A DNA stretch of 52,472 nt from NCBI GenBank assembly GCA_943356445.1, contig CALREZ010000002.1, positions 1-52,472 of the forward strand, written 5' to 3'. The translations under genes and the position numbers were made by a program. The notes below the pieces were generated by a model, which did not search any database, was not told where the DNA came from, and saw nothing but the letters and a program-made list of their open reading frames with translations. The DNA comes from Candidatus Nomurabacteria bacterium (GTDB lineage Bacteria; Patescibacteriota; Minisyncoccia; Phycocordibacterales; CAIJYI01). How positions within the stretch are numbered: position 1 is the stretch's first letter; the number at the start of each line of letters is the position of its first letter. Positions 1-52,472 of the stretch are shown in pieces.

Positions 1-1101
1 CAAGAAAGCAATGATAACCGCAAACTGCAATCCGAGTTTTATAAACGCATCAATTCCTACAGTGTCCGTCGCGAAATTTTGGAGGATCCAACTATTGCCG
101 TTAGCGATTTTTGCGGCGAGGTAAATAAAGAACAGGAAAATGGCCGGGAAAAAGCTGTTGCTTATTAACTCCCCCTTCCATCTGCTCCATACGCTTGCTC
201 CTGAAACTTCCGATGGAAGCGTCCATGAAAAGAAAGCGATTGGAGAAGTGATCATAATGATCCAAAGCGTTACCACTCGGCCTACAAGATAAAAAGAAGA
301 AAGAAGGAAAACAAAAGTAACCACTAAAAATTCAATTCCCGTCAAGGCGATAAGAGAAGCCTGTACTCCGAAAGAACCGCTGTGGTTCGGAATGTCTTGT
401 ATGATATTTTCAAGCGGGCTTTCCAAAGCTTTCATGAAACCGCTTCCGATCCGGTGCTGTTCTATCCCGGGGATGTTAACGAGCGGATTATCATTCACGG
501 GAAAAGAGGAATAAAACTCAAGAGCGAAGATATTTCCCACATCAATCACGAATTTCGTGATATACATACTGAAGTTTATAAGAAGCGCTACGACGATTAG
601 GGTGGAAAGAAGCTGTTTCTTTTGCGACTGGAATATCGTCATGATGGCGATATACAGAAGAATGAAGATGAAGAACGTGTTGGCAACATCGCGGCAGACC
701 ACCCACCCGGCGTTGATAAAACTATCCGGAGAATTTCCCAGAGTAAAGGTTTCACTGCTGAGTCCGAATGCCCACATGGTATCAAAGACATTTGAAGCAA
801 AAAGAAGGAGCTGTCTTGGTATACTCACTATGAGGTAATACTCTAACAAGAGAACGCATCCGGAAAATCCGTCTGATCCTCCCAGAAGACTGCATTTTTC
901 TGTGATTGCGTCCGCAGTGGTTCCTACGTGAGAAGTGGTCGGTGTTGGCGTTGTTGTTTCTGTTGCCGGAGCCGGATCCTCGGCATAAGCAATGCTTGTT
1001 ATTTTTGTATGTATCTCAATCGGCAAAAGGAAAAGAACCGACGACAGTGTGGCCGTCAAGAAAAAGGAAGAAATGATTTTTTTTGCCGTGGAAGAGAACA
1101 T
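1..1101 (-). CDS. Polytopic membrane protein, VirB6/TrbL-like CPR family (3' partial, runs off the window)
   Basis: Hand translation from ATG at 1101: MFSSTAKKIISSFFLTATLSSVLFLLP...GWVVCRDVANTFFIFILLYIAIMTIF...LIVVALLINFSMYITKFVIDVGN. Multiple TM helices. Absent from the ORF track because there is no stop in the window. Confidence 0.7.
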   Translation of the reverse strand, partial: MFSSTAKKIISSFFLTATLSSVLFLLPIEIHTKITSIAYAEDPAPATETTTPTPTTSHVGTTADAITEKCSLLGGSDGFSGCVLLLEYYLIVSIPRQLLLFASNVFDTMWAFGLSSETFTLGNSPDSFINAGWVVCRDVANTFFIFILLYIAIMTIFQSQKKQLLSTLIVVALLINFSMYITKFVIDVGNIFALEFYSSFPVNDNPLVNIPGIEQHRIGSGFMKALESPLENIIQDIPNHSGSFGVQASLIALTGIEFLVVTFVFLLSSFYLVGRVVTLWIIMITSPIAFFSWTLPSEVSGASVWSRWKGELISNSFFPAIFLFFIYLAAKIANGNSWILQNFATDTVGIDAFIKLGLQFAVIIAFL

Positions 1102-1132
1102 TATTTACAAATCTCGTTGTTTTACTCGTTTT

Positions 1133-2158
1133 TTATTGTCCGAACGTTGATAACCAATCGTTGTTTGCCTGAGGTATATTAAGAAGGTTCTGGTCGTTGA
1201 GCCATGTAGAAACAGAATTAAAAAGACCGCCGGATACCGCAATAACAGAATCGTCCAGTTCTTTTGCTTGCGTAAGTTCATCAAAAGAAGAAGAGAGATA
1301 TTGATTGACTTGCTGTTGCACGTTGCTTCCGGGAGTATATGCGGAACACCCAACCCATTTATTATACTCTTTTGTTGGATCGTTTGGGTCAGGAGTACAT
1401 CCCTCCCCCGCTTTCAGATTGAAGTAACCGCCCCCCGCAGTAACTTCGTTGGTTGCTTGTTGTAAACCTTCTTTTTGCGCCTTTGCGAGTTCTGTTGAAA
1501 CGGCATATTCGGTAAGGAATGGGTCATTCTTTGTTTCTGCTAAGGCTTTATAGCAATCCCATCCATTTCCTGTCGGGCAAGAATCCCAGTTGTTTTGGAA
1601 AGCATCCAAACCGGACTGTCCTCCTGGAAAATCAGCGCCCTGGTCAAGAACATTCTGGTAAGGAGTATATTGATTTTGAAGAATGCGTGATTTTACATTT
1701 TTGACGGAATCCAGCATATTCGGCTTATCCGTGTCAAAACCTTTTAAGAAGTTTTGCGTTATTTCACTGTTTACGTCGTGATAATAGCTATTCGGGTCGG
1801 TGAGAAAAGCGGTATCCCCAAAAAAACCTCCTTTTACCATATTCATCATGGAACTGAACTCTGTCGTAACAACGCCTCTGGCCGCAATGCGCGCGAGCGA
1901 GTCCAGGCTGCAAGGATTGCTTACGTCGCCGAGACTCATGTCTCCGCTTAGAACCCCACCCGCTTGCGAAGCGAGACCTTTAATGCAGGAATTGAGATCT
2001 TTTTCTTCCACGAGAGGAGTTCTCAGTTCTGCCGTCGGGATAAGCGTTTGATAAGAAGCTTTGCTGCTTGAATCATATTGCGCGGCGTGTGCGGATGTGT
2101 TGGCTGTAAAAAACGCCAACAGAGAGAAAAGGAGCGCAGCGGTGAAGTTTTTTTTCAT
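1133..2158 (-). CDS. Secreted hypothetical protein with paired cysteines
   Basis: 341 aa ORF; signal peptide ending AHA; co-oriented with its neighbours. Confidence 0.75.
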   Translation of the reverse strand: MKKNFTAALLFSLLAFFTANTSAHAAQYDSSSKASYQTLIPTAELRTPLVEEKDLNSCIKGLASQAGGVLSGDMSLGDVSNPCSLDSLARIAARGVVTTEFSSMMNMVKGGFFGDTAFLTDPNSYYHDVNSEITQNFLKGFDTDKPNMLDSVKNVKSRILQNQYTPYQNVLDQGADFPGGQSGLDAFQNNWDSCPTGNGWDCYKALAETKNDPFLTEYAVSTELAKAQKEGLQQATNEVTAGGGYFNLKAGEGCTPDPNDPTKEYNKWVGCSAYTPGSNVQQQVNQYLSSSFDELTQAKELDDSVIAVSGGLFNSVSTWLNDQNLLNIPQANNDWLSTFGQ

Positions 2159-2185
2159 AAAAATAAAAAAGATGCGTATAAAAGC

Positions 2186-3160
2186 TTATATCGTTAAACC
2201 GGCTTCTCCTTCATTAAAAACAATGCCGGAATTTACCAAGTGATTGCTTACTTTTTCTCTGGCGGTTGTTCTGTTTTGAAGGGAGGTCTTGTATTGTTGC
2301 ATACCGATAAGCCCCTTGAGAGGATCTGATATAAGGAACTTGAGGTTTCCGATAGAAAAGGAAACGTTTTCCATGCTGTTAAGAAGAAAAACGTGAAGCT
2401 GCGCCATATCTTCCGGAACGGATACTTTCAGCAGGGCGGAAATTTGGTCTTTATTGGATTTGATAATAGGGTCAAAGCCGTCAAAAGTGCTTGTCTTCCC
2501 GTCTTTTAATCCTTGCGCGATAACCAAAAGGACGGCGTTATTTTCTTTTTCCAGTTCTTTGGAATTCTTTAAAATACCCCCAACGGTATTTCCATAAGTT
2601 TTGAGATTTGCTTCGGTTTCCGGAACCGTCTTTATTTGAGAAAGAGAATAGATGTTGGGAAATTCCTGACCTTTTTCTTTTATGCTGTTGGCAATCCCCT
2701 GGGTTATTTTATTGGCGATGTTTTTATCGGTCGGATTCGGATTGTATATGATCGCCGTTAACATTCCCCGTATTAATTTTTCGCTCTCGGTAAGTTCTTC
2801 TTTTGATACGGTTGCGAGCTGATCCGGTTCTCCGAAAGTCCTTACATAATCATTTGGTGCCGGAATGAGAGGGTTTCTTCTCAACTCAATTTCTTTTCCG
2901 TCCGGGGTTCCGTCTCCATCAGTATCGGCTTTTTTGGGATCAGTACCGCGAAAAACCTCTTCCCAATCAAGAAGCCCGTCTCCATCCGAGTCTATGTTTT
3001 CATGGCTTATTGCTTGGGCTAAAATTTTCTCCCTAGCCTGTTTGTTTCTCTCGGCCGTGACTTTGTCGTGCCATGTTTTATATCCGAAGACTCCTCCGGA
3101 TAAAAGAACTATTGATAAAATAACGATAAAAAAGTTTCTGCTGGGAAGATATTGTTTCAT
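2186..3160 (-). CDS. Membrane-anchored protein with DxDxDG Ca-binding (TSP3-like) repeats
   Basis: N-terminal TM helix; DSDGDGLLDWEE...GTDP..ADTDGDGTPDGKE. Confidence 0.75.
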   Translation of the reverse strand: MKQYLPSRNFFIVILSIVLLSGGVFGYKTWHDKVTAERNKQAREKILAQAISHENIDSDGDGLLDWEEVFRGTDPKKADTDGDGTPDGKEIELRRNPLIPAPNDYVRTFGEPDQLATVSKEELTESEKLIRGMLTAIIYNPNPTDKNIANKITQGIANSIKEKGQEFPNIYSLSQIKTVPETEANLKTYGNTVGGILKNSKELEKENNAVLLVIAQGLKDGKTSTFDGFDPIIKSNKDQISALLKVSVPEDMAQLHVFLLNSMENVSFSIGNLKFLISDPLKGLIGMQQYKTSLQNRTTAREKVSNHLVNSGIVFNEGEAGLTI

Positions 3161-3302
3161 ATAAAAAAATAGTCTGCACCTTATTATATAAGTATAGCAG
3201 TATCTCCACTTTATAAAAATAAAATGTGTGGATAAAACATATTTATTTGATTTTATTCCGTGTTACTATGAAGGTATACTTATTTACCTTCTTTTATATC
3301 GC

Positions 3303-4253
3303 ATGAAAAAGAAAATTATTTTTATTATCCTTGCTTTTGTTTTTTCCGGAACATCTTTTGTTTTTGGACAATCGGCAACGACGACCGATTTTTTGCCGAA
3401 CATTGAAATGATAGATGTTCAAAAAGAGTCTCAAGCGAGTTTGCTGCTTGAGCGTTTTCGCGGGCTGATCCCGGATTCCGCGATCGGTTCTCTTGGCGGC
3501 AGAAAAAGCCCTTCTTCTGCCCCGGGCGTCACTATTACCAATTCTTCCGCAAGTCCTACGGATATCTTTACAAAAACCTTAAAGCTTGGAGATACTGATC
3601 CGGAAGTCCTTTTGCTTCAAAAAGCGTTGAACGAAGATATTGATACGGTTATTACCGCAAGCGGCGCCGGTTCACCCGGTAATGAAACCACTTATTTCGG
3701 GCAAAAAACCAAACTGGCGGTAATAAAATTGCAGAATAAGCATTATGGCGAGGTTTTGGCACCGAACGGTCTTTCTGTCGGTACGGGTGTTTTTGGGCCT
3801 TCAACCAGGGCGATGATGAATAATATGCAGAAAAATAAAGGCAAAACAAGCGTTCAAACGCTTGGCGCTGACGTTTCCACCAGTATTCCAACCGGCCCGA
3901 TTTCCGGCCTTGGGGAAAAAGTGAAGATAGAGTATCTTGACCCGTCGCACGGAAAAGATGGCACGCTTGTGACGATTCACGGAACGGGAATGACGAGAAC
4001 CGCCAATAGCGTTATTGCCGGTGGGGATACTTTTTATAATCTGGCTTCTTCTGATGGCAGAACCCTCTCTTTTACTATCAAATCTCCCGCTTCTTTTATA
4101 GATGATCCTTCTTTGTCGGCCGCAAGCAGTACCGAAGCTCAAAATGATCTTATTTCTCTTAAAACAGCTGATTTTCCGGTAATGAAGTATCCTGTTTGCG
4201 TATCAAACGATTCCGGCATGAGTAATTGCGCCTTCTTTACTATCGATATTTAA
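3303..4253 (+). CDS. Secreted peptidoglycan-binding-domain protein with IPT/TIG-like C-terminus
   Basis: Signal peptide from ATG 3303; LKLGDTDPEVLLLQKALN...YFGQKTKLAVIKLQ...GVFGPSTRA (PGBD); LDPSHGKDGTLVTIHGTG (IPT-like). Confidence 0.75.
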   Translation: MKKKIIFIILAFVFSGTSFVFGQSATTTDFLPNIEMIDVQKESQASLLLERFRGLIPDSAIGSLGGRKSPSSAPGVTITNSSASPTDIFTKTLKLGDTDPEVLLLQKALNEDIDTVITASGAGSPGNETTYFGQKTKLAVIKLQNKHYGEVLAPNGLSVGTGVFGPSTRAMMNNMQKNKGKTSVQTLGADVSTSIPTGPISGLGEKVKIEYLDPSHGKDGTLVTIHGTGMTRTANSVIAGGDTFYNLASSDGRTLSFTIKSPASFIDDPSLSAASSTEAQNDLISLKTADFPVMKYPVCVSNDSGMSNCAFFTIDI

Positions 4254-4260
4254 GATTTTT

Positions 4261-4707
4261 ATGACTGAAAAAATAAAAAAAATAGCAGCATCAAAAACAT
4301 TTTTCTTTGTTTTTGCCTTTATCATCGGTTTTGCTTCCGTTTCCGGAGCCTTTGTTTATAAAACGAAGAAAGCGGAGGGATATTGTACGACAACCGGAGG
4401 GTTATATTGTTTTGCCGGGACCATAACGCAGGTGAAGTATTGTTGCAATGGAGTAAAAATAAAAGTGAGCGAGCCTCGCGATGGCACGTTTTTGCTGACA
4501 GCCAGTTCAAAAGTGTATATGTGGTGGAATGTAACAAAAGACCAATGTGTTATGGGAGATGCAAATCCCGGAGGAGTGTGTAAATACGGAGCAAAATGCG
4601 CTCAAACAGATCAGGTAGACGGAATCATACGGCAGATCGGAACAACACTTAAAGGCCCGCCGAAAGGAACATGCAAAGGATCAATGAGTGGCGGCGCAGG
4701 TATTTAA
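4261..4707 (+). CDS. Small Cys-rich exported/membrane-anchored protein
   Basis: N-terminal TM helix then 8 Cys in about 100 aa. Confidence 0.7.
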   Translation: MTEKIKKIAASKTFFFVFAFIIGFASVSGAFVYKTKKAEGYCTTTGGLYCFAGTITQVKYCCNGVKIKVSEPRDGTFLLTASSKVYMWWNVTKDQCVMGDANPGGVCKYGAKCAQTDQVDGIIRQIGTTLKGPPKGTCKGSMSGGAGI

Positions 4708-4710
4708 AAT

Positions 4711-4744
4711 AAAAAAAATGGCGAAATAATTTCGCCATTTTTTT
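4711..4744. terminator. Bidirectional intrinsic terminator
   Basis: AAAAAAAATGGCGAAATAATTTCGCCATTTTTTT between convergent genes. Confidence 0.8.
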
Positions 4745-5513
4745 ATTCTTTAGAAAGCCCTGCCCATTTTTCTAAAAGCAGATCTTCTGCTCTTGTATTT
4801 TCAGGAATTCCAAGCTTTTTCATTTTTTCTTTCAGTTCTTTTTCCTCAAAAATCGCTTTAAGATTGCCGAAAAGCTGTTTTCTTTTATGCGCGAATCCGG
4901 CATGAAGGACTTCAAAAAAGCGTTCTTCTGAAATTCCTTTGAAAAAATCGCGAGAAATGTTATCTATAAGCAAGATTGCCGAATCAACTTTTGGCGCCGG
5001 AGTGAAGCTTCCCGCTTTGACTGTTTTTATATAAGTCGGCGTTCCATACGCTTTGACGCTTACCGAAAGCAAACTTTCTTTTCCGTCTCTCGCGATAATT
5101 CTTTCCGCCACCTCTTTTTGCACCAAAAGCACCATTTTTTCAGGTTGTTTTTCTTCCGTAAGGAATTTCCGTATAATTTGTCCCGTGATGTAATATGGTA
5201 TATTCGCAATCAATTTATATTTTTCTTCAGGAGAAAAATGAAAATTCAAGATATCCTCATTAATAAGCATAAAACGTTTTTCTATGAGTTCATCTCTGAA
5301 TTTTTCTTGCAAAAGAGGTATAAGTTCCGCGTCTTTTTCAATCGCAATAACTTTGGCGCCCCGTTTCAGCAGTTCTTCCGTCAAAACCCCCCTTCCCGGC
5401 CCTATTTCAAGAATGGTATCATCTTGAGAAACAAAACCCGCGTCGGCAATAGATGCGACGATACCGGTATTGGTTAAGAAGTTTTGTCCCAGAGATTTTT
5501 TAGCAAAAACCAT
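4743..5513 (-). CDS. rsmA: 16S rRNA m6,2A dimethyltransferase
   Basis: KKSLGQNFL, LEIGPGRG, ANIPYYIT, QKEVAER, PAPKVDS. Confidence 0.97.
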   Translation of the reverse strand: MVFAKKSLGQNFLTNTGIVASIADAGFVSQDDTILEIGPGRGVLTEELLKRGAKVIAIEKDAELIPLLQEKFRDELIEKRFMLINEDILNFHFSPEEKYKLIANIPYYITGQIIRKFLTEEKQPEKMVLLVQKEVAERIIARDGKESLLSVSVKAYGTPTYIKTVKAGSFTPAPKVDSAILLIDNISRDFFKGISEERFFEVLHAGFAHKRKQLFGNLKAIFEEKELKEKMKKLGIPENTRAEDLLLEKWAGLSKE

Positions 5514-5525
5514 GGTTAAATTCTA

Positions 5526-7469
5526 TTATAAATAAACAATTTTTCCCACCCCAAACTCCTTCGTCCTCCCTTCTTCCGCTTCTATCAATTCCTCCGGTAT
5601 ATCGCTCAAAAACTCAGATGGAACCGTCATGTTTCTTGACCCGAATATCGTTCTTACGGAAGCATAGGTAAGAAAAAGACGTTTTTTTGCTCTGGTAATG
5701 GCGACGTAAAAAAGTCGGCGTTCTTCTTCCTTGTGTTCTTGAGATACTCCCGACTCCCCGAAACTTTTATGGGGAAAAAGTCCATCCTCAAGTCCGGTGA
5801 TGAAAACATTTCCGAATTCCAGTCCTTTTGCGGCGTGAACAGTCATAAGTCTTACTCGCGATCCGTCATTTTTATGCATGAGAGAATCTTGATCGCTCGC
5901 AAGCGCGGCATCTTCCAGAAGTTTCTGTATCCCCTCTTCTTCGGGAAGCATATCGTATTTTGTGGCGAGGGTAACCAATTCGTAAAGGTTTTCAATACGC
6001 TCTTGTTCTTCTTCTCCTCCCAAAGACAGGCCGTTTTCCATTCCTGTTTCTTTGAGAATATATTTTATGGTATCGCTCGGTTTGTTTTTTAGCGCCGTTT
6101 CTTTTATTTTTCCCAACAGAGTCTTAAATTCCAATACTTTTTTCTTGGCAGTTGCGGGAAGTGATTCTGTTTCTCCTGCAAGTATTTTTTTGAGCGTTAC
6201 CTCTCCTATTCCCCTCGGAGGAACATTGATAATACGCTTCATATCTATCGCTCCGTCCGGATTGAGCGCCGCTCGGAGGAAAGAAAGAACATCTTTTACT
6301 TCTTTTCTCTCAAAGAATTTTACTCCGAGTACTTGGTACGGGATATCTGCCGAAAGCATAGCCTCCTCAATGGCGCGCGATTGGTAGTTTGCGCGGAAAA
6401 GTATCGCAATATCCTGATAAGAAACGTCTTTTTTGACAAGATCGCGTATTTTTTCAGCGACAAAAGAGGCTTCGTCGTTCTCGTCATACCCTTCATAAAG
6501 AGATATTTTTTCTCCTCCTTGGCTTTTGGTAAAGAGGTTCTTGGGAACACGTATCTTGTTTTTTTGGATCACGCTATTTGCCGCCGAAAGGATATTCTGA
6601 GTTGATCGGTAATTTTCTTCCAAAAGCACGACTTTTGCGCCCGGATAATCTTTTTCAAAATGAAGGATATTTCGGATATTTGCGCCTCTCCACGAATATA
6701 TATTTTGGTCTGCATCTCCGACGACGCAGATATTGCGTTCTTTTCCGGAAAGAATCCGTGAAAGTTCGTATTGTACCGTGTTTGTGTCCTGGTACTCGTC
6801 AATGTGAATAAAACGCCAAATATCTTGGTATTTTTCGCGAACAGACTGATTTTCTTTCAGAAGCATAAGCGTTTTGAGAAGCAGGTCGTCAAAATCAAAA
6901 GCGCCTTCTTTTCTCGCTTTTTTTTCGTAATCCAGCCATACTTCTGCCACAATGCGCGGGAAATATCCGGTATTTGATATCGGATAAAATGCTTCGGCGG
7001 TCATGCATTCCCCTTTTTGTTTTGAGATAATGCTCTGGATCTTTTTCGGGTCAAACTGCTTCGGATCCAAATTCTTCGCCTTAACGGAATCTTTAATGAA
7101 ATTACGCGAATCCGTTTGGTCTAAAACGGTAAAATGGCTTGGTATTCCCAGTATTTTGTGTTCATTTCGGAGAATATGAATTCCGAGGGAATGAAATGTT
7201 CCGATAAAGGGAGTTTTTTGATAATTCGTATTTTGGTCGTTTTCCAACAGCGCATAAACTCTTTCTTTCATTTCTTGCGCCGCTTTATTCGTGAAGGTTA
7301 CCGCAAGAATGTTGTTTGCCGGTATCCCGTTTTGTATCAAATGAAGAATCCTATGAGTAAGCGTTTTTGTTTTTCCCGCTCCCGCTCCCGCGATAATCAA
7401 AAGCGGGCCGTTTGTATGAAGAACCGCTTCTTTTTGGGGCTCATTAAGCCCGAGAGTGTAATCTTGCAT
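5526..7469 (-). CDS. pcrA: UvrD/PcrA ATP-dependent DNA helicase
   Basis: AGAGAGKT, DEYQDTN, VGDADQNIYSWRGA, ENYRST, TVHAAKGLEF, EEERRLFYVAITRA. Confidence 0.95.
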   Translation of the reverse strand: MQDYTLGLNEPQKEAVLHTNGPLLIIAGAGAGKTKTLTHRILHLIQNGIPANNILAVTFTNKAAQEMKERVYALLENDQNTNYQKTPFIGTFHSLGIHILRNEHKILGIPSHFTVLDQTDSRNFIKDSVKAKNLDPKQFDPKKIQSIISKQKGECMTAEAFYPISNTGYFPRIVAEVWLDYEKKARKEGAFDFDDLLLKTLMLLKENQSVREKYQDIWRFIHIDEYQDTNTVQYELSRILSGKERNICVVGDADQNIYSWRGANIRNILHFEKDYPGAKVVLLEENYRSTQNILSAANSVIQKNKIRVPKNLFTKSQGGEKISLYEGYDENDEASFVAEKIRDLVKKDVSYQDIAILFRANYQSRAIEEAMLSADIPYQVLGVKFFERKEVKDVLSFLRAALNPDGAIDMKRIINVPPRGIGEVTLKKILAGETESLPATAKKKVLEFKTLLGKIKETALKNKPSDTIKYILKETGMENGLSLGGEEEQERIENLYELVTLATKYDMLPEEEGIQKLLEDAALASDQDSLMHKNDGSRVRLMTVHAAKGLEFGNVFITGLEDGLFPHKSFGESGVSQEHKEEERRLFYVAITRAKKRLFLTYASVRTIFGSRNMTVPSEFLSDIPEELIEAEEGRTKEFGVGKIVYL

Positions 7470-7501
7470 CGCACTATCATATCATAAAGGAACGATAAAT
7501 T

Positions 7502-7527
7502 AAAAAGCGCTCGTGTGAGCGCTTTTT
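7502..7527. terminator. Intrinsic terminator
   Basis: AAAAAGCGCTCGTGTGAGCGCTTTTT. Confidence 0.75.
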
Positions 7528-7534
7528 AATGTTT

Positions 7535-8707
7535 TTATTTTTCTCTTACCCTCTCCAATAATCGGTACGCATTCGTATTTCTGTTGAAAAGGGGTTCTAA
7601 TTTTAGCGTCTCGCCTTTATGGATATGATCCGCATCTTTTACTACCCCCATTTTTTGAATTTGTTCTTTTGAAGACCTTTTTACCGCATCATTCAGACTA
7701 TCTAAAACAAAATTTTGTTCGCGGGTCGTAAGCTTATTGAAAAAAACATTATTTCCGAGACGAAGTTTGATAATATTCCCTAACGTACTGTCATTTTCCA
7801 CTTCGTACGGATCTGTTAGTTTTTTCATCGCTTCTTCAAAAGTTTCTTTTTTTTGTTCTTTTATTTCCTGAGACGGTATTGGTTTTTCGGTAATCTTTGG
7901 TTTTACCGGGATACTTTTTGGTATATTAAGTTTTGAAAGGATCAGGTCGGAAATAGTTTTATCGGTTTCTTTTTTGGGTACATTGGATATTTTAATCTGT
8001 ACCGGCGCTATTTTTTTAGCGGGAACCTCCGGAATATCTTTGTGAGAATCAATCATTTTCTCCAGCTGTTTCTTAATTTCAGCAACCTTTTTCTGTTCTT
8101 TCTCGTCTTTTTCTTTTTCGGTTTCTTGCGACGGTTCCGGAATGAGAATATCTTTTTCGTTTTCTTTTGTTTCTTCAGGCGAAGTCGCTGTTTTTTCCGG
8201 AATAAAGGAATGTTCTTTGTTCTCTTCCGGCAATGGATACCCCAGTCGTCGTTTGAATTTTTCTATGACCATGTCGGGCGTATCTATTGGAAGAATAGCG
8301 ATACTGAGCGATTCCGCTACCTTTTTTATATGATTGGATACGAAGAGAGGGACTCCTCTTTCTGCCGAGTGGACGATGTCAGCCGCTTCTTGTTCTGATT
8401 TGGTTAATTCCGGAGCCTTTTTTTCTTCTTGTTTTGATATGTCTGTTTGTTTGAAAGCTATTTTTTCGCGAAGGTCTTTAAGTTTTTTCAGTATCTCCCT
8501 CTCTGTTAGTTGTCCTTGTATTATTTCTGAAGCCTCTTTTGCGAATTTTTCGTTTTTTTCAATTTCTTCCTTCTCTTCCGTTTGCTGCAGTTTTTCGTTT
8601 AAAAGCGACTGAATATCGTCTATTTCTTTGTTTATTTCCGCAACAATGCCACCCTCTTTTTCCGCAGAGGTCGCTACTGATGTTTTTGGATTGTTGTGTA
8701 TTTCCAT
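7535..8707 (-). CDS. Charged low-complexity protein, possible C-terminal LysM-like domain
   Basis: 390 aa, E/K-rich; YEVENDSTLGNII...DADHIHKGETLKL resembles a split LysM. Confidence 0.65.
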   Translation of the reverse strand: MEIHNNPKTSVATSAEKEGGIVAEINKEIDDIQSLLNEKLQQTEEKEEIEKNEKFAKEASEIIQGQLTEREILKKLKDLREKIAFKQTDISKQEEKKAPELTKSEQEAADIVHSAERGVPLFVSNHIKKVAESLSIAILPIDTPDMVIEKFKRRLGYPLPEENKEHSFIPEKTATSPEETKENEKDILIPEPSQETEKEKDEKEQKKVAEIKKQLEKMIDSHKDIPEVPAKKIAPVQIKISNVPKKETDKTISDLILSKLNIPKSIPVKPKITEKPIPSQEIKEQKKETFEEAMKKLTDPYEVENDSTLGNIIKLRLGNNVFFNKLTTREQNFVLDSLNDAVKRSSKEQIQKMGVVKDADHIHKGETLKLEPLFNRNTNAYRLLERVREK

Positions 8708-8717
8708 TTTTCGCTTT

Positions 8718-9080
8718 TTAGTTTTTCGGCCCGTAAATAAAACGTAAGTTTTTCGGAATATCGTCTTCTTCCGGGAAATCCGAAGACTCGTGATTTGGAA
8801 GTATGGTGACGCCGTCTTTGCTTTCTTTTTGCGGATATTCTCTTTTATCTTCTTCTTTACCCTCTTTTATTGGCGGAAATTGCATTTCTAGGCTTTGTTC
8901 GGCGTCCTCCAGTTCTATTCCTTTATCGGCAGAAGAAATTTCCGCGCGAAGAGATGTTCGGTCTTTACAGTTTGGGTCGTCGCATTCTGTTTCCGGAACT
9001 TTCACAAAAATAATGCCGTGTTCCGAATTTTCGGTATCTTCTCCGAGCTTTTGTTCTTTTGTTTTTAGGAGTGAGTTCAT
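8718..9080 (-). CDS. Hypothetical acidic protein
   Basis: 120 aa ORF tightly spaced between co-oriented genes. Confidence 0.6.
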   Translation of the reverse strand: MNSLLKTKEQKLGEDTENSEHGIIFVKVPETECDDPNCKDRTSLRAEISSADKGIELEDAEQSLEMQFPPIKEGKEEDKREYPQKESKDGVTILPNHESSDFPEEDDIPKNLRFIYGPKN

Positions 9081-9091
9081 ACAAGTGGAAA

Positions 9092-10027
9092 CTACTCTTT
9101 TTTTGTTTCGTTTTTCCCTATCGTCGGATATATTCTCTGAATAAATTCAGAAATTGTTTCGTTCTCTTTTGGTTCAATCTCTTCTGATGGGTTTTTCATC
9201 GTCATTTTTCTTTGTCTTTTGACTTTTGATAGGTAATCGCGAAGCCGTCTTTTCCAAATATCATTTGAGTTTTGACCCGCATCCTCTTCCTTTTCTGATA
9301 AAATGTCGGTCGCCGGCAATTTTTCCATTGTTTCTCTTGTTCCCGCGGGGGCATTCTCAAAAACCCCTCTCATTTGTCCTTCAATAATTTTCTTTTGAAA
9401 GGTTTCCTCTATGTTATTTCTCGTTGAAACCGCAATGGTTGTCGGTTGGTCTGATTTTTCAGAGAAAGTTTGCGTTTTTTGCGGAATAAAACGAGGAAGC
9501 ACAATCGTTTTTGGGTGAATCTCTATCGGGGCTCCCATGCTTTTTATCGGTTCAATTTCTTCGTTGGCGAGAATTTGGTTTGGGAAGACATTTTCCGCTA
9601 CTGTTGCCGGCTTTTTGGGGATAACCACCGTATCTTTTTCTGAAATCCGTATTTCTTTAGGGATATTTCCACCCGGATAAATTCCTAAGAGAAGGGCTTT
9701 ATCCCAATCATCCATCTCTTGCGGAGTTTCAATTTTTTTTGTCGTATCGGTGCTTTTTTGTTGAGCAAAAGCAACAAAAGCCGAACTATTGGCCTCAAAA
9801 TGATCCCGAACATGAGAAGGAAGGGTCTTTTTCCCAGAAGAAAGGCCTCCTTCCTCGTTTTGTTTATCAAGAAGCATTGCAGGAAGAAAACTGCCGCGAT
9901 GCGGCACGGTGGAGTTTTGCGCTGTTTTTGTCTCGTCGCCTGTTTTGAGTGTCAATTGAATGTCAACAGGCGGAACATTTTGTTTTGTTAATGTGGTATC
10001 TTGCACAGAGATAGTTTTTAGATTCAA
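9092..10027 (-). CDS. Hypothetical protein
   Basis: 311 aa ORF with TTG start; first gene of a 3-gene unit. Confidence 0.65.
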   Translation of the reverse strand: MNLKTISVQDTTLTKQNVPPVDIQLTLKTGDETKTAQNSTVPHRGSFLPAMLLDKQNEEGGLSSGKKTLPSHVRDHFEANSSAFVAFAQQKSTDTTKKIETPQEMDDWDKALLLGIYPGGNIPKEIRISEKDTVVIPKKPATVAENVFPNQILANEEIEPIKSMGAPIEIHPKTIVLPRFIPQKTQTFSEKSDQPTTIAVSTRNNIEETFQKKIIEGQMRGVFENAPAGTRETMEKLPATDILSEKEEDAGQNSNDIWKRRLRDYLSKVKRQRKMTMKNPSEEIEPKENETISEFIQRIYPTIGKNETKKE

Positions 10028-10349
10028 TTATTTTTGTAGAAAAATAATTGAGTATCCTACATAGTCCATTTTACCCCCAACCTCTGTGAATGACAATCAA
10101 GGGTTGTGCGTAACTCGGTTAGGATTCTTGCCGACTTCTTGATTGACTTATCTTGCGTTGTTTTCTATACTATATATGTGGAAGTACGGAAGCAAAAGAA
10201 TGATATAAGGCTCTAAATTAGCCTTATTCTCAAGAAAAGACCGAAACGATTAATCTATTTGGCTTATTGCTACTCTCAAACAAGACCCCGACCCTGTTTC
10301 AACAGGTTCCTCATCGGAAGTAAAGAATCGGGCGATATATAGCGGTATT

Positions 10350-11408
10350 TTGGCTTTTTGCCGAAACGGACGCTTGTCTGGTTTTTTTGTTGCGCTTATT
10401 GTGACCTTTTTCCCTACCTCGTATGCTCACGCCAGCGTTTTCTCTGATATTACCGATTTCGTCGGCAACATGCTTCAGCCGGCAAGTACGGGGCAAAAAA
10501 CAGTAAATACGGTTTATAAAAACTCTCAAATGGGGGCCGCTTTGGAGGCGCCTCTTAATCACGACCTTAATCAGTCTTCCGTTGAAGAAATTCCCGTGGA
10601 AGTGGACGGCTCTGCCGTTTCGGCCAATCTTTCCGTTACTCCGGCAACAAGCGACGACAAAAACAAGATAAATAACTCAAACGACCAGATCAGTGTTTAT
10701 GTGGTTCATGAAGGCGATACTCTGTCACAGATAGCGAAAATGTTTGATGTAAGCCCTAACACTATTCTTTGGGCGAACGATATTCCCCGAAAAAGCGCTC
10801 TTAAGGTGGGACAAAAACTCGTTATTCTTCCTGTTTCCGGAATTCAGTATACGGTTAGGAAAGGAGATACCATCAATAAAATAGCCAAGAATTTTTCTGC
10901 CGATGCCGGTGATATACGAGATTTTAACGATATTCAAGACAGTACGCTTTCGGTTGGAGACGTGATTATTATTCCCGATGGTATGGAAGCCCCGACTCCG
11001 GTTGTTACGCCAATCAAGAAATTTATCAATTCCATTATTTCACCTGAACCTTCCGGTGTTGATACGAGCGGATACTTCATTCGCCCGGCAAAAGGCCCGA
11101 AGACGCAAGGCGTTCATGGGCACAACGGTATTGATATCAGCGGTCGCGGAGGGCTTTCTGTGGTTGCTGCCGCTGAAGGAAGGGTTCTTATCAGCCTCAG
11201 TTCCGGTTATAACGGCGGATACGGAAGCTATATCGTTATCAACCACCCGAACGGAACCCAGACGCTCTACGGACATCTAAGCGCCAACTTTGTTTCAGCC
11301 GGCGATTATGTTTCTCAAGGTCAGCTCATCGGAAACATCGGAAATACCGGAAAATCAACCGGCCCGCATCTCCATTTTGAAATTCACGGAGCAAAAAATC
11401 CATTTTAA
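10350..11408 (+). CDS. LysM x2 + M23 peptidoglycan DD-endopeptidase (start uncertain)
   Basis: YVVHEGDTLSQIA and YTVRKGDTINKIA (LysM); HNGIDI, YGHL, GKSTGPHLHFE (M23). Confidence 0.92.
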   Translation: MAFCRNGRLSGFFVALIVTFFPTSYAHASVFSDITDFVGNMLQPASTGQKTVNTVYKNSQMGAALEAPLNHDLNQSSVEEIPVEVDGSAVSANLSVTPATSDDKNKINNSNDQISVYVVHEGDTLSQIAKMFDVSPNTILWANDIPRKSALKVGQKLVILPVSGIQYTVRKGDTINKIAKNFSADAGDIRDFNDIQDSTLSVGDVIIIPDGMEAPTPVVTPIKKFINSIISPEPSGVDTSGYFIRPAKGPKTQGVHGHNGIDISGRGGLSVVAAAEGRVLISLSSGYNGGYGSYIVINHPNGTQTLYGHLSANFVSAGDYVSQGQLIGNIGNTGKSTGPHLHFEIHGAKNPF

Positions 11409-11437
11409 AAAACCGCTTCATTTGAAGCGGTTTTTTA
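11407..11437. terminator. Bidirectional terminator
   Basis: AAAAAACCGCTTCATTTGAAGCGGTTTTTT. Confidence 0.75.
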
Positions 11438-11725
11438 TGCAGTCATTTGTTCTCTTTCTTTCATATTCTTTCGGTTCTTCGTGAAAGACATAATCATAAA
11501 AATACTGGAACCGGGCGTAATGGGAAGCATTTCCAGTAGCGCGTTCACGCCGGTCATAACACCGGTACCCCTCATATCATATCGCGCCAGCCAAAAAGTG
11601 ATTTTCATGAAGCCGATAAACATTGTCCCAATAAAAGGCAAGAGAATTCCCGCCACATCAACAAAAATAGCGCAGCACATTCCGCCGGCAAAAGCGACTC
11701 CAGACATTTTTTGATCGCCATCCAT
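11435..11725 (-). CDS. Small hydrophobic membrane protein
   Basis: Two to three hydrophobic segments; LEMLPITPG motif; ATG at 11725 chosen as start. Confidence 0.6.
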   Translation of the reverse strand: MDGDQKMSGVAFAGGMCCAIFVDVAGILLPFIGTMFIGFMKITFWLARYDMRGTGVMTGVNALLEMLPITPGSSIFMIMSFTKNRKNMKEREQMTA

Positions 11726-11786
11726 AGTAACTTCATTATACCGCAAAAGAGAAAAAAATTACCATTTTTCTGTGAATAGAGATTTC

Positions 11787-11831
11787 TCAATTCTTCTTCT
11801 CCCTATACCCCAGCGCTTCCAAAAGGTGTCT
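11787..11831 (-). repeat. Degenerate duplicate of the comM 3' end (att-like scar)
   Basis: Encodes RHLLEALGYREKKN-stop, versus KHLAEALGYREKKN-stop at 12437-12481. Confidence 0.85.
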
Positions 11832-12109
11832 TATTCAAACAAATCCGAATGTGTGCCAATATCGTATAAAAAAATAACCTGTTCAGCCTCGTGTTTTTTG
11901 TAAATCAAAAGCAAATCATTGTGAATATGACATTCTTCGAACTCTGATAATTCTCCTGACAGAAAATGATTTTTGAATTTTTGAGCGAGTTTTTGTTCTG
12001 ACAATATCATTTCCAACACATCTTGAATTGCAGAAATATCATATTTTCCGCTTTTTGCGATTCTTTTGAGCGACTTCTTAAAACGTTTCCCTGGTACGAG
12101 TGAATACAT
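11831..12109 (-). CDS. yafQ: YafQ-family mRNA interferase toxin
   Basis: FKKSLKR, NHFLSG, ECHIHNDLLLIY, IGTHSDLF. Confidence 0.9.
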   Translation of the reverse strand: MYSLVPGKRFKKSLKRIAKSGKYDISAIQDVLEMILSEQKLAQKFKNHFLSGELSEFEECHIHNDLLLIYKKHEAEQVIFLYDIGTHSDLFE

Positions 12110-12112
12110 GGG

Positions 12113-12382
12113 TTATTTTAAAATATCGCGAAACAGTTCTTTTGATGTGGAATACTGTTTTCCGTGTTTTATACTATGTACTGTTTCGGCAAGTATTTTC
12201 CTTTCTTTTTCAACAGTAAAACCGTTCGCTGTACGCAAAGGAAAAGGAATTGATTCGGTATTTACGACTTGCTGCAAAAAAAGCTTCATACCGGAAGACA
12301 TATCCAAACCAAGTTCTTTAAAAACCCTTTGCGCGTCCGTTTTTGTTTTGCTATCTATACGTATTTGAAGTGTTGTATTCAT
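12113..12382 (-). CDS. dinJ: DinJ/RelB antitoxin
   Basis: LQIRIDSKTKTDAQRVFKELGLDMSSGMKLFLQQVV..IPF. Confidence 0.9.
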   Translation of the reverse strand: MNTTLQIRIDSKTKTDAQRVFKELGLDMSSGMKLFLQQVVNTESIPFPLRTANGFTVEKERKILAETVHSIKHGKQYSTSKELFRDILK

Positions 12383-12436
12383 AATAATAGCGTATATGAA
12401 CGTAATGACAATGTCAATACGACAAAATATAAGGGA

Positions 12437-13981
12437 TTAATTCTTCTTCTCTCTATACCCCAACGCCTCCGCGAGATGTTTATCTTGAATGTTTTCACTT
12501 CCAGCGAGGTCTGCGATTGTTCGCGCGAGTTTAATAATGCGATGATACGCGCGTGGCGAAAGGCCCATTCTTGTTGCTGCGGAATTGAGTAAATTCTTCT
12601 CTTTTTCACCAAGCGGAGCGAATTTTTCGAGATCTTTGGCGGACATTTCAGAGTTGGTGTTTATGCGTTTCCCTACAAACCTTTTTTCTTGAATTTCTCT
12701 CGCTTTCAATACCCTGTCTCGAATGTTTTTTGATGTGTCGGTTCCTTCCGGTACTTTGTCCGATAATTTTTTGTAATCAATTTCGGCAACCGGAAGGAAA
12801 ATGTCAATTCTATCCATAATCGGGCCGGAAAGTTTTCGTTCGTATTTGTAAATATCGCCGGCAGAACAGACACACTCCTTTTTTGTCCCCTTAAAACCGC
12901 ACGGACAAGGGTTCATTGCGGCGACCAAAATGAAATTTGCGGGAAACACTTCGGTTCCTTTTGCTCGGGAAATGCTCACGAATTTTTCTTCCAGTGGTTC
13001 TCGTAAACTTTCCAAAACGCGTTTTTCAAATTCGGGGAATTCATCCAAGAACAATACGCCTCTGTGCGCGAGGGTTACTTCTCCCGGTTTTGGAAAAGCG
13101 CCGCCGCCGATCAGTGAAACATAGGAGGAAGTGTGATGCGGGGCGCGAAACGGTGCGGATGTCACGAGCGGTTCTTTGAGGGTGCCGGAAATGGAATGGA
13201 TGCCGGTTATTTCCAAAGCTTCCTCAAAAGAAAGTTCGGGGAGCAGTTGCGAAAAAGCTCTCGCCAGCATGGTTTTTCCGGTACCGGGAGGGCCGAACAT
13301 GAGAACATTATGTCTTCCCGCGGCGGCAATTTCCAGACCGCGTTTTGCGGTTTCTTGACCTCGTATATCTTCAAAACCATACTCATGAATTTTTTCTCTT
13401 TTTTCAACCCTTCCCGGAACATGAGGTGAAATGGTTTTCGAATACTTTTCTTCTTCTGAAACCATCGTATTCAGGTGTTTGATAACCTGAGAAAGCGTTT
13501 TACACCCGTAAATAGTAATACCCTCAATAATAGATGCTTCGTCAGCATTCTCGTAAGGCAAGAAAACTTCAGTGAACCCTTTTTCTTTGGCTTTTTGTAC
13601 GAGCGGAAGCGTTCCGTGAATCGGACGAAGTTCCCCATTTAAACCGAGTTCTCCCAAGAAAAGTCTCTCTTTGGTATCAAATTTTATTTCCCCGCCCGCG
13701 AGAAGATAAGTTAAGGCGCAAGCAAGATCAAACAATGTTCCCTCTTTTTTGATATTTGCCGGAGTGAGAGAAATTATTATTTTTTGATTTTTAGCTTTTG
13801 GTGATTTATATCCTGAGTTCTTTATGGCGGCGGAAATCCGATCTTTTGATTCGTCAACCGACTTGTCGGGAAGTCCCACTACCGAAAAAGAGGCCATTCC
13901 TTTGGAAATGTCCACTTCTACACAGACAATATGAGCGTGCAGTCCGACGGATTGAGCGCTGTAACTTTTTGCGAAACCCAT
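12437..13981 (-). CDS. comM: YifB/ComM Mg-chelatase-like AAA+ ATPase
   Basis: GPPGTGKTMLA, PFRAPHHT, PGEVTLAHRGVLFLDEFPEF, AAMNPCPCG, ARTIADL. Confidence 0.95.
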   Translation of the reverse strand: MGFAKSYSAQSVGLHAHIVCVEVDISKGMASFSVVGLPDKSVDESKDRISAAIKNSGYKSPKAKNQKIIISLTPANIKKEGTLFDLACALTYLLAGGEIKFDTKERLFLGELGLNGELRPIHGTLPLVQKAKEKGFTEVFLPYENADEASIIEGITIYGCKTLSQVIKHLNTMVSEEEKYSKTISPHVPGRVEKREKIHEYGFEDIRGQETAKRGLEIAAAGRHNVLMFGPPGTGKTMLARAFSQLLPELSFEEALEITGIHSISGTLKEPLVTSAPFRAPHHTSSYVSLIGGGAFPKPGEVTLAHRGVLFLDEFPEFEKRVLESLREPLEEKFVSISRAKGTEVFPANFILVAAMNPCPCGFKGTKKECVCSAGDIYKYERKLSGPIMDRIDIFLPVAEIDYKKLSDKVPEGTDTSKNIRDRVLKAREIQEKRFVGKRINTNSEMSAKDLEKFAPLGEKEKNLLNSAATRMGLSPRAYHRIIKLARTIADLAGSENIQDKHLAEALGYREKKN

Positions 13982-14004
13982 GACGGTTAAGATGAAAGAA
14001 AAAA

Positions 14005-14067
14005 GTAAAAAGTTGAAAGTAAAAGCATGAGCTTATTTACTTTTTTCTTTTTACTTTCAACTTTTTT
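14005..14067. repeat. Heptad-repeat hairpin
   Basis: AAAAAGTTGAAAGTAAAA ... TTTTACTTTCAACTTTTT inverted repeat built of AAAGT(A/T) units. Confidence 0.6.
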
Positions 14068-14071
14068 CTAT

Positions 14072-14434
14072 TTAGTTGTTAATATGCTCCTTACACGTTT
14101 CGGCTGCAGGATTTGCTTCTAAACGATCATCCTCTATTTCTTTTTTGCATATTCGGCAAATTCCGTAGGTTCCCTCTTCTATCCTTTTGAGAGCGCCTTT
14201 TACTTCATTGAAACGGACTTCTAACTCGGTTTCAACGGCGCTTCTTTCTTCAAATTCTTCAAATTTATCAGCGAGAGAGTTCTCGTCTTCCGTATCAATA
14301 TCTTGCGTATCTCCCGGAGTCGCCTCCCAATCGTCAGGATTTGACGGATTAATCCGACCGACATCTTTTAATTCTTCCTCAAGCTGTTTCTTTTCGGTTA
14401 AAAGCGTTTCTTTAAAGTGTTCCAGGTTTTTCAT
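14072..14434 (-). CDS. TraR/DksA C4 zinc-finger protein
   Basis: ALKRIEEGTYGICRICKKEIEDDRLEANPAAETCKEH. Confidence 0.9.
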   Translation of the reverse strand: MKNLEHFKETLLTEKKQLEEELKDVGRINPSNPDDWEATPGDTQDIDTEDENSLADKFEEFEERSAVETELEVRFNEVKGALKRIEEGTYGICRICKKEIEDDRLEANPAAETCKEHINN

Positions 14435-14468
14435 ATGTGCTTATAGTAACAAATTTCTTCTACCAATA

Positions 14469-15764
14469 CTATTTCTTTTTAAGTTCCACATCAAGCCTTC
14501 GTGAGATTTCAAAAAGAGTGTTGTTGTTGGTGGTAATGATAAGGGTTTTTTGATCTTTGAACATATAGACCAGGGCGATGCTTTTATCGGAATTGTATAA
14601 AACCCGCGTGTCTTTATTGTTGGTAACCAAGTCTCCCCACGTCCTTTGTCCCAGTTCTCCTTTCCCTATCGTTCCGAAAAGAGGTTTCAAATCTTCCGCT
14701 ACGGTTCCTTCCCAGCCAAGCATGCCGACAAAAGCATTGTCATAATAGTCCGTTTTGAGGATAAGAAACGGCTGATTTCCTTCAAAGGCGTGATATCCGA
14801 ACATGAAATCATCTTTGATGGTGCGGAGGATTATTTGTGGAACGGGAATTTGAAGCTTGTTAAAGAGTTCGCTTGCTCCGACCAGATTTTTCTTTTGGAT
14901 AAGCCCGGAATCTGTTTTTATCGGGAAGGTTTTTGTGAAAAAGAGATCTTTAATGGTATCAAGTTTTGGTGTTGCGGTAGTAATCTCTTCTTGTATTTCT
15001 TTCGCAAGAACTTTTTCATTTTTTCCGTCAATCGGCACTTCTTGCAGTGTTTCAACGCTGATGAGCGGGACGATTCTTATCTCTGTAAGGAGTTGTTCCC
15101 CTTTTGAGGGTATAAAAAACGTATAATAGACGACGCCGGCGGTAAGGAGAGCAAAGAGGATGGAAAAAATGATAAGCGTCATATTCTTTCGCGTTTTTGG
15201 AGATGTCTGTTCTTCTTTTTTATACTTCACTTTTTGTTCCTCAAGAACCATGCGGACGAGAGAAGTTTTTTGGTCAGTAATCGCTCCCGCTACGTCTTTT
15301 TTATAAGTGCGAAGTGTGGGGATATCGGATTGACCTACTTTTGCTTCGGTTTTTTGCTCTTCCTCATTTTTTTTTGAATCAATGGATATTTTTTTTGCCG
15401 CAATAATTTGGGTCGCGTCAACGGTCTTTTGAGGAGTATAATCAATTGTGCTTGCGGATTCTTCAGATTTTTCAATCGGCGCGATCTCATTTATGTCTAT
15501 CGTCGGTTCAAGGACTTTGTTTTGTTCCGGAAGATGCGCCGTTTTTATAACATCTGCCAGTTCTTCTTTGCTTTTTTGAGGTATGTCGGAAATCTTTATT
15601 TCTTGAGACGCCTGTTCTTTTTTGGGGACGTCAAAAACAATACCTTCGCTAACCGATGGTATCGGTTTTTTTTGAGGAATGTTAAAAGGAAGAGTTTTCT
15701 TTGTCGCGGAATCCTCTAAAATTCCTTTTTTCGGAATTTTGTCTTCGTCCATATAAAATATCAT
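14469..15764 (-). CDS. Single-pass membrane hypothetical protein
   Basis: 431 aa; LRTYKKDVA motif, central TM helix, globular C-terminal domain. Confidence 0.75.
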   Translation of the reverse strand: MIFYMDEDKIPKKGILEDSATKKTLPFNIPQKKPIPSVSEGIVFDVPKKEQASQEIKISDIPQKSKEELADVIKTAHLPEQNKVLEPTIDINEIAPIEKSEESASTIDYTPQKTVDATQIIAAKKISIDSKKNEEEQKTEAKVGQSDIPTLRTYKKDVAGAITDQKTSLVRMVLEEQKVKYKKEEQTSPKTRKNMTLIIFSILFALLTAGVVYYTFFIPSKGEQLLTEIRIVPLISVETLQEVPIDGKNEKVLAKEIQEEITTATPKLDTIKDLFFTKTFPIKTDSGLIQKKNLVGASELFNKLQIPVPQIILRTIKDDFMFGYHAFEGNQPFLILKTDYYDNAFVGMLGWEGTVAEDLKPLFGTIGKGELGQRTWGDLVTNNKDTRVLYNSDKSIALVYMFKDQKTLIITTNNNTLFEISRRLDVELKKK

Positions 15765-15839
15765 ATCACTTCCTTTGCTCTCGCGAAACGGAAGAATTTT
15801 TTACATGTGGACAAGTCGCGTTATCTTTTTCTCTTTATG

Positions 15840-15868
15840 AAAAGTCCCGGAAAATTTCCGGGACTTTT
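15840..15868 (-). terminator. pnp terminator
   Basis: AAAAGTCCCGGAAAATTTCCGGGACTTTT. Confidence 0.75.
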
Positions 15869-15873
15869 TACTG

Positions 15874-18099
15874 CTAAGATCTGTCTGTTCGCGGCGTATA
15901 AGGTCGGTCGTGTCCGCCTCTGAACGATCCGCGGTCTCCGCCAAAAGTTCTTCCATGAGATCCGCTTGGTCCAACACCCGGCGCCGCCGGTTTAATTCCC
16001 TTTCTTGCCGCAAATTCAGAGTCGGCTTGTTTGATGGAAAGTTTCATTTTTCCGCGGTCATCAACTTCACGGATAACGACGGGTACTTCCTCCCCTTCTT
16101 TTACTACGTCGCTTACCTTATTTACACGGAAAGGAGCCAATTCTGAAATATGAACAAGGCCTTCGTTATTTATGCCGAACTGTACCACCGCGCCGATATC
16201 ATCCAGAACCTTGATGACTTTTCCGGTATATTTTTCTCCGGGTTTATAGACATGAGTCATTCCTTCAATGAATTTTTTCGCTTTTTCCGCTCCGATTCCT
16301 TTTCCGGTGATAAATACCGTGCCGTCATCGTCAATATCTATTTCCGTACCGGTTGCTTCGCGTATTTTATTGATTATCTTCCCTCCGGGGCCTATAACGG
16401 CGCCAATTTGCTCGGGGAGGATTTTAACGGAAAGAATCTTCGGCGCGAATTCTGAAATATCGGCACGGGGAGCGTTCAGTTCTTTTTCAATGACATCAAG
16501 AATCTGAAGTCGGGCGGTTTTTGCTTTTACAAAAGATTCCGCAAGGATCTTTACCGGGATTCCGTCTACTTTAACATCCATCTGTATCGCCGTGATTCCT
16601 TCGCGGGTTCCCGCAACTTTCAAGTCCATATCTCCGTGGTGGTCTTCCGGCCCTTGAATATCCATGAGAATTTTATAGGTTTTCTCGTCTTCCATCATAA
16701 GACCCATCGCGATGCCGGCTACCGGCGCCTTGATAGGCACTCCGCCGTCCATAAGGGCCAAGGTTGAACCGCAGACCGACGCCATAGAGGTTGATCCATT
16801 TGACGCCATAGATTCGGATACGACGCGAATCGTGTACGGGAAAATATCTTTGGTCGGGAGTACCGGAATAAGCGCTTTTTCCGCGAGCGCTCCGTGACCG
16901 ATCATTCTTCTGTTTGTTCCACCCATTCTTCCTGTCTCACCTCCGGAATACGGAGGGAAATTGTAGTGATGCATGTAGGTCTTTTCTTTTTCCGAACCGT
17001 CTATAGTCTGAGAATCTTTCGGGCCGCCAAGCGTAAGAACAGAGAGAACATGCGTTCCTCCGCGGTAAAATACGCCAGTTCCATGAAGAACAGGGGAAAT
17101 TCCACCTGCTTTTGCGGAAAGATTTCTTAATTCATCCATTCCTCGTCCGTCCGGGCGGCTGTTGTTTTTAATCGCTTCTCGGTGAAGAAGCTCATTTACT
17201 TGATGATGAAAATACTCTTTTGCTTTACCGACATCTTCCCCTGGAAGTTTTTCTTCTACCAGTTTTCCCCATTCAGCCTCCAATTCATAGCCGATCTTGC
17301 TTCCCGGACCGACATAGAGTTTTTCTTTTAAGGTTTTCCCCACTTCTTCTTCAAAAAGCGCTTTAACAACCGCGGAATGACCGGTTGCCGGAATAACCAA
17401 TTTTTTCTTTCCGATCTCTTTTACGATCATCTTTTGGAAATTCTGGAGTTTTTCAAGTTCTTCTTTTGCGGTTTCTAAGGCCTTGGTTGCTGTTTCTTCG
17501 TTTATTTCTTTTCCTCCGAGTTCTATCATGTTGATATTGCCGTCTTTTCCGCAGACCGTCATATCCATTTCATATTCGGGAAGTTCTCTTTCTGCATTGG
17601 ATGGATTGATGAGAAATTCCGTTGTTTCTTTTTTCTTTCCCAGTCTTAAGGCTGAAACTGGGCCGTTGAAAGGAATATCAGATGTGGCAAGCGCCAGAGA
17701 ACCGGCGACAACGGAAAGAACGTCGGTTTCACATTCGCCGAGAGCCAATACCGTAATAACCACCTGAATTTCTTTGCGAATATGCTGATCAAAAAGAGGT
17801 CTGATCGTGCGATCTACGACGCGCCCGGAAAGTATGCCTTCATTGGAAGGTTTCCCTTCTCTTCTCACATAACGGCTTCCGAGGATTTTTCCCGAAGCGT
17901 AAAAACGTTCTTCGTAATCAACCGTGAGAGGCAAGTAATCAATACCTTCCCTTTCATCGCCGCCAATAACGGCCGTTGCAAGTACGACGGTATCGTTATA
18001 TCTCACAATAACCGAACCATTCGTCTGGTCGGCAAGATCAGTAAATTGAGCAACCAACGGTTTCCCCCCTATTTCTACGGAGTATTCTTTGCTTTGCAT
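15874..18099 (-). CDS. pnp: Polynucleotide phosphorylase
   Basis: Two RNase PH domains (LTVDYEER, HHYNFPPYS, SNGSTSMASVCG, GDMDLKVAGT), then KH and S1. Confidence 0.97.
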   Translation of the reverse strand: MQSKEYSVEIGGKPLVAQFTDLADQTNGSVIVRYNDTVVLATAVIGGDEREGIDYLPLTVDYEERFYASGKILGSRYVRREGKPSNEGILSGRVVDRTIRPLFDQHIRKEIQVVITVLALGECETDVLSVVAGSLALATSDIPFNGPVSALRLGKKKETTEFLINPSNAERELPEYEMDMTVCGKDGNINMIELGGKEINEETATKALETAKEELEKLQNFQKMIVKEIGKKKLVIPATGHSAVVKALFEEEVGKTLKEKLYVGPGSKIGYELEAEWGKLVEEKLPGEDVGKAKEYFHHQVNELLHREAIKNNSRPDGRGMDELRNLSAKAGGISPVLHGTGVFYRGGTHVLSVLTLGGPKDSQTIDGSEKEKTYMHHYNFPPYSGGETGRMGGTNRRMIGHGALAEKALIPVLPTKDIFPYTIRVVSESMASNGSTSMASVCGSTLALMDGGVPIKAPVAGIAMGLMMEDEKTYKILMDIQGPEDHHGDMDLKVAGTREGITAIQMDVKVDGIPVKILAESFVKAKTARLQILDVIEKELNAPRADISEFAPKILSVKILPEQIGAVIGPGGKIINKIREATGTEIDIDDDGTVFITGKGIGAEKAKKFIEGMTHVYKPGEKYTGKVIKVLDDIGAVVQFGINNEGLVHISELAPFRVNKVSDVVKEGEEVPVVIREVDDRGKMKLSIKQADSEFAARKGIKPAAPGVGPSGSHGRTFGGDRGSFRGGHDRPYTPRTDRS

Positions 18100-18110
18100 A
18101 TTTTTACGGC

Positions 18111-18176
18111 GTGGTCGTCAGATTCTAGTACTGAAACAGAAAAACTCATATTTCAATGCTAACATCCGCCGATCAC
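18111..18176 (-). promoter_or_regulatory. Long pnp 5' leader stem-loop
   Basis: About 28-bp imperfect stem on the minus strand: GTGATCGGCGGATGTTAGCATTGAAATA / TGTTTCAGTACTAGAATCTGACGACCAC. Confidence 0.6.
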
Positions 18177-18269
18177 CGCTATTTTTATAATGAATAATGC
18201 AAACACTATATCAATGTTTGAAAAAGAAAACAAAGTTGACAGAAAAAAGAAAATGGTTTACATTGAGCC

Positions 18270-18563
18270 TTGGAATTGTCCCATAAGGAGAGAAAAATGC
18301 CATTCGTTGAAGTTACCGAAGAAGAACAAAAAGTATTGGATTTGCACCGATTTGAAAAACTGGTCGCCCACAGAGCGGAAATCTTGGGTGAGATTTCCAT
18401 AATGGAAAAGTTTCAAGAATTTGCCGCAAGTACCGTAATTCAAGACGCCCTTCTTGATGAATTGGACGCTAAAGAAAAAGAGTTATCTGCTGCGGAAGAA
18501 GACCTTAAGATTCTGCGTCAAAAACTCGGCATAGAAACGCCGACTATCCACACGGAATTGTAA
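18270..18563 (+). CDS. Small coiled-coil hypothetical protein (ATG 18297 is an alternative start)
   Basis: AGGAG before ATG 18297; TTGACA upstream; terminator at 18571-18598. Confidence 0.65.
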   Translation: MELSHKERKMPFVEVTEEEQKVLDLHRFEKLVAHRAEILGEISIMEKFQEFAASTVIQDALLDELDAKEKELSAAEEDLKILRQKLGIETPTIHTEL

Positions 18564-18667
18564 AATTTCGCAAAACGCCCCGATTCGGGGCGTTTTTCTT
18601 GACATAAATAAACTATATGGGTATGGTAAAAACAGAGCTTCATTGACAGAGAACAAGAGGAAAAACC

Positions 18668-19549
18668 ATGATTGAAATCAAAAAAGATATTCAAAAATGC
18701 ATACAATGCCCGCATCATAATATAGAACCTGACCCGGATCCCAATGACTGGTTCTGTGATGATGATATAAAAATTCGTTGCACTCTTTCTCCCGATCCTT
18801 ATCGGGGTAACTGTTACCGAGAACCTTATATTACCGTCGGTTGTCGTCCTTATCGCGCCAAAAAGGAGTCGGATGTCCCCGTTTGGTGCCCTCTTAAAAA
18901 CGAAAGTATAGAAAAAGAAAATCTTTTAAACAAAAAAGTTACGAATCGCGAGCTTTTTTTAGAAAGATTCACCCCATTTTTGAGCGCCTTTGGGATGGAA
19001 CGCATCTATGATGCTTATAGATTTGCAAAATACGCTCATAAAGAACAGTATCGTTCCGATGGTTGCCGGTATGTTGAACACCCTCGCGCGGTAGTTAAAA
19101 TCATTGCCGACGAACTTGGTATTGTTAATAACTGGAAACTTATTGTTGCCGCGCTCCTTCATGACGTTTGGGAAGATACATGGCTTTTAACCCCATGTTT
19201 GACCGGGAAAATCTTTGGAAAAGATATTGCACTTTGGCTTTCTTTTTTAACGAGAGAAAAAGAACACAATAAGGAAGAATTTCCTAAATATATCGGTAAA
19301 ATATCGGAATCTGGTATTTGGCAAGTCGTTTTGATTAAGGTTTGCGATCGTTTGCATAATCTCCGCACCTTGAAAAAACTTGATATTGAGAGACAAAAAA
19401 GATATTTGCGCGAAACCGAGACTTATTTTTACGATCTTGCAAAAACACTGATCCGGATATCCCCACCGCGCATGGAAGAGAAAATGATTTTGTTAGAAAG
19501 CTTGCTTATTTCAGAAATAAGCAAACTTAAAGACATTTTATCTGAATAG
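18668..19549 (+). CDS. RelA/SpoT-type HD hydrolase (Mesh1/SAH-like) with N-terminal Cys-rich domain
   Basis: AHKEQYRSDGCRYVEHP, AALLHDVWEDT, IKVCDRLHNLRTL; N-terminus CxxC...DPDPNDWFCDDD...C...GCRP...WCPL. Confidence 0.85.
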   Translation: MIEIKKDIQKCIQCPHHNIEPDPDPNDWFCDDDIKIRCTLSPDPYRGNCYREPYITVGCRPYRAKKESDVPVWCPLKNESIEKENLLNKKVTNRELFLERFTPFLSAFGMERIYDAYRFAKYAHKEQYRSDGCRYVEHPRAVVKIIADELGIVNNWKLIVAALLHDVWEDTWLLTPCLTGKIFGKDIALWLSFLTREKEHNKEEFPKYIGKISESGIWQVVLIKVCDRLHNLRTLKKLDIERQKRYLRETETYFYDLAKTLIRISPPRMEEKMILLESLLISEISKLKDILSE

Positions 19550-19638
19550 AGAGAAGAATCTTATAATACCTCCCGCACAAAACCGTGCGGGATTTTTTGC
19601 ACCTTGCTCAATCCTCTTCTCTCTATTATTCTTACTAT

Positions 19639-20412
19639 ATGAAAATCATTTCTTGGAACATCAACGGGATTCGTTCTACTCACGATAAAAAACTTTTTCT
19701 CCCTTTTGTGGAGCAAACCAAACCGGATATTCTTTGTTTGCAAGAAACAAAAGCGATAGAAGAACAGCTTCCGGAAGAAATTGCTAAAATACCGGGATAT
19801 TTCTCGTATTTTGCTTCGCCGGAAACAAAAAAGGGTTATAGCGGCGTGGCAATTTACACAAAAGAAGAACCGAAAAAGGTGGAATATAGTATTGGTAACC
19901 CGGAGTTTGACAAAGAGGGCCGTGTACTCGTCGCTTATTACCCCGAATTCGTACTCTTAAACGTATATTTCCCTAACGGAGGAGGCGGAGAAGAGCGATT
20001 AAAGTATAAAATGGGCTTTTATGATGCGTTCCTCTCTTTTGTTGATCGTTTAAAAAAGAACGGACATAAAGTTATTTTTTGCGGAGATGTTAATACCGCG
20101 CATGAAGAAATAGATCTTGCTCGGCCGAAACAAAATGAAGACAATACCGGTTTTCTTCCTGAAGAACGCGCGTGGATTGATGAAGTTGTTTCTCATGGCT
20201 ACACGGATACGTTTCGCAACGAACATCCGAATAAAAAAGACGCCTATACTTTTTGGGATAGGAAGAGCCGCGCGCGCGACAGAAATGTCGGTTGGAGAAT
20301 AGATTATTTTTTCGTCAGCAATAATCTTTTACCGAAAATAAAGTCAACACATATTTTATCCGATATTCTCGGTTCTGATCACTGCCCAATTTCGCTTTCA
20401 TTAGAGCCGTAG
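19639..20412 (+). CDS. xth: Exodeoxyribonuclease III
   Basis: KIISWNINGIR, LCLQETK, GYSGVA, GDVNTAH, GWRIDYF, GSDHCP. Confidence 0.96.
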   Translation: MKIISWNINGIRSTHDKKLFLPFVEQTKPDILCLQETKAIEEQLPEEIAKIPGYFSYFASPETKKGYSGVAIYTKEEPKKVEYSIGNPEFDKEGRVLVAYYPEFVLLNVYFPNGGGGEERLKYKMGFYDAFLSFVDRLKKNGHKVIFCGDVNTAHEEIDLARPKQNEDNTGFLPEERAWIDEVVSHGYTDTFRNEHPNKKDAYTFWDRKSRARDRNVGWRIDYFFVSNNLLPKIKSTHILSDILGSDHCPISLSLEP

Positions 20413-20439
20413 TTTGGCGTGTCCTTTAAGGAAATTTAG

Positions 20440-20458
20440 TTATCCACAGTTATCCACA
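20440..20458 (+). promoter_or_regulatory. Two tandem perfect DnaA boxes
   Basis: TTATCCACA-G-TTATCCACA. Confidence 0.7.
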
Positions 20459-20499
20459 ATAAAGGACTTGCATATAAAGGACAAGAAAGTATAATAATA

Positions 20500-20667
20500 A
20501 TCAGATAGTGATTCAATAAATAGATAACCAAGGGAACATATTTGTTCCATCGCCTCAACAAAGGTAAACATCTATAAAAACATTATCATAGTTAGTCACA
20601 TTTGTTCTTTCCTCGCACAAGAAAAATAGAATATACCCCAAGGGCCGCACATGCGGCCCTTTCTTTA
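20500..20667 (+). ncRNA. Candidate small RNA
   Basis: TTGCAT (20468) and TATAAT (20490) promoter, no ATG ORF, GC-rich terminator AAGGGCCGCACATGCGGCCCTTTCTTT. Confidence 0.4.
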
Positions 20668-20681
20668 TAATGAGTGCTAAC

Positions 20682-20806
20682 AGAGCGGTCTTTTCCGCGA
20701 TCTTCGCGTTAAATTTCAGAAAAAATCGTGGAGCAGTACTTTTGTACAGCTTCGCGATTTTTTCTGAAATTTAACGCGAAGGAGGGTCATCGGAAAATCC
20801 TCGCTC
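20682..20806. repeat. Long inverted repeat (MITE/REP-like hairpin)
   Basis: CTTCGCGTTAAATTTCAGAAAAAATCG ... CGATTTTTTCTGAAATTTAACGCGAAG (core 20702-20781) plus outer arms. Confidence 0.8.
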
Positions 20807-20855
20807 TTTATTTTGGTGGTAAATTTAATTCTGAAACACTGTTTTTTGACTTATT

Positions 20856-21212
20856 GTGTCGCATCAAGTAGTGTTTACTCTGGAAACACTGTTATTTTTA
20901 TTGTCAAAAGGAACTATTATGCAACTTGCTATAGATCTTCTGAAACGAATCAATCTGTTCTATATAAACTTTGGAAGAAGTTCAAACGAAAAAGTGCTTA
21001 TTACCTATTTTAATATGACGCAAGGTGAAAGCGCTGAAAGTGTTCAAAGTTCCCTCTCCCGGTTGTTTCAAAAGAGTCTGATTATGCGAATACCTCAAGA
21101 AGGAAAAGAGGGACCATGTACGGAAATTATTCCCACTGAGTACACGCTTGGGTTGCTGGATAATTATTCTGTTGAAGAAATTTTCTTCAACAGGATGCAA
21201 AAACAAGACTAA
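20856..21212 (+). CDS. Hypothetical protein, possible winged-helix (ATG 20919 likely start)
   Basis: ESVQSSLSRLFQKSLIMRI resembles a wHTH recognition helix and wing; terminator at 21218-21247. Confidence 0.55.
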   Translation: MSHQVVFTLETLLFLLSKGTIMQLAIDLLKRINLFYINFGRSSNEKVLITYFNMTQGESAESVQSSLSRLFQKSLIMRIPQEGKEGPCTEIIPTEYTLGLLDNYSVEEIFFNRMQKQD

Positions 21213-21269
21213 AATACAAAAACGCGGCCAAATAGCCGCGTTTTTTTAAACAAGAAAGAAGATATTTTA

Positions 21270-21533
21270 TTATTGATAGATTTCGTGCGAACCTATTTTT
21301 AATAAAAATACCGTATTTCCTTCCCCGTATTCAAAAATGATTCGGAATTTGTAATTTACGGAAAAACTATAAAAACCGGATAATTGCCCGCTAAGTTTAT
21401 GAACTTTTAACAGTTTATGATTTTCTTGGTTCTTAAAAAGTTCAATTTTTTCAATAGTCTCATCTTGAAGCGGTGTCGGAAGCGATTTCCACTGACGGAT
21501 GAATATGGGGGCATAAGCAATATCTAATTCCAT
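21270..21533 (-). CDS. RelE/ParE-family toxin
   Basis: LKVHKLSGQLSGFYSFSVNYKFRIIF...IGSHEIY. Confidence 0.85.
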   Translation of the reverse strand: MELDIAYAPIFIRQWKSLPTPLQDETIEKIELFKNQENHKLLKVHKLSGQLSGFYSFSVNYKFRIIFEYGEGNTVFLLKIGSHEIYQ

Positions 21534-21546
21534 AGAAAAAAGAGGG

Positions 21547-21768
21547 TTATCCTAATTGCCGAGCAATATCTCTTATATCTCCGCGTATTGCCTTCCCTGC
21601 GCGAATTTCTTGTTGCGCTTTAAGGATGTCGCCAATAGCTTCATCTTCTGCAAGAAGGTGAAGCGCCTGCCTCACCACTTCGGCTTTATTTGAAGCCTTC
21701 CCTCTTTTTATAAAGGAATCAATAAACTCTTCAAGTGTTTGGTTTAATGGAACAGAAAGTGTACTCAT
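21547..21768 (-). CDS. RHH (ParD-like) antitoxin
   Basis: TLSVPL...FI...NKAEVVRQALHLL; directly upstream of the toxin. Confidence 0.8.
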   Translation of the reverse strand: MSTLSVPLNQTLEEFIDSFIKRGKASNKAEVVRQALHLLAEDEAIGDILKAQQEIRAGKAIRGDIRDIARQLG

Positions 21769-21839
21769 AATAATGTATGATATTATACTATGATAATATC
21801 ATATTTTATTTTTTCACCATAGTCAAGACAAGTAAAATC

Positions 21840-23492
21840 TTATTTTACCCCGTGTTTCTTGCGTATTTCGGTAAGTTCTTGTTGTTCGGCTTCTGCTTTG
21901 GCTTCTTTTCCCTCTTCACCAAGCTTTTTGAGCTCTGATTCCGGGAGTTTTATAAGTTCTAATGTGCGTTTCTCAAGATATTCCGCGGTATTGAGATTTG
22001 GATCTTCCAAAACTTCTTCCAAAAGCGCGTGCAGGATAAGTCCAAGTTTTGGTCCCGGTGTTTCATGTGTAACCTCCATAATCCTCGTTCCGTCTATTTT
22101 GAGCATCCCAACAGATACCGGGGCCCTCATAGCCTCGTCTATCATTGCCTCGTATTTTCGCAAGCGATAAGGCTTTTCAACCGGTCTTCCCATCCCGATA
22201 CGGTCACAGGCCCTTATTTTCATAAGATCCCAGACGTTTTCCGCTCCGACATTCGCTACAATCCTTCTTACGGCAGAAAGCGTTATTTTTTCCACATCCG
22301 AGAAGAAAAGATGGTACCTTACCAGTGATGAAACACTATCCGTAAGTTTCACGGGAAACCTGAGACGTTCCATTACCTTCTTGGAAACCCTTCCTCCGAC
22401 AACGTCATGGCCGTAAAACGTCCAATTATCCTTCTCTTTTGACCATCTGCGGGTATCCGGTTTGGCAATATCATGGAAAAGGGCCCCTAAACGAATGTGG
22501 AGAGGCCAGTGGTTTCTAGCAGAATGATCAAGCGCTCGGATATTATGCTCCCAGACGGTATAGATATGACTGCCATTTTGTTCCACCCCGATACCATTTT
22601 CCAATTCCGGAGCTATAAAACGAAGCAAGTTGAGTTGATGGGTCAGGATAATACCCTCCATGGCATTATCCGACATAATCATTTTTGTGAATTCGTCACG
22701 TATTCTTTCGTATGAAACATGTTTTAGGTTATCGGAAAGCCTTTTTATGGCATCTTCCGTCTCTTTTTCTATGGTAAAACCCAATTCCGTAGCAAAACGA
22801 GCGGCACGAAGCAGACGGAGCGCGTCTTCATTGAAACGGTCTTCAGGATTCCCTATGGCTCTGACTATTTTGTCCTTTATATCCTCTTGTCCTTTATAAA
22901 GATCAATAATAACCCTCTCTTTTGGGTTGTATGCCAGCGCATTTATCGTAAAATCACGGCGTTTGAGGTCATCTTCCAGTTTTTTACTGAAAGTTACCTC
23001 ATTTGGATGCCGTTTATCGCTATATTCGGACTCCATACGGTAAGGGGTAACTTCTATGATGACTGTTTCATGTGTAACTATCTGATTGATCGCTCCCGCG
23101 GGTCGCTGGGGTGTAGGGGCCTGTCCAGTGACAGGCGGATGAAAACCAATGGTTTTCATACTTTCCTTTGTTTCACATGTAACATTTTCGTCACCATCAT
23201 CTGATGTTTCATGTGCAACACTCTGCCGGATGGGGTTTGTAACCCCATCCGGAACGTTTGTGTCCACCACTACCCCCACCGTTCCAAACGTATTCTCGTA
23301 GAAGGTTTTTTCAAAAAGGCCGATTATTTCTTCCGGAACGGCATTTGTGGTAACATCCCAGTCTTTCGGTTCTCTCCCTAAGATAAGGTCTCTTACGCAG
23401 CCGCCGACCAAATAAGCTTCAAAACCGGCGTCTTGAAGAGTTTCTGTTACACGTGTAACATATGATGGAATATGGCTTTGCAAGTCTTTCAT
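21840..23492 (-). CDS. cca: CCA tRNA nucleotidyltransferase with HD domain
   Basis: LVGGCVRD, DWDVTT, DLKRRDFTINALA, RFNEDALRLLRAARF, LFHDIAKP. Confidence 0.92.
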   Translation of the reverse strand: MKDLQSHIPSYVTRVTETLQDAGFEAYLVGGCVRDLILGREPKDWDVTTNAVPEEIIGLFEKTFYENTFGTVGVVVDTNVPDGVTNPIRQSVAHETSDDGDENVTCETKESMKTIGFHPPVTGQAPTPQRPAGAINQIVTHETVIIEVTPYRMESEYSDKRHPNEVTFSKKLEDDLKRRDFTINALAYNPKERVIIDLYKGQEDIKDKIVRAIGNPEDRFNEDALRLLRAARFATELGFTIEKETEDAIKRLSDNLKHVSYERIRDEFTKMIMSDNAMEGIILTHQLNLLRFIAPELENGIGVEQNGSHIYTVWEHNIRALDHSARNHWPLHIRLGALFHDIAKPDTRRWSKEKDNWTFYGHDVVGGRVSKKVMERLRFPVKLTDSVSSLVRYHLFFSDVEKITLSAVRRIVANVGAENVWDLMKIRACDRIGMGRPVEKPYRLRKYEAMIDEAMRAPVSVGMLKIDGTRIMEVTHETPGPKLGLILHALLEEVLEDPNLNTAEYLEKRTLELIKLPESELKKLGEEGKEAKAEAEQQELTEIRKKHGVK

Positions 23493-23552
23493 AAACGTAA
23501 TTGTAACAAATTTTTGATATTTTGCGAATTTTAGTGTAGTATACGGTTATAA

Positions 23553-23624
23553 GCGCCCGTAGTGAAACGGATATCACTTCAGTCTTCGAAACTGACAGTC
23601 CAGGTTCGAGTCCTGGCGGGCGCA
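23553..23624 (+). tRNA. tRNA-Arg(TCG)
   Basis: Cloverleaf; anticodon arm TCAGT-CTTCGAA-ACTGA; GTTCGAG T-loop; CCA not encoded. Confidence 0.92.
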
Positions 23625-23687
23625 CAGGAGATATATAGATATTTTTTCTATTGAAAAAACTTTTATTTTTCGTATAATGGCTACATC

Positions 23688-23758
23688 GCGGGTATAGTTT
23701 AGTGGTAGAATATGACATTGCCAATGTTAAGGCGAGAGTTCGATTCTCTCTACCCGCA
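23688..23758 (+). tRNA. tRNA-Gly(GCC)
   Basis: GCGGGTA...TGACA-TTGCCAA-TGTTA...TACCCGCA; TTGAAA/TATAAT promoter upstream. Confidence 0.93.
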
Positions 23759-23837
23759 CAAGGAGAAAATACCGCCTAAAATGGCGGTATTTTCTTTGCA
23801 TTCTTGCTTTGTTTTTGCAAACTTTTTTGTGTATACT

Positions 23838-24152
23838 ATGAATATGGAAATTAAAACCGAGTTTGAATCCGCTCTTATTTTGCACAATATGCGCGAGTTT
23901 GTGATGGATAAACGAAAGTTTGACGAATGTATCCCGGAAAACATGAAAGAAGATCGAGAATATGGGTTTCTTGTGTCAGGACAACGCAATTATTGGCTTT
24001 TGGGAAAGTTTCCATTGCACGAAAAACGAGAAGATGGAGTGGTTTCGGAAGACCCTCGCGCTATTATCAATATCTTTGAAGTAACGCATTTCATTGATAA
24101 TGGGCAAATTTGCACGCGCGGAAAATACAAAATACTTCAGATCGTCGGATAA
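23838..24152 (+). CDS. Hypothetical protein
   Basis: 104 aa from ATG 23838; the longer tracked ORF overlaps the tRNA. Confidence 0.6.
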   Translation: MNMEIKTEFESALILHNMREFVMDKRKFDECIPENMKEDREYGFLVSGQRNYWLLGKFPLHEKREDGVVSEDPRAIINIFEVTHFIDNGQICTRGKYKILQIVG

Positions 24153-24220
24153 ATACTCATTCATTATGACTTTTACATGCCTCTTATGAGGCATTTTTTA
24201 TTCCCATAAATATGTAAAAC

Positions 24221-24249
24221 TGTGGATAACTCTGTGTACATGTGTATAA
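24221..24249 (-). promoter_or_regulatory. DnaA boxes in an AT-rich intergenic region
   Basis: TGTGGATAA at 24221, TGTGTATAA at 24241, degenerate box at 24233. Confidence 0.6.
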
Positions 24250-24433
24250 AGGACACCTTTTTTAATCATCAGCAAGCATTCTTTTTTTGACCTTTTGTCA
24301 ATAAATGTGGCTTAAAATAACGTTATTTGTTTAGGTCGTCAAGGAAAAAATAAGAAAATATAAAGGAAACAAAACAACGTTTCACATGAAACGTTGTTTT
24401 GTGGATTTCCTTTAAAAGGGGTATTATCTTTTT

Positions 24434-24943
24434 ATGCCAAAGACAGAAAAACAAGAAACCGGGGATATTGGAGAGAAAATTGCGGGACTTTTCTTGAAAT
24501 CTAGAGGATTTGAAATTGCGGGGACGAACTACCGAAAACCCTGGGGAGAAATTGATATTATTGTTCGCAAAAAAGGGAAGATTCATTTTATAGAAGTAAA
24601 GACGGTAAAATTACGAGAAAAAACATCGTCTGTTTCTTGTGAAACAAACATCGGCTTTTTTAGAAAGAGCGGGGAAGTTATTTTAGAAAAGTTTTCACCT
24701 CCGGAAAAGTCTTATGCTATCAAAGAAATTTTAAACGGAGATGAAACCAGTGGCAATGGGTATCGCCCAGAGGATAATTTGCACCCATGGAAACTGAAAC
24801 GATTAAAAAAGGCTATCTTGTCGTATCTGGAAGAAAAACGCATGACAGAAGAAGACGACTGGCAATTTGACGCCGTTACGGTTCGTCTTGATGAAAAAGG
24901 GAAGATTGCTATGGTTGAATACCTTGAGGATATAATACTCTAA
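24434..24943 (+). CDS. yraN: YraN-family endonuclease with internal insertion
   Basis: GDIGEKIA..FL, NYRKPWGEIDII, FIEVKT, WQFDAVTV. Confidence 0.88.
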   Translation: MPKTEKQETGDIGEKIAGLFLKSRGFEIAGTNYRKPWGEIDIIVRKKGKIHFIEVKTVKLREKTSSVSCETNIGFFRKSGEVILEKFSPPEKSYAIKEILNGDETSGNGYRPEDNLHPWKLKRLKKAILSYLEEKRMTEEDDWQFDAVTVRLDEKGKIAMVEYLEDIIL

Positions 24944-24993
24944 AAATTTTTACACAAGAGGGAGTCCTGTATAAAATCTGTTTTTTATTTTAG

Positions 24994-25064
24994 TCGGGGC
25001 GCCGAGAATCGAACTCGGTCTATCTGCTCCCAAAGCAGACGTACTGCCGGTATACTACGCCCCG
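24994..25064 (-). tRNA. tRNA-Pro(TGG)
   Basis: Reverse complement CGGGGCG...TCTGC-TTTGGGA-GCAGA...GTTCGATT...CGCCCCGA. Confidence 0.92.
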
Positions 25065-25220
25065 ATATCCAATACTCTAGCACAAATCAAATAAAAAATC
25101 ACGTAAAAATAATTTGACTATACGTGTCTGGTTTGCTATTATCAGCGGTGTCACTCCGCGGCACTGTCCGCGGAATTTTGTTTTTTGAAAATCAACATTC
25201 TCGCAAAAAAGGAGAAATAT

Positions 25221-26123
25221 ATGGAAAAACAGCAAAATCCTCAGTTTTTTAAAGAGGTGCGGTCTCAAGAAGATGCGACGGTAAAATTTATTTTCCGTGC
25301 GCCGGAAATAATTGAATTCAGCTATATTAACAAAAACGACGGCAAAGATATTATTTGTGCGCCGACGCAGACCTCGTGTAATCTTGGCTGCAAATTTTGT
25401 TTTTTGTCTGACTATAAGCTTAAAGTAAGGAATCTTCGTCTGGAAGAAATAATCGGCCCGATAGATCACGTTACAGAAAGCCTCGGTTTACTTTCTCATG
25501 AAAAACGCAATAAAGTGCTCCTTATTTCGTTTATGGGGTGCGGAGAACCGTTGTTGAATCTGAAAAACGTTATTTCTGCGGCAAAAAAGATACGCGAAAA
25601 GTATGCAAAGGAATATAACGTTGTTCGTTTTGCTATCGCGACCCTCGTACCAAAACCCTCGCTCCTTGTTCATCTTACAGAAGAAGTACAAAAAAACAGT
25701 CTTGCCGTTAAACTGCATTTATCACTCCATTCGCCGTTTGATGAAAAAAGAAAAGAGATTATGCCCTCTGCTTCCGGTATAAAGGAAAGCGTGGAGCTTT
25801 TAGAACAATTTCGCAAAGAAACGGGAAATTCCGCTGAGATTCACTATGCGATGATAGACGGCGTGAACGATAGAGATGAAGATCTTTTTGGTCTTATGGC
25901 TCTTTTTGAAGGAAGAGACATTCCGATAAAGTTTCTGATTTACAACGAAAAACCTTCGCTTGAATTGAAAGAATCCATGCGTGTGGCTTTCTTTCGCGAA
26001 GAACTTGCTAAACGGGGTATCGTTACAGAGTTCTATATTCCGCCCGGACGGGACGTTGGTAGCAGTTGCGGTCAGTTCCTTATGGAATACTACTTGGAAT
26101 TCAACCAGAATAAGAAGAAATAG
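25221..26123 (+). CDS. RlmN/Cfr-like radical SAM protein lacking the N-terminal domain
   Basis: CAPTQTSCNLGCKFC, FMGCGEPL, LSLHS, GVND, GSSCGQ; AGGAG RBS before ATG 25221. Confidence 0.85.
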   Translation: MEKQQNPQFFKEVRSQEDATVKFIFRAPEIIEFSYINKNDGKDIICAPTQTSCNLGCKFCFLSDYKLKVRNLRLEEIIGPIDHVTESLGLLSHEKRNKVLLISFMGCGEPLLNLKNVISAAKKIREKYAKEYNVVRFAIATLVPKPSLLVHLTEEVQKNSLAVKLHLSLHSPFDEKRKEIMPSASGIKESVELLEQFRKETGNSAEIHYAMIDGVNDRDEDLFGLMALFEGRDIPIKFLIYNEKPSLELKESMRVAFFREELAKRGIVTEFYIPPGRDVGSSCGQFLMEYYLEFNQNKKK

Positions 26124-26207
26124 TTTTATACAACCCCCGGAATTTTCCGGGGGTTATTTTTAACGGAAGTTTGCAAAAAGAAATTTGCGTATGGTATTAT
26201 AACAAAT

Positions 26208-26510
26208 ATGAATACTTACAAAGAAACGCTTGAAACAGCGAAAAGAGTAATAGATGGATTGGATATTTCCGCGGAAGACAAGGCTCTGCTCCATGAACGC
26301 GTACCACGCCTTTCTTTTGATGCGTTGGAGATATTCGTGTGGACGCTGGAAAAAGAACCGGCGGATGTCGCTACGCTTATTCAGAAAACCCGTCAATGGA
26401 TGGAATCACAAAACGATCCCATTGCGATCCAAAAAGCGATAGAAAAAGACAAAAAAGAACTTGAAGAGGCGATGGTCGCAGCCGAGGAGGAACAACCGTT
26501 AACTATTTAA
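26208..26510 (+). CDS. Hypothetical helical protein
   Basis: 100 aa ORF, operonic with the next gene. Confidence 0.65.
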   Translation: MNTYKETLETAKRVIDGLDISAEDKALLHERVPRLSFDALEIFVWTLEKEPADVATLIQKTRQWMESQNDPIAIQKAIEKDKKELEEAMVAAEEEQPLTI

Positions 26511-26514
26511 TTTT

Positions 26515-27483
26515 ATGGAAAAATTTCCTGGAGCAGAAGAAACAAATAAAGAGGAAGAAAAAGGGAAGGGGTATGATCTTCCGGCTGAATCATATCTGAA
26601 TCCGAATGAAATGCCTCAAATCAGCGAAAACAATACGGCAGAGAAGAAAGAAATGATACAGACCCATATCTCTTACTCAAACATGATAGGAGATACCTTG
26701 GAAAATCAGGCTCTTCGCAAGAATATGAGCAATGAGGAGATTGAAGCGCTGGCAACGGCCATGGTTAAGCAATACGAAGAAACAAGTATTGAAGAGGAAG
26801 AAGCGCAAGTTTCCGAGATTTTTGAGATGACCGAAACGGAAAACAGAGAGGAAATTAAAAAACTGGAAGAAAAAAAAGATACCTCTATTTTTACCCGAGC
26901 GGTAGAAGCGATGAAAGAATATCTGGTAAAGTATCCGAAAGTGGCAAAACTGGCAATGATAGGCGTCGTTGCGTATGAAATGGGGAATAACCCGGCCATG
27001 GCGGATGATACTTTCGGGCAAATGATTTATTCCGGTACCGAGGGGGCGTCGCGATACGCGTATTCTCAACAGGCGGGTCAAGAGCGATTGCAGTATAATG
27101 CAATGTATGGAGACCAGAGAGCTCGTTTGCAGTATCAAGCGGATACGCAAAGGGCAGAGCAGCAACGCCAACGGGAATACAGTCAACTGGATGATGCCAT
27201 TTTGCGGGCTCAGTCGTCAGAAAAGTATAAAGGAACACCGGAACAGGAAAAAAGTATCGCCAATCAGGTATATAGAATAAGACAGCAAATAGAGCAACGG
27301 TATCAGCTTAATGTTTCCAATGCTCAAATGAGAGCCCAAACAACTCAGCAGAATACGCAAATGAGGGCGCAGGAAATAGAGATGCAGAATAAAATGAGAC
27401 AGCAAGAGATTGCGGTGGGAGTAGGTTCCCAAATAGCGAATCAGGCCATCAATGGGATAATAAGGGGTGCTCTTGGACGCTAA
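26515..27483 (+). CDS. Hypothetical protein: acidic N-terminus, internal hydrophobic segment, Gln-rich coiled coil
   Basis: 322 aa ORF followed by a terminator at 27503-27540. Confidence 0.7.
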   Translation: MEKFPGAEETNKEEEKGKGYDLPAESYLNPNEMPQISENNTAEKKEMIQTHISYSNMIGDTLENQALRKNMSNEEIEALATAMVKQYEETSIEEEEAQVSEIFEMTETENREEIKKLEEKKDTSIFTRAVEAMKEYLVKYPKVAKLAMIGVVAYEMGNNPAMADDTFGQMIYSGTEGASRYAYSQQAGQERLQYNAMYGDQRARLQYQADTQRAEQQRQREYSQLDDAILRAQSSEKYKGTPEQEKSIANQVYRIRQQIEQRYQLNVSNAQMRAQTTQQNTQMRAQEIEMQNKMRQQEIAVGVGSQIANQAINGIIRGALGR

Positions 27484-27763
27484 ATCCTCGTTTATTTAGT
27501 CTGAAAAACAAGATCCGGTCTTTCGGGTCTTGTTTTTTTATTGTTGTTATGTTGGATTTTGTTATGCACACCCTGTTTTTAAAACAAAGAGAGTATAATA
27601 AAAACATAGAAGGAAGGGGTACTATACAAAACAAATACATCCCGCAGATACTCTGTAGAACGAGAATCGTAAGCATGGCGGGTTTTTTGGTGACCCGGAG
27701 CTGTGTAGCGAGTTGTATTATTTAGCGAAAAGAGTAAAAAATTATTAGTTTTTGAAGGAAATT

Positions 27764-29908
27764 ATGCAACCAAAAACAAAATCGCTTTTTGTCGTAAAAA
27801 GAAACGGTGAAAAAGTTGTGTTTGACAGTGAAAAGATATTTCAGGCGATATTGAAAGCGGGTATTGCGACGAATGATTTTGGAGAAAAAAAAGCGCGCGC
27901 TATTGCGGAAGGAGTTTCTCAATTTTTAAGCAAATCCAGAAAAGAAGAGCTCCCGATTGAGGAGATACAGGACGTGATTGAGTTCGCTATCATGAACGCG
28001 GGATTTTACAAGACCGCTCGCGCCTATATTACTTATCGGGATTCTCGCGCTCGAGAGAGAGATACGGAAAAAACATTTATTGAAGTAGAAAAAACCATAA
28101 CCGAGTACTTAAATAAAGCCGACTGGAGAGTCAATGCGAATGCCAATCAAGGATACTCGCTTGGCGGAATGATTTTGAACGCTTCCGGGAAAATAATTGC
28201 CAATTACTGGCTTTCTTCTGTTTATCCGAGAGAAATCGGCGAAGCGCACCGAGAAGGAGACATTCATATCCATGACCTTGATATGTTTTCCGGTTATTGC
28301 GCCGGCTGGAGCCTGCGGGCTCTTATAGAAGAAGGCTTTAACGGTGTGCCGGGAAAAGTTGAATCCGATCCGCCGAAACATTTGGAGACGGTTGTGGCGC
28401 AGATGGTGAATTTCTTGGGAACGCTTCAGAATGAGTGGGCTGGCGCGCAGGCATTTTCTTCTTTTGACACCTATATGGCCCCGTTTGTAAGAAAAGACAA
28501 TTTGAATTACAAAGAAGTAAAACAATCAGTACAGCAATTCGTCTTTAATCTGAACGTTCCGTCACGGTGGGGAACACAGACCCCTTTCACCAACATTACG
28601 CTTGATTGGGTTTGTCCGGAAGATATGAAGAAAAAACAGCCGATTATCGGCGGAGAGATCATGAATTTTACCTATGGAGACTGCCAGAAAGAAATGGATA
28701 TGGTCAACAAGGCCTTTATTGAAGTAATGACTTCCGGCGACAGAAACGGACGCGTCTTTACTTTTCCGATTCCGACCTACAACATTACCAGGGATTTTGA
28801 CTGGGACAATGAAAATGCGCAGGCTTTGTTTGAAATGGCGGCAAAGTTCGGCACCCCGTATTTCCAAAACTTTTTGAACTCATCTTTAAAACCAAGCGAT
28901 GTACGCAGTATGTGCTGCCGTCTCCAGTTGGATCTTCGCGAGCTTCGCGCCAGAGGAGGAGGTCTCTTCGGTTCTGCCGAAATGACCGGCTCTATCGGCG
29001 TTGTTACCGTCAATCTTCCGAGAATCGGCTATATTTCCGACACAAAAGAACAATTCTTCGCTCGTCTTGGAAAACTCATGGATCTGGCAAAAAATTCTTT
29101 GGAACTGAAAAGAAAAGTGGTAGGCGATAATATAGAAAGAGGATTGTTGCCATATACAAAAAGATATTTGCCGAGTTTGCACGCGCATTTCAGCACCATC
29201 GGTTTGAATGGAATGAATGAAGCGGTACGAAATTTTCTTGGGAAAGATATAGACATTTCATCCAAAGAGGGAAGAGAATTCGCTCTTGAAATTTTGAATT
29301 TTATGCGCGACCGTCTTGCCGACTACCAAGAGGAAACGGGAAATATGTACAACCTTGAAGCAACGCCGGCAGAAGGAACCACTTATCGTTTCGCAAAAGA
29401 AGATCAGAAGCGTTTTCCCGGAATTCTTCAAGCGGGAACGAGAGAAGCGCCGTATTACACCAACTCTTCACATCTTCATGTCGGACACACCGATAACCCT
29501 CTTGATGCGTTGGATCACCAAGATGAATTGCAGACCAAATATACCGGAGGTACGGTTCTTCATCTGTTCTTGGGAGAAAGGCTTCGTGATTGGAAGACGG
29601 CAAGAAATTTTGTGAAAAAAGTCGCCGAAAATTATCGTTTGCCGTACTTTACGCTTACTCCGACATTCTCTGTTTGCCCGACTCACGGTTATCTGAATGG
29701 TGAAGTGCCGAAATGTCCGACCTGTGACGCCGAATGCGAGGTTTGGTCGCGCATCATGGGATATCATCGTCCGGTTTCACAATGGAATCATGGAAAGAAA
29801 AGCGAATATGCAGAAAGAAAAGAGTATATTCCTCCGATGGTAACGCATAAAACAGAAGATTGTTTGCCAAAAGCGGTAAAAGGTAAGAAAGCCGAAATGG
29901 TCAAGTAA
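27764..29908 (+). CDS. nrdD: Anaerobic (class III) ribonucleoside-triphosphate reductase with ATP cone
   Basis: VVKRNG ATP cone, HIHDL, SMCCRL, ATPAEG, CPTH..CPTC zinc site, SRIMGYHRP glycyl-radical loop. Confidence 0.95.
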   Translation: MQPKTKSLFVVKRNGEKVVFDSEKIFQAILKAGIATNDFGEKKARAIAEGVSQFLSKSRKEELPIEEIQDVIEFAIMNAGFYKTARAYITYRDSRARERDTEKTFIEVEKTITEYLNKADWRVNANANQGYSLGGMILNASGKIIANYWLSSVYPREIGEAHREGDIHIHDLDMFSGYCAGWSLRALIEEGFNGVPGKVESDPPKHLETVVAQMVNFLGTLQNEWAGAQAFSSFDTYMAPFVRKDNLNYKEVKQSVQQFVFNLNVPSRWGTQTPFTNITLDWVCPEDMKKKQPIIGGEIMNFTYGDCQKEMDMVNKAFIEVMTSGDRNGRVFTFPIPTYNITRDFDWDNENAQALFEMAAKFGTPYFQNFLNSSLKPSDVRSMCCRLQLDLRELRARGGGLFGSAEMTGSIGVVTVNLPRIGYISDTKEQFFARLGKLMDLAKNSLELKRKVVGDNIERGLLPYTKRYLPSLHAHFSTIGLNGMNEAVRNFLGKDIDISSKEGREFALEILNFMRDRLADYQEETGNMYNLEATPAEGTTYRFAKEDQKRFPGILQAGTREAPYYTNSSHLHVGHTDNPLDALDHQDELQTKYTGGTVLHLFLGERLRDWKTARNFVKKVAENYRLPYFTLTPTFSVCPTHGYLNGEVPKCPTCDAECEVWSRIMGYHRPVSQWNHGKKSEYAERKEYIPPMVTHKTEDCLPKAVKGKKAEMVK

Positions 29909-29994
29909 TAAAGCTTTTAGGCGTTAGGTTTCAGTTTTAACGACTATTATAAAAAATAACCGCCCTGACATTTGTCGGGGCGGTTTTGTTTTTT

Positions 29995-30426
29995 CTAGAG
30001 CAAGAGGTTCGCTAAAAATATAGCTACGTTCGCGGTGTGAAACTGCTGTTCTTGTGTTGTGTGTTCAAGATCTTTTTCTTCAAACCAACCGCCTTGATCA
30101 AGTACTTTTTTAAGAAAAACACTTACAGACGGATATCTATTGTCATTACTTTTTACGGTGATTGGTTCACATGATTCACAACAGATACATCTTGGAGGAT
30201 CTTTGACGGGAACCGCTCCTGAAACACGCATATGAATCAAAAGAACCTGTGTAAAGACCACTTTCACGGGGGATTCGTAATGACTATCCCCAAGAATTGT
30301 TTCTGATGACATAAGATCTTCTGATTCGTCTGTCAGGAAACTTTCGTAAAGGGTACGATATTGTTCCAGAGTAAGGTACGGTATTTTTTTTGGCACTGCT
30401 TTCTCCTGTTGGTAAAGTCCGTTCAC
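29995..30426 (-). CDS. Hypothetical protein inserted antisense between nrdD and nrdG
   Basis: 143 aa; CICCESC motif; own TTGACA-type promoter upstream. Confidence 0.55.
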   Translation of the reverse strand: MNGLYQQEKAVPKKIPYLTLEQYRTLYESFLTDESEDLMSSETILGDSHYESPVKVVFTQVLLIHMRVSGAVPVKDPPRCICCESCEPITVKSNDNRYPSVSVFLKKVLDQGGWFEEKDLEHTTQEQQFHTANVAIFLANLLL

Positions 30427-30491
30427 TACTTTATATCATAAAATATGTTTTGTCAATAAAAGAAAATCCGTTATTCGGGTATACTGTTCTT

Positions 30492-31184
30492 ATGCTTATC
30501 GGAGGATTTCAAAAATTAACGCTTCTGGATTATCCGGAAAAAACCGCCGCGATGATATTTACGCGCGGATGCACTTTTTTATGCCCGTTTTGTCATAACC
30601 CCGAACTTATTTACGTCGATCAGGATACGGAAAATATCTCAGAGGAAGAGGTTTTGGATTACTTGAGAAAAAAGAAGAAAATGATAGACGGATTGGTAAT
30701 CACCGGCGGAGAACCGACTATCCATAAAGACTTGGGTGATTTTATCAAAAAAGTTCGCGATATCGGCATGGTGGTGAAACTGGATACGAATGGAACTTCC
30801 CCCGAAATCGTGGAAAGGTTTCTCAAAGAAAAGATCGTAGACTACTTCGCCATGGATATGAAACATTCATGGGAGAAATATAATCTGATTGGAAGGTCAA
30901 AAAAAGAGGGGATGATAGACGATGTGAAAAAAACTTTCTCGCTTATCCAGAATTCCGGCCTGCCCCACGAGTTTCGTACCACTGTTTTTCCCGGGTGCCA
31001 CAGTGAAGAAGACTTTTTCACGATGGCGGGATATTTATTGCCGGGTGAAACCTATTTTCTGCAAAATATACGGTATGGGAAAACTTTGGAAAAGAATTTG
31101 GATGAAAGCAAGAAATTGAATGTTTCGCGCATCGTTTCCGGATTGAAAGAAAAGTTTCCGAGACTTATAATAGAAGAGAGATAA
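30492..31184 (+). CDS. nrdG: Class III RNR activating radical SAM enzyme
   Basis: GCTFLCPFCHNP, ITGGEPT, KLDTNG, EFRTT. Confidence 0.92.
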   Translation: MLIGGFQKLTLLDYPEKTAAMIFTRGCTFLCPFCHNPELIYVDQDTENISEEEVLDYLRKKKKMIDGLVITGGEPTIHKDLGDFIKKVRDIGMVVKLDTNGTSPEIVERFLKEKIVDYFAMDMKHSWEKYNLIGRSKKEGMIDDVKKTFSLIQNSGLPHEFRTTVFPGCHSEEDFFTMAGYLLPGETYFLQNIRYGKTLEKNLDESKKLNVSRIVSGLKEKFPRLIIEER

Positions 31185-31216
31185 TAAATAAATTATTAAA
31201 TTAAACCTATAAATAT

Positions 31217-31480
31217 ATGATGGGATATTATGATTATGGTTATGAACCTCGTTTCAATGGATTTGGAATGATTATTGCCATTCTTTGTTGGGTCGCGGTT
31301 ATTTCATTCGTTGTCTTTCTTGTGAAACGATTCGGAATGTGCCACGGACGGCATTGTGGGCATATGGGTATGGGAGGGTTTCATGGAAATTCAGCCATGG
31401 ATATTTTGAAAGAACGGTACGCTAAAGGAGAAATTGACAAGAAAGAGTTTGAATCAATGAAAAAAGACCTGGAGGATTAG
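31217..31480 (+). CDS. SHOCT-domain small membrane protein
   Basis: TM helix plus AMDILKERYAKGEIDKKEFE. Confidence 0.85.
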   Translation: MMGYYDYGYEPRFNGFGMIIAILCWVAVISFVVFLVKRFGMCHGRHCGHMGMGGFHGNSAMDILKERYAKGEIDKKEFESMKKDLED

Positions 31481-31497
31481 TTTCACAAAAATAATAT

Positions 31498-31697
31498 CAT
31501 TTCTAAAAAACTCATTAATGCTTAAGAAATCGCGGACAAAGGTCTTTCCTTAAGGAGGAGTGCAGCGAAGCGTAACGACAGGGAAAGGAGCACCACAAGA
31601 GTATTTCCATTTTTATAGTCGCTCCACTCCTTAAAAATTAGGTCAGACCTTGGGTAGCGATTTCGGTTAGTAGAAGTAAAATAGTTTTTTAGAAATG
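31498..31697. mobile_element. MITE-like 200-bp element with nested inverted repeats
   Basis: Perfect 15-bp IR CATTTCTAAAAAACT / AGTTTTTTAGAAATG; inner IR TTAAGGAGGAGTGCAGCGA / TCGCTCCACTCCTTAA. Confidence 0.5.
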
Positions 31698-31745
31698 GTA
31701 TAACAAACAAAAAACCGATGTTTTCATCGGTTTTTTGTTTTTCTG

Positions 31746-31816
31746 TGCGGGTACGGAGAATCGAACTCCGGTATGCACTTTGGAAGAGTGCCATTCTACC
31801 ATTAAATTATACCCGC
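31746..31816 (-). tRNA. tRNA-Gly(TCC)
   Basis: Reverse complement GCGGGTA...GCACT-CTTCCAA-AGTGC...TACCCGCA. Confidence 0.93.
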
Positions 31817-31850
31817 CTCCGTTGAAGCTATGGCGGGCGAAGCCCGCTTT
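31817..31850 (-). repeat. Left inverted repeat / tRNA leader
   Basis: Reverse complement AAAGCGGGCTTCGCCCGCCATAGCTTCAACGGAG, 32/34 identical to 32366-32399. Confidence 0.85.
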
Positions 31851-31920
31851 GCAAAGTTGAGTACTTGGATAATATACCAAAACGTATGACTTTTTGCAAA
31901 TCTTATGCTACTATTGGTGT

Positions 31921-32139
31921 ATGAAAAATAATTTTACGGCTGTATATAAAAAAACAGGAAGATGGTATTCCGCATGGATAGAGGAGATTTCCGGAATAAA
32001 TACCCAAGGGAAAACATTGACTGAGGCTCGAGAAAACCTGAAAGATGCCATTCTTCTTACTATTGAAGCGAATAGATATGCCAATCAACCGAAGAAAAAT
32101 GAAAAGGTAAGGAAAGAGCAAATTGCCATCTTGGTTTAG
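31921..32139 (+). CDS. hicB: HicB antitoxin (short, no DNA-binding domain)
   Basis: WYSAWIEEISGINTQGKTLTEARENLKDAI. Confidence 0.88.
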   Translation: MKNNFTAVYKKTGRWYSAWIEEISGINTQGKTLTEARENLKDAILLTIEANRYANQPKKNEKVRKEQIAILV

Positions 32140-32140
32140 C

Positions 32141-32323
32141 ATGAAACGAGTTGATTTCATAAAGTTTTTGAAAGAAAATAACTGTACTTTAGAAAGAGAA
32201 GGAGCGAAACATAGCTTATTTTTCAATAAAATGACAAGAAAATCTTCTACTGTACCACGGCATGCAGAAATAAACGATTTTCTTTGTAAGAAAATCTCAC
32301 GAGATTTGGGAATAAAATTTTAG
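32141..32323 (+). CDS. hicA: HicA toxin
   Basis: REGAKHSLF...STVPRHAEI. Confidence 0.88.
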   Translation: MKRVDFIKFLKENNCTLEREGAKHSLFFNKMTRKSSTVPRHAEINDFLCKKISRDLGIKF

Positions 32324-32365
32324 TTTCCAAAAAACGAAATTTCTGATAGAGTATAAAACAAAGAG

Positions 32366-32399
32366 AAAGCGGGCTTCGCCCGCCATAGCTTCAGTGGAG
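32366..32399 (+). repeat. Right inverted repeat / tRNA leader
   Basis: AAAGCGGGCTTCGCCCGCCATAGCTTCAGTGGAG immediately before tRNA-Pro. Confidence 0.85.
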
Positions 32400-32400
32400 G

Positions 32401-32474
32401 CGGGCTGTAGTATACCGGTAGTACGTGTCCATGGGGTGGATATAGACCGGGTTCGATTCCCGGCAGCCCGACCA
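32401..32474 (+). tRNA. tRNA-Pro(GGG)
   Basis: CGGGCTG...TGTCC-ATGGGGT-GGATA...GTTCGATT...CAGCCCGACCA. Confidence 0.92.
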
Positions 32475-32475
32475 A

Positions 32476-32524
32476 ACAAAAACCAGTCAAAGTTCGCATA
32501 TGCGAACTTTGACTGGTTTTTGTT
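32476..32524 (+). terminator. Long perfect hairpin after tRNA-Pro
   Basis: ACAAAAACCAGTCAAAGTTCGCATATGCGAACTTTGACTGGTTTTTGT. Confidence 0.75.
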
Positions 32525-32555
32525 TGTTGCGGGTCTTTTTGTTATACTGGTTCAT

Positions 32556-33764
32556 ATGAAAGAAAACTTTGAAGAATCGCTTTTACAAACAAACGAAGAA
32601 ATTAAAAAATATAAAACAGCTGAAACCGATACTGAAAAAGAGAGTATTTTGAAAGAGATGGAAAGAATGGAAAAAGAGTATGTTCGCGATGACATCTGGA
32701 GCCGGGAAACCAGTAAAGAGGTCGTTTCCTTACAGATGAAAAAACACAAAGTAATGGAGGAACTTCATGAAAAGATCCAAGCGCTTGAAAAAGGAGAGGC
32801 TGTTTCCGGCTTTACAGAAGGCGAGCCGCGATCTGTTGAGTGGAATAAGGCGGGTCATCGCGCAATGGTGGCGCTTCCTTCTGGCAAGCGAGCTCCAGCT
32901 ACTGTCGGGGAGTTGGTGACCGATGGAGAGTGGGGAATCGCTTATACTCTCGGGAAAGACATCCCGAAAGACATTAAAAAACGTTTTGTTGTCGCGGAAG
33001 CGCGCCGAAAAATCCTTGCGCTTGCCGACGAACAGATAATAGAAACCGAAAGAGTAAAAAAGAAAACAACAAACACTTCCTACCGAAACATTTTTGAAGA
33101 TGTTGATAAAGAAAAGAAAACCGGTTTTATCGCGGAGAAGTTGGTAAAAACTTTTTTCCAAAAAAATATTATTGACCATGAACTCAAAATCCGTATGGAA
33201 GAAGTCGATGTACAGAGAGACGTTGACCAGAAAATAGATTTTATTCTTCGTCTTCCACACCACACAAGAGGTGTTGGGACAGAAAGTTCCAGAGATAAAG
33301 AAAATATTGGAATACAATTGACTATTGATAATAGAGTAAGCGCTCAAGAAAGAAAAAATAGGCAGATAACAGAAGCAAAAAAACATTTAGGAGAAGATGT
33401 TGACGATATTGTTCTCGTCACTTTGCCATTAACCGAATTAAGTTTATTGGTTCACCAGTGGAAGGAAGATGAAATGCGCCCGGGCGGACCGATAAAAAGA
33501 TGGGATGATTCAAGAAAAGAACAGGTATTCCGCGGAGTTTTACAGGGACTTTTTTCAGAGAATGAAATCACTGGTATGTGGGAAAGTGTCTTAGGTGAAA
33601 CACCGGAGGTTATACGTGCGAACCACGAGGAATTTGTTGCTAAATCAGAAGAAAGATTGGCAGTTGCTCAAAAAACAGAACCAAAACTTCCCGACGAAGG
33701 GGGGCAAGAGAATCTGGATAAATTTGCGAATAAATACGGCAAGTGGTTTGGGAAGAAAAAGTAG
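32556..33764 (+). CDS. Hypothetical protein with possible PD-(D/E)XK-like domain
   Basis: GFIAEKLV...DVDQKIDFIL...IGIQLT pattern. Confidence 0.7.
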   Translation: MKENFEESLLQTNEEIKKYKTAETDTEKESILKEMERMEKEYVRDDIWSRETSKEVVSLQMKKHKVMEELHEKIQALEKGEAVSGFTEGEPRSVEWNKAGHRAMVALPSGKRAPATVGELVTDGEWGIAYTLGKDIPKDIKKRFVVAEARRKILALADEQIIETERVKKKTTNTSYRNIFEDVDKEKKTGFIAEKLVKTFFQKNIIDHELKIRMEEVDVQRDVDQKIDFILRLPHHTRGVGTESSRDKENIGIQLTIDNRVSAQERKNRQITEAKKHLGEDVDDIVLVTLPLTELSLLVHQWKEDEMRPGGPIKRWDDSRKEQVFRGVLQGLFSENEITGMWESVLGETPEVIRANHEEFVAKSEERLAVAQKTEPKLPDEGGQENLDKFANKYGKWFGKKK

Positions 33765-33813
33765 TATTTTGCGGTGATATTTGATATAACATACAAATAA
33801 CACCGCAAAACAA

Positions 33814-33898
33814 GCCCGGGTGGCGAAATTGGTAGACGCGTACGCTTCAGGTGCGTATGTCGCAAGACATGGAGGTTCAAGTCCTCTCCCGGGCACCA
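33814..33898 (+). tRNA. tRNA-Leu(CAG)
   Basis: GCCCGGG...TACGC-TTCAGGT-GCGTA, long variable arm, ends ACCA. Confidence 0.95.
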
Positions 33899-34073
33899 TA
33901 AAAAAAGACCTTTTCGTTTGGTCTTTTTTTATGGTGCCCGGGAAGAAAGTGAACTGCTTCACTTTCGGGAGGACTTGAAGCCTTTCTCCTGTATTTGTGA
34001 ACGGCGAGGCCGCCGTGAACAAATAGGAAAAGGGTACTGCGGCAGTAAGCCGAAAGATTCCTCTCCCGGGCAC
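33899..34073. repeat. tRNA-Leu 3'-end-derived structured repeat
   Basis: Antisense copy TGGTGCCCGGGA...GAGGACTTGAA at 33932-33979 and direct copy TCCTCTCCCGGGCAC at 34059-34073. Confidence 0.75.
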
Positions 34074-34164
34074 AAAAAATCATCCGCTTCTGCGGATTTT
34101 TTGTGTATTTCTTGTTGTTTTGTCAATGTAACCCTCTTTTTGTTTTTCGGTTATACTATTTATA

Positions 34165-35298
34165 ATGAATAACAAAACTCAACCGGTGAAACTCCGTACC
34201 TGGATAGAAATAGACAAGCGGGCGGCGGCTCAAAACTATAAGGTTTTTCGGAGTATTCTGAAACCGAAAACGAAACTGATGGCCGTTGTGAAATCCAATG
34301 CCTACGGGAATGAACTTATCGGTTTTTCCAAAATGCAGGATCAGTTCGGAGCTGACGCTTTCGGAGTGGACTCTATTACCGAGGGGTTGGCGCTTCGGGA
34401 AGCGGGAATAGTGAAACCGATTTTGGTTTTGGGTTATACTATTCACGAAAATGTCCACATTGCTTCAGAAAAGAATATCAGCATTACACTTTCTAATTTT
34501 GAGGCACTTTCTTTGTTGGTAAAAGAAAAAATACCGATTACGGTTCACATAAAAATTGATAGCGGTATGCATCGGCAGGGATTCTTCCTGAAAGATGTAA
34601 AAAAACTCGCCGATATTCTTTTGAAGAATAAACACATTACGGTAGAAGGAATGTATACCCATTTTGCCAATGCGAAAAATCCGAGCTTTACCGCTGATAC
34701 CGACAAACAAGCGATGGAATTCAAACAAGCCACGGATATTTTTGAAAAAGCTGGTTTCCGTTTTATAAAACACGCGAGCGCGACATCAGGCGCTTTGCTT
34801 TTTCCGGAGTATCACTTTGATATGGTTCGCATCGGTATCGGTTTGTCTGGTTTATGGCCGGCAAAGGAAGTGGAGAGGGCGCTGGAGAAAAAAATAAAAC
34901 TGACCCCGATACTTTCTTGGAAAACGGTCGTTGCGGAGACGAAAACAATTCCGAAAGGTGATCGGATCGGTTACAACTTCACAGAAACTTTTTCCCATGA
35001 TACAGGGATCGCCATTTGTCCGATTGGTTACTGGCATGGATTTCCAAGATCTCTTTCTTCCATTGGTCATGCGCTGGTAGCAGGAAAGCGCGCAAGAGTG
35101 CTCGGTAGAGTTTCTATGGACATGATTACGGTTGACGTGAGTGATATAAAAAATATAAAAATAGGCGATGAGGTCGTTCTTATCGGAAAAATGAACAAAG
35201 AAGAAATTACTGCCGACGAATTCGCCGCTTATGCCGATACCTCAAGCTATGAGATTGTGACAAGAATCAACCCGAAAATTCAGCGAGTATTTTTATAA
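34165..35298 (+). CDS. alr: Alanine racemase
   Basis: MAVVKSNAYG, KIDSGMHRQG, YTHFA, VRIGIG, GRVSMD, YEIVT. Confidence 0.96.
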   Translation: MNNKTQPVKLRTWIEIDKRAAAQNYKVFRSILKPKTKLMAVVKSNAYGNELIGFSKMQDQFGADAFGVDSITEGLALREAGIVKPILVLGYTIHENVHIASEKNISITLSNFEALSLLVKEKIPITVHIKIDSGMHRQGFFLKDVKKLADILLKNKHITVEGMYTHFANAKNPSFTADTDKQAMEFKQATDIFEKAGFRFIKHASATSGALLFPEYHFDMVRIGIGLSGLWPAKEVERALEKKIKLTPILSWKTVVAETKTIPKGDRIGYNFTETFSHDTGIAICPIGYWHGFPRSLSSIGHALVAGKRARVLGRVSMDMITVDVSDIKNIKIGDEVVLIGKMNKEEITADEFAAYADTSSYEIVTRINPKIQRVFL

Positions 35299-35365
35299 AG
35301 TTAGTGAAAAACAAAACTCCCTCCAATGGCCATTGGAGGGAGTTTTGTTTGATGGTAAGTAAAAA

Positions 35366-35638
35366 CTATTTTACTGCGTCTTTGAGAGCCTTGGCTGCGC
35401 GGAATTTCGGAACTTTCATGGCGGCAACCTGGATCAATTCTCCTGTTTTCGGGTTTCTTGCGGTGCGAGCCTTGCGGGCTTTTACGGCGAAAATTCCGAG
35501 ACCGGCGATGGAGACATCGTCGCCTTTTTTGAGGCTTCCGATAATAGAGGAGACTACGGTTTCCACTACGTCCTCAGCCTGTTTCTTTGTGGTTCCGAGA
35601 ACTCCGTGTACCGCTTCAATTATATCTTGTTTGTTCAT
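35366..35638 (-). CDS. hup: DNA-binding protein HU
   Basis: MNKQDII...GLGIF..KARKARTARNPKTGE...PKFRAAKALKDAV. Confidence 0.96.
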   Translation of the reverse strand: MNKQDIIEAVHGVLGTTKKQAEDVVETVVSSIIGSLKKGDDVSIAGLGIFAVKARKARTARNPKTGELIQVAAMKVPKFRAAKALKDAVK

Positions 35639-35803
35639 AGTTATTATGCGTTTACTTTTAATGACGTCTACTTATACATTACGATTTTTGTATTAAGTTG
35701 ATCGACCAAATATGCTTGTATTTATTATATATTATAGAACTTTTAATGCAATAGAGCCGTGGAATGGCACAATAGTAAAATAATTTTCAATTTCATTGTT
35801 ATC

Positions 35804-35900
35804 TCCAGACGGGGTCTCTGACCCCGTCTGGAACGTTTTAGCTTTTGAAAATTTCATTGCTTTCTCTAAATATCATGGACGGGGGTCAGAGACACCGTCC
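35804..35900. repeat. Pair of inverted REP-like palindromes
   Basis: TCCAGACGGGGTCTCTGACCCCGTCTGGA (35804-35832) and GGACGGGGGTCAGAGACACCGTCC (35877-35900). Confidence 0.65.
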
Positions 35901-35916
35901 GGTCACGAGGAAAACG

Positions 35917-35955
35917 AAAACTAGCCCTTTTCTTTTCAGAAAAGGGCTAGTTTTA
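35917..35955 (-). terminator. rny terminator
   Basis: AAAACTAGCCCTTTTC...GAAAAGGGCTAGTTTT. Confidence 0.75.
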
Positions 35956-35964
35956 TAGGTTTTT

Positions 35965-37488
35965 CTATCTCGCGTATTCTATCACTCTGGATTCTCTGAT
36001 GACGTTCACTTTAATTTCTCCCGGATATTTGAGCTCGTTCTCAATGCGAATGGCAATTTCTCGGGCGAGTTTTTTGGACTCCAGATCGGTTACCGCTTCA
36101 GGGTAAACGAAGATTCTGATTTCTCGTCCCGCTTGCAAAGCGTAGGCTTTTTCCACACCCCCGAAAGACGTTGCGATCTTTTCCAATTCTTCAAGACGCT
36201 TGATATAGTTCTCAACGGAATCGCGGCGAGCGCCCGGACGTCCTCCGGAAATGGCATCGGCAACCTGCACTAAAATAGATTCAACCGTCTCGTACGGATA
36301 TTCCTCATGGTGCGCTTCCATAGCCTTGATAATCTTTTCATTCGCTCCGAATTTCTGAAGAATTCTTCTTCCGATATCAACGTGCGTTCCTTGAATTTCA
36401 TGATCAACCGCTTTTCCGATGTCATGGAGAAGTGCGCCGGCTTTGGCGATTTGGATATCCGCGCCGAGCTCTGTGGCGAGCATTCCGGCAATATGCGCCA
36501 TCTCAACAGAGTGCCGCAAAACATTTTGTCCGTAGCTGGTTCGGAAATGAAGTCGTCCCAAAATGGAAACGATTCTCGGATCAAGATTGAAGACCCCGCA
36601 TTCGTATACGGCTTTTTCTCCCTGATCTTTTATGATCTTGTTTATTTCATTCTTCGCCTTCTCCACCATCTCCTCAATTTTAACCGGCTGAATGCGTCCG
36701 TCGGCGATGAGGTTTTCAAGGGCGAGTTTGGCGATATTTCTTCGTACCGGATCAAAAGCGGAAATCGTGATGGAGCCCGGAGTATCGTCAACGATAAGCT
36801 CTACGCCCGCGGCTCTTTCAAACGCGCGAATGTTTCGTCCTTCTTTTCCGATTATTTTTCCTTTGATCTCGTCGGAGGGAATAGTGACCGCAGTGGTCAG
36901 CACATCCGAAGCGACGGAATTTCCGAGGCGATGAATGGCGGTCGTGAGAATTTCTCTCGCTTTTCTTTCCAGTTTTTCATTGCCGGTATGTTCCAGTTTT
37001 TGCATGCGAACGAGAATATCTTCTTCGTTCTGTTTTTCAACTTTCACCATGAGCTCTTCCTTCGCCTCCTCTTGAGAAAGCTTGGCGATGCGTGCGAGAT
37101 CTTTTTCCACTCCTTTTTTAAGATCCTCGGATTCTTCGCGTATCTTTTTGATCTCTACGACTTTTTGCTTGAGAGATTCAACTTCGCGATCAATATCCTG
37201 TTGGCGCTTGTCCAACAGTTCTTCTTTTTTGATAAACCGATCTTCCGTTTTTTGGAGGATCTCTTTTTTCTCTTTCTCCTCTTTTTTTATTTCTTCAACC
37301 TTTCGCGCGGCTTCTTTCTCCGCTTGCGCCGTAATCTTTTGAGCCTCTTCCTTTGCGGAAAGGAGCATCTGTTTGATCTGGATCTCCATGGAGCCCTTTT
37401 TCCCGAGGGAGACCAGAAGACGCAGATAGTACCCGAAAGCCACTCCCGCTAAGGTTATGACCACGAGCAATAAAATTTGTAATGACAT
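35965..37488 (-). CDS. rny: Ribonuclease Y
   Basis: N-terminal TM, coiled coil, KH (KGKIIGKEGRNIR), HD (LLHDIGK), ADAISGGRPGAR. Confidence 0.96.
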   Translation of the reverse strand: MSLQILLLVVITLAGVAFGYYLRLLVSLGKKGSMEIQIKQMLLSAKEEAQKITAQAEKEAARKVEEIKKEEKEKKEILQKTEDRFIKKEELLDKRQQDIDREVESLKQKVVEIKKIREESEDLKKGVEKDLARIAKLSQEEAKEELMVKVEKQNEEDILVRMQKLEHTGNEKLERKAREILTTAIHRLGNSVASDVLTTAVTIPSDEIKGKIIGKEGRNIRAFERAAGVELIVDDTPGSITISAFDPVRRNIAKLALENLIADGRIQPVKIEEMVEKAKNEINKIIKDQGEKAVYECGVFNLDPRIVSILGRLHFRTSYGQNVLRHSVEMAHIAGMLATELGADIQIAKAGALLHDIGKAVDHEIQGTHVDIGRRILQKFGANEKIIKAMEAHHEEYPYETVESILVQVADAISGGRPGARRDSVENYIKRLEELEKIATSFGGVEKAYALQAGREIRIFVYPEAVTDLESKKLAREIAIRIENELKYPGEIKVNVIRESRVIEYAR

Positions 37489-37751
37489 TTTGGGTGTTTC
37501 GCTGTACGCAAAAACCCCTACCAGTTAGGCGTTTCCCTAAAAAATATAGATAAAGATAGATATTTTCGTGTTTGAGAGCGCATAATCAAGATAATTTGGG
37601 TTTTCTTTGAACGAAACCGGAACCATCATCCTTTGACAACGGTATTTAACTCATAACGATACCCGTAATGATAGCAGAAGAGGGGTGAAAAGTCTACCGT
37701 GAGGGCAAAAGAGCTATAAAAAAAGTGAGTCTTCTTTTTTGACTCACCCTT

Positions 37752-37979
37752 TTATAAATTATTGAATTCCTCTATTGATAATCCAGCCTGTTTTACTACG
37801 ATGTTGTAGAGAGTTCCTATGGGTATATCTTTTGAGCCATGAACCGGAATAGTAACAATTTTTGTGTTTTCCTCATTCTTCAGATACAAATGACTTCCTC
37901 TTTGATGCGTTTCAACAAAACCGATCTGTTTCAGTTTTTGTATCAACTTTTTTGCAGATAATCGTGCTAGTTTCGGCAT
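37752..37979 (-). CDS. hicA: HicA toxin
   Basis: GFVETHQRGSHLYL...VTIPVHGSKDIPIGTL. Confidence 0.9.
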   Translation of the reverse strand: MPKLARLSAKKLIQKLKQIGFVETHQRGSHLYLKNEENTKIVTIPVHGSKDIPIGTLYNIVVKQAGLSIEEFNNL

Positions 37980-37991
37980 ATTAAAAAGAAA

Positions 37992-38240
37992 TTATACCGT
38001 TTGCGGAACAAAGATTTTGAGATATGTTCCTTCTGTGTGAAAAACAGAACGGGGAATTTCCTTTTTTTCCTTAACAAGCACCTCTAAATAACCAAGCGCC
38101 GCTTCGCGCACATTTGACTCAGCCTCCGCAAAAGAATCTCCGAAAGAAGAAATATGGTTTAGTTCAGGAATGGTTGCCGTTATTTGACCGCTTTCCTTGT
38201 CTGCTTCGTATTCAATTTTGTACTCAAATTCATTTGACAT
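37992..38240 (-). CDS. hicB: HicB antitoxin
   Basis: ATIPELNHISSFGDSFAEAESNVREAALGYL. Confidence 0.88.
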   Translation of the reverse strand: MSNEFEYKIEYEADKESGQITATIPELNHISSFGDSFAEAESNVREAALGYLEVLVKEKKEIPRSVFHTEGTYLKIFVPQTV

Positions 38241-38370
38241 ATTTGTATTATATAACTTTATTTTAAATAAAACAAGATTTCACTTTTTCTTCATTCTTTC
38301 TATTTATCCACTTTGTTCTCACCCCCCCGATACGGTATACTATACTCATGATTCATAATCTCCATGTCAT

Positions 38371-40301
38371 ATGTTAGCCGATCGTATGAGAATGGCGGCT
38401 GCTTGGCTTGCCGCGAATCCGAGACTCTATGTGGAAGATGTTTTTTCAACGTATCTGTATACGGGAAATGGGAGTACTCAGACGATAACGAATGGAATTG
38501 ACTTGGCTGGGAAGGGAGGGATGGTGTGGGGAAAAGTGCGTGATTTGGATGGAAGAGACCATGAATTGGTAGATACAGTACGTGGGGGTGGTAATGCGTT
38601 ATACACAAATTCTATATACAAAACCGCGTCCTCAGACCTTTTATCTTTCACCTCATCGGGATATAACCTAGGCTACAATAGCCAGGGACAAAACGTAAAT
38701 ACCAAAAAATACGTCTCATGGACATTCCGCAAAGCTAACAAATTCTTTGACGTGCAAACCGTCACGGTCTCCGGCGGAGTAACCGCAACCGTTGATCTAT
38801 CTTCTCTTAGCGTAGTAGGAATGGTGGCATTAAGAAGAACAGACGCGGATGCTGGTTTGTCTATCATCGTTCTTGTACCTCAGGAAAACTGGTGTATCTC
38901 AATACTACCGCCGCCGAAACGACTGACGGAAGCGTAACTCTTTCCGGCACGACGCTTTCGCTTATAGGAGGAACGATTGCGAACGGAACGTATGTGGTGT
39001 ATGCATGGGCACATGATACGAGTACGAACGGAATGATACAGTGCGGGAGTTATACGGGGAATGGGGCTCAGCCGGGCGGACCGACCATAACTCTTGGGTG
39101 GGAACCGCAGTATCTCATGGTTAAGCGAGCTACTACCGGTACAGGGGATTGGTTTGTTAATGATAATTTGCGTGAAGGATTAAGATCAGTGGATGGAGTA
39201 GGCTCCGAGCTTTCACCTGATTCAACCGGGGCTGAAGGGAGTGTTGCCGGTTTTGGAAAAGGTTTTACGGTTAAGTCCACCGGATTTAATGTCGTGCATG
39301 GGGCGGCGACCATAAACAATAACGGTGACACTTATATTTATATGGCCATCCGCCGTCCCAATAAACCACCGACGAGCGGGACACAAGTGTATAATGCGAT
39401 TGCAAGGACGGGAACAGGGTCGGCTGGGACGGTAACGGGAGTGGGGTTTGCTCTGGATTTATTGATCACTTCCGATAGAAGCCAAAGTTTTTTTACTTGT
39501 CCAGAGGATAGACTTCGTGGTGCTGGTAATTACTTAATAACTGGTGGGACAAATTCATCGGGCGTTGAAGGAACAAATGCCGGAATTTCTGGATTTGACA
39601 CCATGGATGGATTCCGTGTCGGTGTTGGAAATATCGGAAACGCAAGCACTTACAATTTTATCAACTGGTGCTTCAAACGCGCCCCCGAGGTGTTTGATCA
39701 GATTTGCTATACAGGAACAGGAGGTGCGCATACAGAAACACATAATTTAGGTGCTGCGCCGGAATTTTGGATTGTAAAGATTCGGACGCCGTATCAGCAA
39801 TATTGGGTTGTCGGTTCAACGCAAATGGCAAATACTGATTTTATTCTAATGGACGATTTCGCGAAACAATATACGGACAGTTCTTATTGGAATAGTACTT
39901 ATCCGACTTCTTCTGGGATTACTTTTGGTACTAACGCAAGAGTAAATTACAGTGGTTCCAGTTATGTCGCCTATCTTTTCGCGACGAAAGCAGGCGTTTC
40001 TAAAGTTGGTTCTTATACTGGTGATGGCACTGCCGGAAAAATAATTGATTGCGGTTTTTCTGCCGGGGCAAGATTTATTCTCATAAAACGTACTGACGAT
40101 GCTGGGCATTGGTATGTGTTTGATTCGGCGCGAGGAATAGTTGCTGCCAATGATCCGCATCTCTCTATTAACTCAACCTCTGCAGAAGTAACCGATGATG
40201 ACTCTGTTGATCCAACCGCTTCAGGGTTTATCGTGAATCAAGTGGCCGCAACGAATATCAATGTGACGAATGCGACCTATATCTTTTTAGCGTTTGCGTA
40301 A
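38371..40301 (+). pseudogene. Phage-tail-like beta-rich repeat protein split by a frameshift near 38850
   Basis: ORF1 (YTGNGSTQTITNGIDL) continues in a shifted frame as WFVYHRSCTSGKLVYLNTT into ORF 38892-40301; repeated YTGxG, xKR and W-x-V-x-D units. Confidence 0.7.
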
Positions 40302-40315
40302 TCATCGCTTGATCA

Positions 40316-40353
40316 ACAAAAAAAAGGAACGATTATTATCGTTCCTTTTTTTT
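40316..40353. terminator. Bidirectional terminator
   Basis: AAAAAAAAGGAACGAT...ATCGTTCCTTTTTTTT. Confidence 0.75.
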
Positions 40354-40375
40354 ATTGCTTAATTCTTATTTCTTT

Positions 40376-40957
40376 TTATACCTTCGGTTTCATGACTGCA
40401 TCCACCAGTCCGTAGTCTTTCGCTTCTTCCGCGCTCATGTAATAGTCGCGGTCGGAGTCTTTGGTGAGTTGAACAGTCGTCTTTTTGGTGTTTTTGGCGA
40501 GGATTCGGTTCAAGTTTTCTTTGGTTTTGAGAATATGACGAGCGGTAATCTCAATGTCAGAAGCTTGTCCTTCCGCGCCTCCCATGACCTGATGAATCAT
40601 GATTTCCGCATTCGGGAGAGCGAAACGTTTTCCTTTGGCGCCGGAAGAGAGAAGTACGGCTCCCATGGAAGCGGCGATACCGACGCAGATAGTCGCGACA
40701 TCGGGTTTAATGTGTTCCATGGTGTCATAAATGGCAAGACCGGCGGTGACGGAACCTCCGGGGCTGTTGATATAGAGAGAAATATCTTTTTTCGGATCTT
40801 CCGCTTCAAGGAAAAGAAGCTGGGCGATAACGATATTCGCCGTGTAGTCATCAATCGGGCCGGCGAGAAAGACGATACGTTCGCGAAGCAAGCGAGAATA
40901 AATGTCGTAGGCGCGTTCGCCGAATTGGGATTTTTCAATAACGGTGGGTATAAGCAT
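40376..40957 (-). CDS. clpP: ATP-dependent Clp protease proteolytic subunit
   Basis: [31 protein letters not shown]. Confidence 0.97.
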
Positions 40958-41070
40958 GATTTTTGATATTGTTTACTAACGGAAAAAGTATACCACAGTG
41001 AGGGTTGGTTGACAATAGCTTCTAAAATAGGTATATTTACGACAGATAAGTTCTTTTGAAAGGAGATTTT

Positions 41071-41256
41071 ATGGTTATCTGGTATGCTTTATTAGCAATC
41101 ATTTCCGTCGGTTTCTTGATAGCGGCCTGTATCGTGGAAGCCGAACAAGGCTTTTATAAGGCGATTCCGCTGGGTCTTATCGGTTTTGCCGGCATTATCC
41201 ATGCATTCTATTTATATAGTATGCACCTGCTTTCCGTTTATATGTCCATAAATTAA
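41071..41256 (+). CDS. Small 2-TM membrane protein
   Basis: AGGAG RBS, two hydrophobic helices, TTGACA promoter and downstream hairpin. Confidence 0.6.
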   Translation: MVIWYALLAIISVGFLIAACIVEAEQGFYKAIPLGLIGFAGIIHAFYLYSMHLLSVYMSIN

Positions 41257-41394
41257 ATGGTCACGACAACCCCATCCTTGAAAAAAGGGCGGGGTTTTTT
41301 GACAAAAAATATGAACGGTGGTATTTTTAAAAACGGACTCGGCTGATTTTTGGAAAGACCAGTCTTTACTAAACTAAAAAGAGGACTTTGACAT

Positions 41395-42609
41395 ATGGAT
41401 AAAATTTCCGAAAAGTCTCTCGCGCTTCACGCGGAGCTCGGGGGAAAAATTGAAACAGGACTAAAAAAGAAAATTCGCAACCCAAACGATCTTTCTTTGC
41501 TGTACACCCCCGGCGTTGCCGCCGCATGTTCGGCAATCGGGAAAGATAAAAAACTTGCTCGTACTCTCACGATAAAAAAGAATACCGTGGCGGTCATTTC
41601 GGACGGTTCGGCGATTCTCGGACTTGGCAATCTCGGCCCGGAAGCGGCGTTGCCCGTTATGGAGGGGAAAGCGGTAATTTTCAAACAGCTCGGAGGGGTG
41701 GATGCTTTTCCTCTCTGTATCAATGCTCATGAAGTGGACGATATCGTAAAATTTGTAAAACAGATCGCTCCCACTTTTGGCGGTATCAATTTGGAAGACA
41801 TTTCGGCTCCGCGTTGTTTTGAAATAGAACAGCGACTGAGAGATGAATTGGATATTCCCGTTATGCACGATGACCAGTGGGGAACAGCAACGATCGTTCT
41901 CGCCGGGCTTATCAATGCGATACGTTTGCGCGGCATTGAAAAAGAAAAAGCGAAAATCGTTATCAACGGGGCTGGCGCGGCCGGTATTGCTATTGCAAAA
42001 TTGCTTCTCTTTTACGGTTTCAAACACCTTATCGTTGTTGACAGAAAAGGCGCGATTTACGCATCAAGGGCTGATCTGAAATCAGACGGCGACACCAGAG
42101 AAAAATATCTGATCTCAAAAAGAACGAATCGTTCTTACGTTACCGAAGGACTTGCCGAGGCGGTTCGCGGTTCTGATATTTTTATCGGAGTTTCCGGACC
42201 GGACATTCTTTCTGCAGAAATGGTTCGCAGCATGAATGAAAATCCGATCATTTTTGCGTTGGCTAATCCTATCCCCGAAATTATGCCGGATAAAGCGCAT
42301 GACGCGGGAGCATTTATCGTCGCAACCGGAAGTTCTCAGTTTCCGAATCAATGCAACAACTGCTTGGTGTTCCCGGGAGTTTTTCGCGGAGCGTTGGATC
42401 ATCATGTCACAAAGATCACGGAAGAAATGCTCGTTTGCGTGGCTCATGCTATCGCCGGAATAGTGAAACGTCCCAAAAAAGACAACATCCTTCCGCATTC
42501 TTTAGACCGAAGGGTTCCCGTTATTGTTGCGCGAGCCATCGGCGAGTATTCCAAAAACCCGGAATCGTCTTGTTGTCCGCCCGTCGTCGGTTGGGAATGC
42601 GTAGCGTAA
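41395..42609 (+). CDS. NAD(P)-dependent malic enzyme
   Basis: YTPGVA, DGSAILGLG, PVMEGK, INLEDI, HDDQWGT, GAGAAG, FALANP. Confidence 0.95.
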   Translation: MDKISEKSLALHAELGGKIETGLKKKIRNPNDLSLLYTPGVAAACSAIGKDKKLARTLTIKKNTVAVISDGSAILGLGNLGPEAALPVMEGKAVIFKQLGGVDAFPLCINAHEVDDIVKFVKQIAPTFGGINLEDISAPRCFEIEQRLRDELDIPVMHDDQWGTATIVLAGLINAIRLRGIEKEKAKIVINGAGAAGIAIAKLLLFYGFKHLIVVDRKGAIYASRADLKSDGDTREKYLISKRTNRSYVTEGLAEAVRGSDIFIGVSGPDILSAEMVRSMNENPIIFALANPIPEIMPDKAHDAGAFIVATGSSQFPNQCNNCLVFPGVFRGALDHHVTKITEEMLVCVAHAIAGIVKRPKKDNILPHSLDRRVPVIVARAIGEYSKNPESSCCPPVVGWECVA

Positions 42610-42637
42610 TAACTCATCTTTCAGAGGAGAAAATATA

Positions 42638-42778
42638 ATGCCATTCGGCCCGTTAATTGTTCGTTTATTGATCGCCCTTGGAGCGATGTTCTACGGTTTT
42701 CACAAGGTTGGCCCGCCAACCTCTTCAAGTTCAACTACCGCGAAGAAAAAGTGGCTTCAAAAAAGCAAAAAGCAATAA
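42638..42778 (+). CDS. Small 46-aa membrane peptide
   Basis: AGAGGAG RBS; MPFGPLIVRLLIALGAMFYGFHKVGPPTSSSSTTAKKKWLQKSKKQ. Confidence 0.45.
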   Translation: MPFGPLIVRLLIALGAMFYGFHKVGPPTSSSSTTAKKKWLQKSKKQ

Positions 42779-42839
42779 GAAAAAAGGAAATAGGATACAA
42801 AAAAGCCCGAACGCTATGCGTCGGGCTTTTCTTTTTCCT

Positions 42840-43898
42840 TTATTCTTTCACGGGTGTTTCCAGAAATTCCAAAACTTTTTCGTTCGTCATGACCATTTCC
42901 ACATACGAGCGCGTTCGGTCTTGGTCGGCATCGGTATAGTGTTCCATGATGTGTTCCACTTCTTTGGTGACGAGGTCTTTTTCTGGAGAGAGTTTTTCCG
43001 TTTCCGCGATTTTATCAATAATGAGTTGTGTTTTTGCGCGAGCTTCGGCATCTTTCTCCCATTCTTTTCTCATGTCTTCCTCTGTTTTTTTCAGGTGCTT
43101 CAGGTAATCTTCAAATTTAATTCCCATTTGCGAGACATCGTGCTTGAATTGAGCGATCATTCTGTTCTGTTCGCTTTGGACGAGAACATCCGGGAGATCC
43201 GCTTTTGTTTCTTCGCTGATGGCTTTGATAATCTCCATTCTCCTTTTTTCTTTCGCCTGCTGTTCCTTCTCTTTGGCCATGTTGTCTTTCAGAAGTTTTT
43301 TGAGATCGTCAACGCTTTTGAAATCACCGAGAGATTTCAAAAATTCTTCATCTATCGGAGGCAGATCCGCGTCTTTTACTTCCTGAACTTCCGCGTTTTC
43401 TCCTTCAACCCCCTCCACTTTTGGCGCGCGCTGTTTTCTGATATTCATAACGACTTTCTCTACTTCTTCGTCGGATACTTCCGTTTCAATCGGTTCTTTA
43501 GTGAATTTTGCGGCGAGTTTTTTGTAATCGGGAAGTTCAATTTCCGGAAGAACGGCAACAACGATTTTGAATTCAAAAGGATTTCCTTTGGCAAGTTTGG
43601 TGATGCTGATGGTCGGATGGCCGATGGCGTCAATTTTATTGACCATGATAATCTCCGGGAATTTTGATTCAATGGCAATTTCCGCCATTTCCTCCAGAAT
43701 GGTCATTTCTCCCGCTGAAGTTTCTATAACTTTCTCCGGAACATGGCCTTTTCTGAACCCCGGAAGTTCGGCGTGTTCACCCAGGTGGGTAAGCGCTTTT
43801 CCTCGAAAAGTTTCAAACTCCTCCGCATCTATGGTGCCCATAATTTCAACCAGGGACTTTGGTAATTTTTTAATTTCAGTTTTCATGCCCATAAGCAT
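42840..43898 (-). CDS. tig: Trigger factor lacking the PPIase domain (ATG 43886 is an alternative start)
   Basis: LPGFRKGHVP, VLPEIELPDYK, C-terminal domain; only about 350 aa. Confidence 0.92.
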   Translation of the reverse strand: MLMGMKTEIKKLPKSLVEIMGTIDAEEFETFRGKALTHLGEHAELPGFRKGHVPEKVIETSAGEMTILEEMAEIAIESKFPEIIMVNKIDAIGHPTISITKLAKGNPFEFKIVVAVLPEIELPDYKKLAAKFTKEPIETEVSDEEVEKVVMNIRKQRAPKVEGVEGENAEVQEVKDADLPPIDEEFLKSLGDFKSVDDLKKLLKDNMAKEKEQQAKEKRRMEIIKAISEETKADLPDVLVQSEQNRMIAQFKHDVSQMGIKFEDYLKHLKKTEEDMRKEWEKDAEARAKTQLIIDKIAETEKLSPEKDLVTKEVEHIMEHYTDADQDRTRSYVEMVMTNEKVLEFLETPVKE

Positions 43899-43971
43899 AG
43901 AGGTTTTTTATCTATTTGTCAAAAACCCCGCGGAAGCATGTTGCTTCCGCGGGGTTTGATTTTTGTCCGGT

Positions 43972-44316
43972 CTATATGGATTGCAATTCTTTATCAATGG
44001 AATTCAAATCGGTTGCGTTGAGGTCAGCCTCAATGGAAGTTACTTCATCGGAGGAACTTTGACTCGTCAACGTGTCTATCATCGTGTCGGGAGCGGTCGC
44101 TGATTCCTCCAGCGCGGCGGTGTTGTCTGCTACCGTTTGTGCATTTTCCGGTGCGGTAATTTGCGGCTGGATTCTCGTACTCCAGACGTATATTCCTCCC
44201 GCAATAAGAAGGATGATAACGATTATTGCGCCGATAAGAGCCCCCATCGGTTTGCTTTCTTTTTGCGGAACAATCGGGTTTCCTTGCGGCATCGGGGTAA
44301 CGTTTTCATTTTCCAT
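43972..44316 (-). CDS. Single-pass membrane protein
   Basis: TM GALIGAIIVIILLIAGGIYVW; C-terminal SDEVTSIEADL. Confidence 0.7.
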   Translation of the reverse strand: MENENVTPMPQGNPIVPQKESKPMGALIGAIIVIILLIAGGIYVWSTRIQPQITAPENAQTVADNTAALEESATAPDTMIDTLTSQSSSDEVTSIEADLNATDLNSIDKELQSI

Positions 44317-44347
44317 AATTTTATTGATGTTTTAAGTAGTTAAGAAA

Positions 44348-45121
44348 TTAATTGGACGGCGTCGCGCTTATCGGAGCCTCCGGAGTTTTTTTAACGCCTT
44401 CTTTTCCTTTTAGATCCGTAATGGTTTGGATAAGGGCTTGGTGAGCTTCTTTTAATGAATCATTTACCGCACGAACTTGTTCTTTTATTTTCGGAAGCGT
44501 TTGGCCCACAATGTTTTTTGCTGCATTGGCATCGGTCGCTGCGGCCGCTTGAGTTCCAATCTCGGCAATGGCCATCTTTGCGGCCTCAAGACTGGTTTTT
44601 GCCTCCGTAATTTTTTGTTTTGCTGTTACGAGAGATGTGTCGGCCGTTGTCGTATCTATTTTATTCGCCTTCATTTTTGCGATTCGGGCCTCTATACGGG
44701 CGGTAATTTTTTCAAGACGGGCAATTGCCTCCTCAAACCTTTTTATTGTTTTTGCGCCCCACTGTTTCGCAAGTTCCACTTTTCTGTTTTCAATCGTATT
44801 TCTGAGCTCGTCTCTTTTACTTTGTATTTCTTGGCGGGCGGTTTGCATTTGCTGTTTTATTTCGCCCTTCGTTGAAGAAGCCGCTTCGCGAATGCCTTCT
44901 ATTTTTGTTTTCAGTTCTCCTCTTGTTGCGGAAGTTGTTTCTTGAACTTTATTTTTGATCGTTTTTATTTCCGCCTGCGTTCTTTCTCTGAGCTGTCGGA
45001 CGTTTGATACGGCTTCCGTCGGAGTATTTGAAGTACTCGGTTCGGTTGTTTGCGCAAAAGCAGTCTGTATTCCCGCGAGGGTAATCAGAGCCAAAGCGAA
45101 AAATTTTGATATATTTTTCAT
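44348..45121 (-). CDS. Secreted coiled-coil protein
   Basis: Signal peptide (AFA) then long A/K/E-rich helices. Confidence 0.75.
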   Translation of the reverse strand: MKNISKFFALALITLAGIQTAFAQTTEPSTSNTPTEAVSNVRQLRERTQAEIKTIKNKVQETTSATRGELKTKIEGIREAASSTKGEIKQQMQTARQEIQSKRDELRNTIENRKVELAKQWGAKTIKRFEEAIARLEKITARIEARIAKMKANKIDTTTADTSLVTAKQKITEAKTSLEAAKMAIAEIGTQAAAATDANAAKNIVGQTLPKIKEQVRAVNDSLKEAHQALIQTITDLKGKEGVKKTPEAPISATPSN

Positions 45122-45221
45122 TTTTTTGAAAAAATTTTCTAATAATCTTATTTACAGTATATACCAAAACTCCTCATCGCACGCGATGAGGAGTTGTTGA
45201 TAACCTGTGTTTTTCTCGGAA

Positions 45222-47222
45222 TTACAAGAATTTAACGAGAAGCAACGCCACGATGTTGATGATCTTGATCATCGGGTTGATGGCGGGGCCGGCGGTATCT
45301 TTGTAAGGATCTCCGACGGTGTCTCCTGTGACGGCGGCTTTGTGGGCTTCGGAACCTTTGCCTCCGAAGTTTCCTTCTTCAATATACTTCTTGGAATTGT
45401 CCCAAGCGGCGCCTCCGGTGGTCATGGAAATTCCGACGAAGAGTCCGGTAATGATGGCTCCGACGAGCAATCCGGCGAGAGCGGCGGCTCCGAGGAAGAT
45501 TCCGACGAGAATCGGAATGATAACCGGAATCAGGGCGGGTACGATCATTTCTTTGATGGCGGCTTTGGTGACGATATCAACGCATTTTGAGTATTCCGGT
45601 TTCGCGGTTCCTTGCATAATGCCTTTAATCTCGTGGAACTGTCGGCGAACTTCTTCCACGACGGCTTTCGCGGCGTTTCCGACGGCTGACATAGCGATGG
45701 AAGCGAAGAGGTAAGGCAAAAGTCCTCCGATCAAAAGACCGACGAGTACTTTCGGATCAGAAAGATCAAAGACGGATGAAATGCTTCTTTCTCTCAAAGC
45801 TTCGGTGTAAGCGGCGAACAAAACCATAGCGGCAAGTCCGGCGGAAGCGATGGCATAACCTTTGGTTACGGCCTTGGTGGTGTTTCCCACGGCATCAAGC
45901 GCGTCGGTAACATGTCGGACGGATTTATCCAAACCTGACATTTCGGCAATTCCTCCGGCGTTGTCGGTAATCGGGCCGAAAGCGTCAATGGCAACGACGA
46001 TTCCCGTGAGAGAAAGCATGCTCATGACCGCGAGGGCGATACCGTACAGACCGGCAAGATTGAAAGCGACCAAGATCGCGATGACGATAACGAGAATCGG
46101 CATGGCGGTTGACTGCATTCCTACGGCCAAACCTTTAATGATGTTGGTTCCGTGTCCGGTGGTGCTGGCTTCAGCAATGCTTTTGACCGGGGAATAGTTG
46201 CTGGCAGTATAGTATTCAGTAATCAAAACAACCGCTCCGGTAACTACGAGTCCGATAAGGGAAGCGAAGTAGAGATTCATAACGGAATAAATTCCGTTGC
46301 CGGTCATAAGAGTGGTGGTAACCGGGTAGAAAGCGGCTGCGGATAAAACGCCGGTAACGATCAAGCTTTTATAGAGCGCGCCCATGATATTCTGTGATTT
46401 GCCGAGGCGGGCGAACCAGGTACCGATAATGGTGGTAAAAATGGAAACGGCTCCGATTGCCAGAGGATAAACAATCGCGTTGCCGAAGTTCGCGAAGACG
46501 GCTCCTCCGAGCAAAATGATAGCGATAGCGGAAACCGCGTAGGTTTCAAAGAGGTCGGCGGCCATTCCGGCGCAATCTCCGACGTTGTCTCCGACGTTAT
46601 CGGCGATAACTCCCGGGTTGCGAGGATCGTCTTCGGGAATTCCGGCTTCAATTTTTCCGACCATGTCGGTACCGACGTCAGCGCCTTTGGTGAAAATTCC
46701 TCCTCCGAGACGAGCAAAAACAGAAATGAGAGACGCTCCGAATCCGAGTCCGATCAAAGCGTTCACATCTTTGGTCGCAAAGTAGAAACCGGCGACAGAG
46801 AGAAGTCCGAGACCGACGACGAAGAGTCCGGTAACCGTACCTCCTTCAAAAGCGAGCGTTAAAGCCGGACCCATGCCCTTTTTTGCGGCTTCCGCGGTGC
46901 GAACATTCGCGCGAACGGAAACATTCATGCCGATAAAACCGGCCAAAGCGGAGAATACGGCGCCGACAATAAAGGCGAAGACCGTATTATTGGAAAAACC
47001 GGTGGCAACCATGATGGCGACCACAACGAGCGCGACCATTCCAACGGTCTGGTATTGGCGAGAAAGGTAAGCCGAGGCCCCTTCCTGAATAGCCGAAGCG
47101 ATTTCCTGCATTTTGGAATTTCCCGCAGGCTGCTTCATGATCTTGTAAATAAGGAACGCTCCATAAACGAGAGCGACAACGCCGGCGATAAGGGCGTACA
47201 TCAAAATTTGATTCTCCGACAT
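45222..47222 (-). CDS. hppA: Membrane-bound pyrophosphatase, K+-independent H+-pumping type
   Basis: [38 protein letters not shown] (Lys at the K+-determining site), [10 protein letters not shown]. Confidence 0.95.
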
Positions 47223-47472
47223 AAGTTAAATTGACTTTACTATTAGTAATTGAATAATTTTCAAACTATACTATGTTTTAACGAAAAAAACAAGGAAAAA
47301 CGTGGTATATCCTTACCCCTACGTCGCCGGTTGTTCCGGGTTGTACCCGGAACCGAAACATTTGAATAAAAATGCCAGTTTATCGGTAGATCTTTTTGTT
47401 GACGTCAACAAAAAGATAGATTTCGCAAAAGGCCCAAAGCGAGAAAACGATGATATTTATTCTCATTTGCCT

Positions 47473-47516
47473 AAAAATAAAGATAACTCCGCAATTGCGG
47501 AGTTATCTTTATTTTT
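47473..47516. terminator. Bidirectional terminator downstream of nusA
   Basis: AAAAATAAAGATAACTCCGCAATTGCGGAGTTATCTTTATTTTT. Confidence 0.8.
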
Positions 47517-47524
47517 ATCTTTTG

Positions 47525-48886
47525 TTATTCTTCCGAAGCAGCTTCTTCTTTCTCTTCTTTTTTCTTCTTTGTTTTCTTGGGTTTCTCTTCTTCTTTTTCG
47601 GCTTCGGCGGAGGCGGATTCTACTTCTCCTTTCAATACTTCCTCCACGACCTCTTTTTCGGTGATTACTTCTTCTGTCGGGGTTTCTCCGGTTGATTCTT
47701 CAAATTCTTTCACTTCCTTTTCTTTTTCAATCTCTTCCTCATCTTCTTCTATTTTTTCTTCCGTATCTTTCGTGGAGTGGATATCTATTTTCCAGCCGGT
47801 CAATTTAGCGGCAAGTCTCGCGTTTTGGCCTCCTTTGCCGATAGCGAGAGAGAGTTGGTCTTCCGTAACGACGACTGAAGCGCGTTTTTCTTCGGGGCGA
47901 AGTTCTACCGAGAGGATTTTGGCGGGAGCCAGTGAATCGGAAATGAATTTTTTGGCATCTTCCGACCATTCTATAATATCAATCTTTTCTCCCCCGAGTT
48001 CGCTCATGACCGTGGTAACGCGAACTCCTCTTTGTCCGACGCAGGAACCGATCGGATCAATGTGCTCGTCATTTGAATATACGGCAATCTTTGCTCGGGA
48101 ACCCGGTTCGCGGGCGATATTTTTAATCTCAACGACTCCGCTCATGACTTCTGGCGCTTCCATTTTAAAGAATTCTTCAATGAGTTTCGGATGAGTACGG
48201 GAAAGGCGGAGGTTGATTCCTCTCGGTGTGTCTTCAACGCGATAAAGGAAAGCTTTAATGCGTTCTCCTTGACGATATTTTTCGCGGGAGATCTGTTCTT
48301 CATAGGGAAGGATGGCGGTCGTTTTTCCAAGGTCTACGAAGATATTCCCTTTTTCAATTCTTTGAACCATACCGTTGACGACCTCGCCTTCTTTTTTGCC
48401 GAATTCGTCCATGGTCGTGCTTTTCTCCGCTTCGCGAATCTTCTGAATAATGACCTGCTTTGCGGTTTGCGCGGCAATGCGTCCGAAATCTTCTTTCGTT
48501 TCAAGAGGAAAGACGAGTTCTTCTTCAATGGCGGCATCGCGTTTAATCTTCTTGGCGTCTTCCAGAAGAATGTGGTGTTCACTGTTAAAACGGGTGCGAA
48601 GGTCGTTCTCGTCTTTTTCTTCTTCCATCGGCTCGCCATTTTCGTCAAGCGGGGCCGGCATTTTCACGATGGATTCATCAACGATGACCTTTACCTGCGA
48701 GAAATCGGTCGCTCCGGTGTCCAAATCAAATTTAGCGCGGACGATCTGTCCCTTTTTTCCGTATTCTTTTTTATAGGCCGCGGCAAGAGACATTTCTATC
48801 GCTTCCAAGATCTTTTCTTTGGAAATGCCTTTTTCCTCCTCCATCTGTTCAAGAGCGGAACGAAGTGTTTTGAGATCAAATAACAT
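47525..48886 (-). CDS. nusA: Transcription factor NusA with acidic tail
   Basis: FGRIAAQTAKQVI, S1, AREPGSRAK, GEKIDII, LSLAIGKGGQNARLAAKLTGW. Confidence 0.96.
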   Translation of the reverse strand: MLFDLKTLRSALEQMEEEKGISKEKILEAIEMSLAAAYKKEYGKKGQIVRAKFDLDTGATDFSQVKVIVDESIVKMPAPLDENGEPMEEEKDENDLRTRFNSEHHILLEDAKKIKRDAAIEEELVFPLETKEDFGRIAAQTAKQVIIQKIREAEKSTTMDEFGKKEGEVVNGMVQRIEKGNIFVDLGKTTAILPYEEQISREKYRQGERIKAFLYRVEDTPRGINLRLSRTHPKLIEEFFKMEAPEVMSGVVEIKNIAREPGSRAKIAVYSNDEHIDPIGSCVGQRGVRVTTVMSELGGEKIDIIEWSEDAKKFISDSLAPAKILSVELRPEEKRASVVVTEDQLSLAIGKGGQNARLAAKLTGWKIDIHSTKDTEEKIEEDEEEIEKEKEVKEFEESTGETPTEEVITEKEVVEEVLKGEVESASAEAEKEEEKPKKTKKKKEEKEEAASEE

Positions 48887-49072
48887 ATATTTGTTAGTTA
48901 TTTTTGTAATTTTTTAAAAAAATGAGCCCGTACGGGACGGACTCAAGGTATGACTCTATATTACTCCTCTTGCCTGTTTTGTCAACCGGCACGGTTTTTT
49001 TGTCTATTGTGTCAAGAGTTATCCACTGTTTGTATTATTGACGATAAAAAGACAGAAGGTATAATAATAGAC

Positions 49073-49822
49073 ATGCACCCCATACAACAAAAGATACTCT
49101 CTCTGGCGAAGAGTCAAAATATCGCCGGGCTTACGCTCCGGAAGATCGGTGAACTTATCAACGAGCCGAATGCTCCGCAAAAGATAAAACACCATATTGA
49201 TAAGCTTAAAGAAAAAGGGCTATTGCTCTCAGGTGAGGACGGCAAACATTTGAAACCCGCTTCGGGCGGAATTGATAAAGTGTCTCATCTCATCTCTTTG
49301 CCAATTCTCGGATCTGCGAATTGCGGGGAAGCGACGATGTACGCCGACGGAGCGATTGAGGGCTATCTGAAGGTGTCGCTTCGCATTTTGGGAGAGAAGT
49401 TCAGAAATAAATTGGATGATCTCTTTGTTTTGCGAGCGTCCGGAAATTCCATGAATCGAGCCAACGTTCACGGAAAGACCATTGACGATGGCGACTACGT
49501 CATTGCGGAAAGAATTCATGAAGCGCCAAAAAGCGGGGAGTATATCATATCTATTATTGAAGGCTTGGCGAACATCAAAAAATTCTTGATTGATACCAAA
49601 AACGAACATATTATTCTCGCCCCCGAATCAAGTTTGGATTTTTCCCCAATCTATATACACAAAGAAGACTATTCCGGCTATTTTGTCGGCGGCCGCGTGG
49701 TAGATGTCATCAAAAAACCCGAAGAATTCATAGATTCCTCCGCCGGAGAAATCCTCAAATACGGCAAACCGATCAGAAAAGTGGATTATGTCAGTAAGAA
49801 AAAGAAAAATAATGAAAAATAA
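49073..49822 (+). CDS. LexA-like S24 autopeptidase repressor
   Basis: N-terminal wHTH, Cys-Gly cleavage site (GSANCG), Ser (GNSM), Lys (NIKK); TTGACG/TATAAT promoter. Confidence 0.8.
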   Translation: MHPIQQKILSLAKSQNIAGLTLRKIGELINEPNAPQKIKHHIDKLKEKGLLLSGEDGKHLKPASGGIDKVSHLISLPILGSANCGEATMYADGAIEGYLKVSLRILGEKFRNKLDDLFVLRASGNSMNRANVHGKTIDDGDYVIAERIHEAPKSGEYIISIIEGLANIKKFLIDTKNEHIILAPESSLDFSPIYIHKEDYSGYFVGGRVVDVIKKPEEFIDSSAGEILKYGKPIRKVDYVSKKKKNNEK

Positions 49823-49830
49823 CAACTGAA

Positions 49831-49974
49831 AACATTTTTGAAAGCGGTGAATTGCATGAAAATGCAGTTACTGAGGAATTCTCGGTAACTGCCGATGATG
49901 GTAAAAAGTACAAGACAAAAACCATATTTCTGATTTTTGATAGAGAAGTGAAGAAAATTTTAGAGGTAAAAAAA
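49831..49974 (+). pseudogene. Collapsed RhuM-family remnant
   Basis: NIFESGELHENAVTEEFSVTADDGKKYKTK joined directly to (IS)DFDREVKK, i.e. RhuM N- and C-terminal motifs. Confidence 0.6.
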
Positions 49975-50865
49975 ATGACAAATAAACCAAAAAATCTTGC
50001 TATTTTTGAAGGGAATCATATTCGCCGGCAATGGGACGGGGAAAAAGAATTGTGGTATTTTTCAGTTTCCGATATTATCGCGGTTCTTACAAAGAGTATT
50101 GATGCTGGAGCTTATTGGAGAAAGATGAAACAAAGATTGAGGGAAGAAGGGAGTGAGGTCGTGACAAAATGTCACGAACTGAAATTTATGGCTACTGATG
50201 GGAAATATTATACCTCCGATGCTGCTGATACTGAAACAATGCTTCGTCTTATTCAATCCATTCCATCACCGAATGCCGAGCCTTTTAAACTTTGGCTGGC
50301 GAAAGTCGGATATGAGCGATTGGAAGAAACGGCGGATCCTGAGCTTGCCATCAATCGCGCGTTGAGAACATATTTTCAGAAAGGGTATACGAGAGAGTGG
50401 ATCAACTTGCGTTTAAAAAGCATTGAACTTCGCAAGGGGCTGACTGATGAATGGGAAAAACGCGGAGTAAAGGAAGGATTAGAGTTTGCTATTCTTACTG
50501 ACGAAATAACGAAAGCTTGGGCGGGGATGACGACGAAGCAATACAAACAACATAAAGATCTGAAAAAAGAAAATCTGCGAGACAATATGACCAATATGGA
50601 GCTTGTTCTAAATATGTTGGCAGAAACGGCGACGGTGGAAATTTCTGAAAAGATAGAACCGAAGAATCTGGAAGAAAACAAAAAGGTTGCGCGTGACGGA
50701 GGAGGCATTGCCGGAAATGCTCGCAAAGAAATAGAATTAAAAACCGGTAAAAAGGTTATCACTAAAAAGAATTTTAAAGATTTTCAGGAAGGAAAAAAGA
50801 GGATAGAAGAAGCGAAAAAAGATATACAGGCGAGAAGGGTCTCCCTTGGAGATTTGAAAACATAA
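49975..50865 (+). CDS. Bro-N domain (phage antirepressor-like) protein
   Basis: IRRQWD...WYFSVSDII...YWRKMKQRL...LIQSIPSPNAEPFKLWLA...ENLRDNM. Confidence 0.85.
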   Translation: MTNKPKNLAIFEGNHIRRQWDGEKELWYFSVSDIIAVLTKSIDAGAYWRKMKQRLREEGSEVVTKCHELKFMATDGKYYTSDAADTETMLRLIQSIPSPNAEPFKLWLAKVGYERLEETADPELAINRALRTYFQKGYTREWINLRLKSIELRKGLTDEWEKRGVKEGLEFAILTDEITKAWAGMTTKQYKQHKDLKKENLRDNMTNMELVLNMLAETATVEISEKIEPKNLEENKKVARDGGGIAGNARKEIELKTGKKVITKKNFKDFQEGKKRIEEAKKDIQARRVSLGDLKT

Positions 50866-50893
50866 AAATACACAGGGTAGTCCTGTGTATTTT

Positions 50894-51826
50894 TTATCGT
50901 TTCTTTCCGTGGAAGTTTTTGTGGATCTCTTTGAGGCCTTTGTCGGTTACGTGGGTGTAGATTTGAGTGGTGGAAATGTTGGAATGACCGAGCATAACTT
51001 GGACGCTTCTCAAATCGGCGCCGTTTTCAAGAAGATCGGTGGCGAAGCTGTGACGGATGACGTGCGGAGTGACTTTTTTTGAAATGCCGGCCTTGATGGC
51101 GTAATGCGCGGCGAGACGTTCAACGCTTCGCGGCGTTAAACGGAGCGATTTTGCGTCGGTCGCGCCGCCATTCGTGTGTTTGATGAAAAGCGCTTCGTCA
51201 ACGTCGCCGCGTTTGTCCAGATATTTTTTGATAGCGTCCTTCGCTTCTTGCGAAAGGAAAACCACGCGGATCTTCTCGCCCTTTCCTCGGACAGAAAGCT
51301 CATCTTTTTTGAGGTCTATATATCGGGAAAGAGAGCAAAGTTCGGAAACGCGGAGTCCGGTAGAGAAAAGAAGTTCAAGAATGGCTCGGTCTCGGAGTTG
51401 TTGAAGACTATCGCCTGTCGGAGCCGCTAACAATCTCGCGAGTTCTTCCGATGAAATAAGGTCAAGCGAGCGTTCGCTGGTTTTGGCGAGGTCTATTCGG
51501 TCGGGCTGGAGAGAACGAACTTCTCTTCGGACAAGGTATTTGAGAAACGCGCGGAGAGCAATAAGGTAGTAATTTTGCGTTTTTTTCTTAAGGGTAGCAG
51601 AAAGTCCTTCGTCCATACCCCGCCTTGTCTTCCCCGCGAGCTGTCTATTGAGCCAGATGCGGTACTTTCGGACGAGTTCGTCGGTGATGTCTTCCGGTTT
51701 GGAAATTTGAGCAAATTCCAAGAAACGCGATAAATAATGGTCATAATTGGTAATCGTCTTCAAAGAACGACCCCTTTCTATCTCCAAATGCTCCAAAAAA
51801 TCGGTTTTCAGGTCGGAAAGTTTCAT
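50894..51826 (-). CDS. XerC/D-like tyrosine recombinase
   Basis: RDRAILELLFSTGLRVSEL, GKGEKIR, PHVIRHSFAT, MLGHSNISTTQIYTHV. Confidence 0.93.
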   Translation of the reverse strand: MKLSDLKTDFLEHLEIERGRSLKTITNYDHYLSRFLEFAQISKPEDITDELVRKYRIWLNRQLAGKTRRGMDEGLSATLKKKTQNYYLIALRAFLKYLVRREVRSLQPDRIDLAKTSERSLDLISSEELARLLAAPTGDSLQQLRDRAILELLFSTGLRVSELCSLSRYIDLKKDELSVRGKGEKIRVVFLSQEAKDAIKKYLDKRGDVDEALFIKHTNGGATDAKSLRLTPRSVERLAAHYAIKAGISKKVTPHVIRHSFATDLLENGADLRSVQVMLGHSNISTTQIYTHVTDKGLKEIHKNFHGKKR

Positions 51827-51889
51827 AATATATCCCCATTTTACAATGAAACGAGGGGTCTTGCAAAAAAAGCTGATTTATGCTAGGAT

Positions 51890-52162
51890 ATGGCTATGTT
51901 AAAGAAAAAACAAAAAGAAACATTAATTAAAAAGGTTCGGATCCACGAGACCGATACCGGGTCTCCCGAGGTGCAGATCGCTCTTTTGACGAAGAAAATT
52001 GATGCGCTCGCCGAGCATTTGAAAGAAAACAAAAAAGACAATCACTCCAGAAAAGGTCTTCTTCAGATGGTTGCCGACAGACGTTCCCACACCAAATATC
52101 TCAAGAAAAAAGATGCGGCGCGTTTTGAAGGAGTGGCGAAGAAGCTCGGTATTAAAGGATAA
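51890..52162 (+). CDS. rpsO: 30S ribosomal protein S15
   Basis: DTGSPEVQIALLT...HL..KKDNHSRKGLLQMV. Confidence 0.97.
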   Translation: MAMLKKKQKETLIKKVRIHETDTGSPEVQIALLTKKIDALAEHLKENKKDNHSRKGLLQMVADRRSHTKYLKKKDAARFEGVAKKLGIKG

Positions 52163-52386
52163 GGATCTCTATTAAGTTTTAAACAAAGGCGAAGAGATGA
52201 AAATCTCTTCGTTTTTGTGTATAATGAACGTAAGGAACAAGCAATAAGAAAAAAGAAAAAAGGCCAACAACGACGACGTCTTCCTTTTTTCTTATTTCTT
52301 ACTTCTTTTTGCTTTTATTTTAAAAATGATTTTCAGTAAGGTATTAAGAGATTTTTTATAAGAAACAAGTATTATTTATATAATTT

Positions 52387-52472
52387 ATGGCCGTTATCAA
52401 ACATTCACACCAGCGCGTCGGCGTTTTTATAGACACGCAAAACATTTATCACAGCGCTCGCAATCTGTATCA
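52387..52472 (+). CDS. NYN/LabA (PIN-like) domain protein, 3' partial
   Basis: MAVIKHSHQRVGVFIDTQNIYHSARNLY, matching the FID.xN motif. Confidence 0.7.
   Translation, partial: MAVIKHSHQRVGVFIDTQNIYHSARNLY

Follow-up and report, generated by a model that had tools for sequence, protein, structure and literature searches.

A putative parS cluster in the cca–yraN region of a Candidatus Nomurabacteria genome and its possible contribution to an expanded loop of the CCA-adding enzyme

The divergent cca–yraN gene pair of this Candidatus Nomurabacteria genome carries a dense cluster of 16-bp inverted repeats that resemble parS, the site of chromosomal ParB. The explanation that we favor is that these 16-mers are the parS of the chromosome, that they are under selection as DNA, and that they have likely lengthened a loop of the CCA-adding enzyme, and we hold this explanation as a whole with fair confidence. 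Its parts differ in strength. Judging from sequence comparison, the 16-mers are very probably genuine ParB sites and the cluster is most likely the single parS cluster of the chromosome; that the gain of sites drove the growth of the CCA loop is favored by a hair at best.

We took the 16-bp inverted repeat TGTTNCACGTGAAACA / TGTTTCACGTGAAACA to be the parS (ParB/Spo0J) consensus and defined a site as a 16-mer with at most three mismatches to TGTTTCACGTGAAACA. The window, which is the whole stretch of 52,472 bases that was analyzed, contains nine such matches, eight of which lie within 22059–24646. Shuffled windows had a mean of 0.36 matches and a maximum of 3, and nine matches were reached in 0 of 100 shuffles. 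The whole 1,051,814-base assembly contains only 12 matches; 8 of these fall inside the same 2,588-base span, where the site density is about 810-fold that of the rest of the genome (binomial P ~7e-19, or ~3e-16 when corrected for the number of spans). The four matches beyond the span are within chance expectation, given that 0.36 per 52 kb scales to about 7 per genome. A cluster of parS-like sites within 2.6 kb had been proposed from a sequence-only reading of this DNA, and both the cluster and its local character were confirmed: the motif is dense here and rare elsewhere in the genome. Seven of the eight sites listed in that reading pass the threshold, while the one at 22704, already flagged there as weak, has four mismatches, and the site at 22345 had been missed. 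The statement that the seven intragenic sites it listed share one reading phase was correct. The features of the locus are as follows, with strand given for genes, the loop, tRNAs and the DnaA box.

21840..23492, minus strand: cca, predicted CCA-adding tRNA nucleotidyltransferase with an HD domain, 550 aa; contains six parS-like sites and one decayed site.
22059..22074: parS-like site, 3 mismatches; reads E-V-T-H-E-T in the C-terminal part of CCA.
22345..22360: parS-like site, AGTTTCACGGGAAACC, 3 mismatches; different phase, reads R-F-P-V-K-L.
22704..22719: decayed site, TCTTTCGTATGAAACA, 4 mismatches, below threshold; reads H-V-S-Y-E-R.
23058..23270, minus strand: expanded loop of the CCA head domain, residues 75–145, 71 aa, between FGTVGV and IEVTPYR; contains three parS-like sites.
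23064..23079: parS-like site, 3 mismatches; loop unit I-V-T-H-E-T.
23169..23184: parS-like site, 2 mismatches; loop unit N-V-T-C-E-T.
23205..23220: parS-like site, 2 mismatches; loop unit S-V-A-H-E-T.
23445..23460: parS-like perfect 16-bp palindrome, TGTTACACGTGTAACA, 2 mismatches to the consensus; reads Y-V-T-R-V-T at the CCA N-terminus.
23553..23759, plus strand: tRNA-Arg(TCG) and tRNA-Gly(GCC), between cca and yraN.
24221..24229, minus strand: perfect DnaA-box 9-mer, intergenic; two further boxes lie in tandem at 20440 and 20450.
24378–24393: intergenic parS-like site, 3 mismatches; center of a 34-bp palindrome (24369..24402), about 30 bp upstream of yraN.
24434..24943, plus strand: yraN (UPF0102 family), 169 aa with an insertion of about 50 aa; divergent neighbor of cca.
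24631..24646: parS-like site in yraN, 2 mismatches; reads S-V-S-C-E-T.

All eight sites are inverted repeats with two or three mismatches to the consensus; none has fewer than two, and consensus-perfect copies are present in the cca loci of relatives. Half-site positions G2, T3, T4 and C6 are kept in 92–99% of 343 sites and in 16 of 16 half-sites of the local cluster, and variation is concentrated at positions 1, 5, 7 and 8, a profile like that of a binding site. The central CG together with two good half-sites is found in only one of the eight local sites. Copies of a mobile or REP-like element were considered and rejected, as similarity around the 16-mers stops at about 21 nt.

Across Paceibacteria (candidate phyla radiation), cca and yraN are kept as a divergent pair, and single sites turn over within it. 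In a sample of the order, 27 of 30 cca loci have at least one site at ≤3 mismatches. When 80 Paceibacteria cca–yraN loci (488,625 nt) were scanned at ≤2 mismatches, 158 sites were found, compared with 1 for a reversed-pattern control; 64 of these loci have at least one such site and 16 have none. Five relatives with better assemblies have 9/13, 4/4, 5/8, 2/5 and 3/10 of their genome's ≤3-mismatch matches at cca or close to it. A backwards-pattern control counted genome-wide at ≤3 mismatches was as frequent as the pattern in G009 (5 vs 8), G018 (4 vs 5) and G024 (8 vs 6), so that in these three genomes the clustering alone is informative and the genome count is not. The turnover is visible site by site. 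The peptide orthologous to the 22059 site is E-I-T-G-E-K, with 8–10 mismatches, in seven other loci including those of the same-genus L010 and L011; the 22345 site is retained in 5 of 30 loci, all belonging to a close subclade; and the position of the decayed 22704 site has two mismatches in the sister genomes L007 and L009 and one in L016. The intergenic site was found by regular expression in six of seven genus loci.

The cca gene is present in a single copy, and its product is predicted to be a class II CCA-adding enzyme with a PolyA_pol head bearing GG..RD and DxD motifs, an RNA-binding domain and an HD domain. This assignment is based on Pfam matches to PolyA_pol (7.6e-37), PolyA_pol_RNAbd and HD, on an NCBIfam CCA tRNA nucleotidyltransferase match that is under equivalog cut-offs, and on residues G30, G31, R34, D44 and D46, which are invariant in the alignment. 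An AlphaFold2 model (mean pLDDT 85.5) has a confident fold outside the head-domain loop. The 71-aa loop is predicted to be disordered, with residues 81–141 showing pLDDT <50 and no secondary structure, values that may partly come from the gappy alignment in this part. As the sequence-only reading stated, three sites lie in this loop.

Loop length and site number are linked among relatives. The loop is 11–12 aa long in 57 of 79 related cca loci. These 57 loops of ≤12 aa contain four sites in total, compared with 38 sites in the 22 longer loops, or about one site per 69 nt of long-loop DNA (877 codons). All eight loops of >30 aa have at least two sites (range 2–6), and the Spearman correlation between loop length and site number is 0.61 over the 79 loci, counts that are not independent because the genomes are kin to each other. 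Site-bearing expansions fall into at least four clades, as read from the branching of a midpoint-rooted cca tree. When members of the genus are compared, the conserved parts that can be recognized in the loops are the V-x-x-E-T units, and the spacers vary in length and sequence. Carrying sites may be what the loops are for. The proposal in full, that in at least four lineages of Paceibacteria selection for additional sites has time and again added disordered V-[S/T]-x-E-T repeat units to an essential enzyme and rewritten conserved residues, seems to us evenly balanced between true and false.

It is also conceivable, although we consider it unlikely, that the sites are genuine parS and the loop growth was not driven by them: disordered insertions would be neutral, and sites would settle there and on V-S/T-x-E-T-like peptides, where change is tolerated. 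Nine of the 22 loops of >12 aa have no site, including L055, L048 and L112 (20–26 aa) and six loops of 13–15 aa, which means that the expected tracking of the palindrome by the CCA insertion held for the loops of >30 aa but not for some short expansions. Furthermore, many sites lie outside loops on old peptide motifs, and by codon reading the ancestral loop D-E-T-L-K-V already codes for most of a half-site, so that near-sites are cheap. A neutral origin accounts less well for the sites found in every loop of >30 aa, for their density and recurrence in at least four clades, and for the conservation of the units and not of the spacers. It is also at odds with residue changes in conserved domains that create sites in a subclade: E-I-T-G-E-K to E-V-T-H-E-T, K-F-P-K-K-I to R-F-P-V-K-L, and K-I-S-K-E-R to H-V-S-C-E-R. 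Since conserved-domain residues were altered to make sites, site gain can override the protein.

The yraN gene provided a further point for the neutral reading. We assign its product as a UPF0102-domain protein based on a Pfam match (PF02021, 1.4e-15, 57.8 bits; cut-off 23.6); the insertion restricts the alignment with PF02021 to the N-terminal half, and the NCBIfam YraN family models are all under their cut-offs. One site had been placed in this insertion, and the 24631 site is indeed there, but at the edge of the ~50-aa insertion in the alignment. The proposed tie between the YraN insertion and the palindrome failed: in the sister genome G004 the insertion is present and the site absent, and in other families the site lies on the conserved E-V-K-T-V-S-x-E strand of an insertion-free YraN. 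The YraN insertion was therefore rejected as a site carrier.

Returning to the reading that we favor, the genome appears to encode the cognate protein, a chromosomal Spo0J-type ParB with an N-terminal CTP-binding domain and a helix-turn-helix (L001:1172-2311, 379 aa). Whether a ParB was present at all had been left as a check on the sequence-only reading, and the protein found is of the chromosomal type: it matches TIGR00180 at 158.7 bits (cut-off 58.45) and ParB_N at 8.2e-29, and it has the GERRxR box (GERRLR in the translation). Its best solved relatives are Spo0J of Thermus (2.9e-47) and Bacillus (1.1e-41), along with parS-bound ParB entries from H. pylori and Caulobacter. The parB gene is not linked to the cluster: in this genome it sits on a separate contig, and in G009 the two are 241 kb apart. 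In the order sample, ParB_N was found in 39 of 41 genomes and a ParA-type AAA_31 above the cut-off in two of 41. No AAA_31 match for ParA (Soj) was obtained in this genome, and CbiA reached 24.4 bits, under its cut-off of 25.4; the ParA partner of a canonical three-part ParABS was thus not found in the 34-contig assembly, which is not proof that it is absent. An SMC-like protein of 778 aa is present, under the equivalog cut-off, and no SMC hinge was detected in it.

That the palindrome is the target of another factor, or an RNA hairpin in mRNAs, is in our view very improbable. Such a reading would draw on the fact that ParB binding is deduced here for an uncultured organism from its sequence, on the deviating central CG of most local sites, on the incomplete three-part system, and on the 34-bp palindrome 24369..24402, whose 16-nt arms are 100% complementary and change in pairs in two relatives (L036 and L088), as would suit a hairpin. 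However, the consensus of the 80 loci is canonical parS, with exact copies occurring, and ParB is nearly universal in the order sample. The sites are distributed over two opposite-strand genes, intergenic DNA and two reading phases, which suits a double-stranded DNA site. In addition, an Rfam scan of 21000–25500 gave no family other than tRNA above the gathering score; three tRNAs pass, and three weak sub-gathering matches were treated as chance.

Codon choice indicates that selection acts on the DNA of the parS-like sites. In the cca genes of the genus, V[STA]xET motifs defined by peptide, not by DNA match, use GTT in 27 of 29 cases (background 0.34), a second codon ending in A in 29 of 29, GAA in 29 of 29 (background 0.65) and ACA in 22 of 29 (background 0.28, the share of ACA among Thr codons elsewhere in these genes). 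The synonymous constraint that had been suggested as a check was thus seen, with codons nearly fixed on the parS-compatible choice. A same-codon comparison between orthologues was also significant; it is partly circular, because the sites were DNA-defined in both genomes, and we prefer the peptide-defined test. In this genome, all five V[STA]xET peptides in cca and yraN are at ≤3 mismatches, and all 15 elsewhere are at ≥4. Conservation of the peptide without the palindrome had been named as evidence against a DNA-level function; this does apply to several sites that ride on old conserved peptides, many orthologues of which keep the peptide alone (at the N-terminal x-V-S/T-R-V-T position, orthologous to 23445, the 16-mer is at ≤3 mismatches in 9 of 30 loci). 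It is scarcely credible that V-T-H-E-T was selected as protein, perhaps as a motif that binds metal or is modified, with the palindromes as a by-product: His, Cys and Glu often serve as metal ligands and the motif is enriched (cca and yraN account for 5 of the 20 V[STA]xET motifs in long frames genome-wide), but the synonymous positions are nearly fixed as described above, the DNA core is kept while the middle residue changes among H, C, R, Y, G and D, the same 16-mer is also found intergenically and in an F-x-V-K phase, and the loop is predicted to be disordered.

If the 16-mers are parS, Spo0J-type ParB dimers would bind them through the helix-turn-helix, close as CTP-dependent clamps and spread, and the spread ParB would build a partition complex marking the origin region. 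ParA was not found in this genome and, with few exceptions, not in the order either; such a complex would therefore work in the manner of ParA-less bacteria, presumably for the most part by organizing origin DNA and by loading the short SMC-like protein. Coding sequence takes up almost the whole region, so the sites are written into reading frames, mostly the one that reads V-[S/T]-x-E-T; the frame starting TGT TTC ACG TGA holds a stop codon. DNA-level selection in the subclade would then have fixed codon choice and changed conserved residues, and the disordered turn of the CCA head domain was most likely lengthened by the addition of site-bearing units.

The position of the cluster, as judged from the distance to dnaA in relatives and from GC skew, suggests an origin-proximal location. 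A minimum of the cumulative GC skew and a switch in gene strand occur at 23–24 kb of the window, and in five relatives cca is 26–44 kb from dnaA on the same contig. In this genome dnaA is on another contig, which has its own skew minimum. Among relatives, the minimum coincides with cca in G004, falls near cca in G018 and lies at dnaA in G024, 26 kb from cca, so that the cluster, though apparently close to oriC, does not coincide with it in every genome. With the 9-mer consensus that we assumed for DnaA boxes, 44 perfect boxes were found genome-wide; three within 4 kb near the cluster are a modest local excess, and the densest box cluster adjoins dnaA on contig C4. An oriC at the cluster itself was rejected, given the modest DnaA-box signal and the relatives' skew, which splits between cca and dnaA.

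Bacillus subtilis, Pseudomonas aeruginosa, Streptomyces coelicolor and Caulobacter have a common 16-bp parS palindrome consensus. The cluster described here resembles theirs in consensus, in having several copies that are probably near the origin and in the many intragenic sites. It differs in that eight sites are packed into 2.6 kb, six of them in one gene, as the sole cluster of the genome; in being tied to cca–yraN and not to parAB, with parB unlinked; and in that a coding gene appears remodeled, through a 71-aa predicted-disordered loop around site units and through site-making residue changes. Intragenic, origin-proximal parS were already known: PMC4368675 places nine of the ten P. aeruginosa parS within coding sequence, so that intragenic parS are not peculiar to reduced genomes. 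A review (PMC7333895) gives a range of chromosomal parS numbers from 1 to 20–23 and describes ParB–parS without ParA in Streptococcus pneumoniae and Staphylococcus aureus. The genome studied here is like these two in having ParB and parS-like sites with no ParA homologue found, and it also has an SMC-like protein; this protein differs in being short and sub-equivalog and lacking a detectable hinge. Our literature search, judged by titles and the beginnings of abstracts among the matches listed, found neither parS or ParB in Patescibacteria or the Candidate Phyla Radiation nor protein loops built from parS units or a tie between parS–ParB and a CCA-adding enzyme.

The finding gives a probable position for the centromere in a large bacterial group that is uncultured and has been little studied, and that runs an apparent ParB-only system anchored at cca–yraN. 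In fragmented assemblies, the cluster can serve as a landmark for orientation near the origin. The locus also presents a case of a DNA-binding site that would shape a protein, in which the palindrome is tracked by the codons used, by the residues replaced and by an insertion of 71 aa, predicted to be disordered, in an essential enzyme. It bears on the causes of variation in parS number and of the clustering of sites, which a review poses as an open question (PMC7333895). If the proposal that site gain built the loops is true, some protein segments exist for a DNA-level function, the gain and loss of parS can be read from the CCA loop, and dense genomes may have in this a general route to the creation of protein insertions.

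The assembly (1,051,814 bases in 34 contigs, the window being C2:1-52472) was searched for matches to the consensus ParB site TGTTTCACGTGAAACA with up to 3 mismatches. Nine such parS-like sites were found in the window, a number reached in none of 100 shuffles (mean 0.36, maximum 3), and eight of the nine fall within 22059-24646. The whole genome contains 12, so that these 2,588 bases are ~810 times denser in sites than the remainder (binomial P ~7e-19, or 3e-16 when corrected for the number of spans); the four matches beyond the span are no more than chance predicts. The sequence-only reading had listed eight sites here as a centromere written into the following genes.

21840-23492, minus strand: cca, 550 aa, with PolyA_pol head, RNA-binding and HD domains
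between cca and yraN: tRNA-Arg and tRNA-Gly
24434-24943, plus strand: yraN/UPF0102, 169 aa

Seven of those eight sites stand at 2-3 mismatches, while that at 22704 has 4 and is a decayed copy, its orthologue having 2 mismatches in two sister genomes; a further site at 22345, within 3 mismatches, had been overlooked. At this threshold six sites lie in cca (plus the decayed one), one in yraN and one between the genes, and the likeness among copies stops at ~21 nt. The stretch from the tRNAs to yraN also contains a 102-aa open frame (23844-24152, plus strand), matched by no Pfam or NCBIfam model. Directly downstream of cca, a two-gene toxin-antitoxin pair (21270-21768, minus strand) comprises a 73-aa ParD/RHH-type antitoxin and an 87-aa RelE/ParE/HigB-like toxin, the Pfam matches of the toxin falling slightly under the curated cut-offs.

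The cluster is conserved at cca in relatives, although counts across related genomes are not independent events. Thirty cca loci were fetched from a set of 40 relatives in its order, and 27 of them carry one or more sites at up to 3 mismatches; the gene upstream of cca is often yraN (tblastn match in 13 of the 30). A further 80 loci (488,625 nt) yielded 158 sites at up to 2 mismatches, where the reversed pattern gave 1; one or more sites occur in 64 of these loci, and they range between ~2.25 kb before and ~2.9 kb beyond the start of cca. Across 343 sites, the half-site positions G2, T3, T4 and C6 are retained in 92-99%, with positions 1, 5, 7 and 8 variable, a profile that fits a contacted binding site and not random near-matches.

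To separate selection on DNA from selection on peptide, motifs were picked by peptide alone (V-[STA]-x-E-T), giving 29 in seven cca genes of the genus. Their first codon is GTT in 27 (background in the rest of these genes, 0.34), the second ends in A in all 29, the third ends in T in 28, Glu is GAA in all 29 (background 0.65), and the last codon is ACA in 22 (background 0.28). The long frames of the genome under study encode 20 such peptides: all five in cca and yraN are within 3 mismatches of parS, and all 15 elsewhere have at least 4. In the close subclade, residue swaps outside the loop described below each yielded a site (E-I-T-G-E-K to E-V-T-H-E-T, K-F-P-K-K-I to R-F-P-V-K-L, and K-I-S-K-E-R to H-V-S-C-E-R). 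This codon usage indicates selection on the DNA and not on the peptide. A comparison with orthologues in the relative G004 agrees (same codon at 33/33 positions in shared sites, 274/433 elsewhere) but involves some circularity, since a site had to match at the DNA level in the two genomes to be counted. As to reading phase, among 68 sites within cca at 30 loci, 57 read V-x-x-E-T, nine F-x-V-K and two the third phase, in which a canonical site gives TGA on either strand; part of the phase sharing thus follows from the site sequence itself, and common descent of the sites also contributes.

In the CCA head domain, the loop between FGTVGV and (V/I)EVTxxR has 11-12 residues in 57 of 79 loci, typically V-N-E-D-T-E-D-E-T-L-K-V. 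The 57 short loops hold 4 sites in total and the 22 longer ones 38; all eight loops exceeding 30 aa carry 2-6 sites (here 71 aa and 3 sites), and loop length correlates with site number (Spearman 0.61). On a cca tree built with the loop removed (FastTree, midpoint-rooted, clade support values not taken into account), site-bearing expansions fall into at least four separate clades that are surrounded by short-loop taxa: this genus, L115 with L066, L077 with L072, and L078. An AlphaFold2 model of CCA from a 27-sequence alignment has high confidence as a whole (mean pLDDT 85.5, pTM 0.77) but leaves residues 81-141 at pLDDT below 50 and free of secondary structure, flanked by strands 72-77 and 143-150. 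By codon reading, the ancestral D-E-T would already encode most of the right half-site. Since V-S-D-E-T loops with one site also exist (L043, L047 and L052), a step from D-E-T to such a loop would be a plausible start for the expansions. Two genus relatives with short loops (L039 and L040; 15-16 aa, 2 sites) have more parS-like sites, 5 and 2, lying 1.6-2.1 kb upstream of cca. Within the genus, the cluster seems to shift among neighbouring genes.

The strong form of the idea, that such loops exist to carry sites, meets counterevidence: 9 of the 22 longer loops lack a site, three of them being 20-26 aa long. The N-terminal x-V-S-R-V-T peptide is widespread, yet just 9 of 30 loci encode it with DNA that is within 3 mismatches of the consensus. 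The proposal that the YraN insertion serves as a site carrier did not hold, as the insertion in G004 is free of sites; where other families have a YraN site, it falls on the conserved strand E-V-K-T-V-S-x-E, and their protein lacks the insertion.

The intergenic site forms the core of a 34-bp palindrome (24369-24402) with 16-nt, fully complementary arms. In the genus relatives L036 and L088 the outer arms are changed with complementarity retained, and in L038, L039 and L040 each arm has merely 8-9 nt. This palindrome before yraN may offer ParB an extended contact, or may form a cruciform or an RNA hairpin.

Cumulative GC skew in the window reaches its minimum at 23-24 kb, where gene strand flips from minus to plus. 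The dnaA gene lies on another contig (C4) with a second skew minimum, adjoined by the genome's densest DnaA-box cluster (C4, 12-13 kb). Within the window, a tandem pair of perfect DnaA-box 9-mers, set 10 bp apart, lies at 20440-20458, and another perfect 9-mer stands between cca and yraN (24221-24229). Five relatives with better assemblies have cca and dnaA on one contig, 26-44 kb apart, and in these 9/13, 4/4, 5/8, 2/5 and 3/10 of each genome's parS-like matches lie at or near cca; the backwards-pattern control is about equally frequent genome-wide in three of the five, so that clustering alone is informative, not genome count. Because the skew minimum is found at cca in G004 and close to it in G018, but at dnaA in G024, the cluster is termed origin-proximal and not the origin itself.

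The genome encodes one Spo0J-type ParB (379 aa, GERRLR box; ParB_N 8.2e-29; TIGR00180 158.7 bits, cut-off 58.45); among solved structures, its best matches are Spo0J from Thermus and Bacillus and, in complex with parS, ParB from H. pylori and Caulobacter. Its gene is unlinked to the cluster, being on a separate contig here and 241 kb off in the relative G009. Three more ParB_N-domain frames have weaker scores (C2:109615-109857, C8:9485-9727 and C6:15133-15366; 183, 444 and 445 aa). ParA was not found in the 34 contigs (AAA_31, no match; CbiA, 24.4 bits versus a cut-off of 25.4). Given that ParB_N occurs in 39 of 41 genomes sampled from the order and AAA_31 above cut-off in two, the data suggest that members of this order, as a rule, have ParB alone. 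The sole SMC-like protein found (778 aa; C3:10437-12773, or L116:438-2774, minus strand) scores 492.5 bits for TIGR02168, below the cut-off of 567.35 (NCBIfam model length ~1,180 aa), and Pfam detected no SMC hinge in it. A review (PMC7333895) gives S. pneumoniae and S. aureus as examples of a ParA-less ParB-parS-SMC arrangement, which this gene set resembles.

Clustered, origin-proximal and often intragenic parS sites are well established: according to PMC4368675, 9 of 10 in P. aeruginosa lie in coding sequence, and PMC7333895 gives numbers per genome from 1 up to 20-23. In the mainly open-access literature searched, the matches listed included neither a parS cluster from this bacterial group nor protein loops built from parS units. 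Taken together, the cluster is real, conserved and, as far as sequence can tell, probably functional as a known kind of ParB-only centromere; what sets it apart, on good support, is the mark that these DNA sites have left on the protein encoded by cca.
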